Source: Podospora anserina (lineage: Eukaryota). From it: a DNA stretch of 64,000 bases. A model generated the notes under the pieces. It worked only from the letters and a program-made list of their open reading frames with translations, was not told where the DNA came from and made no database searches. The position numbers were made by a program, and so were the translations under genes. The first letter of the stretch is position 1, and each line of letters starts with the position of its first letter. Shown piece by piece: positions 1 to 64,000 of this stretch. Location: NCBI GenBank assembly GCA_017654855.1, contig CM030332.1, positions 2,790,001-2,854,000 on the forward strand, given 5' to 3'.

Positions 1-268
1 GAGGAGGCAATGGACAAGTACCCGGATACGTATGCTGTGTTGGTAAGGAGGCATGGTGTTTATGTTTGGGGGGATAATGTCCACAAAGCAAAGACACAGT
101 GTGAGAGGTATGCTTGTTGAAATTGCCACTCTTGCTTTCTGGAAAATAGACACTGACATGATCCTCGCCAGCTTGGACTACCTCTTCCAACTAGCCGTCG
201 AGATGAAGCAGCTCGGTCTGCCCTGGATCACAGACATCGAGCCGACCATCCCAACAAGAAAGGATTAG
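1..268 (+). CDS. MDE1: Methylthioribulose-1-phosphate dehydratase, 3' part (5' end outside window); intron 108-171
   Basis: Spliced translation [54 protein letters not shown]...[15 protein letters not shown] is the class II aldolase/MtnB motif. GTATGC donor at 108, CTGAC branch point, CAG acceptor at 171. Confidence 0.92.
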
Positions 269-575
269 AGATATGACAGACAGCCACTTCAATAATGTCC
301 AAATAATACCCAGTGACACAGCATCTCACGTCAAGCAACCACAAGCATCATCATTCAAATTTTAGCAATTCTTTTTTCCATTAAACCCTTCCATTACACC
401 GCCACAACTAACTCCAAACCCAGAATATCCAAATCATACATTATGCCATTTCCCCCCTTCCGACCCTTTTAGGCCTCCTTTCTTACCCCCAGCCACAAGT
501 AATTGATATTTCCCCAAAACTACGCACAAAGAATCGAAACCCCCGCTCCCCTTCCCCTTTTCCATCAACCCCCAT

Positions 576-1333
576 TTACAAAGCCATAACAGCACCCAAA
601 AAAGCCAACAACCCCATCCCGGAGCCGACAACAGCACCGGGAACGGCAGCGTTGCTGGTCACGCTAGCCGGGGCGCCAGTAGTAGTGGGGTTGCCCCCCT
701 GGTTGTTGGTAGTGCCGTTCCCGCCTTCCTCGCCATCATCATTGTTGTCATCGTCGTCGTTGTTGTTGTTGTTGTTGTCAGAGTTGTTATTGCTGTTGTT
801 ACCAGAGTTGTTGCTGTTGCCATTGCCAGAGCTAGAGCCACCAGTGGGCTTGGGAGCAACACCGGGAGTGGCGGTGTAGTAGTGGGTGGCGACGCAGGCG
901 TTGTAGCACTGGCCGTAGGCGAGGTTGTCGGCTTCGGTGCCGTTGCCCTTGGGGCATTCGGAGACGCACTTGTTTGTGGCTTCGACCTAGAGGGCACGCA
1001 GGTGTTAGTCATCAAGGTTTGGTTGGTTGTGGCTTGGGATAATAAAGTTTGTGGTTATATATGTGGGACAACCACAAAAGGGGGGTCTCTTAGGAGGGAG
1101 ATATGACGACGTACATCTTGCTCGCCGGGGTTGGGCACTGGGTTGCACTTGGCCGTGCAGTTGACGTCGCCGGGGGTGCAGGCGTTGATGCAGCGGAGGA
1201 TCTCGGCCTGCTGGGAGTTTTGGGCGGCGGTGGCTGGGTCGATGGAGGTGTTGACCGGGACGGTGGTGGAGGTGCCCTGGGCGCTGGCGAGGGCGGCGAG
1301 GGCGCCGGTGAGGATGAGGGATGTGACGCGCAT
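576..1333 (-). CDS. GPI-anchored cell-wall protein with Cys-containing N-domain and Asn/Asp/Thr-rich linker (209 aa); intron 987-1114
   Basis: Signal peptide MRVTSLILTGALAALASA. Repeated CxxxC helical motifs (CINAC, CTAKC, CVSEC, CYNAC) and an N/D-rich tract from an (AAC/GAC)n repeat. C-terminus SNAA...GMGLLAFLGAVMAL* is GPI-signal-like. GTACGT donor, CTAAC branch point and TAG acceptor keep the frame. Confidence 0.85.
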
Positions 1334-3708
1334 TTTGGCTGTGGTGTTGATGTTGATATTAAGACAATAAAGTGAGGGTTTGTTTACTTTAAAGAATGTG
1401 TCAAGATGGTAGCGACAGTATTATTAGGAAGAGAGATCCAACACACAGCAGACAGGCAGTACAAGACTGATGATGATGATGATGAAGAGATGAGGAGAGG
1501 GAAGACGAAAGAATGAGAGCCAAGGGGAGGTTGGAAGGTGGGAGTACTAAATAGCCAGCTACGTTATTGCGGCTTGCGCCTTCGCTTCTTCGCTCTCAGC
1601 CAGCCAACACCTTTTGGTGTGGTCTCGCATCCCCATGCCATTACCATGATACCCACAAAAAAAACAAAGAGGGAGAGGCTAGGACATGCAACCCTCGGGC
1701 GGTGATGGGCGTTTGCTTGGTCTGCCAATGCGTGAATAGCTGTAGGTACCAAGGTACCCTTTGACCGTGACGACGGTAACCCTTCTCCCCCAGTCCACTC
1801 TTTTTCAAACACGAGGGGGGGGTCATCCCTCCAGTCCTCTCTTTCTCTCTCAAGCGTTTCCCATTCCCTTCCCGCTCCATCCAATCTTCGATTGGCGCGG
1901 CGCGGCACACACACACACACGGCGGGGAACCCGACAGGCGGCAAGGGCTCCCTCTTCCAAGGGGGAGGCGTGAAAGATGTGGTGGTGGTTGTTGATTCTA
2001 TGATTTTCCGTGCCATTTTTAAGATCCGAGATGGGGCTCTTGTCACTCACTCCCACGCAACAGCCACGCTCTCTTCTCTGTCTTTTGCCCCGACATCTCA
2101 CAACCATGATTTTTGGACTGTCCCACGTTACGCAAACTCACTCACACAGGCCCCAGGTTTGCCAGTCAGTCACTTGACATGGATTCGTTTTGGAGGGGGC
2201 AGGAAAAACAGCTTGGACAGATAATCTCCCGAGGTGAAATTGCGGGTTTCGCCAAGACAAGCCCACATCGAACTGGTCCGTGGTCCGTAGTCGATCTGCT
2301 GCTTTTCTGGGCACCAATCAGCGGGCGGGAAATCGCGTAATGGGTTACTTAAAAGATGGGAAATGATCTTTTTCGTGTCAGTCTGTTTTGTTGTCTGTGT
2401 AACCACAGCTGAATGCTCTGCTGCTCATGTTGGCTGCATCTTCTATCTTGAGAAACTCACAGAGCCCTTCAAACGTCCCATCTTCATCGAGAACAGACAA
2501 AATCCCCAGACCCTTAGCGCTGGCTCTTAGGTCAGGTCAAAGTTGTCAGGGACACTGACAGACGCATGTGAAGTCATTGGTCCGAACAGCAGCAGCACCA
2601 CATGCACAAGCGTCTAGCCAAAGCGGACCGCCGGACAACCCCTGCCGAGACATTTCAGGACAAGCCACCGAGCCCCCCAGGCATGGCATCTCATGACTTT
2701 CTCATCACAGACAGCCGGAGCTGGACAAGTTCTTGGGGATCATATCACAAACCATCAAACTTCTTTTCTCTTCCACAGTCTGACAAAAACCTCAGCCCAT
2801 AGGTGGAACATTCGTATACACTATAACCCTTCATGTCCAATCCCATCGAAAATGGACCCCATATGAGCTGGCAAAAACACCAGCCTCACAATGTCCACTC
2901 GATACGAACGTATGACTACCTCCCAAGACTAATGTAAAGCAACCTCACCTTGTAATCGAAGCCAATGGAACATTCAACATATGATTGGCATGGCAGATAC
3001 AACACCAGCATTGCTCTCAGCGTTCAACATCGGACGAGTTCATCCGATGTTTTTGTTTCCCATCAGTACTGTGTTATCTCAGCCAACCCTCCCTTGCTTC
3101 AAAATGGTAGATTATGCATTCTTTGTTTTTGGACCCTCAAACCTCAGCTCTTTCTTGTTTTTCCTTTTTTTTTCTCTTCTAGCTCACTCATCCCCAGCCG
3201 AAAAATACCCACCCAACCAACCCCCCTCCGCTTATTGTTCATGCACAAAAGCAGCGGATATGCATGTAGGTCCCAGCTTTTGCATACATGCATAGTGTAA
3301 TGCCAACTGCCAGCAACCCCATACAATTCTCCAACCTCTCAAGAAAACACTTTAAATCTTCTCAATCGAATCAACAAATACCCACCACCAAACCCCACAA
3401 CCCCGAGTCACGTCATTAGGTGGGTTTGACAAGGCTAATTAACCCTCAGACCCCTGGCCCCTGAGAGGAAATCGAGATCGCGTATCGTAGCCTTGTGGAC
3501 GAGGCTCCACCGACGACGACGGGTCATTAAACTGTAAAGGGGACATCCACTTCACTTTATACCAATCTTGCGTGTGTAGAGTTACATATTGCAGAAAACA
3601 AGTGCTGGACGAAATGTTGGCTTGATATATCAGAAGATTAATCTGCAACAATATAAACACCGGAATGGACATCAATTCCATCCCACCCAATCCCCCATGC
3701 CACCCTTA

Positions 3709-4491
3709 TCACCATGGTATACGCCCCTCCTTAGCCGAGTAACTCCCCGTCTCCCCTTCCCCTCCCATCGTAGCCAACCTGACAGCATTTACCGCCCCCT
3801 CCTCCACACTCTTAAGCCCCTGAAACTTATTCAAATTCGTACTGCAATACCCCGGACAACAAACGTTCACCTTCCACCCCTTCCCATCCTCATCCTCCCC
3901 CTCAGCCTTCTCAAACCTAATCACATAATGCAAACTGAGCATGTTCAACGCCGTCTTACTGGCACAGTAAGCAGTATAAGTATCCACATGGCAATGGTGC
4001 CCCTTGTCCGCCCTGCACGTCAAGCTCCCCATCACCGACCCCATCATCACTATCCTTCTCACCTTGGCGGACTTCTCCATCAGGGGTATAAACGCGTCCG
4101 TGACCATGGCTACCGAGGTGACGTTTGTGTCTAGGATTATTGCCCATTTTTGACGGGGGGAGATGTCGGGGATGTTGTCGAAGGCGTGTTCGGATATACC
4201 AGCGTTGTTGATCAACACGTCGAGGCGGCCGTGGGTGGATGAGACGTGGGATACTGCTGCGGCGATGGAGGCGTCCGAGGTTACGTCTAGGATGAGGGGT
4301 TCGACGGATAGGCCTCGAGATTTGAGGGAGCTGACTGCTTCTTCGAGCGGTTGCTTGCGGCGGCCGGTCATGATGATGTGGTAGTCTTTGTGTTCGGTGG
4401 CGAGCTTTTTGGCGATTTCGAAGCCGATGCCTTGGTTGGCGCCCGTGATGAGGACGATGGTGGTGTTTGGTGAGGCCATGGTTGCGGTCAT
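3709..4491 (-). CDS. Short-chain dehydrogenase/reductase (carbonyl reductase-like), intronless
   Basis: TGANQGIG Rossmann motif, LINNAG, catalytic YCASK (YxxxK), VNVCCPGY..T and C-terminal PW. Confidence 0.92.
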   Translation of the reverse strand: MTATMASPNTTIVLITGANQGIGFEIAKKLATEHKDYHIIMTGRRKQPLEEAVSSLKSRGLSVEPLILDVTSDASIAAAVSHVSSTHGRLDVLINNAGISEHAFDNIPDISPRQKWAIILDTNVTSVAMVTDAFIPLMEKSAKVRRIVMMGSVMGSLTCRADKGHHCHVDTYTAYCASKTALNMLSLHYVIRFEKAEGEDEDGKGWKVNVCCPGYCSTNLNKFQGLKSVEEGAVNAVRLATMGGEGETGSYSAKEGRIPW

Positions 4492-4894
4492 GAGCTCCGG
4501 ATGGTGAGTGAGGTGAGTGTGTCGACTCGGTCTGTCGAATCAGTGGTGTGGGTGATAGTAAGGTGGCGATAAATATAGTCGTCGAGCTTGTCTGCGCATC
4601 ATGGTTTTATCATGAACCTTAAGTCCGGATACGTGTTGGGTATGGGGAGCTCCGGAGATAAGCTCTCGTCCGCCAATTCACCCCCTTTATTGGTCTGAGC
4701 CTCCGGCAGTTTCCTTATGTTGGAAACAGCCCAACTGCCGCCTCACCGTGACGGTGTCCGGAACGGAGCAAAGGCCGGCGTCCTTATGTCCGTCACACAG
4801 AGCCGAGTCCTGGTTGCGGTTGAAATATCGCAAGATCACCACCGCACAGCACATGCGTTCACGCGATGCTGCCCCCTCTTGAGCGTTTCCAAAA

Positions 4895-5639
4895 TCACAC
4901 CAGTTCTGCGCTTCCATTTTCTACCAGGGTCTTTGCATCGGCCCATCGCAAAATGACGATATCGCTTTCTCGCCCGTCCATGGCACCGTCCGAGTCAACA
5001 CCGCGCCCTTCGACCAAAGTGTCCTTTAGCAGCCTGATGAACACGGCCGACTCAAGATCTGGAGTTTCCACCATGTTGATACCCGCCGAGTCGTTGAGGT
5101 TTTGCAAGGCTGAAGGAAAGGAAGAGAGGAACGACGAGAGGTAGTGGTTGTGAAGAAGAGCCTGGTGACGGGTCGCATAGGCTAGCTCCATTTCGGAAAG
5201 TCGGGCTCTCAGCGCGTCGGTCGAGAGGTAGTGTAGAGTGTGTCTGTCTATCTTTGAAATTCGAGCGCGGAGGTAGCTTCGAACGAGGTACTTGAAGCGC
5301 TCCAGTTCGGTTTGTATGACGATGAGAGCAAAGTTGGTCTTGGGGTCCATGTCGCCGGTCATCTCCTCGACCTTTTCGATCTGGCGCTTGATACTATCAT
5401 TGACGCGTTCGAAGAGGCCATCTGCCGGCCAGCTGCAGGTGTCAAAAAAAACCGCCAGGTTAGCAACGGACAGTTCGGCGACTGTTACTTTGTTGGAAGA
5501 TGTTGTTTGCATACGGGAGAAGCTCGGGCGCTGATCGCTCGGCAATCCAGGCACGCGTTAACTCTTGAAGATTACGCTTTTCTTGTGGCACGGCATGGAA
5601 GGTCGGGTCGACTTCCCTGAGGATGTCGTCGATGTCCAT
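4895..5639 (-). CDS. SLD5: GINS complex subunit Sld5; intron 5433-5514
   Basis: Spliced [11 protein letters not shown]...[26 protein letters not shown]...[30 protein letters not shown] donor, GCTAAC branch point, CAG acceptor. Confidence 0.93.
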
Positions 5640-6649
5640 GGTCGGAGGTGTTACAGATACAGGGAGGGAATTCGGTCAGGGGAGTTCGTCAGCAGCAGCA
5701 GGTGCTTCGCAATGCAGCTTCCAGGCCCTTGGTTGACTTTCATGTCTGGCACCCTTTTTCCAAGTTCTTGGTGTCGGAGGGGTTAGCGCGGGGCACCCCA
5801 CCCGCTCCAAAGAGTAGGTGGGCCCACTGGGCGATCGGGATGGGGCCAAGCTCCATCCGACGACGGCTCATCCCGCTCGTCCCTGGCACATAGCCGGGCA
5901 CTCTATCAGCATTCAGCAACAATCTGATTGTCGTCAACTTGTTGAAGATACAGCACTGTCATGAGTGAGATCATACGATAATCCCAAATTCTAGAAGCAA
6001 TTTGTCCAAGCCCGCCTTCTCCGCGCTCTCCGAAAACATGGCTGCTTCCACACCTCCACAAAGCCACCGATCGAGCTTCAGCTGCAGAGGTCGGAGAAGG
6101 ATGAACAATGCCCTTGTGTGAGAGGTCCAAATCAGTCGCACAGCCTTATAACGCAGACGCGCCGATACTCCAACCAGTAACCAACCCGGCCAACTTCAGC
6201 CAGATGCATCCGGCGAGACGGACTTGCGTCTTTATCTCTGCCAGACCAGTCGAGTCAGGCCTTGGCAGTCCTCGGCCTGCAGCACTTGGTACCACAGCTA
6301 CTTGCTGAGCATCGAGATCCCGTATACCAAAGTGTGTAGCTATGTTTACTCCCCCACTTGGATGGGCTGGGTCAGCCAGGCTGTGGCCACTTGCTGCTGA
6401 CCATAGCTTGGTGGGTGAAGTCGGTGTGGGAATGGCAGCAGCAGCCACAAAACCACAATGTCTCAGGCGTCGATTTGTTGTCTTCTGACGCGGTGTCCAC
6501 CAGGCTAAGGTAGTTCGCTGTGTACAACCCGGAGCCTATCCTCGAGCAACACGGCATCCGGCTAGACTAATGAGCAAACTCATGACCTCTGGGCCTTCCC
6601 ATCTCTCGTCCCTTTTGATCTGGGAATCGCATCATGGTATGCTATCGCC

Positions 6650-8427
6650 ATGTCGTCCGTCTTAGGCCGGCTGCCTGCTCTCATCACAATTCTATTCTTG
6701 GCACTTGCCGTCAGTCAAGCCTTATGCTTCATTGCGGCAGATGATGATTCCGAGGCCGATCTGACCCGGTACATGGCAATACGGAGCGATCCCGTCCCCG
6801 GTACACCCGCTTTACTCGGTCTTACGGAGCATATCTTCGGCGTTGGAAGACGGGACTGCCTCGCGAATGGGACAAACTTTTGCTTCGACAATAATGTCGA
6901 TTCATGTTCCGGTTGTGGGAATTGCTGTCGTGACGGTGATCGAAAGTACTGTTGTGCCGCTGGACGACCATGTTGTGGATCGGGATGCTGTTTGGCTGGC
7001 CAGATATGTTCTCCCAAGGGGGGTTGCGTCTCGTCCGTGTAAGTCATAATGCCATTCACAACCAGAACATAGAGCTAACCTTTTGAGTAGGGAGACGGTG
7101 ACGATTACCAAGACTATCTTCGAAACCACCACCCGAATCGCAACACAGCGAGCTACCATCCTTGTGGTCAAGATCGAGTCTTCCACCGTTGTATCGACAG
7201 TTGATGTGACTGTCTCGAGCGCTGACACCCAGACCAACATCGTCTGGAAGACTGTGACCGTCACTGCTCCTCCAGCCAAACGATCTGCTGTGCTGCTGGA
7301 AGTGCCGCATTCTAACAGAAACAACCATCCGTTCAAGGTTCCGTCCATCACCAGGCTCTTCATCTCTCTGGTGCTTGAGAAAAACTCTTCAGGCAGTAGA
7401 AACAAACGGCGAGGAGGCGTTGGCGGACTTATACCGAGACAAAATCCTTCAACGAGCACCATCACCAAGTTTGTCACAGAAATCGCCGACGTCGTTAGCA
7501 CGACCTCGACGACTGTCATGGCTCAGACAACGTCAACCTTCGTGACGACAGTCTTTCAAACAAACACTCGGTATGGAATCAACCACCTCGGGCGATCTGC
7601 TGCTCGGATGCTAATTTTTGACTAGAGTCCTCCACGCCCTCGCAACCGTTGTCGAGACCTCCACCCTTACCATAACCTCCAGGCCCCCGGTAGTCCAAAC
7701 AATAACCACAACCGCCAGTCTAATCCTCCCACCCCTTATAACTTCTACCGATGTTTCTTCTACACCATCCACATCTTCATCACCAACCACCACCTCCACC
7801 CCAGCACCCTCTCAGTCCCTCCCCACAACAACAATAGCAGGCATCGCAGCCGGCACCAGCGTCCTAGCCCTCGTTCTTGCGGGTCTAGTCATCTTTTTCA
7901 TCCGCCGCCGCCGCTACCAAACCCAACGCCCAGCTTCGGCCCTCTTCCCCTTTGACCCCAATGATCCCGAGCATGACTACCAAAAGACGATTCCCACGAC
8001 AACCGTCACAGCGGAACCGACTCTACCGAAGATATTACCTCACTTTGCCCCAGCAGCACCGGCTCATCACCACTCCCAGCCACCTGCTCTGACGCCAGCG
8101 TATCAATCTCCGCCGCAGGACCAGCAGCAGCAGCACAGGAGGATCAGCTCGGGGTTCACGACGCTGGTGGGGACGCCGCCTGGGAGCACGGGGTTCACGA
8201 CGCTGGTGGGGACGCCGCCTGGGAGCACGGGGAGTAGTAGTGCTGTTCTTGCCAAGGGTAAGGCAAAGGAGTACAGAAAATCAGGCTCGTCGTCGTCACC
8301 GCCGCCGATTGCTGAGGTTCAGGGGAGTGAGGTGCCTGTTGAGGGGGCGGTGGAGGTAGAGGGGAGTCCAGTTGGTTGTTCTGGGTCTGGATCGAGGAAT
8401 TGGGGGGGAAGGGGGTCGATGGGTTGA
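6650..8427 (+). CDS. Type I membrane protein: signal peptide, 14-Cys domain, Ser/Thr-rich stalk, single TM, cytoplasmic tail (Mid2/Wsc-like architecture); introns 7039-7090 and 7571-7625
   Basis: Three ORFs are joined in frame by GTAAGT..GCTAAC..TAG and GTATGG..GCTAAT..TAG introns. TM segment IAGIAAGTSVLALVLAGLVIFFI is followed by RRRR. Confidence 0.82.
8150..8232 (+). repeat. Perfect 39-bp tandem duplication (GFTTLVGTPPGST x2) in the cytoplasmic tail
   Basis: CGGGGTTCACGACGCTGGTGGGGACGCCGCCTGGGAGCA occurs at 8150-8188 and 8189-8227. Confidence 0.95.
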
Positions 8428-9753
8428 GTTTTTTCTTTCTCTTTTTCTTGGATATAAAAGGGGTTGGTTCGCTGCCTGGTGCAGAGATTAGGAGTGTGAG
8501 ACGGCGGGGGGGATTGATTGTTTCTGTTTTGTTTGCTTTGGGATTTTGTTTGGGGCTTGGATGATACCACTTTTTCGCTCGCTTTGTTGATGGTTTAAAT
8601 GGTAAAAATGAGGGGAATATGGGAAAAATCTACAAGGATTTTTATGAGGGTTATTATTATGGTTTTGATACCATTGGTTAATATTGGAGAGATGGGGGTC
8701 TGCTATCTATGAGTTTATGATGTCGCATTGTCAAATAGGAAGGTTTTATCGAGATGTAGCTGCTTGGGCTAGGTTGGTGGAATACGTTCGCTAATATTCA
8801 GCATGGTTGTTTGCAATTACCAACCCTTCTTGTGTGTTTTCCCCCATCACACTGGGGTGATATGTCTGCTTTTTCATGTCGACATCTTCATAACCTGCCA
8901 CGCTGAATGTAAACAATGTCCAAGTGCCAGCATTGCTTGACTCCGAATTGGGACACGGTGAGCATCTTTCGAAGTCGAGTTGGTGAAGACAATCTTTGAC
9001 GGCCTCCTGGGTGTAGTTGGCGTGATAGGTTAAGGATTGGAGATCCCGTTGCTTACCTAGTCACGCTATTACAAGATGAAGCTTCGAGGGTACCTACGTA
9101 ATCCCTTCCCCTTTGCCTGGAAAGCGGACCCACCGTGAAAGCTTACGGTAGGCAACATAAAAGTGATCAATAGACCATAAGAGAGAGAGAAAAAAGAGTT
9201 ATATACTACCCCTACTCCTAGTCCGACTACTCCAGCACAAAGTCCCAAAACATATCCCTACTCTTATTACACTTATACAATAATACAAATTCCCGTTTCA
9301 ACAAAAATTCAAAAAATTTCCACAACCAACCCCCCCCCCACCCTCTTCTCTTCAACCCTCCTCAACTTCCCTTCTTCTTCCACATGTCAACCTCCATTCT
9401 CAACAACTTCTCCTCTACCCTTCCCAGACCAACATATTAAAAAAAAAAACCCCAAAAAAAGACATCACTATAAATCTTACTCATGGGTGGGGCATGATTG
9501 GTAGTTAAAAAAAAAAAAACTAAGAACAACATCAACTTCATTATTCCTTTGGAAAAATAATGACAATAATGAAAGATAGACCCCCTCACCCCCCCTCCTA
9601 ATGAAGTGTCCAGAAATCAGAAAAAGTTGCCATGAAAACGATTGTCCGTAAATGACTCCAAAACCATCAAAACCCAAAAATAAGTCCGCTGGCTGTGACC
9701 CGCCCACAAGAAAAATAAACGAATGCTTCACCCTAGAGCATTAAATGGCTCTG

Positions 9754-12333
9754 TCACCTCTCATACCTCGGCAGTTCCTCCCCCACCGCATCCACCGGCC
9801 CTCTCCCCGCCCCCGGCGAAGCCCCTGCATAAGAAAAATGCCTCCCATAATCCTCCTCCTCATCATTAATCACCGGCGCCGTCGGCTCAAAGTCCGCCAC
9901 CGCAGCAGGCACTATCGGTGGTGCACTCGGCGGTATTGACGAACCACTAGGCCCCGCCATGGCGTTATCATCGTAATCCTCCGGGAACTCCGGCGGCGCG
10001 CTCGCCTCGGCAAGCAACCGTCGCCGCTCAAGCTCTTGTTTATCCTCTGTCGAGTTCATCACCGCACCACCCGAGAGCTCTTCCAGTGTGGGCGCCGACG
10101 GTGGTTCTTCTGGTGGCGACTCGGCAGGGAGGGCAAGATCAGGAGGTGCCGAGGGCGTGTCGTCAGCGTCGTAGATGTTTTCCCCGTTGACCACGTCGCT
10201 AGAGTTAGACGGGCCGGCGGCAACGGGTGCGTCTGGCGGTTGGCTGGGAAGTAACCTCTGCTCGGCGCGTCTGATCCGTTCCTTCTCGTCGAGCGAGCTC
10301 TCGTCAGGGACGTCTGGGGGTGGTATGTAATGCGGAACTGGCGGCGGTGGTGGCGGTTGGGCCGGGACCGTCTCCCAGTAGGGAATCTGCTGGGTGGATT
10401 GGGCAGGATATGGCGTAGGAAACGGGGGGTAATCCTGCGGGCAGGCCGATTCTGGTCCGTAGCCTCCTGGCTCATGTGATGCAGGCCACGGGTGAACATG
10501 GTCCGGGGCCTGATTGTGATAATCACTTTCGCGCACTGACACAGTTCGGACCGGCGACGGCAGTTTCGACAGACCTTTGGCCTTGAGCCTTTCACTGTCT
10601 GTCGTCCCAACAATAACCTCAAACAACACGGAGATGACGCCCTTTTCTCGACGGAGCCTATCCGTGTCGATAATGCTGGATCCCCATGTTGCGACGGAAG
10701 GTGAGCCGGTGTCGTGGGCACTGGATGTCGGGCCCAGAGGGACCCCAGGAATGCTCATTCGCAACCCAGAAGCTACCTTGTTGCCTTGAATCTGGCCGGC
10801 AAGCTTCCCTCCTAGATCGACCAATACCTCGATGTGATATTGAAATTTGATCATCTCATAAGGAACGCCCTTGATGGTTGGAAATACGTCCTCGGGAACC
10901 CTGATCAGAGTTGTGAAGCTGGCGCTCATGGTGGCTGGGTCAATCCAGAGAGGGTTGATAGCCTGGGAAAGGTCTTTCCGGAAGACACTGCAAGAGCCGG
11001 CCGACGAAAGGGATAGACCTCCCAGCCCAGTTTTCGACTTGGGGTAAATCTCTTCCTTCTCAGAGCGGCTTTGGCTTTGCGATAGTTCCCTAGAAAGTAC
11101 ACCTGTGGGAGCTGAGTCTATGCGACCGAGCCTGTAGAGAGTGACTATCACACCGTGCATGCTTTTTAGTTGGCGGATGTGCTGCACCGAGATCTTGATG
11201 GGAACCACATCTCCAGGAAGGCAGCCACCTTTTAGCAACTCTACTGTCGCTGTGATGGTCCGGTCCTTCAGTGCCGGTCCCTTCTTTCCACCCTGCGATA
11301 TGACCGACGGTGTTGTATACATTATGTCGCCGTTCCTGCTCGGGGTGGTACTGCTGGTGTGGGCGCTATCACCGCTGATGCTGCGGACGTCGCTTTGTAA
11401 CGGTCCCGGGCCATCGTTAGCTGGTGGGCCATGCCCTTGATCATCGCCAAGGACGGACAAGGAGCCCTCGGTAGAGTTCTCATTTGCCCGAGTCGAGTCC
11501 AAATCGGATGACCGTTCTGGTGGATCGTGTGAAACGGTGGTGGCGGCCTTTTCTAATGTGGGCCCAGGTTGCTTCTTCTTCCGTGGCCGTTTTGATATTG
11601 GTTCTAGGTAGATAGTACGCGACGGTGGCGGTTTAAGAGGACCAATATCGACCCTTTCGATGAGATGAATTGGGCACTCAACAGCCGACCTCTGGTCTAT
11701 TTTGGTAGTGATGGATGGCGGACGTGTCAAAGTCGCAGTGATCCTGTAGGAAATAGTGCCACGCTCAAACTATGTAGATATCAGCCAATAGCTCGCCCTT
11801 GATGGAAATTGCACACGTACATCGATACTGCTAGGAAGCCCCTTTGAGGGAAATAACAGTTCAAAGTTGAATTCGTAGCGGCCCGGCTCGAGCCGGCCAT
11901 CGGCGCTGAGTGTTTGCTCGTCCTCAAACAAATTGACGCGCCCAACACTGTGGCTCTTCTGGCGCGCGCCGCGGCCAGTGTTTGTTGGAATCTCGGCGGG
12001 ATTGACAATCGGCTCGTTGGCGGGCGCACCTGGGCCCTTGTATACGCGTACGAAGCCGTGCAATGCCACGGTCAAATGGGTGATTCGGACGGGCTTGACG
12101 ACGGTCAAGATCACGGCGCCCAACACATGGTCTCCAGCGCCATACTTGCGGTAGGGCTCGGCCGGGCGGATGTGGAAATCGGTGATGTGACGGGCGCGTT
12201 GGCGGAGGGGGAGGCTGAGGCGGGAAAAGAAGGACCGGCGCGATGAAGATGTGTCGTCAACCGATGTCGAGGCTTGCGCGGACACCAGGGCAGAGGCGGC
12301 GGCGCGGTTGTCGGCGGACTTGGAATAGCCCAT
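9754..12333 (-). CDS. palF: Arrestin-like pH-response regulator PalF/Rim8; intron 11770-11820
   Basis: Arrestin N-domain (VKPVRITHLTVALHG, GRYEFNFEL, LPSSID-FERGTISY), KSMHGVIVTLYR, YPKSKTGLGGLSLSSAGS, EDKQELERRRL, SAP motifs and terminal LPRYER. Confidence 0.92.
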
Positions 12334-12451
12334 CTATGCTTTGCTGTGCTGTGACTGCTGAGCATCCAGCACGGGGCAATTGCGTGCGACGGGGTAGAGG
12401 TTGTCGAGACGGACAGGACCAGGTATGCTGTCGGCCGAAACAGTACGGGAC

Positions 12452-12514
12452 GGGCGATGGGCGATGAGCGATGGGCGATGGGCGATGGGCGATGGGCGAT
12501 GGGCGATGGGCGAC
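12452..12514. repeat. Heptanucleotide tandem repeat (GGGCGAT)x9 upstream of palF
   Basis: Nine consecutive units. Unit 3 is GAGCGAT and unit 9 is GGGCGAC. Confidence 0.95.
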
Positions 12515-12691
12515 CGGGTCAGGTCGCGAGAAAGCGTGCCAGAGGAGGTTCGGGGGGGTGTGGTGTCGGCGTGTCGTCGTCCCATGCGGCCGCACGTCGG
12601 CTCGCGGCGATGATGCACTCGGGGCTGTCCTCCTTCTCCTTGTCCTTGAAGTTGATCTTTCACGTCGAGGGGCTGTCTTCGAATCCAAAAG

Positions 12692-12765
12692 GCCAAGAGT
12701 TCGTGGTTGATGAACTTCGGGTTGCATATGCCAAGGCTGTCTGGCTGGCTGCTTGGCTTGCCAAG
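12692..12765. promoter_or_regulatory. Cluster of four PacC/Rim101 consensus sites (GCCAAG) upstream of palF
   Basis: GCCAAG at 12692, 12730 and 12760 (the last two as TGCCAAG), and CTTGGC at 12752. They lie 360-430 bp upstream of the palF ATG. Confidence 0.7.
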
Positions 12766-14575
12766 AGAACAGGAGTCGTGGGAAGCCAGAGGGCGGCGAG
12801 ACCACGAATAAGACTGAGATGACTGCTATGGCAGGCCTGGGCACAGCGGGGTTGGCCTTGCGGAACCCGCCGCTGGGGTTGCCGAGGGCGGCCTGGAAAA
12901 GCTTGACTCGAGCCAATGCGCCTCACGCAGCATCTGGGATTGGACTCTGAATACGGTGCCCCGCGAATGGTGCTCTCAAACCTCTTCATGAGATGCAATT
13001 TTTTGTTAACACTCGACCCTGACCGTTTCAGCCGTTCAAGTCTTGATTTTTAACGTGCTATTATCGGCCCACCAACGGTGCGAAACTATACTAGAACAAA
13101 CCGTTGCGCCAGTCGATCAAAAGTCTGGGGAAGACAGCATGGCTTGATTACGTTCCGTCCTGGCAGTTTTGTCTCCCACCGCTCCCCGAACGAGTTTTTT
13201 TCGCTCATCCTTCGAGATCCTTGTTGGTCGAAGCACAAAGAACGGATCAGGCATTGCCGGATGGGATGGTACGTATTAGCAATAATATGCAGCGTGTGTC
13301 GCCAAACTACCCGTTCGGTAGCATATTTCCCATGGTGTTGCACACAGCCCGCCTGCTATTCGTTGAAATGACTTCTTGCCTGAAATCTCTGAATCCATAC
13401 GCTTAGCGAGCTGAGTACGGTGTAAGGGCATACGAGGACCCTGGGGCCAAGGATCTGGCCTCGGTCTTATGTCTTGTATCTCCGACCTCGTGAGAAGCAA
13501 ACATGACAGATGCAAGATCCGGGTTCACAAGAGGCAGACAAGAGCAGGGCAGGCCCCGAGCCGTGATGTTCTTGGCAGGCACCTTGGCAACGCATGTCAG
13601 ATCGATCTTCAACATCGCGGGACAGGGCAGGGCTTCAGGCGGGGTTTCTCTGTGTGGTCAAAATCTAGCAGAAAATGGAGATTTTTAATAAAAAGTCCAC
13701 CTACGCGGGATGCAACCTGGTAGCACCTGTCTACTTGGGAGAGGTGAAAAGACCGGACTGTCTTTGGTGCAACTTTCCCCGCCCACACCCGACTAAGCTA
13801 GAACTTGGCCAACCTGGGGAAAGAACAACTCGTGAGATGGTGGTGCGCGCACAAGAGCTCACAGATGACGTGTATGAGGTGGAACGTCTACAGTACGAGT
13901 ACGGGCATATCAGGAAGATTTGGAAGCTATTCTATGTAGTATGTTGATAGAGCTAACCAAACAGACATTCTCTCGTCATACCCCATCTAACTCGTCAAAT
14001 TGGAAAATCACAAGACATCGGTTCAGACCACCTTGTGATCTTTGCGCCCGCCCATGCTCGGTTGCTTGCATGGTGGAGGTGGCAGAGGGTGGTCCGAACC
14101 CATGTCTTGTTATTTTCCAATTTGACGAGTGGATAGGGTGTCATGGACTCTCATCTCCGATGCCACTGGCGGGGGTCAGGGCCCACTGCCGTTGGCCTGT
14201 AGGGCTCTCCCCGCACTCTCCAGCCCTGTTGCAGGTCCCTGAAACTGCTTGGCAGCATTCTCACATTTTATGATGGGTTTCATGGGGAATGCATCGCTGT
14301 TAGACGTCGACGAGTCATAGAGAAAACAGTGACACGATCACCTGCCTAGCGCATGTTTTTTGTTTCCTGCAAGCTGCTCAGATGACAGTTCGGTGACGAG
14401 TGGAAGGCCCGAAGGATGCATTTGCCCAGCAGAATCACAAGCACCAAGACAGGAAGCCCTTCTTTATCTCGCCGGCACGCCAAGATCCGATGGGACCGCT
14501 TGTGAAACATTGTACGCCGGCTTGTCGGCGTCCATCTCTCATAAACATGGCAGTTTCCTACCCGGCAGCAATATC

Positions 14576-16624
14576 ATGAAGTGCTCACCACAGTCTGCTT
14601 CTGGCTCAGATACCAGCAACATGAGGGACATCACCGAACTGCCGCATGACCTCTTTCTCATTGTCATATCTCACCTCTCACCGCGAACCTGCGTGCGATG
14701 TCGCTCCGTTTCCCGCCGATGGCACCACGCCTTTACCGACGAGGCCAACTGCCTCCTGCTCCTACGGTGGAATTTCCCACGATGTCGTGAGATGCGTCTG
14801 GCGGCGCTCCTATCCTCACCCGCCCCTCAGAAATCAGCAGACAACCTCCCTCCCAACCTCAAGGCTGAATTGGTCCGGTTTGCCCAAGTACGCCGCGTTT
14901 GGTCGTCCACCTTTGCCCATGTCGCTCGACGGTACCACCACCTCAACCGGGCCACGGCCCGAGTGGTGGAAAAGCTAGACATGGCACCCTCCCAAAACAA
15001 CCTCTTCTCCTTTTGGGGTGTGGCCCCCTGGAACCGCTATCTCCGTCTACACGAAAAGACAGCCAGCTTCCACTACCCCGACCCATCATGGTGGTACAGT
15101 CAGGAGGACGGCGTGCTGGTCTACCCTGCCACCCGGCCAGAAGGGGACTCACCACCGCTTGAAACAACAGGGCACATCTACCACATAGTTGACCTATCCA
15201 CCAAACTAGAATTCCCCGTCCCGTTCGACGTTAGACAAAAGCACATCCGTCGAGTAAGACTAGCCCAGGGAGTTTTGGTCTTTGAATGGGCCGAAGTCCT
15301 ACCCTACCATCAACTCAACGACCGCGAGGTAGTCCACAGGCATTATGTCTCCATCTTTGACGTTCTCCGTCATCCATCCACCACCACCACCCACTGCACC
15401 TGGTCCATAACCTTCCGCTCAGAGTTCAAACTCCACTTCCTCGGCCTCCCCCTCAACCGCTCCGACCGCTTCTACTCAGCTCACACAGCAACCCACTACG
15501 CGGTCTACTTTTGGCAACCAAACCGCTCGCTTTATCAAGACGACCCGATAGAACAGCTAGCAGTGTGGGACATTTCTTCCCCATCTCCCTACCGACCATC
15601 AGAAGACCCAAAAGGGAGGAAACGTCCCAGCGTGGAACGGACACCTTCTCTCCCGACGGGTCTATGGAGCGGTAAATCATCTTCTTCTACCGCCACCACA
15701 CGCAGCCCCCCGCAGGCAGACGTGTCAAACGACGCCGCCTCCTCCTCAGACATGGAACAACCCCGCCGCCGGCTTTCGGCCTCACAAACCACCACCGCCC
15801 CCGGCCCGTTTGTTATCAGGCGTATAGCCTGGCCCCAACTAGACTTTTACGGCCTGCGACAACGAGCCACGCCCCAGCTGAGGAACTTGTCGCTGGATGG
15901 GAAGAATCTGTATTTCATCGAGGAGGAGCACAGGTGGGCGGATGGGCAGCACTCTAGTCTTTCTCCTCCGAGGGTGCACCTTGTTCGGTCGACTGGTATA
16001 CCGATTATTCCTTTTGATGATCAGGACGACTCTTCCCAGGGTCAGGGTCATGTGGTGCAAGGCCCGGTGTTTCTTGATAGTTGTGGGGCGGATGGGGATG
16101 TGAACATGAATTTTTGTCGAAGGGTGGCTCCCGCAAGTTCGGTGAGCGTGTGGCCGCCGCCTAGCATTGGGGGTTTGAACGCGGCGAGGGGGAGGGGTTT
16201 GATTGAACAATTACGGCCCCGGGAGAAGAAGGAGGAAACGTCGGAGTGGGGCGGGGTAGCAAAGCATTTGGCGCCGTGCTGGAGGCATGAGGATTTTCCT
16301 TATTTGACTGTTTCTGAGATGGTCGATGGGGAGGCTGGGGTTAGGGTGAGCGCGAGGCATTGTTTTATGCTGGAGACGTTGAGTGTGCATGTCAGGCCGA
16401 GGTTGACGGTTGGAGGCGAGGGGTTGGAGGAGGGGAAAGGGAAGGTGGACAGGGAGGAGATTGTGAGGAGGACGAGGGTGAAGGAGTTTGGGGTTACGAG
16501 GGGGGATACGGGGGAAGAGGTCAATATGTGGGGGGAGTTGCTTGCAAAGGGGCATATCAGTGGGGATGAGAGGTGGGTTGTTGGGGAGGATGAGCAAGGG
16601 TTGATAACGGTGTTGAGGTTCTAG
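14576..16624 (+). CDS. F-box domain protein, intronless (ATG at 14576 or 14621)
   Basis: F-box motif ITELPHDLFLIVISHLSPRTCVRCRSVSRRWH. Beta-rich C-terminal region ending GDERWVVGED...ITVLRF. The ORF-track start at 14360 is a TTG. Confidence 0.85.
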   Translation: MKCSPQSASGSDTSNMRDITELPHDLFLIVISHLSPRTCVRCRSVSRRWHHAFTDEANCLLLLRWNFPRCREMRLAALLSSPAPQKSADNLPPNLKAELVRFAQVRRVWSSTFAHVARRYHHLNRATARVVEKLDMAPSQNNLFSFWGVAPWNRYLRLHEKTASFHYPDPSWWYSQEDGVLVYPATRPEGDSPPLETTGHIYHIVDLSTKLEFPVPFDVRQKHIRRVRLAQGVLVFEWAEVLPYHQLNDREVVHRHYVSIFDVLRHPSTTTTHCTWSITFRSEFKLHFLGLPLNRSDRFYSAHTATHYAVYFWQPNRSLYQDDPIEQLAVWDISSPSPYRPSEDPKGRKRPSVERTPSLPTGLWSGKSSSSTATTRSPPQADVSNDAASSSDMEQPRRRLSASQTTTAPGPFVIRRIAWPQLDFYGLRQRATPQLRNLSLDGKNLYFIEEEHRWADGQHSSLSPPRVHLVRSTGIPIIPFDDQDDSSQGQGHVVQGPVFLDSCGADGDVNMNFCRRVAPASSVSVWPPPSIGGLNAARGRGLIEQLRPREKKEETSEWGGVAKHLAPCWRHEDFPYLTVSEMVDGEAGVRVSARHCFMLETLSVHVRPRLTVGGEGLEEGKGKVDREEIVRRTRVKEFGVTRGDTGEEVNMWGELLAKGHISGDERWVVGEDEQGLITVLRF

Positions 16625-17253
16625 GTGAGTGATAGGTTCTGCATTGGCAAGTTTGGGATGAGCTGATTCTTTGGTTCTATTATCATCATAACATGACTTG
16701 TGTGTGGATAAAGCCTAGGTGGCTTTGAAATCGATCGGCTGTTGTTGGGCTTTGCCAGCATTCAGGGGCTGTTCAGGGGCTGTTCAGGGGTTCAGCACGA
16801 CTTGCAAAGAGCAAACACAAACAGCCGCAATTAAAATCCCAATGCAACAAGCTTTATCTCATATTGTACAATGGTATCAATAAAGGTAAAAAGAATAAAT
16901 GAACATGTTTCTCGAAAGAAAAAAAAGAAAAGTATCCATCTCACAATTCCCCATCCACCCTTCGTTTTGTGTGTGCGCGTGATGATGACAATGATGATCA
17001 AAACAAAAACAAAACACCTGCTTCGCCCCCTATTCTTCAAAAAACACGGCGGGAACGAAAAGCAAAAACTCCCCATACGCCTTTTTAGTCAAAGAACACA
17101 GGTTCCAACCTCTCTCTCGTGTAAAATCGTCATCTTTAACGATCAACCAACCAACACCGCACGCCACCCCCCCCTATCAATGCAGGACAACATCCATCCG
17201 GCCTTGCGGCAGCCTCCTCTCTCTCTCCCTGATAATATGCCCTCACCCCAAAA

Positions 17254-19453
17254 TTATGACGCAGCAGCAGCAGGCACCTGCAAGAACCGGTCATAATACG
17301 TGTCCAGCCACTTGGCCGCCTCCTCACCCGCATCGTCAATACTGCTGTCCCACCTCCCAATCGACCCTACGTACCCATCTGGTCTGACATTGACAATGGC
17401 CACCTCCCCGGGCCCGAGACTGCCGAGCCACTTGTTGGTGCAGAGCGTGCCCCGAGTATCCTGCTCGGGAATGTCGTCCAGGTAGAAAGTCCACTTGCTG
17501 TCTTGTAAGAGGGCGGGCAAGTCGCTGACTTCGATTTCGGATTTGGGCATGGTTGCTATTATTTGCGGTCAGTATCGCTCAAAAAGAAAGAGAGAAAAAA
17601 GAATTGCTGCGAGAGAAAAACTTACTGATCAAACCAAAAGTAAACAAATGGCTCACAGCCGTATACCTCTCCGGCCTGAGATAAATATCCTCCGGCGCCG
17701 GCACCCTCGGCTGCTTCGCATAGCTGACACTCGCCGCCGCACTCAACTGGTTCACCAGCGCATCCGGCGACGCAATCGCCTGGCAGAACGTCTCCAAGAA
17801 AATCCTCGACTGATGCACGTCCCACATCAAAAGATAAATCCTAAACTGTCCCAGCATCGGAATATCCAGCTGGATATCCACCGGGTTCGAGTCCAAATAC
17901 CTCGTCACCTTCGCCGGCGGCAGCAAACACCCCGGCTTCGCCTCTCCCATCACCCAGCTGTGCGCTTCCACCATATTGATCGCATTCTCGCCGTACTCCG
18001 CACCAATCCCGCTAATAAACCTCACATTGGTCTTGAAGTTCTCCGCCAGCGCAACCGCATCACCGCCTGCGATTTGGTTCGCATGCTCGTAGTCAAAGTT
18101 GACCAAATCCAACGCAATCTTCCTTCTCTCCTCCTCATAACTAGCCAAAAGCGTCTGCTTCGCCAGCCCTCTCGACGCCAAGTTCAGCTTCCACGCCAAG
18201 TTCCACGCATCATGCATAGAGGTGTTCATACCCTGCGCAGCCTTGGGTGAGTGGGTATGACTGGCATCTCCAGCCAAAAACGCCCTCAAGTGGTTATCGC
18301 AGAACCTGCTCGCAACCCTCTGACCGATTTGGTACCTACCAAACCATTCGATATACTTCCACCCAACCTCGAACGGTGCCATGATTTCTTTGGCACGCTG
18401 CATGACAAACTCTTGACCGAGCTGGTTCCGGTCGCCCTTAGGCCCGGCCTTCAGCTCGATGTAAAACCGTGTCATGTTACGTTCACGCGGAATGATCAGG
18501 ATTGACCCATGTTCCTGGGAATACACCAATGTCTTGGACCAGATATCCGGGAAGTCGGTCTGCAGCTCTCCGTCGAGGACACCCCAGACCGAGGACTGCG
18601 ACATGCCCACGGGCTTCGCATCAGGAATGCTCTTTCGAACCTTTGAATGCGCGCCATCGCCTATGAGAAGAGATATCACAGTCAGTTTTTCATCTGATGT
18701 TTTTGTAGACTCGGAAACAAGAAAAAGAAAGTCACCCACAGCCAACAAGATATTGTGTCAGCAGCGTCTTCCGGTCTTGTGTCACGTTCGCACGGCAATT
18801 GACCTGGAGCGGCCCACCCTTGCTGTCACAGACGCTATACGAGTCGAAAGCGTGATTCCTCCGCACTTCGACACCGCGCTTCTTCAGATCCTCAATAAAC
18901 AGAGCCTCGACCATGCCCTGGTGCACCAAAAGAATATATGGGTCCAGCACATCAATCACGGGTGGGTAGTGGACTTCGCGGCCGAGTCGATGAAGGGGCT
19001 CCTCCGGTGTACTTCGCCAAAAGGCAATATCGTAGACTCGAACGCCGCGCTGGAGCAGGGGATCTGCCAGTCGCATCTGCCGGAAAGTCTCAATCGTTTT
19101 TGGTTGCAGGCCATCAGCTCTGGAGGGAGGTGTTAGGATTCATGAAACTTCCAATACGGCGCAACCCAACCCAGACAACAGGAAACAAGAATAACAAGGA
19201 ATCAAACTTGCCTTCCCACTGGGGTTTGGTCAGCCCTGTCATCCACCACCTCTACCTTGATACCCCAACGGCCCAGGTTGGTTGCCAGCATCAAGCCGGC
19301 CGGACCAGCACCGACAACGCACACCTGGCACTCAATGGCCGCCTCAGGCATGCTCCTCAGCAGGGAGAGGCGGTCGACACATTCGGCAGTCTCCATGCGG
19401 TCTTCACTGATTTGGTTCTCAGTGGGCTTCTCGAGAACAGCGGCGGGAGCCAT
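17254..19453 (-). CDS. FAD-dependent phenol 2-monooxygenase-like hydroxylase; three introns (19120-19211 GC-AG, about 18661-18739, about 17556-17625)
   Basis: VVGAGPAGL, GRADGLQPKTIE, LVGCDGAHS, FLAGDASHTHSPKAAQGMNTSMHDAWNLAWKL and C-terminal VRPDGYVG (phenol hydroxylase thioredoxin-like domain). An in-frame upstream ATG at 19594 is a possible alternative start. Confidence 0.92.
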
Positions 19454-21942
19454 GGCGGCTGGCGAACCGCTGGGGGGTTGGCTCGGGGGAGGAACGGACG
19501 GGGACAGGAAAAAGGGGGTCTGGCGGGGTGGTTGCAGAGGGCCTTCCGTCCTTAAACCGCTGGGAAGGTCGTTGCTGGGGGTTTCGAACACCATCCGAGA
19601 AAGGGAATCCGTCCTTGGGGACCCAATGTACAGCCGGCCGCGGGGAGTTGACAGGTCTCGGTGACAGTAGGGTGGGACGGCGCTGACCGCACGCGAGGCG
19701 CAGGGTTGGCGGGGGATGGCGGGGGGAGTGAAGGATGGAGAGCACCGCAATAGGTGAAACGGAGTGTCTAGAAGGTAGTGGATCGGAATCGGATTGGACA
19801 GACAGACAGACAGATACCTGGGAGGCACTGATCGGGAGGGTTGGGTTGGGAATGGGCGGACCAGTCGGCTGGGACAGGATCTGGGTGGTCAGTTGCAAGA
19901 TTCGTTCGTTTCCAGATTCTCTGCAACGCTGTCTGTTGTGGGTGGTTCACAGTTTTCGTCGGGGTTGGGACGGAGAGAGTGCCACTGTCGGTTGTGTGCG
20001 TGTGTGGTCTTCTGTGGTGCATGTGGATGTAAGGCGAGGGCGAGGGCGAGGGCGAGGAAGCGATGGTGGGACGAGAGATCTGCAACAGCTAAGGTAAGGT
20101 AGAAGCTAGTGGATATCACGCCAGAGGGTGTTGCCCTGTTCTTGGGGTCTTGGACAGGCGTGCCTAGAGTTTTGAGGCCGTGATTCCTGTGCTCTCAGCC
20201 AGTTGGATCTTTAGGGAAGATGCGGAAAAGAGACATGGCGTCACCAATTCCTGTTGAGTTCGAGGTGGGAAGTTTTGGCTGGTGTGCGGATACCCGTTTG
20301 ACATGCCATGTTGCGATGCAGCTTCCAGCATGGGTGGGCTGATTCAACACAGCGGATGATCTGATCTGGCCGCCGCGGCGCCCAAGGGGCTCTCATAAGC
20401 CCCTCTTGATTGGTTGACACCGCTGAGGCCCAGACCACTCGGCACGGAACCATGGGGCGAGCCCACAAAAGACGCACAGGCCAGTCTGGCGCCACCCCTC
20501 CAGACCACCACCGCGGGGCACTGGGCTCCATCTAGAAGTTCCTCACAAACCGTTGCCAAGATATGGGAAAACTCTTGATTATGAACAAGTCGATTTGACA
20601 ATTGCATCTTAATTTCTCTCTTTGGACATGACTTTTCCCTTGGTGTTTTTCACTCTTCCAGAACTTCTGGAGGGAAAAGTGCACTCCCCTCCCAATCCCA
20701 ATCTGGCAGCCATCGACGTGTACATTCCCCTCCCTCAGCAGATCAGAGCAGATCATCGTGTCACTTTGTTTGTAATCTGGATAGTGCTGTCGCAAACATC
20801 GTTCGATACCAAGACCCATTGACCTCCCCTCAATGGTGAGGCTCGGGGCTCCGAACTGACCGCTCTTCTTATCCCGAAATTCCCTTTCTAATATGCGTGT
20901 TATCCAATTGGCTCGCTCTCTCATTCAACGCACAGAGAGAGATAAGCGAGTCATTCAAACCGAGACATTGACATATCACTTTCTTCAACAACAGACAGGA
21001 GACTTGCATTCCTCAGCCTTGTTTGCAAAAGGTTGACTGCCTCTAAGCCGCTATCATAAAAACCCATGACTATAATAAACCCCCTAAAAACTACATAAAC
21101 CGCGCGCTAATGATGAATAATGAACCCTGTTAACCCTGACCAGAACACCCCATCTCTATGCTTGTTTCTCCTTTTCCTATGCTGTCCACGCTCCATGCCA
21201 TGCCATGTCGAGAGAAAGAAGAAAACGGAATGGGTATTTTGATGTGTCGTCAAATCGAAATGAGTAAAAGAAAAAGAAAAGAGGAGAGGTTTCGTGCGCC
21301 TGTTGATATCAGAAGACAGAGTCAGGAGACAGAGTCAGGAATTCCATTTCAGTAAAATCGTAGAAAAGGTTTTGGGGATAAAGATTTACCAGCAAGAGAA
21401 AAGAGACACTCCACCAGCCGAGGAAGTTGTCTTGGCCTCCTCCATCTTGAATTCCTTCTCCACTGCGGCTCATGCAGGCCCTCATCTTCGTGTGTTGACG
21501 GTGTTCGGGATGCTGTCTGGGATCGTGCTGAGATCGAGTGCTTGAAACGATCATCAAAGGATCGTGACGCTCATAAAAAGGAGCAGGGACATCATTTGTT
21601 TTTGTGATTTTCATTTTTATCGCAATGAGAAGAGACTGAAAAGGAGGTAGACGCGCTGAAAGGCAAGACTGGGTATCAGAAGCAGTTGGTCAGCTGTTGG
21701 TCCGTGATGATGTTTTGGTGGGTAAGGGGTGATGGGCTGACTTACACCGGATCCTAAGCTTTCCTAATCGGGAAGCAGGCCGCATCCTGGGGCCAGTCGA
21801 CGTCGATGTGCAATCTGCATCTTTTTTTCTTTTTTGTATATGTAGATGTTAGCAACACAACACGTCTTTTCCTGATGTGTGATGTTGTTTTATTTATACC
21901 TTTTATTCTTCATGAAATGTTTGACGAGGTCCTCAGAACCGA

Positions 21943-22197
21943 TTAGGCCTCAGAATCATAGCTGATGAATTCATTATCAGAGTTGACATCAAAGACTCGA
22001 AGCAAGGCTTTCTTGTTAGAGCGATGCTGCTTGCGAGTCTTCGTCTTCTGCTTGGCAAAAAGCTTGCTACAGCCTGACCAGCCCACGTTGGCCTCAGCCT
22101 TGGTCATGACGATGTTGTCAACCTCATCATCGTGATGAAGGTTCTGGCTAGCTGGGCCAGCGAGGAAAAGAGTGCTCTTGACGGTCATGGTGTTCAT
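21943..22197 (-). CDS. Candidate small orphan protein (84 aa)
   Basis: ATG in a good context (ACAACAATATG), a C/T/A-rich leader and a TATATA box about 215 bp upstream, sitting in a 4-kb gap. No recognisable domain. Confidence 0.4.
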   Translation of the reverse strand: MNTMTVKSTLFLAGPASQNLHHDDEVDNIVMTKAEANVGWSGCSKLFAKQKTKTRKQHRSNKKALLRVFDVNSDNEFISYDSEA

Positions 22198-23370
22198 ATT
22201 GTTGTCGTTGCTCCTAGGTGGTTTGTTTACTTGATCTAGAGGCCTGAAAGGAGACTGAAAACGATACTAGTGATGGATGAAGCTGAAGAGGTAGGAATCT
22301 GGAGATATTTGCTGAAGGTGTAGCGAGGTGAGACTGTCAAGATCAAGGAGGATGATGAGGTTTTGGGTGTAGAAGGAAAAGAAAAGTCCAGGCCGGAAAA
22401 AGCAACACTGGAATATATAGATAGATATTTCCAGCTGTCACAACTGCCTCGTTTTAGCTTCCGATTGTCCTGGCCACGTGTGAGCATTATCTGCGTGACT
22501 GTCCCTGCTACGGCTGCTAAGATCAACTTCAGACGGTGAAGACTTTAGCCAGAAGGTGCCAGTCACCGAGTCAACAAAGGAGCGTCTAGTCTTGATACCA
22601 GACAGGTGTACGCGTTATGGTCCTATGAAGCAGCTTGGGTGGGCTTTCCCTCAATAAATATGTGGGCCTTTCCATCAAGTCTATCGCCTCCTGCTGTACG
22701 TCCGTAAACTCACAATAATCGTTGCCTGAAATAAAGGGTCACCGTGTTGTAGAAGTTCAGATGATTACGAAAGGCAGTCACGGTGAGCACGCAAAAAACA
22801 ATAAAATCTGAAGCAAGTTGAATAGAACAATAGCAAGAATACGTTGTCACAGGCAGGACTGACTCCGCTATCTAGTAACATAGCCAACTGCTATTACAGG
22901 CGGTTGGTATTCATCCGAGGTCTTCGTTGTGCATTCACACCCCCACGAGTGTTTTGCTTATGGATTCTTCCTCTCAAGAGCCTCTTCAAGTTACACTTGT
23001 TTCAGCTAGCAAAATCAGCCACCAAGAGCATCTTCTAGACGATGTGCAGTTTTAGACAGCTCGATATAGTTCACGATGTTGAATTACATGTCACATTGGC
23101 CCACTGGAATGGATATCAAAGCTCTGGAATGCACCCTACATTCCTCGCTAACCATATCCAACTACCGGTAGACGGCCCGTCCCGTTACCAAGACGTTGGG
23201 CCCTCAAGGAACGGGCCCCAGATTCGGCATCCTTGGGAATGACAGGCTGTCTTTGAAACGCCCTAGGATATCAAGTCAAAATTTTCAGTAACACATGTAA
23301 GAAAACACTGTCACAAATTTCCTCGTGCCTTGTTCTCGGTCACGTTTCTTCTGTCCTACATGATTATTGC

Positions 23371-23434
23371 CGAACAAAGCCCTCGGTCCTGTGAGTCAAC
23401 CTCGAACAAAGCCCTCGGTCCTGTGGGTCAACCT
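23371..23434. repeat. 32-bp tandem duplication (1 mismatch) downstream of the SDR gene
   Basis: CGAACAAAGCCCTCGGTCCTGTG(A/G)GTCAACCT at 23371-23402 and 23403-23434. Confidence 0.9.
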
Positions 23435-23608
23435 TGACAAACGCTCCTGCCTTTCAACACCTGAAACCACCAGGCTGGCAGATTTAAAAAAATTTTTCCG
23501 CCTGCGTGCTTGTTTCAAGTCAACAAAAATATTTACCCCTGAGATTAGGTACTCCGCTACTATGAACGTCACCCACCCCCATCGCCAGAGCAACCATTTC
23601 CGCCTACC

Positions 23609-24809
23609 TTACTCAACAAGCACCGTACTCTCACCAACCCCCTTCTCCTCCTTCTTCTCTTTCTCCTCATAAAACTTCTCCACATCCTCCACCACCTTCC
23701 TCCCCCTAAACTGCTTCATAATCCCCACCCCCTTCACCCTCAACCGACCCGCATACCACCCCGGCAAGCCCCCCAGAAAAGGCAGCATATTCCCCATCTT
23801 TGGCAAAATAACCTGACCGCTCTCCCCCTTGAGCACCTGCCTCACAACCGCCTCAGCCACACTCCCCGGCTCCAGCGCCGGCAGCAAAAACGGACTATCA
23901 TTATGATACCCCTCAAACAGCGCAGTCTTGGTATACCCCTGATTAACAACCACAGTCCTAACCCTCTCCGCCCCGTAAGTAGTCTTAATCTCAGCCGTCA
24001 ACCCCTCATGGAAGCTCTGCGCCGCCGCTTTTGAGGCTGCATAGTCAACCATATTCGGCACGCTCACCCAAGCAGCAAAACTCGCCACCGTCACCACCAT
24101 CCCGTGGTTCTTCTCGATCATGTAAGGCAAAAACTCGCGGACGGTGGAGTAGTGGGAGAAGTGGTTCACGTCAAAGGTGAATTGCACGTCACGCGGGGTG
24201 GAGGCGAGGATGGACTTGTTTTGGACGACGCCGGCGTTGTTGATGAGGACGGTGGGGTTGCCGACCTGGGCGCGGATGAGGGAGGCGACGTGGGCGATGG
24301 AGGAGGGGGAGGTGAGGTCGCATTTGAAGTAGGTTACCGTGGGGCCGGGGTGGAAGGTGAGGGGTTGGATGTCGAGGACGACGGTTTTGATGGAGCGTTC
24401 GGCCAGGAGTTGGACGATTAGGCCGCCTATGCCGCCGGAGCCGCCGGTTACGACGACGATTTCTTTGCCTTTTGTTTTTGGAGGGAGTATGTTAGGTGAT
24501 GTTGATTAGGGGGGGGGGGCGGAAGGGGAGCATACCAGTCCAGTCGTACTTGTCGTCTACCCAGCTGTTGTTCACCTTTCTCGTCAACCAGCTGTTTCCC
24601 CAACCTAGCAGGCTCAAGATGAGCAGCTTTCTGACTCTGGCAAATGCGGTCGGGTGCAAGATGGTGAGATCCTGGCCTTGCTTGGTGTATTTTGCCAGCA
24701 GGAACAGTGGCAGCAGGATCTTGGGGTTGAAGGCTGTGTTCTTGATCAGGGAGATCAAAGCATCGCCTTTGAACCCCTCGCGGGGGAGCATGCCGGCGTG
24801 GAAGGGCAT
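23609..24809 (-). CDS. Membrane-associated SDR (17beta-HSD11/RDH10-like family); intron 24469-24535
   Basis: Hydrophobic N-terminus, YDWT-GKEIVVVTGGSGGIG, VLINNAGV, FDVN and DYAASKAA (YxxxK). GTATGC donor, CTAAC branch point, AAG acceptor. Confidence 0.9.
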
Positions 24810-25455
24810 TTTGTCACTTTGTTGATGATGGTAGCGACGGTGAAGATGAGGTGTGGAAGGTTGGATTAATGTGTGCCTGAGATGGGGGCTCCTCTTCTTT
24901 CATAGAGGTATCATCCCACACAGCTCCAAGGTTCAGCTCACCACCCCTTGTCTATGTATTCATTGCCAAGATTCTACGTTGGGTATAGCACGGCGATCGA
25001 AATGCGGGGGAGGAGATAGCCTGCCGAGGTTCACGCTTTCTTTCTCCTCCCGCTCGTGTGTTGACCCCCTGGTAAAATGCGGGGAAACTCCAGTTTGGAG
25101 GTTTCTAAAACCTGGGGAAGAAGGTTCGTTTTGGTCCCAAAGGGGTAAAAGGTGGAATGTTGGTGGGTTTGTTCTTTGTTTCAGTTTGGGACAGCTTGTG
25201 GAAGCACACTCAGACGGCCATGTTTAGGTTACGCCTTCATTCAGCCACACCGAAGGTTACCGCAGCCATGTGAATGTGATAGCTACTCGGACCGGGGTTG
25301 GGAACCGGGATTCGTTGTACCTGTTCAATGGTGCGGCATGGCTTCGCATCTTATATACAAAGTTATAGCCAAGTCACGATGATGACTATGACTTGTCCCA
25401 GGTAGGTGGGTAGCTGACCTACCGAGTTGAACTTGCTCTCAACTCCAAAACCACC

Positions 25456-27907
25456 CTATTGCTTAGCCACAATCCGTCTCAGCTCCGACCTCAATCCCGC
25501 AACCTCATCGCTGACCCCCTTTGAACTCTTGAGCGTAAACACGGCCGCCCTTTGGGCAATATCAATCAACTCCTCCACCTCACCACCCCTCGCCAACCCA
25601 GCAATCAACACACCAGTAAACGTATCCCCGATGCCATTCACGCTCACAATATCCTCCTCCTTGACCCTTTCCGCCGCCGGGAACATCCTCATGTAAACCC
25701 CCCCAACACTAGGATGATCACTCAAGGTCCTGCTCACAACCCACCGGGCATGCTCAGGGTCTCTAATCCTAGGATCGCCCTTTTCCAACAAAGTCGTGAG
25801 CAGCACTCCGCTGGAACCGAGCTTGGTGATGATGGTTGGGATATAAGGCAGGAGATTCACGCTCTGCACCGGAATACCCGCGTCCGTGGCAGCAGCACCA
25901 GCAATATCAACAAACTGCTCCCTAGCCCCGCGCATGATGCCAAACGCGTCGATGATGGGGAACCAGTTGTGCGTATCGAGGTACCCGTTCTCGTTGGCGG
26001 CTTCATACATGGCCAGTAGTTCGTATTGGTTGGGAGTGGAGAGATGGACGCTCGGGCGAGGGAAAAGACCCAGTTCTGGCTTCTTGTGGTGGTTTTTCAG
26101 TTTGGGGAATAACCTCGCTGCTTTGGCGGCCGAGACTGGTTCAAAAGCGATTTTGGCGTTGTGCTTATGGCCGGCCTGGATCCAGGTCTGGATGTCATGT
26201 TCAGCCCAGTTGGCGTCGACGACCATCCACTTTGGCTTGGAGGCGTTGACGGCTGAGTTCCAGTAGTTGGGGAAGGAGTGGGTGGAGATGATGGCCATGT
26301 CGGCCATGGCGAGGACCAGGGATTTGTGGGCGTCGTTGACGGCCACGTATTGGGCTGTTCGCGCGGAGGGGTACTCGTGGCCGAGGACGCGGATGTAGGA
26401 GGTGTCTAGGCCGGCAGCAGAAAGGGAGGAGAGGATAGTTGATCCGGCACTAGAATCAGGATTAACAACCGTACTAGTAGGTGAATTAAGTTGAGAGTAG
26501 GCTTACATGTCATCGCCAACCATACTGCAGAGCCGGACATTGTTCTCCTCGCTCACCTTGTGGGCGGCAATGGCAATGTTATGACCCACACCGCCCACAG
26601 ACTGACTGATGGAAGCTGGGTTGGATGTGTTGAGCGCCGGCGAAACCGTCTTTCCGCCACCTGCATAGTCACAGTTCAAGTCAAGAGCGACTGACCCAGC
26701 AACGAGAATGTCCACAGTATGATCAGCCTAGTTCAAGTCAGTCAGTTCTTTTCAATGCATCCCTGATGTCTTAGTTACTTGCCTTTGGCTTCTCCACTCT
26801 AGGCTTGGTCTCGGCCTTGGAAGAAGTAGGCTGCTGCGTAACTGTCGCATTGCTTGCTGAAGCCATCCCAACCGTGACCGGGTTGCCATCCACTAGCTTG
26901 GAGAACTCAACCGCAATCTTGGCCGCTCTGGCCACATTATCCCTCACCAGCGCCTTATTCGCAATCACACTCCTCCCATCAGTCAACTCCCTGATCCTCC
27001 TCAACACGAACGGAGTATTCTCATTCCCCGGCGCCTTCTCCTCCGCCTCCTTCACAGCAATCCTAATCACCTCCTCCATCTCCGACCTCGGGATCTCAAA
27101 CTCCTTCGGCAGCGGGTTCACGAACAACATTCCCGTCTCAATATCATACTTCTCCTGAGCCAAAAGAATGGCCGCAGCCTCCTTCTCATCCCACACCACA
27201 GCCGGACTTTTGACCCCGCTCTCCCTCGCCCAAAAAGCCGGGAAATCCACCTCTTTTTGGTCCTTGCCGTCAGCAAAAGTAGCCACCAGCACCCCCTGCG
27301 TCTCCAAAACCTCAAGCGTCTTTGGAATGTCCAAAAACCCCTTCACACCACTGCTCACAACCGCCACCCTCGTCCTCCCCAACTCTGTCAAGTCGGCAGA
27401 GATATCCATCGTGTTCTCCCCGCCCTGATGAACACCACCCAACCCGCCCGTTCCAAACACCCTGATCCCCGCCTGCCGAGCGAGAATCATGGTTCCGGCA
27501 ATGGTGGTTCCACCGTGGATCTTGTTGCCGCAGATACCCTGACCGATGAGATAGGCGAGGTCGCGGCGGGAGACCTTTTTGGCGCCCTGGTCGCACATGG
27601 TGGTGATCTCTTCTGGGGTGAGGCCTACGGTGGCTTGGCCGGCGTAGATGCCGCATACGGCGGGGATGGCGCCGTGGTCGCGAACGATTTGCTCGAGGTT
27701 GAGGTCATTGCCTAGGGCGCCGTGGGTGTAGATTGTTGATTCGAGGGCTACGAGGGGGGTGTTGGATCTGACGGCGGAGGAGACTTCGGGGTGGATTCTG
27801 AGCCAGGAGTGGGAGGGGGTGGAGGAGGTGAGGTAGGGCCGGCGGGAAGGCGTCGATAGGAGGGGTCGTTTGGGGAGGAGTTTGGAGAGGGGGCGGGTGA
27901 GTGCCAT
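25456..27907 (-). CDS. Bifunctional pseudouridine-5'-phosphate glycosidase (PsuG/IndA) plus PfkB-family pseudouridine kinase; introns 26728-26782 (GC-AG) and 26450-26506
   Basis: PsuG motifs VALESTIYTHG, KVSRRD, GGTTIAGT, FGTGGLGGVH, DISADLTELG and NENTPF. PfkB motifs GGVGHNIA, VVDAN, EPVS, TKLG and VSVNGIGDTFTG. Arg/Ser/Leu-rich, acid-free N-terminus suggests a mitochondrial presequence. Confidence 0.92.
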
Positions 27908-29024
27908 TTTGAGTACCTAGGAGTGAGCTGAAGAAGGTAGGCTAGCTTGGAGGGGCCTCCCTGCTGCCTATAATCCAAAGTAAGAAAAGCTACTATGAGA
28001 ACAATGAATGAGCCAAGTGAAATGAAAATGGTTTATATTCAACCTAGAATGCAAAAAGTTGTCAAGAAAATAGTTGTATTTGGCTCGTCAAAGAAACTGT
28101 TGTGAGAGGTTATGTGAGGTGAGAGCAGCTTCAAAGACAGCGGAGAACCTAGTAATGGTTAGACAGGGGTAGCTTTGGCCAATGAGAAGCTGCATTTGCT
28201 AACAGATCTGTTGCATGTGTATGTTCTGATGGCGACAACTGAATATGTGATTTGTAGAATAGTCGTAAGAGTTGAGACGTAAGCGTAGTAGTCTTTTTTC
28301 TCATATATTTCAAGCTTTGACATAATAAATCAGCCACCAATCCTCAACCAAAGTTGTTCTTTCCTCCATCTTATGCTCACCCACTCGGCGCCAATCTCAG
28401 CTTATCTAACCCTCCAACCCCACCACCCCAAAAACCAAAGCTAACCCCAACCCGGCACCCCTCCCAATCTGAAACCCGCCCAGCATGCGCCAACCCTTGC
28501 ATGAACTCCATCGAAACTGTTGTATCCAGATTTGACGTCTCTTCCTCCTTCAAAACCAGAGATGGCCTCTCTGCGTATCAGCGCCATGCCCGTGCTTTTG
28601 GGGGCGCCGGTTCACAATCCATCCGGTGAATCTTGCATGACTCCTCCCTCATCACACCTCTTCAAGAAACCCGCAAGAAACAGGACACCATTCTCTCACT
28701 TCACCCGCACCCAAGAGAAGACAGCTCGCTTATGTGTCGTGAGCGGGCGAGTGGGTTAAGTCCTTCCTGGTAATCTCGCTCTTATTATATCTCAGTTCAT
28801 ACCGCAACACACGCGGGATCTAGTGATCCTCTTTTTTGCTTCCCGACTTTTCCGTTGTTTCCTTGTTTCTTTTCTCTCTCCTTTCCTGGATTTTTGTATG
28901 TTGGCTAAATAGTTCTTTGCCGGCAAACCCTCCTTCATTCTTGTCACTCCTTTTAACTTCAGAACTCTTTTTCGCTTTTACCAGCCGCGCTGTTTTGAAA
29001 TCATCAAGAAACAAATTCATCATC

Positions 29025-29904
29025 ATGTCACTCCTAAAACAGGCAGCCCTAGGTCTGCTCCTCACCTCTGCTTCCACAACCGCCCTGGAGTTCACCATAG
29101 CAGGCGGTCAAATCTTCACCCCGGGCCTGGCAGTCCTCAACTCACCTCAACCAGGCACCCCATTAGGAGGCGGTTTGTCTCCCCCCCACCTTTTCTTCCT
29201 GACCCCCCATTACTAACCCCCCCTGCCCAGATCTAATAGAAATCTCCCTCGACATCACAACCAACGGCCGCCTCCCCCTCCCCCCTTACTCCCCAGACTC
29301 CCCCTCCCAAATCCACAACATCTCCATCTTTCTCTCCTCTTACGCCACCGGTAAAAATTTCACCATCACAAACGGAACCGCCACATCCTCCAACTTCAAC
29401 GAGAACGCCTCCCTGGGCAATATTCTGTTTCAGGAACCTGGCTCGACAGTCAAGCACGTCAAGTGGATCTGGCCCGACTGTCTTGTTGGCGACGGCCAGC
29501 CTCAGACACTCGACAGCGTGAGAGGGGCGTACAATGTGAGCATCAGGCAGAGCTTTCGGTTGAACGGTGAGGATTTTTACACGGTGTTTGATGTGCCGAT
29601 TTCGGTGACGAATCGGATTGGGGAGGAGGCGCCGAACGGGGTTGCTAGGCCGAGCTGTGAGGAATTGGAGAATGGAATGATGGAATGGGAGGAGGTTAGG
29701 GAGGGGGCGGATGAGATGGGGGCTTTGTTTGCGCCGGGGGATGCGACGGTGCTGGAGACTAGTGGGGATGAGGATGGGGATGGGTTAGGGCCTGTGAGGC
29801 CTGGGGCTGGGAGTGGGAGTGGGTTGGGGAGTGGCGCGGGGGGGTTGAAGGTGGGATTGGGGTGGTTGGTTGGGTTGGGGTTGGGGGTTGTGGTTTTGTT
29901 GTAG
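29025..29904 (+). CDS. Uncharacterised secreted, probably GPI-anchored protein; intron 29173-29230
   Basis: Signal peptide MSLLKQAALGLLLTSASTTA. Spliced domain GQIFTPGLAVLNSPQP...EPGSTVKHVKWIWPDCLVGDG...GAYNVSIRQSFRLNG. Gly-rich spacer and hydrophobic C-terminus LGWLVGLGLGVVVLL. Confidence 0.85.
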
Positions 29905-30699
29905 GTGAGTGGTGATACCCTGGGGTTCAGGTAGGGGCGGGTTGGGATGTTTTTTTGGTTATTTCTGGAGGCCTAATGGGGTTGTATATATAGTTGTGAG
30001 GAGATATGAAAGGAATATAATGAGATTGAAAAGATTGAGCGATGACAAATACGTGGGGCGATAACACCAGGAAATTATATGGCCAAGTGCTCTGTGGTCG
30101 GGGCAACATATACCACCTTCCTACGGATTCTTTCAAGATAGGCAAACATTAACTCCCTTAGTGGTGTAGATGGCATAGGCGGAACTGTATTCGTTCTTAG
30201 TACGCAAGGTACTTGTTCAGATCAAGTCTGAGTTGTTCTGTGCTGCCATCTTTTTTTTTATACTTCAGCCAAAGGCAAAAGCATAATGAAGCCTTGGTAG
30301 ACAGAAGGGCTTCCAACCTGTTTTCTTGGCCACCTATCTTTTCAATTTATCATTGAGGCTACTGTAGCTAGGAAAATCAAAGTCCTCATCAAGGTATTTC
30401 ATATGATAAATATACTTCTCTCACCAGCCCCCAACCTCATGTTCACAATGTCAAAGACCTAGCAAGTAACAAGGCTGACCGCCAAGCAAAACCTACCCCA
30501 CTAAAAACTTACAAAGTGGACCCCCCTTCCCACGCCAAACCTGCAAGGCTACGAAAAACTTCCCCAAGCAACAAAAAAAAAAAAAGTGATCGCAACTTGT
30601 GCAGTCGCATTCGCTGCAGGAAAGCTTCCTCCAAGAATCCCACGCGATATCCCAACCATATTTCCACCAAAAAAAAAAAAAACCACCACACATTCCAAA

Positions 30700-32604
30700 A
30701 TGTCCCGCCGACGCCAACAACAAAAAGAAGACCCCTCCTCCGAAGAGGAAGGCTCCTTCGCCCAATTCTCCAACGAGGAAGAAGAAGAAGAAGACGACAT
30801 CTCCATGTCCGACGTCGCCTCCGATTCCAGCGGCTCCGACGACGATGAATCCGACCGCTCCCCACAACAAAAAGAAATCAACCTCGTCAAAGACTCCGAC
30901 GAAGAAGACCTCGAGCGCCTCGTCCTGGGGACCAAATCCGCCGACGACTTCCGCGCCAAGCTCCTCGCGGGTGATGACTTTCTCCTTCCGGACGTCACCG
31001 GTTCCAAGGCTCTTGTCTCTGTCGCGGCGGACAAGGAGGAGGTCAATGATCAGTTCAAGAATGTGGACGATTCAATGCTTTTCATGGTTGACACCGTCGG
31101 TGGAGGGGAGGGTGTCATCGCGCATGCCGAGAAGAAGGCGGAAGAAGCGGTGGTTGACAAGCCTGCTTGGGAGGACAGTGATGATGAGAGGTTGACTGTT
31201 TCGCTTGCTGGGGTGGGGAGGTTGAGGAAGTTGAGGGAGTTTGAGGGGGAGGATGTGGTTAATGGGACTGAGTATAGCCAAAGGTTGAGGGCGCAGTATA
31301 TGAGGATGTACCCCGTCCCTGAGTGGGCGCGGCCGGCGGCGGAGAAGAAGACTAGACGGAGGAGGAGGTCTTCTGCTGCGGGTGGGTCGGACGAAAGTGG
31401 GCTTTCTGGGGAGGAGGCGGATAGTGATGAGGAGGGGGGGGATTACGAGGATGCCTTGCCTTTGGAGCAGTTTCTAAGGGATGTCAATGCTTTTGCTGAG
31501 GATGATGATACCAGGTTGTCCAAGAGGAGGAAGTTGCGCCCGGAGACGTTGGATATCCAGCGGACGAGGGATATTCCTGATACGCACAAGGCGGGGGTGA
31601 GCTGTTTGGCGTTTCACCCTAGGCATCCTATTCTGCTGAGCACGAGTGTCTCGTCGGTCATGTTTTTGCATCATGTTGATGCGGCGGCGTATCCGACGCC
31701 GAATCCGATGTTGACTTCGGTGCAGGTTAGGAGGACTGACTTGAGGAGGGCGGCATTTTTGAGTGTGAAGGGGGAGGATGGGGAGGGGCAGGGGGAGGAG
31801 GTGGTGTTTGCTGGTAGGAGGAAGTATTTCCACAGCTGGAACTTGGCGACGGGTGCGGTGAAGAAGATCAGCAAGATTGCGGGGCATCAGAAGGAGCATA
31901 AGACTATGGAGAGGTTTAGGGCTAGTCCTTGTGGGAGGTGGATGGCGGTTGCGGCGAGTGATAAGAAGGGGGGCGGTATGCTGAATATTCTTAATGCGGC
32001 CACCATGCAGTGGGTTGCGCAGGCGAGGATTGATGGGAGGGGGGGTATTGCTGATTTCCAGTGGTGGAGCAGTGGGGAGGGCTTGACGATTGCTGGAAGG
32101 GATGGGCAGGTTGCGGAGTGGAGCTTGGAGTCCAAGAGAACGGTGGGAGTGTGGAGGGATGAAGGGTCTATTGGCGGTACTGTCCTGGCGATGGGTGGCA
32201 GACATGGTCCCAGGGCGATTGGAGAGGATCGATGGGTTGCCGTTGGCAACAGCAGCGGGATCGTCAACATTTATGACCGGAACGAGCTGCTGGTTGCTAG
32301 CAAGGACAAGAAGGATGTGGAGATCAAGAAGCTTCCTACACCTGCGAGAGTACTCGAGCAGTTGACCACAGCCATCACTATTTTGTCCTTCTCGCCAGAC
32401 GGACAGCTGATGGTCTTCGGAAGCAATCTCAAGAAGGATGCGCTGAGGTTGGTGCACCTTCCCAGCTGCACTGTCTACCGCAACTGGCCTACAGAGCAAA
32501 CACCATTGGGTAGAATTTCCGCCGTTGCCTTCAGCGCCGATAACAGCATTCTCGCCATTGGCAACAATGCCGGCAAGGTGCGGATGTGGGAGATCAGGGG
32601 TTAA
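30700..32604 (+). CDS. UTP18: U3 snoRNA-associated WD40 protein Utp18
   Basis: Acidic N-terminus, KDSDEEDLERLVLG, PAWEDSDDE, RLRKLR..E.EDVV.G.EY..RLR.QY..MYPVPEWA, AGRRKYFHSWNL, ALRLVHLPSCTVYRNWPT..TPLG. Confidence 0.93.
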   Translation: MSRRRQQQKEDPSSEEEGSFAQFSNEEEEEEDDISMSDVASDSSGSDDDESDRSPQQKEINLVKDSDEEDLERLVLGTKSADDFRAKLLAGDDFLLPDVTGSKALVSVAADKEEVNDQFKNVDDSMLFMVDTVGGGEGVIAHAEKKAEEAVVDKPAWEDSDDERLTVSLAGVGRLRKLREFEGEDVVNGTEYSQRLRAQYMRMYPVPEWARPAAEKKTRRRRRSSAAGGSDESGLSGEEADSDEEGGDYEDALPLEQFLRDVNAFAEDDDTRLSKRRKLRPETLDIQRTRDIPDTHKAGVSCLAFHPRHPILLSTSVSSVMFLHHVDAAAYPTPNPMLTSVQVRRTDLRRAAFLSVKGEDGEGQGEEVVFAGRRKYFHSWNLATGAVKKISKIAGHQKEHKTMERFRASPCGRWMAVAASDKKGGGMLNILNAATMQWVAQARIDGRGGIADFQWWSSGEGLTIAGRDGQVAEWSLESKRTVGVWRDEGSIGGTVLAMGGRHGPRAIGEDRWVAVGNSSGIVNIYDRNELLVASKDKKDVEIKKLPTPARVLEQLTTAITILSFSPDGQLMVFGSNLKKDALRLVHLPSCTVYRNWPTEQTPLGRISAVAFSADNSILAIGNNAGKVRMWEIRG

Positions 32605-32747
32605 TCAACATGTATGTCTAAAAGTGTCGGGACAATAAGCGGTTGATAAAATGGGTTAGAGGTAAATATCCAATGATTTCAGATACAACATGTCTTCCTC
32701 CTTGCCATATTCATCTCTTGTGCCCTCAGCTTTCCCCACAACCGATA

Positions 32748-33211
32748 TCATGACCCTCTTAATATGTCCCTCATCAAAGCCTTGACAGGTCCCAGCCCAT
32801 TCTTGACCCATTTCTTGGGGTAGACTTTTCCCTCCTTCATGGTGTATTTGACGAGTTGGTTGAGGCTGGCGAAGCGCTGCGGGTATACCTTGGGGTGTTC
32901 CCCAGTGAGGTTTTTCTCAATGCAGTCGACAAGGTCTTGGATGTTGATGAAGACGGTTTTTAAGAGCTATGTTTTTCGTTGTCAGTATCGGTGGTGATAT
33001 GGCAGGTGAGTCAGGTAGGTACCTTTCGGCATTTAGTCTTGCTGCACAGGTCAAAGCTTTTGAGCTCGTCCTCGCGGAAGATGTCGGAACAGAGACACTG
33101 CCAGTCTTGGAGGTCCCCTGCGCCGAAGTATTCGTCGAATCTAGCGACGATGGCGGGGGGTTGGGCCTGGTCTTTGGTGTTTTTGTGTCTGTTTCTGTTC
33201 TTGCGGACCAT
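32748..33211 (-). CDS. Uncharacterised fungal protein (135 aa); intron 32967-33022
   Basis: Spliced FDEYFGAGDLQDWQCLCSDI...SKTKCRK-LLKTVFINIQDLVD...RFASLNQLVKYTMKEGKVYPKKWVKNGLGPVKALMRDI. The pattern resembles a widespread family of fungal hypothetical proteins (recognised from memory). GTACCT..CTGAC..TAG intron in phase 0. Confidence 0.75.
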
Positions 33212-33678
33212 GTTGTCACTGCTGGAGGGTGTCTGCCGGGAAGGGGGTTGGATGGCTTCCGTAGTAGGAAGTCCGTTGATGCTAGTAGGGTTCTACCAAC
33301 TGAGAAGCTTGTGATGTTTAGAATCTAGCGGACTCCATAGCTGAGGTTTGAGTCCTCGAGTGAAAGGGAGAGGTGAAAACGTTGGACCCAAACATGCAAA
33401 CGGACGTTTCATTTCGCGGGAACGCATAGAGTTGGGCATCTTTTGATCCCGCTGCAAAAAGGGAGCTTGCATAATAGGATAGGGGGTTTCTTCTTGGTTT
33501 GCCATAGCCAGGATAGAGGTAGGTGTTTTGTAGTAGGGAAAATGAGTGATAACATTTTTCAAGTGTTGAACTTGAAGTCTCAAAAAACTACCTGGTAGTA
33601 GATATTGTTTCCACCTGGGGAAAATCCTCCGGTACTGAGCAATTTCATCCATCTCTTCCACCAGCTCTCGCCTCTGTA

Positions 33679-34095
33679 TCAATTTCTTGCCAAACACCTT
33701 TTTAGACCGTCACCTTGTTCAAGATGATCTTGGCTGCAATAATCGCTATTACCAGAACCGGCATCCACACAAGTACCAGGTGCATTGCAGCTCTCAATGA
33801 ACGTGAGGTAGTCTCCGCTTGTGCAATGAAAGAGGACATTGTCCACACTGTTGGCACTGAGCCAGTCGGGTCTACCGCTGCAATCGTCGATGATATTGTC
33901 ACGGGACCAGCCTGAAGTCTCTTATTAGCAGAACATTGCACAGGAGGATGGGTCGGGAGGCATACCCATGTTGAGAAGAGTGTGGCCGCAGTAGTTCAGG
34001 CCTTCGGTGCAGCCGTACAGTGCAGAGGCTGGGGCGGGAGCCGGTGAGGCTGTGGCCAGTGTGGCCAGTATGGAGAGGGTGAGGATGAAGTTCAT
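33679..34095 (-). CDS. Small secreted cysteine-rich protein (about 120 aa, effector-like); intron 33912-33965
   Basis: MNFILTLSILATLATASP signal peptide, then CTEGLNYCGHTLLNMG-WSRDNIIDDC...VLFHC...ESC...TCVDAGSGNSDYC. GTATGC..GCTAAT..CAG intron. TATAAA box near 34201. Confidence 0.85.
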
Positions 34096-34867
34096 GATGT
34101 TTGAGTAATGTTTGATCATGAAAACCTGATGGTTGATGGGAGTGGTTGATCTGAGGTGAAAGATACTTGCCTACAGTAGATCAACGTCTTCGCTGTGGTC
34201 TTTATAGATTGCATTGATCTTCTCCTCTCTATCACATCACGACACCACTTCATGTCCGCGTAACCACTTCAGAGCCACAGTTCAACAAAACTCAGAGCTG
34301 GTCTGAGGTCTAAGGCTTCAAGTAACACATCACATGAGAGGGTTACATAGGTACCTGCCTTTCACCATACTCGGTCTGGGTGTTTCGAGAACCGTTTCCT
34401 CGGTCTAAAAACTCCAAATAATCATCCGTCACTTGAGAAGTGAGTTTTAGGATGGCGAGACTCATTTTCCAAATCCATGTGTGGTGGATGGAAGATAGAA
34501 CTGGCCATGGCTTTTCGGTCATGAGAGGTGGTCTGTTCAATTTGAGTCACTTTGTTCATTATCACTGAGCTACAGGACACAAAACTCATGTGGTTTTTAT
34601 TTCGTATCATCGGCAGCAACTAGGTATTGATGGCTGACAGGAAGGGACCCAATAACAGATGGAAGCTCATAAATCGTCTGTGTATCTTTGATGCGGGTGT
34701 TGCAAGATTAAGAACAACCACCGAGGTGGGCGCAAAAATATCCAGGAACCGGTATCATACGATAGCACCAGCCAAATGTTGAATTTGAACACCTAGGTAA
34801 GCAACAGACACAGTCCCATCCTCCACCAAACCTCTTCCGCCGCCCAACACACCCCCATTATCCCCAT

Positions 34868-35242
34868 CTAGCCACAATAATCATTATTAGCAGGCCCAGC
34901 ATTAACACAACCCCCACAGCTCATGACAAAACTGATTGTATTCGCAAATCCGCAATGAAGAGAACGTTGTCCACATTGTCAGCAGCAAGCCAGGAGGGAG
35001 CTCCCGCGCAGGAGGTGACGATGTCGTTGCGGGGTCGGCCTGGAGATGGGTTATCGGTAACTATCTACCTAGGAAGAGTAGATAAAAGACTTTCCCGTCG
35101 AAACAAGAGTCTGGCCGCAATAGTTGAGGCCGTTGGTGTAAGGCCAGTAATTAAGGTCGATGCTGCGCTCCGCGTCGGCTGGTGGAGTTGGCGAGGCTCT
35201 GGCTAGAGTGGCCAGAATGGAGAGGACGATGGTGAGCTTCAT
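34868..35242 (-). pseudogene. Decayed tandem paralog of the 33679-34095 small secreted protein
   Basis: MKLTIVLSILATLARASP...YTNGLNYCGQTLVSTG, intron at the homologous position (35040-35094) with donor GAAAGT, then ...SCAGAPSWLAADNVDNVLF, a 1-nt frameshift near 34958, and HCGFANTISFVMSCGGCVNAGPANNDYCG*. Confidence 0.82.
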
Positions 35243-37328
35243 TTTGTTTGAGTCGGGGCCTTGCTGGATGACCGGGTGATAGGTGGCAAAGAAGATGCCG
35301 GACTTCTAGTTGCTAACCATCGGCTGATATATGTTAAATATGCCGCGAGTTTAAGACCTGACCACCCTGCTATGTCACGGATGAATTCAGTATCACCGTT
35401 CGACGATACTCGGATTTGATCTGAGCTCTATGATATTCAGAGTTGTACATGTCACAATAAGTCACCTGTCACCCTACTCGGTTTAGACGTGTTGGCAACA
35501 GCCCCTTGAGGATTCGAGCACTGATGAAACAGCAAGGCAACATATCACGAGGCTGTCGGTATATTTGGAAGACAAGTATGCCATCTGCTGGAGATGACCG
35601 TCGATGGTAGGGATGAAGTAATGCAGCATGACCGGTTCTGTTGCCCACGGTGAAGACCACCTCAGTGTGCCGAGCTCGAAGAGAAGTTGCTTCGAAGTGG
35701 TTGCACCCAATATTCCTCATTCGAAGTATTTTTTGGCATAATTGATCGTTCGAGCATCCCGTGTGTGGCCCAAGCCTTGGGAGTATAGAATTGTACATTC
35801 ATAAATCAGCATCGTCAATGAACATCTGGCATAGCATTGACAGGATCCTCATTCTCTTCGGTTGGGCTCGTTCGTTTATCTCGTTTTCGGCCCGGCAGAC
35901 CGCTCCGCAGACTCTTGTTGCGATGCTGGTAGACAGGAGGGGAAAAGTATCCGCAAAGTGTTTTATCCCTCAGACAACAGAAACCCAATGGAGTTTCCAA
36001 GAGGTCCAGAACACATTTATCGCGGTCAGGTTGTGGTCGGCTGTCAAGCTGAGGTTAAAGTAAGCACAGGACCCCACTACGGAAGCATCTCAACGGCCGC
36101 GGCGACCCCCACGTGTCCAGCTAAGCAGCAGCTAGACAACAGCGACATTTTTTGCGGGCCTCAGATGGCACAAAATGTAAACAAACTGCAATTGAGCTCC
36201 GCCAGCAACTCCAGTTTGGTGCCTGACAAGGCGGTGATCAGCTTTTAGGGGTTCGAAACTCTCCAGCTATTCAAGACAAGGAACCAAGCACTTGGTATAG
36301 AACAAGAGCAGAGGAAACAAGCTGATAAGCATCTGATAACCAAAGCTCCAGACATGCAGCCACCCTGCAAAAAGCTCCAAACCCCCTGTGCGGCGTCGGC
36401 TGATGCCTTTCCTCTTTGGCTCTGGCGTCACCCAGCTGCCCAGAAAGCCCCGCAACGGCCTGGCGTTGCCGAATTTTAGCGGGCCCGGGATACCCCGCTG
36501 ATCGGATTTCAGAATTTTAGCCCGCGGCGATTGGAAACATGCACAGTTGTGCCGAATGAGACGTAACGTGGGAAGGGATGCCATCGACACATCGTCAATT
36601 GCTTGATGCTATCAGAGTAGTGTCATGCAAAATCACGCACTTTCCACTTGCCCACGGACAAACGGCCACCAAGCCCAACGACCCGAGCGAGACTGAGAAG
36701 TGACGGGCCCAATGTTTCACAGGACACCCTCCAAACAGAGCAGAGGCACAGCTACCTAGATAGAGGCTGGCTGACCCTCCATGATGAGAAAGCAACGCCG
36801 GGCTGAACCGGAGAGCGCGAGACCAATTGGCATTCGCCAGCTTTACACCAAGAGGTGTTGCACAATGGCATCAATTCCCTCGAGGGCTCCAAGCAAAATG
36901 CCGATGTCATCGTCTGCAAGCAATCGCAATGGCGATCCCAATGGGATGGTTCCCCTTCGTCGAAGATGGCTTGCGACGACGTGTCAGGCCACAAACGGCC
37001 AGCGGCTCTCTGGTTCTGATGCATGGCCGCCAGGTTTGAGGACATTTGAACCAGCCCTGTTTCCCGAAGCTCGTCCAAATCTCGCCCACATTGCTGGGCT
37101 GGCTGGGCGCACGCCTTGGGCTGCAGCCCGTCTTATCCCAGATGCATTGCATATGTAGGTTGCGGTTGGAGAGGGCCAGAGTGAGAGTGTGTGTGAGAGA
37201 GAGAGGGAAACATGTGTCTACGCCAGTTTTATTCTCGCAAAAAGAGGGGCATATGATAACACCTACGCAGCAATGATAATCACAATCACCTTTTCTCATT
37301 CCTGTGTCTCTATCATACTGTCTGTCTC

Positions 37329-37329
37329 A

Positions 37330-37358
<29 letters not shown>
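37329..37358. repeat. (CAT)n microsatellite upstream of the large ORF
   Basis: Run of about nine CAT units in the presumed leader/promoter. Confidence 0.9.
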
Positions 37359-37361
<3 letters not shown>

Positions 37362-37573
37362 TTCTCATCCAACATCGCGTTTAACCCCTCACACTCAGGC
37401 CACCCCCTACTGGCAGCAACAAAGTGACAAACATGGTTTCCCTAGGTGTGTAGGCTGCACTGTGCTTCGAGAATCCCAGCCGACCTCTTCTGTCATCTCA
37501 TCGCGAACCCCTCCGTCACAAGGATCCCCCCGCGATAGTGGAGAAATAGTCTCCACGTTCCTGTTCTTCGGCA

Positions 37574-40500
37574 ATGGCGTGGTGGGACTCACGAAGACAG
37601 AGCCGCCAGGCCCCAGCATCTTTACCTTCTGCGTCTTTGGACGATGGCCTTCTCGCCGCCGCTCGTCCTTCCCCACGGCTACGAAAGCGATTCTCTGCAG
37701 GCGATGCCTTCCCGAGGCTTGACTCCATCAACACCACCACGACACAGCGCCACACCACCTTGGACATGGACGAGAGAGCCGTGCTATCGCCCGTAGCTGA
37801 AGAAAATGCGGAGTCTTCCAGGTCACCAGCGCTTGTGATCCAGGTCGAAATCTTTTTCACCGATCCCCTCATCCGATCTCGCTATGCACGGAGCTATGCG
37901 AGCTCACCTACCTTCGAAGCCAACAACAGGATATGCCGCGGGCTCGTGCGCCGCATCGAGCGCTGCTCAGAAGAGCTCATCACCAGAAAAGACTCAAGCG
38001 CCCTCACCGACTTCTCCGATGAGAGTCACGAGCCCAAGCCCTCAAGGTTCGAGCTCACCTTCCGGATCCTGAAAAGGGGCAGGGGCGAGTGGGCCGAGAG
38101 GACATATCGTTCTCACCAAAAGCAGCCCCTGACGGTTGGACATACCAAAGAAATCATATCGGCCACCCACAGGATTGTTGGTCTTTATCTCCGCAGGCAC
38201 GACCCGGACTTCAGATGGCTCGACCACCCCGTCACAGACCAGGAAGCCGAAGAGGACCAGGTCGCAGATCCATCTCGGGAAGCACCATTGTCCCTTCTCT
38301 GCATACCCAACCCACGCTTCATCGAATCCACGCAAACCCTTGAGTTCGTGTCCGGCTACAAGATCGAGCTGACCTTCCAGAGCCGAAATCCACAAAGACG
38401 GGTGCCTGTGGTGAGGAAGTCCATCACGCTCGACAGCAAGCAAGATGCCCCTCTGACACTGTTCATGAGCGAGGATCTGCTGTGGAAGGGTGTCCAGGCC
38501 ATCAACACAGCGCTGGATGCAAAGAAGAGGGAATTTGACCACCACTTCAGCCGACAACAGGACGGCCAGCACTCATGCCAGGGCGCTCTCGAGATCGAAC
38601 TCAGGATATCCAACAACCTCGGCCCGTTACACGACAACATCCACAGAGATATTAAGAGCAGTCTTTTGCTGTTTTTCGATCCCGAGGCCCGCGACTGCAC
38701 CGCTTTTCTCGACAATATCGAAGGAATCCTTACCGCGACGAGGGACGAGATCGACGCCAAGGTCAACGATATGGATGACTTCGTTTTCAGAATTCGCGAG
38801 CTGAAAGGCGTAAACTGGAAGCTGAAGGACCCGGCAAGATTCAAGCTCGGCTCCAAGTCTTCGTGTGGGCGACGAACGATCCAAGCAGTCCTCGACCGCA
38901 TCCAAACAGGTGTCGGCGACATCATTCGCGGCCACAATATCTCCATCCATATCGATGCCCACAAGAGAGGCCATCTCGTTCTCGACAAGGCCATTGTGGC
39001 TCATGAAAAACGTGGGAGGACCAAGGAGAACTTTGCCTCGCCATCCGAGGAGGAGGCCACGTTCCTCTCGAGGCTCAAGGCTCGAATCCAGCAGGATATC
39101 GACAGGGTGTTGGAGGACACCTGTGCGATTGACGACATCCCAGATATTGACGAAGAAGAGGTCTTTATCCGTCCTTTCACTCCCGCACGGCAATCCGCCC
39201 CCGTCCCAACGTTGGCGTCTGCAAAATCGTCCTCATCTTTACGGCCATCCACCCCTCTGCCACCATTAGTGCCTGCCAAGTCGTCTTCCTCGTTACGGTC
39301 ACTCGTGTCATTGCGATCACTAGCATCCGGGCGATCATTCGCACCAACGCAACCGCCCACGCCCAGACAGTCACCAAGCCCTGTGAGATTTGAGCGGGCT
39401 CCGTCAGACGTTTCCGTAGGGGAACAGCACTCACCCGAAAGAATGCCATCGTCGCCAGCGCCCCTGAATCCTCCTCCCACAAAAATGGCCAGGCCCATCT
39501 CAATCCCGGTACAGCCAACGCCACAGCCGTCTCCAGCAAAGCGTCCACTCGTACAGCGCATCTTTTCGCTCAGTCGTCGATCCTCAGAGTCGGTCAAGGT
39601 TGTCGACCATCTCAAGCCGAAGTTGAGCAATGACCCATTTGTTGCCAACAGCAGCAGCCAACCTAGCACACCAGCCAGCTCTGCAGTGAGCGATCGCAGC
39701 TCCCAATCTGCGGCTGGGGAAAACTCTACTGTCGAGGACCAAGCAACCCCAACTGCTGCGGCCAAAACCAAGCCTTCAAAGCGGCCCTTTTCTCTGTTTC
39801 GCAGGCGATCCCGTGCCAACGATGTTTCGACTCTTGCAAAGGGGATCGAAAAGATCAAACAGAGTGGGAGAAGTCGGGCAGCTCCAGCGGAGCCGAGCAA
39901 GGCAACGCCATTGGAAGTGCTGTCAGAGTCACCGGAGCCTGGCCCTAAGACTAGCGGCGATGTCCTGGGCGTGATGATGACGTCGAGTGAGGTAGACGAG
40001 AGTGCAGCAACTCGCCCCGCAGGGAGCGTGCCTGTGGCCGAAGCTCCTATAACATCATCCCAGAATGACGACAGAAACGAAGCGGCATCGCGGTCAGCTG
40101 CCCGTGAACCCACCAAGGCGAAAATGGACACCCCCGAAGCCTTTGAGGATGCCAGAGAATTCGCAATCAGCCCTGCCATTGAACCCATCGTCAAGTCGGA
40201 GACCTCGAGCTCTTTTCTGACGGGTGATGTGAGTCCGAGATTTGACGAGTACTCAACTGCACCATCAACGCCAGACCTGAGCCTGGGCTCCAAGGACTCG
40301 TCGCCCCGACACAGCCTCTTGACCACACCCATCTACGTGCGGACGAGTTCGGGCACGAACGACATTGCGGTGCGCAAGTTCGATCCCGAGGTTGGGGCCG
40401 AGGTGGACGACTCGGATATCACTGTGTCCAAGACAGAACTGCCCGCCCCTCTCGCAGCCGAAGAGCTTCCGAGCAAACACATAGCTTTGGAGGCATCAGT

Positions 40501-42868
40501 CCGAGACGACGAAAAAGAAGGGGAACCAGACCAACGCGTGGCGCAACCCGGCCAAACACAGGGGCCCGGATTTACTATGTCCGAACCCGTCGAGCCTCAA
40601 CCAACCACATCCGCCCCAACACCACTTACAACAAAAGCCCCCAGTAACAACAGCAATGCCAATTCGACAAACAGCTCATCAACTGCAGAAAAAGATTTTG
40701 GCTATGAAAACCTCGGTGCCGAGAAAACTGCAGGCTCCGAAGGTTCCATACCGCGCCGTCCGGACTTCCCCACCAAGCGACTCCGGGACCCGGCTCCGAC
40801 CCCGAATCATGATTCTCCCAAAGCTTCTGAAAATTTAGATGCCAGGAAAACCTCGAGTCAAAATGTCGATCAGGCTACCGGCAACCAAGTCGGTCCCGCT
40901 CGCGGCGCCGAGGGGCAGCCCGTGGCACACAAAGACAAGTCCAACGTGACCGAAGCTGGTCCCGACGGCCACCGGGCCCAAGCGGACGGTGCCAATCCGG
41001 GAGCCGTGCACAAAGTTTCTCCAGACACGGGTAGCACAAGGGCTCCGAGTGCTGTCACCGGCTCCGAGGAAAAGGGGACTGGGCAGGCGGCTGAGGAGAA
41101 CGGGCCCGCTGAGTCTCAGAACTCGAGCATTCCTGATGATGTCGGTTCCGACAAGCACGCCGATGGGAGCAATATTGAGTTTGAGTTTCCCGAGGGTGAT
41201 GTGCGGGATGAGCTTCGGGAGCGATATGGGACCCAGGCCCAGGCCGAGATGAGGAGCAAGCGGCTCGGGAGCAATATTGAGTTTGAGTTTCCGGATGCTG
41301 GTGTGAAGGAGCATCTTGATGAGCGTCGCGGTTCCAGGCAGGAGCCTGAGAAGGTTCGCAAGGGGTCCGAGATTGACTTTGAGCATTCTGAGGCTACGGT
41401 TGATGAGTATCTTGCTCGGGACCGCGGTTCTGGAGTGAAGCATGATGACTCGGTTGCGACGAACGGGGCTGCTCCCGAGAAGATTGGTGCGTCCTCGAAG
41501 CCGGCTCCTTGTCCGGGCAAGGTCTCTGATATCCCAGAAAAGACCGCGGTCAAGTCATCGGAGCCGGCAGACTTGCCAACCGGTGCTGATATCGAGAAAC
41601 CGGGACCAACCCGGTTGTTCGCAGATGTCGAGGTGGCGATCCATCATGTCGTGCCTGAGAAGAGGACCAAAGACTCCGATATTCCCATCCCTGAAAAGAG
41701 AGTCAGACTTTCCGTGTCTGAGACCGCTGTCGTCGGTGATGTTCTCGCTGCCGAGCCGGCGTCTCTTCCCGCAGCAGCTGGCGACGTTGAAACCGAAAAG
41801 TCGAGCACAGTGCCGACTGACAGCCAGGATGTTGAAGCTGCAGCTGAGGAGCAACTCGCTGCCGAGCTCGAAGTCCAGGCAAACGACAACGTCAAGGATG
41901 TCTCTCCTCCCGTAACCGACAACACAATCGAAGCCGAACCTGTCAAAGAGCCCATCGTACCCGAAGTGGCCAAAGAACTCGCCGAGGAATTCGAAGTCCA
42001 AGTCAGCCCCGAAGGATTGTCGTCGGAAGAAGTGAAGAAGGCCGAAACAAGAACAGAAACAGCGACAGCCCCCCAAGATATTACTAGGTCCGCCACCGAC
42101 CTCGGCCGTAAAGATGAGCCTGAGCCGGAGCGTTCCGGCGCTGAGGAGCAGCATCCTCCCGTGGTAACACCACCCGTAATCTCCGTCAAAGAATTCGACA
42201 CCACCACTACCACCACCGAAACAGAATCCCCCTCTCACCCAGTAGCCACTCCAGACATCTCCCTCCTCAACCCCAACCCCCGCCATTCCACATCTACCTT
42301 CTCCTCGGGGTATACCACCCTCTCCGACACCTCCTCCTTCATCTCCCGCGGCTCAGTCGACACTTTCCGCCCCTCTTTTGACGAATCCTCCACCCCGTTC
42401 GGCGACGAAGTTCGAGTCGCACACTTGGACTCCCCCCACGATCACGAGCACACTCACCCCACTTCCCGTCCGCAGACAGCTGGGTATCTCGGGTTGAACA
42501 CTCTGCGCACAGAATCGAGGTTTATTGAGCTCGGCCTTCGTGGAGCTTTGGGAGACCAGTCTAAGAGATTGAGTTTACCGCTGAATCAGCATTGTTTTTT
42601 TGATCATCCTTTGCCTCATCATCTTGGGGCGGAGGAGGCTGAGACGGGGAGTATTGCGGGGAGTACGAAGTCGGGGAAACTGAGGAAGAAGGATCGGCAT
42701 AGGAAGGTCAAGTCGGCGAAGATTTTTAGTCAGCATGCCGAAGGGGAGGACAAGGCAGGAGAGAAAGGAGGGGTGAAGGACGGGCCGGATGCGGCGGCTA
42801 TTCCAAAGATGATGATGTTGTTTGCTGGGGCGGTGGCTCTGGGGAAGTTTTTTAGGGGTGGTCAATGA
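37574..42868 (+). CDS. Large uncharacterised protein (1764 aa): folded N-terminal region, long disordered S/P/E/T-rich region, hydrophobic C-terminal tail
   Basis: Uninterrupted 5.3-kb ORF with fungal codon usage. Residues about 85-520 look alpha/beta globular and the rest is low complexity. It ends MMMLFAGAVALGKFFRGGQ. Confidence 0.85.
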   Translation: MAWWDSRRQSRQAPASLPSASLDDGLLAAARPSPRLRKRFSAGDAFPRLDSINTTTTQRHTTLDMDERAVLSPVAEENAESSRSPALVIQVEIFFTDPLIRSRYARSYASSPTFEANNRICRGLVRRIERCSEELITRKDSSALTDFSDESHEPKPSRFELTFRILKRGRGEWAERTYRSHQKQPLTVGHTKEIISATHRIVGLYLRRHDPDFRWLDHPVTDQEAEEDQVADPSREAPLSLLCIPNPRFIESTQTLEFVSGYKIELTFQSRNPQRRVPVVRKSITLDSKQDAPLTLFMSEDLLWKGVQAINTALDAKKREFDHHFSRQQDGQHSCQGALEIELRISNNLGPLHDNIHRDIKSSLLLFFDPEARDCTAFLDNIEGILTATRDEIDAKVNDMDDFVFRIRELKGVNWKLKDPARFKLGSKSSCGRRTIQAVLDRIQTGVGDIIRGHNISIHIDAHKRGHLVLDKAIVAHEKRGRTKENFASPSEEEATFLSRLKARIQQDIDRVLEDTCAIDDIPDIDEEEVFIRPFTPARQSAPVPTLASAKSSSSLRPSTPLPPLVPAKSSSSLRSLVSLRSLASGRSFAPTQPPTPRQSPSPVRFERAPSDVSVGEQHSPERMPSSPAPLNPPPTKMARPISIPVQPTPQPSPAKRPLVQRIFSLSRRSSESVKVVDHLKPKLSNDPFVANSSSQPSTPASSAVSDRSSQSAAGENSTVEDQATPTAAAKTKPSKRPFSLFRRRSRANDVSTLAKGIEKIKQSGRSRAAPAEPSKATPLEVLSESPEPGPKTSGDVLGVMMTSSEVDESAATRPAGSVPVAEAPITSSQNDDRNEAASRSAAREPTKAKMDTPEAFEDAREFAISPAIEPIVKSETSSSFLTGDVSPRFDEYSTAPSTPDLSLGSKDSSPRHSLLTTPIYVRTSSGTNDIAVRKFDPEVGAEVDDSDITVSKTELPAPLAAEELPSKHIALEASVRDDEKEGEPDQRVAQPGQTQGPGFTMSEPVEPQPTTSAPTPLTTKAPSNNSNANSTNSSSTAEKDFGYENLGAEKTAGSEGSIPRRPDFPTKRLRDPAPTPNHDSPKASENLDARKTSSQNVDQATGNQVGPARGAEGQPVAHKDKSNVTEAGPDGHRAQADGANPGAVHKVSPDTGSTRAPSAVTGSEEKGTGQAAEENGPAESQNSSIPDDVGSDKHADGSNIEFEFPEGDVRDELRERYGTQAQAEMRSKRLGSNIEFEFPDAGVKEHLDERRGSRQEPEKVRKGSEIDFEHSEATVDEYLARDRGSGVKHDDSVATNGAAPEKIGASSKPAPCPGKVSDIPEKTAVKSSEPADLPTGADIEKPGPTRLFADVEVAIHHVVPEKRTKDSDIPIPEKRVRLSVSETAVVGDVLAAEPASLPAAAGDVETEKSSTVPTDSQDVEAAAEEQLAAELEVQANDNVKDVSPPVTDNTIEAEPVKEPIVPEVAKELAEEFEVQVSPEGLSSEEVKKAETRTETATAPQDITRSATDLGRKDEPEPERSGAEEQHPPVVTPPVISVKEFDTTTTTTETESPSHPVATPDISLLNPNPRHSTSTFSSGYTTLSDTSSFISRGSVDTFRPSFDESSTPFGDEVRVAHLDSPHDHEHTHPTSRPQTAGYLGLNTLRTESRFIELGLRGALGDQSKRLSLPLNQHCFFDHPLPHHLGAEEAETGSIAGSTKSGKLRKKDRHRKVKSAKIFSQHAEGEDKAGEKGGVKDGPDAAAIPKMMMLFAGAVALGKFFRGGQ

Positions 42869-43015
42869 TGGGATCTCGGGTTCATGGGCTAACGCTGGTT
42901 ATTATGGAGGGTATAGGGGGTTTGTTTTGTAAAAGTATTGGTGCACAAAAACGGGCATTGGGACTGGATTGGAGAATGAATGGGCTTGGGTTTGGGTTAT
43001 ATTATGATGACACTT

Positions 43016-43017
<2 letters not shown>

Positions 43018-43049
<32 letters not shown>
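43018..43049. repeat. Poly(T) tract (32 nt) in the convergent 3' region
   Basis: Uninterrupted T run downstream of the large ORF. Confidence 0.9.
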
Positions 43050-43052
<3 letters not shown>

Positions 43053-43716
43053 TTTGGGATAGGTTTCTGGGTTTCTTGGATGGTGGGATGAACATGAAGG
43101 GGGAAAAAAGGGATACACATGAATAACTAGAATAAAGATGGTTATGGGGGGGTTAGTTAGTTACACAACTACCTACTTGGGCACAAATGGTTTTGGGATT
43201 TTGGGATTGGGGTTTACGGCGGTTGGCGTTTTCTGGAGTTGTGGTTTTGGATTATTGTCTTTTGGGAACGGTCACGGTTGGGTTGTACGAAACTTTTTGT
43301 ACAACAAACATACACACACACACACACATACGTTATAAACAACTTGACGACGACGACTATGATGACGGGCAACCGAACGGGGGAAATTCAAAGGGGGGTG
43401 ATAAGTGGATAGGGTTAGGCAAAAAAAATTTTTTGGGAGGTTGTTTGTATGGTATGTGAAATAGGGGTTATTGTTATGTTTTTTTTTGGGAGGTTTGAGG
43501 TAGAAATATGGACTTTGTCTCTGCTTTTTTGATGTAGTCATTGACTCTTTTCAAATGATCACCAACTCTAACCCTCTTTCTTTACTAGATCTGTGTTTCG
43601 CCACTGCCTTTCTGTCTTTACACATCATGAACACGGTGGCGGCAGGTATTGCAGTAATATGACACTGATTAAACCCCCACCTCAACATTACTATCTCTTA
43701 AGAATGCTATGCAAAC

Positions 43717-45143
43717 TCACAGCTCATCCCTCACCAGCTCCACCTGTTGTTGCTTCTCGCCCTCCCCATCAACATCTTCCTCCCACATCCTCTTCATTGG
43801 ATTCTTCTGCTCTCTTTCCTCCTCCTCCTCCACCGCACCCTCTCCCGTCTTATTCCCCTCCTCCCTCTCCCGCTGATCAAGCGTATCCTCCACCATCCTC
43901 CCAACCCTCTCCACATAGCTCTCCACATAACTCTCCTCTCCCCCTTCCACCCTCTGCTTCTCCCCCACCCCCGGCCCAGCAACCTCAATAGTAGGCACAC
44001 TCTCCTCTCCCCCCATCACCACCCTCGTGGTCGTCCCCCCGGGCAACACAACCTCCATCTCCGCCTGCCCTCCCCCACCACCACCACCAGCCAAATTCAC
44101 CACCCCCCTCGTAGTCTTGTAACTGAGCTTCAGCGGCAACCAAACAACCCACCACAACGGTCCATACAACCACCTCCTAAACACCAACCAGCCCAACGTG
44201 ACCAGTAGCAATCTCAGAGAAGTCTGTAAATACCAGGTATCACTCTTTTGCGTGGTCAGCAAGGTGGAAACCAAGTTTTTTGATTTGGAGAGCAGGGAGT
44301 CGATCCCCTCGTAGTTTTTTTGCAGTTCGGCCAGCGCGGCTGAGGACTCGGCTAGGGTTTGGGAGGCAAAAGCTGATTTTTGGACCTCGGCGGCGATGAG
44401 GGCGTGGGTGCGGCGGAGGGAGAGGGTGAGGTCGCTTGAGGCGTTGACTACGGACGAGGATTCGTCGTTGGGGTTGGTGGGTTTTGGCTTGCGGTGGCGG
44501 AGGAGGTCTTTGGGGGTGAAGAGTTGGGTTCGGGGGTCTTTGTTTCCTTCTAAGGAGGAGGAGGACTGTTGTTGCTGGTTGGCTAGGTCGGAAGAGGAGG
44601 AGGAGGAGGAGGTGAGGGAGTGAGTTGAGTTGGCCAACGAAGCCGAAGCAGCATAAGACGCAACAAGGAGCTGGCGCTCGAGTTTTTGGGCGGCGAGGAG
44701 GGAGTGGTGGGCTGAGAGTTGAGCTTTGCGGAAGGTTGTTCGAGCGCTGGTTATTTATCATCACAATGTCAGCCAAGTTGTTTCGTTGTAGATGGGTGTT
44801 GACAGAGAAAAACATACGTCTTGAGTTCATTCTCTAGCCTCTGCGCGCCCTCTTTCAACCTCTGCTTCCTATGCTCGCTCTCGCTCCCCGGCCTCCCACC
44901 TCGAAGGTCAATGATCTCCTCCTGCAACAACTCCAGCTCTTCCTCCTCCTCCCTCAAGATTGAGCTAATCTCTGCGCTCAGCTCCGTCGCTACATTGTCG
45001 CTTTCCTCCTCCCCCTCGGCTGTAAGCGGCACACTCCCCGGCGCAAACTTCAGATTGGCAAGTCTGTGGATCAGCTCCTGGAGCTGGGCGGTCGTTTCCT
45101 GCAGCGCGGACAGCCGCTCGGAGAGGGTGTCGATTGTTGCCAT
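43717..45143 (-). CDS. SEC20: ER SNARE Sec20; intron 44747-44817
   Basis: N-terminal coiled coil, Sec20 domain (ASSDLTLSLRRTHALIAAEVQKS...QTLAESS...SKNLV...KSDTWYL), TM LLLVTLGWLVFRRWLYGP and C-terminal RDEL retrieval signal. Confidence 0.9.
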
Positions 45144-45619
45144 TCTGGTGGTATTGTTCCCAGTTTGATTTGGTGTAGTTTTCGTAGGAGGTGGTGTTCT
45201 CGAGAACAAAAAGGCAAATCTGGTCTATATACACCGTGTCCTGTCGTGTGCCGGACCGTCAACTTGTCAAGCTCTCTTTGGGGCAACAACATGTGCAAGT
45301 CAATCCAATCGTGCAACGTCACTCAATCCAGACCACCACCACCCATAGCTCCCCAAACGGCCAATTTCTTGGCACTCCCACTCAAGCCACCCAAGCTCCG
45401 TTTCCCACATGGCCCCACATTTCCAGCGCCGTTTTGAATCTTCCAACCGCAACCCATCCCGCCACAGCGAAAGTGTAGACAGAGACTCAACACCAAGCCG
45501 ATACTATCACGACATTTTTGCCCACCTAACCACCAACAATCCCCCCCACCCCCCCCGCCGCCGCTTTTCCGACCCAATTACTTGCCCCCCTCAAAGAACC
45601 CAGTACCCCAACCACCAAA

Positions 45620-45997
45620 ATGATAACCCGCTTCATAACCGAAATCCAAACCGCCTTCAACCCCTTCTCCCCCCGCGCCAAATCCGCCCGCCTCTTCCTC
45701 TCCTTCCTCCCACCAAACGCCCGCTCCTCGGGCATGAACATCACCACCCAGCTCCTCCCCCGGTCCTCCACCGCCCCGAGCAAGCTTTATGTCAAGTTTA
45801 GTATGTTTCCCCTCACCACCACCCAGAAGCCCCTCCATTTCCCTCTACCCAGACAAAGATATTGATTTCGTGATATTCTAGAGGACGGCAAGGAACTCAA
45901 CATCGACGCCGACAACATGGGCATCAAGAGCATAATCGAAGAGGTCGACCGCCACTCCCGTATCCTCCAAAAGGCCGACGATTTGGCTGCTGCTTAA
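45620..45997 (+). CDS. MRPL44: Mitochondrial large-subunit ribosomal protein L44 (mL53), 98 aa; intron 45801-45881
   Basis: MITRFITEIQTAFNPFSPRAKSARLFLSFLPP...LYVKF-KDGKEL...IIEEVDRHSRILQK. Divergent from SEC20 across 476 bp. Confidence 0.9.
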
Positions 45998-46301
45998 AGC
46001 ATTCTACAGTATCAAAAAAACACAAAAACAAAAAACGGGCAGGAAAAGAAGAGGGAATCTGTACAAAAACTGTATCTACCACATATACCATTCTTGTCTT
46101 TACAGCATTGGGAAGGCGTTCAAATATCTTTACAACAAACAAAACACACCACTGCACACTCATCCATCATCATTCAAAAAGACTTGATTCGCTGCTTTGA
46201 TTTTGTTCGACCCGGCTATATCTAGCTTTTAAACCCCTATCTATATACCTTTCTCCAAAAGCCTTGTCAGGGTGTTGTTGTTAAAGCCTCGCCTCAGCAA
46301 T

Positions 46302-47598
46302 TCAAGCAGAAGCACCGCTAATGAAGAACCACTTGTCAATGCTGGCGTCAATGGGAGCAGGGGGGAGCTCCTGGTTCTGGGGCAGGGGGGGGAGCTGGTC
46401 AGGGGAGACGCGGCTCTGGGAGTGGGCAACGGTGAGGTTGGTGGTGGCGATGCCACCGGCGGGGGCCTTGCCGGTGATGAGTTTCTCCCAGGCCTCGTTG
46501 CACTCGTGAACGACGTCCATGGCGTACCTTTGGCCCATTGTTAGCTCTCTACACCACCAGAAACAGCTTGACGGCCTAAATAAAAACCCACTTCTTGTTC
46601 TTGCACTCGCCAGTGAAAGCGAACTGGTTCTCGGGCTTTCCGTCAGGGATCTTGTAGATGCGGAACCACTCGTTAGTGGCCCGCAGAAGACCAGGGAGGT
46701 GGCGCTCGACATCCTCAACGTCGTTGAGCTTGGGAGCCAAGGGGTCGTTGACGTCAATGACAATGACCTTCCAGTCGGTCTCCTCCTCGTCCAAAAGAGC
46801 CATCACGCCGAGGACCTTGACCTGCTTGATCTGGCCGGTGTAGCCAACCAGCTCGCCGATCTCGCAGACGTCCAACGGGTCGTTGTCGCCCTTGGCCTTG
46901 GTCTCGGGGTGGACAACGTTGGGGTCCTCCCAGGTCTGTTATATCACACTTCAGCATGTATATTCTCAGGCAGCCGTTGGGCCACAACAACAACAACCAA
47001 ATCATACCTGAGGGAAGGCACCATAGTTCCAGAGGTACCCCTTGTGGGGGAAGCAGTTGCGAACAAATCTGAGCTTGCCCTTCTTGACGTCCTGCTTGAT
47101 TGGGTTGAGCAGCTCGTCCTTGGAGATCTCCTGCTTGGCGTTGGTCCAGCGGGGGATCTCAACAATCATGTTGAGGATGGTCTTCTCGGCGTTGGCATAG
47201 AGGGGGATGTCGTGGAAGGGGGAGACGGGGACGCCATCCTTCTCGATGTACACGCGGTGCTCGAGGGTGTAGGGGGCGCCGACCTTGCGGATGGAGTAGG
47301 CCATTTTGTCGAACGGTTGACTGCTGGTGGACGTGGAGAGGTGTCGGGCAATCTGGGCTGTCCGCGCAAGAGGTTGTTGCGAGAAGGAGGTCGAGGGATT
47401 TGAAGGAGGGGCTCCTCTCCCAGCGGTGGAGGTGGGGAGACTGTGTGACGACAGCGAGCGGGCCTGTGATTGGCTCGGGCGGGGTTGCAGCTGCTGGTGT
47501 GGCGGCATGTTTGTAAAAGCAGTTTTCGAGGTTGGGAATATTCTCGCTACTCGAGCGGGTGACTGCTGCGTTTGCCGCAGCCTTTGGAGGGCCAACAT
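46302..47598 (-). CDS. IPP1: Family I inorganic pyrophosphatase. Conserved start at 47304 with in-frame upstream ATGs at 47508 and 47598; introns 46936-47007 and 46528-46591
   Basis: [71 protein letters not shown] and IDKWFFI. Confidence 0.95.
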
Positions 47599-48212
47599 GT
47601 GCAGAGGAGAACAGTCTTTGTTATCGTCAATCGTCAATGGGTTTCGATAGCCTTGTTGGCCGAGGTTCGTAGCTCGTTCCCTCGTAGCCCTGTAGCTCGT
47701 CACTCAAAGTGCCTCCCAAGAATTCTTTTGCTTTCCCGCGTCTCAGTGCCTAACCCAGTTCCGATTGACCGACAAGTTGCGCCAACCCGGGAGCGGTATC
47801 GGCTGTGCAGCTCAGCTTCGGTAGCTCTCCCGACCTCTAGACGACTACCGGTGAGCTTAGCTTGACGTTGCTGAGGTGGAGCCAAGCAAAAAGATAACCC
47901 CGCCAGACCCCGTTGGGCTTGGCATGGAAGACCATGGTCACTTCCCCCTATTCAGCCCCTTTTTTTGTCGAAAGTCATCAACAACATGCAAGGAAAATAG
48001 ATATTATTCCAATAACAATTGATATACGCATCCAGGAAGAACAACAGAAACCCCCATCCCGGTTCCGGCTCATCAACCCTCTCATAAACACGCTGCCATT
48101 TCCATTCCTACACCGAATTCCACCAAAAAACAGCCAGAAACACCCCTTGCATTCGAACAATCCCCAAAAGTAAAAGACACCCGTAATTATATCCACCCCA
48201 TTTCTTTCCTCT

Positions 48213-51200
48213 TCATCGCTGCGGCAAATTATTCCTCCCATATAAGGCTCCTCCAAACGCTGGCCCATTATTCCACCCCTGGTGCACGCTCTGCCGCACA
48301 ATATTCGCCGCCTGCTGCCTCGCCGCCATCCGCTCCTTTTGCCTCTGGCGCTCCTTGAGGTAGTTGACCGCCTCGGGCCTCATCCTCAGGATCCTTATGA
48401 TCATATCATCGCTCGGATCCGCCTGCATCTCCTTCCGCTTCTCCTCTTTGGCTTTGCGCATCGTCCCCAGGTTGCGGCTCATCATGATACTCTTGCCGCG
48501 CCTGATCGTGCCCAAACTGCCAAAGCCTGCATTGGCCACACTGAGATGGTTTCCTCCCAGAGACGCCGGGGCCGAAAGACGATTCGGCAGGGCGGGGTGA
48601 GCTTGCTGCGTTTGGAGCTTAGCCCGCTCCATATTAGCCGCCACCATCCGCTCCGAAGTCCTGATCAGATTCTCCGTCGAGTCAAAGTAAAAGAAGTTGA
48701 GCGATGCCAGTTCGTGCCACTTAGGCGACTTGAGGACATCGGCCGGTACTCCCAATACTTCGCCCGTTTCGGGATCCCTGGCGTTGAAGAAGTTGAACAG
48801 GAGTTCGAGCCATCTGTAGACGACGTCCATCTCGGTCTGAGTGAGGGGCTTTTGGTTCGAGGGCTTGTCCGACAGTGGAGGCACCAGCAGGTTCTCAATG
48901 GCAAGCAACACTTCCTTCCACAGTCGTGTCATGACCGCCATCATGGTGGCATCCGTCAGTGTTTGCTTCATGATGGCAAAGTTCTCGTCAAAGTAGGTGA
49001 AGAGCGGCTGGAGAGCATTTTCGATCTCAGCTGCCGTTACTGGTGGCGCGCTAGCCTGCTTCTTCTTCCAAAGACTGGCCATGGAAGCGGCAATTCCCTT
49101 GCTCAAGAGGTTCCGTAACGCTTCATGAGACAGCGAAGCGTTAATATGCATGGTAAGCTAGAGATTGTCAGCATCCTCTTTGATCTTAACCTGCTTCTCT
49201 AGGCTCATCTTACCTTGCTCGTGACCTTCCGCACCATATCTCTCTCCGTCCTCTTCAGATGCCTAAACGCCTTCCCAAAGTGAAACTGGATATCATCACG
49301 CTCACCTTCCATCGTCACCCTAAACAAGATCCTCCCCTGGGTATCAAGATCCAGCCAGAACTCCCTCGGCAAGTAATCACCAAAGTGTACCGGGTCCAGC
49401 TTAAGCGACGTCCGGCCCACAAAGTCGTGCTCGCCAAACATGTCATGGTCCCAAATAGTGGCAATGACGTTCAGCGCCCCTGACACAGTGATGTCAACCG
49501 ACTCGTCCCACCGCGGGTTCAGCGTCCGGGGAATCACCCTCGTCTTCGCCAGACGCTTCTGATACTCATCACAAAGCACCACATACGGATCACTAGTCCC
49601 GTTCGGGTCGCACGCCTTCAGGTCCTCACCCTCGACGATCTTAATCGTAAACACGTAGTGAGCCGGCCGCTTGACCATCTGCTTAGGACCGTCAACCTCA
49701 TCCAGCACCTCCGCGCAGCGATCAACATTCATCAACTTCTCCAGCTTATCGAGCGCCTGCATGGCATACTCGATATTGTTGAACTTGACAAAAGACTGCA
49801 AACCAAAAACATCATTAGCAAACTCCCCCCATCAACAACCTTGATCGCAAAAGAGATAAAAACTGACCTCGGGATAAAACTGAAAAGGCTCAACCCTTTC
49901 CTTCGTATTCCACGCCTCCTTCGCATACTGAAAAAACTTCTCCTGCGCCGTCCTCTCCCTGGCCGCCTCCTGCGCGCTCTGCCTATCCATCTCCCTCGCA
50001 AACTGCAGCTCAACAATCTCACAATACCTCCCAATCCCCGCCGCAAACGCCTTGGCCAAACTCGTCATAAACCTCGCCAAATGCACCTCATCGTTCCACC
50101 CCAGTTGATAAACCTGATCGACCGTCTGGTTAAACAGCGTAAAAGTGTCAATAATCGAATGACTGTGCCTCTCCTCATCAGTCGGGATATCCCCCTCATG
50201 TCTCACCCTAACCTTGAACTGATCTTGCTTGATAGCCGACTCGACAAACTGCGTCATCTTTTCCTCCGCATTCTGAATCCACCTCCACACAAACCCTTCC
50301 AGCAAGCTCTCAATGTGAAACGCAAAAGGCTTGTCAGGCAGCGACTCGAGATGAATCTTTCGGATCTCGACCAGCTCCTTGTACAAGTCAAACCCGTCCT
50401 GCAGGTCAATCTCGACGTTCTGCTGCTTCGCCATGTCCAGCACCCGCTTGATGATCTCGTGCGTGTCCTCCTCGAAGCTGGGGAACGTGGTCTCGACGAG
50501 GACCTTGAACGGGCTGACGCCCATCACTTCCGGGTTCTTGCGGTACCGCTTCTTGATCTTCTCTGCCAGCCCAACCACGGCCTTTCCGAGGTTGACCACG
50601 TTGGCAAAGTCCCACTCTTGCTGATTCCGAGGGATGTGCACATCCAAGAACCCCCTGTACGCATCACCCGCCGCTTCGCGCAGGCCGTTTTCGAGCTGTT
50701 GAGAAAACTCTGCCTCGTCCTCCGGCCGTTGGGAGAAGGCAGGATCGTTGTAGATGTGGTTCATGAGCAAGGCCATTACGACACCGACAGAGGGAGGTTT
50801 GGGGGCGTAGCACTGGCACAAGAGAGTGTAAAGCTCCCGCAGGAGGGCCTCGTGTAGATCTCGCAGTGCCTGTTGGTAGCCCGCAAAATCGACCATCGTC
50901 CACTTGCTGGACTCAATCTCACTGAGGCCCGAGGTAAACAGATAGATAGGAGGCACCTTCTTCGGCTCCGGTTGGGGTTCCTTGACAAAGTCCAGATAAG
51001 TGTACAGCTGCTCCGCAGTGATCTCCGTATCGAGAAACTTGCGAGTCGCAACCTCAATGAGAACAACATGGCGGGTGAATTGTGGAATCCGCCATCGAAC
51101 CGCCAGTTCCACGAGAAGATCGTTGGATTCCTCGTTCAGCGGTGAGGAAGAATCCGCGGCGTGCATCTCATCGTAGGATAAAACATACTGAGTGATGATC

Positions 51201-52435
51201 TTGTAGACAGCACGGGGATCCTGCGGGATGAAAGTATAACTTGGCTCATCCACGCTCCGTATGCTGCTCGTATCCTCAAGCGAGAGCGACCCAAAGCTAA
51301 ATGACGGGTCGAAGCCAGTAACAGGAGATCCAGGATCATTGTTGGACAGCATCCTCCCCAGGTCCGCATAGGCCTGATCTTCATACATGGACGTTGGACG
51401 CGCCGAGAGCACCTTGTCGTTCCCAGCACCAGACCCTCCTTTCAAATCCGGTCGAACGCTCAAGAGCTCGGAAAAAATCTTTGCCAAATGGGGGCCTTCC
51501 TGCCGCCTCCATTCTTCAAAGGCCTCGTTCACATCGAAATCCGACTTCCGCAGCGTCCCCGCCATTCCTGCCGAGAGCCTGAATTGGTACCCCTTGAAAT
51601 CCTTCAAAGCATTGTCCTCGGTCCAGCTCGACATATTCCTGTCAATGTCACTCTGTACCTGGGAATTGGTCACCCCGAATATCTTGGCAACCGTCTGGAC
51701 CATCAACATGTCCTTGACCTCGTAGGTCAGCGGTATATCCTTTTCCACATACTTGTGCTCCTCCTGCCCAGTATCCAAATACAAGTTTTGGTCATTCGTC
51801 ATCAGCTTCTTCTCCAGCGTATTCAGGCGTGCAATAAGGTCCGACTTCTCACTCCCCAGGTCCTTGAGGATACTGCTCAGCAGCCTGATAAACATGGCCA
51901 GATGCCTGTCCACCATGTATTTCCAAGAATGATCATCCGGGGCCTTTCCACGCCCCTGGGCCTTGGTCGCGGCCGAGTAAAAGATCAGCACCAGAGGCTC
52001 AACTTTCCGATCCTTGTCAATCGACTTCTGAAAGTCCTTGGCGGTGAAGGCAGTGTACGCCTCCGCAAAGGTTCTCTTGACAGCAGCATCGCTGAAGCCG
52101 GGCAGCCTCTCGATCCCCTGCAGCACACCGGACATCCGTCTCTCCAGAAACTGGCGGAACGCGTGGGGGAGCTTGATAGAGGCCGACCCGGTCAAGTCCT
52201 TCATCAGCTCCGACATGCTCGAGGTATGCGCCCTCGGGGGCGGCTTTGGCGTGTTGACATATTCCTTTCTCTTCTTGCGCGGCTGGAGGAGGTAGTTCAA
52301 AAAGGCGATGCGCAGGGCGAAGGAGTACGCATCGTCGTAGCTGATTGTCGGCGCGCGGGCTCTCGACGGTGCTCGACCGAGGCTGCCAACCCGGCGGTTG
52401 GTTTGGGAGTACGAGGCTCGCGAGGCGTGCGACAT
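48213..52435 (-). CDS. Munc13-homology (MHD1/MHD2) and C2 domain protein, similar in architecture to S. pombe Ync13/Git1 and yeast YOR296W; introns 49796-49867 and 49158-49213
   Basis: C2 domain (FTIKIVEGEDLKACDPNGTSDPYV...TLNPRWDE...IWDHD...DFVG) flanked by long helical domains (RHSHSIIDTF; LQPLFTYFDENF, WKEVL). Canonical phase-0 introns. Confidence 0.85.
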
Positions 52436-54606
52436 GATGATGGGAACTCGTGGTAGCGAACGGGTTCACGTATATTCGGGGGGGGAGTGAACGGCGGTGG
52501 CAGTCGGCTGATAAGTCAAGCCCGCCCCGGCATGGCGGTTTCGAAGCCCGACCAAAATGATAACCAAGTCTCGCCGCGGTGAGTTTGCGGTACTGCAGAG
52601 AGTAGTCTGGCAATGTCCGGGGGCCCAAAAGTCAATCGCACGAGGGTTCGGTCCAGTATAGAAACGAGTATCGGCGCGTGCGGCAGACGGCGAGAACAAG
52701 TCGGGGTTTTTGTTGTTGCTCGTGTGGCCTGGCGTGTTGAAGTGAAGAGAGGTTGCTGTGTGGTTGGATTTAGAAACGTCATAGCCGCCCGCCCAAGCAT
52801 GAGACGCCCCCTATAATAAAGAGAACCGCAGCAGAACTGGGGGTTGTTAGGTAGCTGGATTTGGGCCGTAGCTCCCACTAGCTGACCAGCATGTTGGGTG
52901 TTACCTAGGACCTAACACCCTGTCCTTGCTGGCATTAAATTCCCGTAATGGTGAGATATCCAATCCTACATGAATCACACTGAGTAGGTAGCCTGGAGCA
53001 TACACAGCTTCTGCCAGCGGCAACTATTTGCTTTGCTGCCAGCGCTACTGGGTTTTAACAAAGCTGTTCATCAGTCCTGCCAGCTGAAGCTTTAGTGTCA
53101 AAGTCAAACAGTTGTACCCCTCTTTTTTGCCTTCTTGGGGTTCGCTGCTAGCTTCCTCGCTGATCACTTGATACGTCAAGCAACTCTCCCTTGCAGACAA
53201 AGAGTTACAGATAGTCCCCGGACCTACGACATATGGAGGACCTGTATCTGGCTCGGAGTCTCTCCCAGCTCTTTGGCAATTGTTCTAGACCAGGCCAGCT
53301 CGCGAGGCTGGAACCTCGTCTCTCTTTCATTAGCTCAAAATAGAGACCACCATCGGAAGAGGGCTGTGTGGCTCTCACGTGGCTGGCTTTGTCTGTCAAG
53401 CTCGTTGCCCCGCTTTTTAGCCTCTGTTCTCCAAGCCCGTCCCCTGGCTGTCAACCTGCAACTGCATCTTGGATGGATCAGATGCCAGTCAAAGGAGAAC
53501 CCACTCTTTACGAAGTACCTCGAGGTGTGTTCTTTTCGTGAATTTCGAAGTGTCTCGCAGTTTTCATGGCTGGGAGATGGAAAACCGCCTGTTCTCATCA
53601 ACGCATATATACGGCAGCTGATCACTACGACCTCACGAGCACTTCGTATTAAGTGCTATTATTATTATAATGCGGGAGGGGCCTCTGGACCTCTGACATC
53701 ATATGCAACTGTTCATCGGTGGTCAACGATCGGGGCCCGGTGGCCAAGGGCGCGGGTCAACCCAACGGCAACGCTGAAAATAATATGCCCCGTCTCGTGG
53801 TCCCGAAGAGGCACAGAGGTCTCACGTCTCAGCTTCCAGGGGCAACGTGTTCGTGCGACTCTGAACCGAAGCCCCTGCCAGTGAAGACTTGGTGGATGTG
53901 TGAAAGTCGTGACACGGACCATCACATGGCTTGGCGAGCAGATGACGTTCGTGAGGGTGATACACATATCCCGTAAAGGATCACCGAGAGACAGAGCAGG
54001 TGAAGTGGTGCCTGGTGTAGGCAGGCAAAGATACCGAGGCGGTATACCTAACCACTTTGGAGTTGAAATATGTAACGGACCATGTCCCGTGTCTGGGCAA
54101 GTACCTGCAGCAACAACGACCCGGACAACCTTCTCCGTGTAAAAACCGCCTTTGTTTCCGATGGAAGAAATTGTCGAATCTCGAGGGGTAGCAAATCATA
54201 TCTTTGTTTCTCTCTAAATGGTACCTGGGGGGGCACCAACCTAGTCCCGTGTGCCGTGGACTGAAAGTGGCCGTTGAGCTGGTAGGAAGTAGTTGGTCAT
54301 ACAGAGAGGCCGATCCGTACCTCCGGGGGTGTGCGGTTCCAGGTTGCAGGGTTTCAGAGACCTCTCATGCTGCGTGCGCGGCGCCCCTTCCGACCCAGAC
54401 CCCCAGACCCCAGTGAACTAGTGGAAGGCAACCCCGCCGCGCCGCTGAGAGCCGCTGCCGCCAAACTTCGTTTGGATTTCCATCCACCATTCCTGTCCTC
54501 GCAATACCTACCGGCCGACTGTTTCCCAGCTTCCTGTCGACACCGCAGCCCCTTTACACATTTCGCATGATTAGCGGCGCCCGCTCCCAGCACTCCCACC
54601 GTCACG

Positions 54607-57600
54607 ATGGGCAACGTCAGCAGCTCTCCCGAAGAGGGCGCATCGCTCTATCTTAGAGACCAGAACAGATGTAGGTTCCTCTTGTCTTGCTTGACCAACA
54701 GCAGCCACGTTCGCCCCTGTCTTGCGCCAAACACCTGTGTAAACACTTCTTGCTAACTGCTTTCTCTTCTCAGTATCTATTTCTTCAGTCGTAATAACTA
54801 GCCCCAGGAAACGCACTTCAATAAACATAGTCCCGAATGCATATCCTGCGACCAGAATATCCGCAATGCGGCCGTCTGGCGACAATGGTCCTGTCGATTT
54901 TGTCCTGGTTCGCGCCCCTTTTCCATGATATAAGCTTGCCATGATGGACATGGCTGACTTGGGTTTGCCTATAGGACCCAGAATCGATCAGCTCTGCAGC
55001 CGGTCCGGCCTTCTTGTTGAAGCTCAACAACGAAGACGACCTCGTCTTCACCTTCACCTTCGTCCTCCGCAGATCGCAGCAGCTCGTTCGAAGTCCCTCA
55101 GGAAGTGCTGATACCGTAGCTCCTGTCGATACAAACATCCAAGGGCTTACCTTTGTGTATGCTCCAACGGCCCGCGAAGTTGAGAACTTGGTTACTCGAG
55201 AATTCCACGCCGATCCAAACCTGCACAAGAACCCCAATGTCGAGCTTGTTGGAACATATTCAACAGAGGGAAGTCCCTCGGTAACATTTGACTGGACTTG
55301 GAAATGGAAACCACCAAAGCACAACGAGGATAAAGGAGGCGGTTGGCGAAACTCATGCACTGTTCGTGCTCTCACAACGCTTTGCCATATTGGAGGGTGC
55401 TAACGAGGCTCCCCTAGTTTGTCGAGTACGACCAGCGCGCACACCGACTGGAACCCCTGGCTATATTTTCTTTCTATGTGGCCAGTAAGTCTTATGTTTT
55501 CGCGGTATCATTTCTATCACGGGGCCGCGGCTTACATCTCCAGACACATCGCCTTACCTGAGCCAACCAAGCTCCCCAATACCACCCATTCTGCTGAGCG
55601 CTCCACCAAAGGTCCGCGTAGTGTCTTCACAATCGGTCGAAGCTCGAATCAGTCCAGTGCCGGAGCTCGAAGAGCTAGTCTCTCCACTCACCATATCTCA
55701 TGAACCGTTGCCTGCGCCTTCTCCGGCACCAACCCAACAAAAGGAGCAAATCAAGGTCGACTGCCCACGCCCCGGTGAGGATATGTCAGTTTCCGATGAT
55801 GGTCCCGTTTTCCGAGCAACCATGAAGGCTCTCGAGCAAAAGACAGGCAATATGCGATCACAGATGAAGCGTTTGATCAAGAAGGCCGAAAATGTCCATG
55901 CTGCGCAACTGGAGGCCAACGATGCATTTGCGGCTTTCATGGAAGCCTTGAAAGACGTGTCCTCAACCAACGCAAACGCCGTCAAGCCAGCCATTGAGCA
56001 CTACTTTGACAAGATCGCCCGCGAGATTCTATCATATGAGCGGCAGAACACGGCGAATATACAAAGGATTGTGATTGAACCGATGAGCAAGTTATACCAG
56101 ATCGACATCAAACAGGCCGAATCCAAGAAGCGGGATTTCGAAGAGGAAAGTAAAGACTTTTACGCCTATGTTAGCCGCTACCTCGGCCAGAGACACGATT
56201 CCGTCAAGGCGAAACAGAGCGACACCAAGTACCAGACCAAACGGAAGAATTTCGAACTAAAACGTTTTGATTATTCCTCGTTTATGCAGGATCTATCTGG
56301 CGGGCGCAAGGAACAGGAAATTCTTTCGCATCTTACCAAATATGCCGATGCCCAGGCCAGGTGCTTTCTCAACACTTCAAAGAAGATTGAAGACTTACTG
56401 CCACAGCTCGAAGCACTATCCACCGAAGTTTTGGAGGCGGATAAGGAGTATCAGTATCAGCGCCGGGAACGCGAGGAGAAGAGAAGACTGCTCGAGAAGA
56501 GCAATCTCAACTACAATGAACCAGACATTCAACCTCCGCTCACCTCGGCCGGACCGCGAGAGGGGGGTGCTCCCAATGGAAACCCAGCCAATTCTGACTC
56601 TGAGCTCGGTCGTGCGAATAGTACCGGCTCCCAGCTCAAACCAACCCCGTCAGGAAACATGGGTGCCTCTCCTGCGGACCTGACGAGGTCTCCTGGGAGC
56701 CTGACGCAACATGTCGTGGGTAGCCCCCAACAAAATGCTAAATTCAAGGGAATCCGCGACCTTGAGGAACGCGACCCTGGGCACATAGCGCAGCTTGAAA
56801 AGGAGACCTCCAACCGCAAGGAAGGCCTCCTGTGGGCCTTGAACAGGCCAGGTGGACATGTAGATCCACGAAATCTCAACAAGCAGGGCTGGCACAAGTA
56901 CGTTGACCCACACTATCCCATCAATATTACAATACACTGACACTCTCCGAGATTCTGGATTGTCCTGGACCAAGGCAAGTTGTCCGAGTATAGCAACTGG
57001 AAACAGAGGCTTGACCTCCACATGGATCCGATCGATTTGCGTCTGGCATCAGTACGAGAGGCAAGGAATGCGGAACGCCGGTTCTGCTTCGAAGTCATCA
57101 CGCCACATTTCAAGCGCGTTTATCAAGCAACATCTGAAGAAGATATGAATAGTTGGATCATGGCTATCAATAATGCATTACAGAGCGCTGTTGAAGGTCG
57201 CTCTTTTAAGGACAGACCGCCATCAACAGCCCCCGGCGACTCGAGCTTCAGCGGTATGGACTTTGGCTCGATGTTTGTTGGCAAAAGTCCGTCCCTCTCA
57301 CACGGCAACCATCACAACTCTGGGGGGATCCCAACCCGGCGCACGACTGTCGGCGCCCGCCCAGCGACGGCGCGCAGCAGCAGCTTTGAGGAACGGCCAG
57401 ACAGGCTCCTCCAGCTACTCCGGGACAACGATCAGGGCAACTCGTGGTGTGCCGACTGCGGTTCGAGCAACAAGGTCGAATGGGTCTCGCTCAACCTGGC
57501 AATCATTGTTTGCATCGAGTGCAGCGGCATCCACCGGTCCCTCGGGACGCACATCAGCAAGATTCGATCCCTCACCCTCGACACCACCTCGTTCACGCCC

Positions 57601-58290
57601 GACATTATCGAGCTGCTGTTTCTTGTAGGCAACAGGGTGTCCAACATGGTGTTTGAAGCCAAGCTGGACCCTGCCATGAAACTCACCGCCCAGGCGACCC
57701 GTGAGCAGAGACTCAAGTTCATCACGTCAAAATACGTCGACAGGGCGTTTGTCGAGCCCATTTCCACCACGCTGTCACGCTTCGCCACGGCAGACGAGAC
57801 GCTCTTGGCTGCGATCAAGAGGAACGACATCCAGCAGGTCATCTACGCCCTTGCCCTCAAGGCTAACCCGAACGTCACGGACAAGTCCCGCGGCACGCAC
57901 GCGGTGTATCTGGCGTTGGCGGCGGCTGACCCAGCGCCAATGTCGCCGCCTGTCACGCCTGGTCCGTCACCGACGGTGGACAAGCTTATCCCGTTCCCCA
58001 TCGCGGAGCTGCTTGTGCAGAACGGGGCCGAAATTCCGGCGGAGATGCCCCAGATTCCGCTGAGCCATGCTGCGCAGGGGTATATTGAGCTGAAGAGGGG
58101 GAGGAAGGCGGCGATTGAGGCTTCCGGGGCAGGAGGGGCAGGAGGGGGGTCGTATGATGGGGTTGGTTCCTTGCCGGCGGGGTCGACGTTGAGCCCGGGG
58201 GATAAGCTGCAAAGGGAGAGGGAGGCGAGGCTGCAGAAGAGGGTAAGCGCGGGGGGGAGGTTGGCGAAGAGCCCGATCCCGGAACGATAG
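54607..58290 (+). CDS. csx2: BAR-PH-ArfGAP protein (Csx2/ACAP-like); introns 54671-54773, 54908-54974, 55362-55417, 55485-55543, 56898-56951
   Basis: MGNVSS myristoylation-like start, BAR domain (DDGPVFRATM...FELKRFDY), PH domain (KEGLLW, GWHK-FWIVL, RRFCFEVITP, YQA.S..DM.SWI) and ArfGAP zinc finger CADC-x16-CIECSGIHRSLG. Confidence 0.88.
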
Positions 58291-59953
58291 GGTGCCTGTG
58301 GGGTTGTGGTGATGCCTTTTTGGGGGATGGTGGGGAGGGAGAGGGAGAGGGAGAAGAAGGGGGTGAGTGAGTAGGGCAGGGGGGGATATTGATTATTTTT
58401 TTAATGGGTTTATGATGTGATTGATTGGGACACATAGGGGCTGGGGTAGTTTGGAAAGTAGGGCGTTGAGAGGTAGTTTTTTTCTTTTTTACTTCTTGTG
58501 TTGTAATGGTCTTTTGAGTTGTTTTTTTTCTTCTTACAAAGCATCAAGTTTTTTTGTTGTTGTTAATGACTGGTATAGTATTGGGTGCTCTGGGTGGATG
58601 TTTGATACTGGGAGTAGGAGTGGGTTGGTGGGATGTGGTTGTAGGTAGTTTGAAAAGAGAGATAATGTTTTGTTATGAGTTTTTGGTATTTGCTTTTATT
58701 TTCTTGCATTTATCATGGGTACCTACTATGAGTTATTTTGGGTTGATTACGGATGGAAGTGAAGATTGGGATATCTGGGTGGGGGGCTTGTTTACTGTTA
58801 TGATTTTTGTAGTGATGAGCGGGGCGGTGTTTTGGCCTTTTTGTTTGTTGGAGGCATGCGCGTGTATCTATATATCCATTTAGCTGGCGAGCATAAGGAG
58901 GACTGAGGTTCTTGTTTTTTGGGTAAGGTAGTTGGTTGGGTTTGAAGAGGTTGAAGAGCAAAGCACAGGAATCTGACATTCAACAACTTCGTTTGAACTA
59001 CTCATATTTTCATTATATGCGTGTCCGTCATTGAAAACACCTCAAAGAAGAGAGACTATCGGGGGCGAGCTTACTAACTGAATATCTCGAGTATGGAACA
59101 CGGTAATCAAGAGGCAACCCCACCAGGGCCAGTAGTCAGACTGGCTGTATCTCTCTGAACCAGGCGTCAAACTTGTCGGTTTCCATTAGCAAACAACCAA
59201 CCCTCTTCCCCTTCTCCTGACCAAAGCAGCATGACTCACATCCATCTCCAACATTGCCCAGTTTGTGAGGGGAAAAAATCAAAAAAATCAGCAGGAACAC
59301 TCCCAACACGAGAACAGTCAAGTGACACCATCACCACCCTTCCCAACTAAAAAGTTATGAGAAATGATGTTACCCTCCGTAAAGGAGGTCTTGTATAATC
59401 CTACCCTACTTGTACTACCACCCAAATATCACACAAACATCTTGCCACTTCTATGGATAGAAACAGTCAACTGTAGCCGCTATCTAATATAATATTATGA
59501 ATCTCCCTTCTGCCTGTCTGGCTGTCCCATCACTATGCACTCGCACCCATAATGTAAACTTTTTTGTTGATTCACCTGGGTGTCTCGCTGAGAAAAAATG
59601 ACAAACTAATAACTGAACAGCAGTGACTAGAACAAGGGCCTCGGCCACCAGTGATAGGAAATATGAAAACTGATACAAAACTCCAAGAATCAGAAAACCC
59701 ATCTCCTTTCCTCCATCCCATCCCATCATCCCTTGCAGAACAGATATCAAAAGCAGACATTTGTTGGCCGACACGCCAACCATGTAGAGATATAAACCCA
59801 ACCCTGAAAACTCCTTGTAAAAACATATATGAAAACGCGATCAGACATGATCCACACCTGCGCTGTGCTGTTCGTCCGAACCCTCTGTGTAATCCCACAC
59901 CTAAAATATTAAGCATATCCTCATTCCTTCCATCCCATCTCTGGCCTAGTAGC

Positions 59954-62180
59954 TTACTTTGCCCCGTTAGCCTTCCCCTTCGCCTTCGGTTTGTTGGTAA
60001 TATCATTCACGGAATACCGGCTATCACCGTCATCCCCAAAAAGCACTTGGTCGCCCTTTCCTCCTAGTTGGGAAAACTCATCCGGGCCTCTGGCATCGTC
60101 TGGTCTGGGCTCTTTCTTGGGTGTGGTTTCTGGGTTCTTGGTATAGACCTTGACGTCGGGCTTGTCGCCCCCTGGGATCTCGTTGACAACTTGAACAGTG
60201 TTAATCGAGGCTAACAATGTCCGCTCTCTCTGGACACCGCGGCGCGTAACATCCAAGCCCTGGATGCCGCTGACAAGACCATTAGTGCTGTCATTGACAC
60301 CAGGTGTCTTCATTGTCATCCAGGGATGAGCCAGGCACTGATCTACTGTGAAACGCTTCTCTGGGTTGACGACTAGCATGGAGTCGATGAGATCCACTAC
60401 ACAGTTGTTAGTCCATCCTGTCCAACTATTTGTAATACAGGGAAATGGCTACTTACAAGCAGGATCACCAACTGGGTCCCAGTAGGGTGATGGGTAGTCG
60501 AATTTCCCTTTCCTGATCTGCTCAGACAGCGAGTATGGGAATGCAGCACTGGTGAGTTCGTCCGAAAATGGGGGGAAGCCGCACAGGCAGATATAAAGCA
60601 CCACACCTAGTGACCAGATGTCAACAGCCTTGGTGTACTTGCGGTTCCGGGTATCTGCTAGGATCTCTGGTGCCACATAGCTAGGCGTCCCACAGAGTGT
60701 TGTCGTGAAAGATTCCTCTCCGATGATCTTGGCCAACCCAAAATCTGCCAACTTGACGTGCAAGTCACGGTCCACCAAAAGAATGTTCTCTGGCTTGATG
60801 TCTCTGTGCACAATGTTCCGATCGTGCAAATACTTGACACCCTGAAACAATTGGGTGAACAGCTTCCGGCATTCGGACTCGCTCAGTTTCTGCTTCTTCA
60901 CAATGTAGTTGAACAGCTCTCCTTCCGGCGCAAGCTCCAGCACCAGATAGACGGCATTGGGTTCGTTGAAGGTGTCCTTGAGGCATAGAACATTCGGGTG
61001 GCTAACACCCATGAGCATCGCAATTTCTTGCTGGAGGCCTTCGTTTTTCGATCGCTCTTCCACCCCTGGCGTCTTGGTGAAGACTTTGACAGCATAGCGC
61101 TGCCCTGTGGATTTCTCAATGCAGAGATATACTTCGGCAAAATGGCCCTTTCCCAGCTTCTCGATGGGCGTGTATTGCTGTAAGAAGGCATTGGCATGTC
61201 GGTTTTTGGGATACCGGAAAATGAACCTGGCCTTGTCCATGACAGCAATTTCGTCATACTCCTTAAGCTCACGCCGTTGGTTCCGCCCAACGAGCTGATC
61301 ATTGACGTATGTGCCATTGCTGGAAAGATCCTCGATAATCACAACTGTGTCGTTTCCCTTGTGTTCCGTAAACAAAAGACAATGACGGTTCGAAACTATC
61401 GGATCATCAACTTGGATGTCTACTGACTGTCAGTCTTACCGCCTTCCACAGTAGTAACTGTGCGTTGGAAACCTACCGCATTCGGGGTGTCTCCCAATGA
61501 GATAACCGCCAGAGGAGAGCCCTTTCCCTGACTTCTGCTTCTGATCGAAAGCCTCCTGCTCTTTGAGAAGAGCCCCCCTGCCTTTTCTAGCAGGCTGTTT
61601 TGCCCCGGAGACGGCGCCGGCCACGGTTTCTGAAGGAGGGCAAGACCCTCTCTTCCTCATCACCACACAGGTGCCTCCGTAACGGGTGTCCATAGGAAGT
61701 AGGTATCCCCAGACCCCTTCCTTTACCTCATCTTCCACCTCATCGGAGAGCGGTGCGTTGGGGTCTACGTGTGTCTGACTGAACGCTTGCGTGTCCTGGG
61801 GAGGAGAACTGAGGGCCGCCACTTGAGAATGCATGTACTCGTCGCGACGCTGGGAGACGCGGCCCTCTGAAGGTGTCGCCGTGGCTTCCTTGGCAAACTC
61901 ATCGGTTCCTTCGCTCGTCAAATGTGTCACCGGTGATGGAAGATGCTGTTTGTTGATGACTGGTGTCTTGACCAGGTCGTTGTCGGTGCGCTGCGAGAGT
62001 CGCTCGGACCGGCGGGGCTTCTTGAATGATTCAGAGGGGGCATCGTCGCCCGTAGAGCCCTGAAGGAGAAGAGAGATTAATCGGCGGAACATGTCGATGT
62101 ATGACAGTGACGCCATAGAAGAAGAGGGTACATACAGCGCGACCTCGCTTGAGCTGACTGGCCTCAGATCGTGGAGCCAT
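59954..62180 (-). CDS. chk2: Checkpoint kinase Chk2 (FHA plus Ser/Thr kinase; Neurospora prd-4/Dun1/Rad53 family); introns 62060-62135, 61420-61476, 60397-60456
   Basis: SQ/TQ-containing N-terminus, FHA domain (IGRHPEC-D, VSNRHC, DLSSNGTYVN) and kinase domain (LGKGHFA, YAVK, HRDIKPEN, DFG, TTLCGTPSYVAPE, DIWSLG). The first exon MAPRSEASQLKRGRA is reconstructed from splice signals. Confidence 0.92.
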
Positions 62181-63718
62181 GACGGCGTGGGCTGTATATG
62201 AGCCTGTAATAGTGTGATTAAGTAGCAGGTGCGACAGTCGTTAAATAGGCAGACAGCCAAATGGGGTCGACTGGGCGGGTGAGCTAGGTAATGGATGTCA
62301 GGAAGGAATGGTGTGCACGTTGTGGTTCCTGCCTCAAGAAATCATAGCATCACTCGCGGGAGCTTGGTAAGGAACGAACCGCGCCTCAGCGCCTCAGCGG
62401 CCTCTTGGTGTACACAGTGCGCTAGGCTCCAATGAGCACCTCCAATCGCCGGCTGACTCAAGGGACCGGGGTCTACGATCGTCGAGGGTGGACAAAATAA
62501 CAAGTATCGCCAGTTCCTAAAGACGTCAAGCAATGGTCGAAAGTTCTTGTACAACTGTCGTGAGGTGTCAAGCGTAGCTGAAGGGCGTGAAGAGATAGGT
62601 TAAGGGCATCGCGCGGCAAGTGTTGGAAGACATTTATTTGAAAGGCATTGAAAAAGGTCTGCCTAGCGTTGGAAGATGGTAGGTTGAAGATGCCAAGGCG
62701 CTAAAGGACCGTTGAAAGGCTTCGAGAGTAAGGGAAATGCCTTCGAAATGGTCCATCAAGCTTGTTCAAGGCAGTTGGAAGGTGGCTCCGTCGAGAAATT
62801 GCGAGAGAGCACACACCTCATTGCGGCAGTTCCCAATTTCTTGTCCACAGTCAACACTTGCAGTGGGCTTTCGAATGACCCGCCGCAACCAGGATGCTTA
62901 GCTGATGCAGGGGCTGACACCGAGGGCGTGCCGTTGTCTTGCCGTAGGGCTGGTCATGTCCAGATCTCTGGGGTCAAGTGGGCTTCGCACTGAAAGTTTG
63001 ATGTGACTCCTTTGGACTGTCAGCTGTTGCCTTTGATGTTGATTTTTCAAGATTTTCTGAGACTTCAAGACCCAAATCCCAAAGTCTGCTCGCCCAGCAA
63101 CCCCTTCTTCTGACCCTTTATTCTCGGTCAACAGCACCTCGTGGCTTTTCTTGAGGGCCAGTCAGCGTGGGAGACCCGCCCCTTTAAGCGGCAGACCGGC
63201 AGCTGTCAAGCTCCGCCTCTGCAAAGAAACCAGCTCGTGGCTTGACTTACACCAAATGTGGCGCAAGGAAGCCCCGTTCCACTTCATAATGTCGGTCGAG
63301 GCAGGGTTGACATCTGGAGCTCAGCAGTTCGAAGCGGTTGGTATTTTTGCATGAGAACTTGTCGACTTTTATTCCCTGATCCTGCGAAGAGATAGTTACT
63401 GAGGCTTGGGAGAGTTATAGTGCTGGTGATCCCTTCAGAATACCATTAGTGTTTGCTGATATCATCGATGGCCAGTTTTGAGCCTGATGTTTCTGGCCAG
63501 CATCTCACGCTGTTGGCTGGAGTTGTCGCTGAAGAAGGAGCTATTGTTGCGCCCACTATTGTCGCCATGCTATTGTTGACAAAAGTGACTTCAAGTGAAA
63601 GCTCAGGCTGGCGATACTGCCCCGCCTTCTACTACAAGACTAGCGCCTCTCGCTTAACTATCTTCTTATCGCCTAGCGCCATTTTCACGTGATTTATCGC
63701 CCACAGATCCAGAGAAAA

Positions 63719-64000
63719 ATGGCATTGAATGCGGGGCAACAAGATTCTGCCGCCTCAGGGTTTGACAAGGCGAAAGCAGCAGAGGGCCAGGAATCGACAA
63801 AGAAAGTGCTCCCACCAGTCCGAACCCTCCCGTCGGGCCCCCTACCGCCCTACGAGTCTCTGGATGCGATTTCTCCGCCAGCAATACCAGAAGATTTTCA
63901 CGATATCGGTCGGTCCAAGCCCCTCTCTGACCTCCATTCCGACCGTACCCCATCCGATTTGAGCGACTACTCGGACCACAACACTACCAAGTACACCGAC
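63719..64000 (+). CDS. Possible 5' end of a gene running off the window
   Basis: AAAATGGCA start, 94 open codons to the edge (MALNAGQQDS...LPPYES...KYTD). No domain recognised. Confidence 0.45.
   Translation, partial: MALNAGQQDSAASGFDKAKAAEGQESTKKVLPPVRTLPSGPLPPYESLDAISPPAIPEDFHDIGRSKPLSDLHSDRTPSDLSDYSDHNTTKYTD

What the first reader, a model, noticed from the sequence alone, without database searches (positions are those of the whole stretch)
46281..46304. Cryptic peroxisomal targeting signal behind the IPP1 stop codon
Seen: GCT TCT GCT TGA ATT GCT GAG GCG AGG CTT TAA, so reading through the TGA adds X-I-A-E-A-R-L-stop. Established: ARL fits the PTS1 consensus, fungi make peroxisomal isoforms of cytosolic enzymes such as PGK and GAPDH by readthrough or alternative splicing, and peroxisomal acyl-CoA synthetases release PPi. 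The context here is TGA-ATT, not the efficient TGA-CTA motif, so readthrough would be low-level or use a different signal. A chance PTS1 cannot be excluded.
Basis: partly seen in the sequence, partly recalled or inferred. Interest (0 to 1): 0.75.

Follow-up and report, generated by a model that had tools for sequence, protein, structure and literature searches.

The report
Two peroxisome tags on fungal pyrophosphatase
The peroxisome address tag hidden behind this fungal pyrophosphatase gene's stop codon is really in the DNA but was not found in the relatives that could be checked, whereas a second, overlooked peroxisome-like tag near the front of the same gene is kept across filamentous fungi and is the likelier way the enzyme gets in; neither has been tested.

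Summary
Observation exact: the spliced IPP1 gene (Podospora anserina complex) ends TGA ATT GCT GAG GCG AGG CTT TAA, so readthrough adds X-IAEARL. Its meaning is doubtful. 'AT' after the stop is the family default (41 of 101), not a leak signal. Peroxisomal pyrophosphatase by readthrough, splicing or PTS2 is in print for animals and Ustilago (PMC4207609). The stronger signal is upstream: a PTS2-like RTAQIARHL (47364-47338) in the N-terminal extension, matched in 58 of 61 orthologues chosen by their C-terminus (shuffled 3%). In 19 of 37 related loci an AUU/AUC/AUA codon with A at -3 sits 3-5 codons before it, suggesting a non-AUG start. This gene lacks that codon but has three in-frame ATGs. Best reading: mitochondrial, PTS2-peroxisomal and cytosolic isoforms; the ARL tail is chance or a redundant local addition (selected: about one in three). 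The scan noted non-AUG PTS2 on other enzymes in other genomes; no IPP1 note was found.

The parts
46281..46304 (-). TGA stop, six sense codons (IAEARL) and TAA: potential readthrough extension
   Evidence: covered by spliced contigs in 4 of 4 runs, no other letters and no joint here
46284..46292 (-). Ala-Arg-Leu codons, PTS1-type tripeptide before the second stop
   Evidence: matches the PTS1 expression of PMC4207609
46302..46527 (-). IPP1 exon 3 with the true stop; missing from the P. anserina database models CAP60487.1 and CDP23132.1
46528..46591 (-). intron 2 (64 nt, GT...AG)
   Evidence: joint in 4 of 4 runs
46592..46935 (-). IPP1 exon 2
46936..47007 (-). intron 1 (72 nt, GT...AG)
   Evidence: joint in 4 of 4 runs
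47008..47304 (-). exon 1 from the third ATG (47304, context AAA ATG G): start of the 288-aa catalytic, presumably cytosolic form
   Evidence: aligns with residue 1 of PDB 1m38
47338..47364 (-). PTS2-like nonapeptide RTAQIARHL in the in-frame N-terminal extension, 20 codons before the third ATG
47506..47508 (-). second in-frame ATG (AAC ATG C), 48 codons before the PTS2-like motif: candidate start of the peroxisomal form
   Evidence: Met kept in all 8 listed Podospora, Triangularia and Cercophora samala records annotated from the first ATG
47509..47598 (-). first in-frame ATG (47598, weak context CAC ATG T) and 30 residues resembling a mitochondrial presequence (5 K/R, no D/E)
   Evidence: targeting inferred from composition, no predictor run

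Best explanation
One IPP1 gene serves three compartments through alternative starts, and its conserved peroxisomal signal is the PTS2-like RTAQIARHL, not the tail behind the stop. Shown: three ATGs, all in frame (47598 weak, 47508 strong, 47304 optimal); the motif between the second and third; strong conservation of the motif. Inferred: ribosomes starting at the weak first ATG make a presequence-bearing mitochondrial form. Those that leak to the second ATG make a form that lacks most of the presequence and exposes the motif to Pex7/Pex20. The third ATG gives the cytosolic enzyme. In many other filamentous ascomycetes the peroxisomal form probably starts at an AUU/AUC/AUA codon 3-5 codons before the motif. 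Peroxisomal PPase would remove PPi made by acyl-CoA synthetases (suggested in PMC4207609). The ARL tail is most likely an unselected coincidence. Basal leak through UGA-A could still deliver a trace of enzyme through Pex5, which would be redundant.
For: The motif R-x6-[HQ]-[LFI] lies within 60 residues before the catalytic domain in 58 of 61 new proteins with such an extension from a search made with the C-terminal exon, against 3.2% in shuffles, and in 84 of 88 from a motif-biased search. It is in 41 of 43 other DNA loci picked on the C-terminal motif alone. Orthologues show textbook forms such as RLSQVSRHL, RISQVARHL and RVQQLAGHF. ATH with A at -3 lies at codons -5..-3 in 19 of 37 loci, against 12 of 452 control windows. 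The preceding Lys codon is AAA in 13 of 13, against 6 of 69 in the catalytic region and 39 of 88 elsewhere in the extension. U. maydis Ipp1 is reported to carry an N-terminal PTS2 (PMC4207609), and U. maydis Pgd1 uses AGG AUU for a PTS2 form (PMC7214817). P. anserina has PEX7 and PEX20 (PMC10782954). Against a selected tail: canonical PTS1 in 1 of 100 other loci (a 36-residue tail behind TAA), and 2 of 100 by the published expression against a null of 0.76%, P=0.18. AT after the stop in 41 of 101 loci, and ATTGC/ATTGG after TAG in 4 loci without a PTS1. TGA ends 77 of 181 called genes here. No unusual RNA fold, z 0.04. None of 206 homologous proteins carries a PTS1 beyond the family's end.
Against: Position 2 of the motif is Thr, which does not fit the consensus (R/K)(L/V/I)x5(H/Q)(L/A) quoted in PMC7214817; only 5 of 39 loci have L/V/I there. 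That RTx5HL works as a PTS2 in plants is recalled, not checked. Positions 1, 8 and 9 are fixed by my search pattern, so only the match rate counts. The motif's end (R-H-L-S-T) also resembles a mitochondrial processing site (recalled). In this gene the motif lies 48 residues from the nearest upstream ATG, far for a PTS2. A broader test (any near-cognate codon with a purine at -3 within 12 codons) was hardly above background: 31 of 38 against 23 of 35 and 22 of 35. Many loci are close relatives, so counts overstate independence. Tail conservation was not testable within Podosporaceae. L036 has TGA CTC plus ...KARI, and this genome's GAPDH has a readthrough ARL, so such tails do evolve.
Confidence: 0.55

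Rival explanations
1. The readthrough tail is a selected, lineage-restricted PTS1. A near-cognate tRNA decodes UGA in a small share of ribosomes, X-IAEARL binds Pex5, and the oligomeric enzyme is imported. It acts beside the PTS2 route, or replaces it because this lineage lost the AUH start before the PTS2.
For: Short tail ending in canonical ARL; per-gene chance about 0.3%. PPase gained peroxisomal forms repeatedly, also behind non-CT contexts. Patchy distribution is typical of such signals (PMC9549241). L036 shows TGA CTC + LGAKARI on an IPP1. Post hoc, 6 of 7 other TGA-ending tails end in L/I/F against 21 of 93 for TAA/TAG, from about four lineages. The window has no in-frame near-cognate codon in the 29 codons before the PTS2. 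GAPDH here uses a non-TGA context. My rough odds, from about 1% selected tails among fungal IPP1 against 0.3% chance with penalties for context, run from 0.3 to 0.8 depending on the prior (inference).
Against: Absent in loci near the sister families; the context is the family default. Glu directly before the tripeptide is unfavourable (recalled). Of the 6 other loci lacking any good near-cognate start, only L073 (SRF) has a PTS1-like tail, and L036 has both signals, so no clear trade-off. The PTS2-like motif is intact in all Podospora and Triangularia proteins seen.
Confidence: 0.33
2. Neither signal is peroxisomal. The N-terminal motif is only the end of a mitochondrial presequence (processing site R-x-L/F-S) and the ARL tail is chance. 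The gene makes mitochondrial and cytosolic PPase only.
For: Arg at motif position 7 in 25 of 39 loci, 72 of 84 and 51 of 58 proteins; Ser at position 10 in 30 of 39. Position 2 is non-consensus. The extension begins like a presequence.
Against: The PTS2-spaced pattern matches about 95% of orthologues while Arg-7 is replaced by G, S, H, N or Q in 14 of 39 loci. An AAA-ATH start 3-5 codons upstream would make a form with almost no presequence. The U. maydis orthologue is reported with a PTS2.
Confidence: 0.09
3. The ARL tail is exposed by A-to-I editing of the stop (UGA to UGG) in sexual tissue, or by alternative splicing, not by ribosomal leak.
For: Sordariomycetes carry out stop-loss editing (PMC13123824). 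An AG at 46293 directly precedes the ARL codons.
Against: Fungal editing is biased to UAG. No changed letter or joint near the stop in 4 of 4 runs, though contigs drop rare variants and the tissue is unknown. All 13 of 688 in-silico splice routes that end in a PTS1 use a GAG acceptor with non-consensus donors, and 12 delete part of the conserved C-terminus while the 13th needs a 21-nt intron.
Confidence: 0.03

Closest known systems
Peroxisomal isoforms of inorganic pyrophosphatase (C. elegans pyp-1 readthrough, mammalian PPA1/PPA2 readthrough, fly Nurf-38 splicing, U. maydis Ipp1 PTS2; PMC4207609)
   Same: Same enzyme and same predicted destination; both the readthrough PTS1 and the N-terminal PTS2 route are named there.
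   Different: No filamentous ascomycete PPase appears in the text parts read or in Table S2 (Fig. 6B not visible). Here both signals occur in one gene.
Readthrough PTS1 of fungal PGK, TPI, GAPDH, Rpe1, Art1 at UGA CU(A) (PMC4207609; Freitag 2012, not read, known through PMC4207609 and PMC4973966)
   Same: Short in-frame extension ending in a PTS1 behind the stop of a cytosolic enzyme.
   Different: Context is TGA ATT, the IPP1 family default, and conservation was not found.
U. maydis Pgd1: cryptic PTS2 made by non-AUG (AGG AUU) initiation (PMC7214817)
   Same: PTS2-like motif 15-35 codons before the cytosolic ATG; an AUH codon in good context just upstream in 19 of 37 related IPP1 loci.
   Different: The IPP1 extension continues upstream to AUG starts with a presequence-like head. 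The window's gene lacks the AUH codon. Motif position 2 is mostly T/A/S.
Leaky-scanning dual AUG genes of Cryptococcus and Neurospora (PMC7049704)
   Same: Weak upstream AUG plus strong downstream in-frame AUG separated by a mitochondrial targeting sequence.
   Different: Three starts and a peroxisomal signal here; the word peroxisome does not occur in that paper's main text.

Membership tests
Family I soluble pyrophosphatase (IPP1) | PF00719 domain; full-length likeness to solved yeast-type PPase | tested here: met
   PF00719 E 4e-49; PDB 1m38 E 1e-138
Readthrough-derived PTS1 isoform | In-frame PTS1 tripeptide directly before the next stop | tested here: met
   ARL-TAA after six codons
Readthrough-derived PTS1 isoform | Leaky context UGA CU(A) or a stimulatory 3' structure | tested here: not met
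   TGA ATT; AT is the family default, 41 of 101; fold z 0.04. Published predicted PPase cases also lack CT, so this does not exclude it.
Readthrough-derived PTS1 isoform | Stop context and PTS1 conserved in relatives | tested here: inconclusive
   Not conserved in 100 other fungal loci including sister families; no Podosporaceae DNA obtained
Readthrough-derived PTS1 isoform | Extended protein detected; Pex5-dependent peroxisomal location | not testable with these tools
   needs ribosome profiling, mass spectrometry or reporters
PTS2-bearing isoform | R-x6-(H/Q)-(L/A/F) core with hydrophobic position 5 | tested here: met
   RTAQIARHL, 47364-47338; position 5 is I/L/V in 39 of 39 loci
PTS2-bearing isoform | L/V/I at position 2 (consensus quoted in PMC7214817) | tested here: not met
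   Thr here; L/V/I in 5 of 39 loci. So it is called PTS2-like, not PTS2.
PTS2-bearing isoform | Conserved within an otherwise variable N-terminal extension | tested here: met
   58 of 61 proteins vs 3.2% shuffled; 41 of 43 other loci
PTS2-bearing isoform | Pex7-dependent import | not testable with these tools
   no complex prediction run; needs GFP fusion in wild type and pex7 deletion
Non-AUG-initiated PTS2 isoform (Pgd1 type) | Near-cognate codon in good context just before the PTS2 | tested here: not met
   Absent in the window (nearest is CTG 30 codons upstream, T at -3); present in 19 of 37 related loci
Stop-loss A-to-I editing target | UAG stop with A-to-G change in sexual-stage RNA | tested here: not met
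   Stop is TGA; no changed letter in 4 of 4 contig sets of unknown tissue

The most novel reading that the evidence does not exclude
A targeting swap caught in progress. Filamentous ascomycetes ancestrally make peroxisomal PPase from a non-AUG (AAA-AUH) start just before a PTS2. The Podospora lineage lost that start and gained a readthrough PTS1, so one gene now yields mitochondrial, cytosolic and two peroxisomal isoforms and can use both Pex7/Pex20 and Pex5. The non-AUG PTS2 part alone, in relatives, is more likely (about 0.7).
Probability: 0.15. Interest if true: 0.65.

Novelty: new member of a known kind. Interest (0 to 1): 0.4.

Why it matters
PPi removal makes fatty-acid activation irreversible, so how PPase reaches fungal peroxisomes matters for beta-oxidation. 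If the PTS2-like motif works, it gives filamentous ascomycetes a conserved Pex7 cargo, and in many species a second enzyme with a non-AUG-started peroxisomal form. In Podospora, where PEX5, PEX7 and PEX20 deletions exist and act differently in development (PMC10782954), both routes can be tested in one gene. The readthrough tail itself would only add one patchy example to a published list.

Tried and rejected
(1) No DNA of close relatives was obtained. The C-terminal motif scan of prokaryote genomes gave 3 chance hits. The viral scan gave 9 loci that I did not examine. The genome search holds no relatives. (2) A protein search with the stop read as Trp found no orthologue aligned over the tail; best coverage was 91% of 81 residues among 120 listed. 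(3) No RNA holder was on record. The four runs laid are contigs guessed as RNA; they skip both introns. One run's deepest contig ends at 47379, 15 nt above the PTS2-like motif, while three reach 47713-47842. One study only, so no inference on the transcription start. (4) RNA structure near the stop: none above shuffles. (5) Splice routes to ARL rejected; the same test was out of frame and is void. (6) A general near-cognate enrichment before the motif was hardly above background. (7) A trade-off between loss of the AUH start and gain of a tail was not supported (1 of 6 other loci). (8) Gene ends are heuristic (long frames with a codon score over 664 kb); some are exon ends. (9) The second PPase gene (L002) has no PTS1 at its end and no PTS2-like motif upstream. 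(10) Literature searches for an ascomycete IPP1 PTS1/PTS2 found none beyond PMC4207609; most subscription papers are not in that library. Supplementary lists of PMC7049704 (N. crassa dual-start genes) were not opened and may list IPP1. (11) Look-ups of earlier findings for IPP1 gave nothing (none with both words). No structure or complex prediction was run.

Full report
The observation. The minus strand at 46304-46281 reads TGA ATT GCT GAG GCG AGG CTT TAA. The last exon translates ...[18 protein letters not shown]. The gene has two introns, both skipped in contigs of 4 of 4 laid runs. The spliced frame from ATG 47304 gives 288 residues identical to P0216, a PF00719 pyrophosphatase. The nearest named homologues are from the Podospora anserina complex.

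Is the tail more than chance? A canonical PTS1 before a stop occurs in 5 of 1569 control segments from fungal 3' flanks (0.32%) and in 0.26% of 200,000 shuffles of this gene's own 3' UTR. It occurs behind 0 of 172 heuristically called gene ends in 664 kb of this genome. That is rare for one gene, about 6% for a window of about 19 genes, and about 30 genes per genome (inference). The prior is raised because PPase is known to gain peroxisomal forms. PMC4207609 reports a TGA-CT readthrough PTS1 in C. elegans pyp-1, putative readthrough PTS1 in mammalian PPA1/PPA2, a spliced PTS1 in fly Nurf-38 and an N-terminal PTS2 in U. maydis Ipp1. Its Table S2 lists PPase cases behind TGA AGA, TGA TTG and TGA GGG.

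Of these, 113 match PPase proteins, 101 are distinct over 24 nt from the stop, and 100 could be read to a second stop. One has a canonical tripeptide (L109, CKM after 36 residues behind TAA). By the published expression two match (L036, TGA CTC LGAKARI; L073, TAA ATT ILDTSRF) against a null of 0.76%, P=0.18. Loci grouping with or most similar to Chaetomiaceae (L040, L069, L086, L091) and Schizotheciaceae (L041, L042) end in TAG or TAA with no PTS1. No locus fell in Podosporaceae, so conservation at the depth that matters most is untested. None of 206 homologous proteins runs past the family's end into a PTS1; the one ending in AKL is a fragment that lacks the C-terminal motif.

The context. 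AT follows the stop in 41 of 101 IPP1 loci, and ATTGC or ATTGG follows TAG in four loci with no PTS1. TGA ends 77 of 181 called genes of this genome. The region folds no better than shuffles. No plausible splice route reaches ARL, and fungal stop-loss editing is biased to UAG. So only basal leak is left; PMC4973966 speaks of UGA rates below 0.1% without CUA.

Results that favour the tail. This genome's GAPDH ends TAA CTC ... LGCVPARL, so cryptic PTS1 tails behind non-TGA contexts exist here. L036 looks like a real readthrough PTS1 on an IPP1. Post hoc, 6 of 7 other TGA-ending tails end in L, I or F against 21 of 93 for TAA/TAG, but they come from about four lineages. A review calls the distribution of such signals patchy. 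I put a selected tail at about one in three.

The frame is open for 133 codons above the third ATG and holds RTAQIARHL at 47364-47338. The pattern R-x6-[HQ]-[LFI] lies within 60 residues before the catalytic domain in 58 of 61 proteins with such an extension among the 86 new hits of a search made with the C-terminal exon; shuffles give 3.2%. It is in 84 of 88 from the first search, whose query included the motif. Among DNA loci picked only on the C-terminal motif, the start of the catalytic domain was found in 43 besides the window's own; 41 have the pattern (38 after removing 3 duplicates), and one of the two misses holds only 22 upstream codons. The named carriers span Sordariomycetes, Eurotiomycetes, Leotiomycetes, Dothideomycetes, Orbiliomycetes and Pezizomycetes (class names from my knowledge of the genera). 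Positions 1, 8 and 9 are fixed by the pattern. Of the free positions, 5 is I/L/V in 39 of 39 and 7 is Arg in only 25 of 39, which fits a PTS2 better than a mitochondrial processing site. Position 2 is mostly T/A/S and fails the strict consensus, so I call it PTS2-like.

How the motif is translated. In 19 of 37 related loci an ATT/ATC/ATA with A at -3 lies 3-5 codons before the Arg, against 12 of 452 control windows. Where Lys precedes that Ile its codon is AAA in 13 of 13, against 6 of 69 in the catalytic region and 39 of 88 elsewhere in the extension. Ile stands at -5..-3 in 42 of 58 and 19 of 84 proteins. This is the footprint of a start-codon context and parallels the AGG AUU start of peroxisomal Pgd1 (PMC7214817). 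Related loci are not independent, and a looser test was hardly above background. The window's gene lacks such a codon. Its 5' region (47900-47290) holds three ATGs, all in frame: 47598 (CAC ATG T), followed by 30 residues with 5 K/R and no D/E; 47508 (AAC ATG C); and 47304 (AAA ATG G). Spliced contigs reach above the first ATG in 3 of 4 runs. Leaky scanning of weak AUGs for mitochondrial and cytosolic forms is described for Neurospora.

Mechanism and verdict. Most likely the first ATG gives a mitochondrial form, the second a form imported by Pex7/Pex20, and the third the cytosolic enzyme. The sequence anatomy and conservation are shown; isoform use and import are inferred. The ARL tail is chance or a redundant local addition. 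Both routes are known kinds, and peroxisomal PPase is in print. I found no paper naming either signal for ascomycete IPP1. Novelty: new member of a known kind; interest 0.4.

Papers seen. PMC4207609: parts 1-3 of 5 of the text, a search of its 7 supplements, Table S2; figures not visible. PMC7214817: parts 1-2 of 5. PMC9549241, PMC7049704, PMC13123824, PMC10782954, PMC4973966, PMC11842775: passages only. Others: search listings only. Freitag 2012: not read. Recalled without a call: RTx5HL as a plant PTS2 variant, mitochondrial R-2/R-3 processing motifs, the preference for basic residues before a PTS1, and PPase oligomer state.

Noticed in passing
window 46302-46591, minus: The P. anserina database proteins CAP60487.1 and CDP23132.1 (316 aa) end ...CKNKKWVFI by reading into intron 2 and miss exon 3; contigs of 4 of 4 runs splice that intron. 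The gene model is truncated.
   Followed up: yes
L127, G000:C4 stop at 1812260, minus: GAPDH ends TAA CTC ... and readthrough would add X-LGCVPARL, a PTS1 behind a TAA-CT context.
   Followed up: partly
L125, G000:C8 about 2186224-2186390, minus: TPI: the frame that continues through the last intron stays open and ends KKELARI, a possible intron-retention or alternative-splice PTS1 form; the spliced form's TGA tail has no PTS1.
   Followed up: no
L120 (G000:C7 stop at 4147700) and L122 (G000:C1 about 6867350): PGK ends TAG ATC with a 14-residue tail ending CSL, not a clear PTS1; ribulose-phosphate epimerase ends in GKL in its own frame.
   Followed up: no
L036 and L014, just after the IPP1 stop: Two related Sordariomycete IPP1 loci end TGA CTC LGAKARI and TGA CCA PGGKARIF, differing by one codon: a likely readthrough PTS1 and its broken or unfinished sister.
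   Followed up: partly
L007, L096, L032, just after the IPP1 stop: IPP1 loci nearest to Cercospora and Fulvia proteins keep TGA ATC and an 8-residue tail (ISKPSSLL, ISKPSAVL); not a recognised PTS1.
   Followed up: no
L002, G000:C4:3941458-3944793: A second PPase gene (63% identical over exon 2) with no N-terminal extension, no PTS2-like motif and no PTS1.
   Followed up: yes
window 43717-45142 (minus), 45620-45997 (plus), 48213-49157 (minus): Neighbours: Sec20 (PF03908), mitochondrial ribosomal MRP_L53 (PF10780) converging on the IPP1 3' end, and a gene with a weak MUN-domain match. Fused database models with C2/MUN domains (P0145, P0194) or Sec20 (P0180) suggest conserved gene order.
   Followed up: partly
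window 47785 and 47839: A-to-G differences (plus strand) upstream of IPP1, at 47785 in contigs of three runs and at 47839 in two; probably strain differences, no matched DNA run laid.
   Followed up: no
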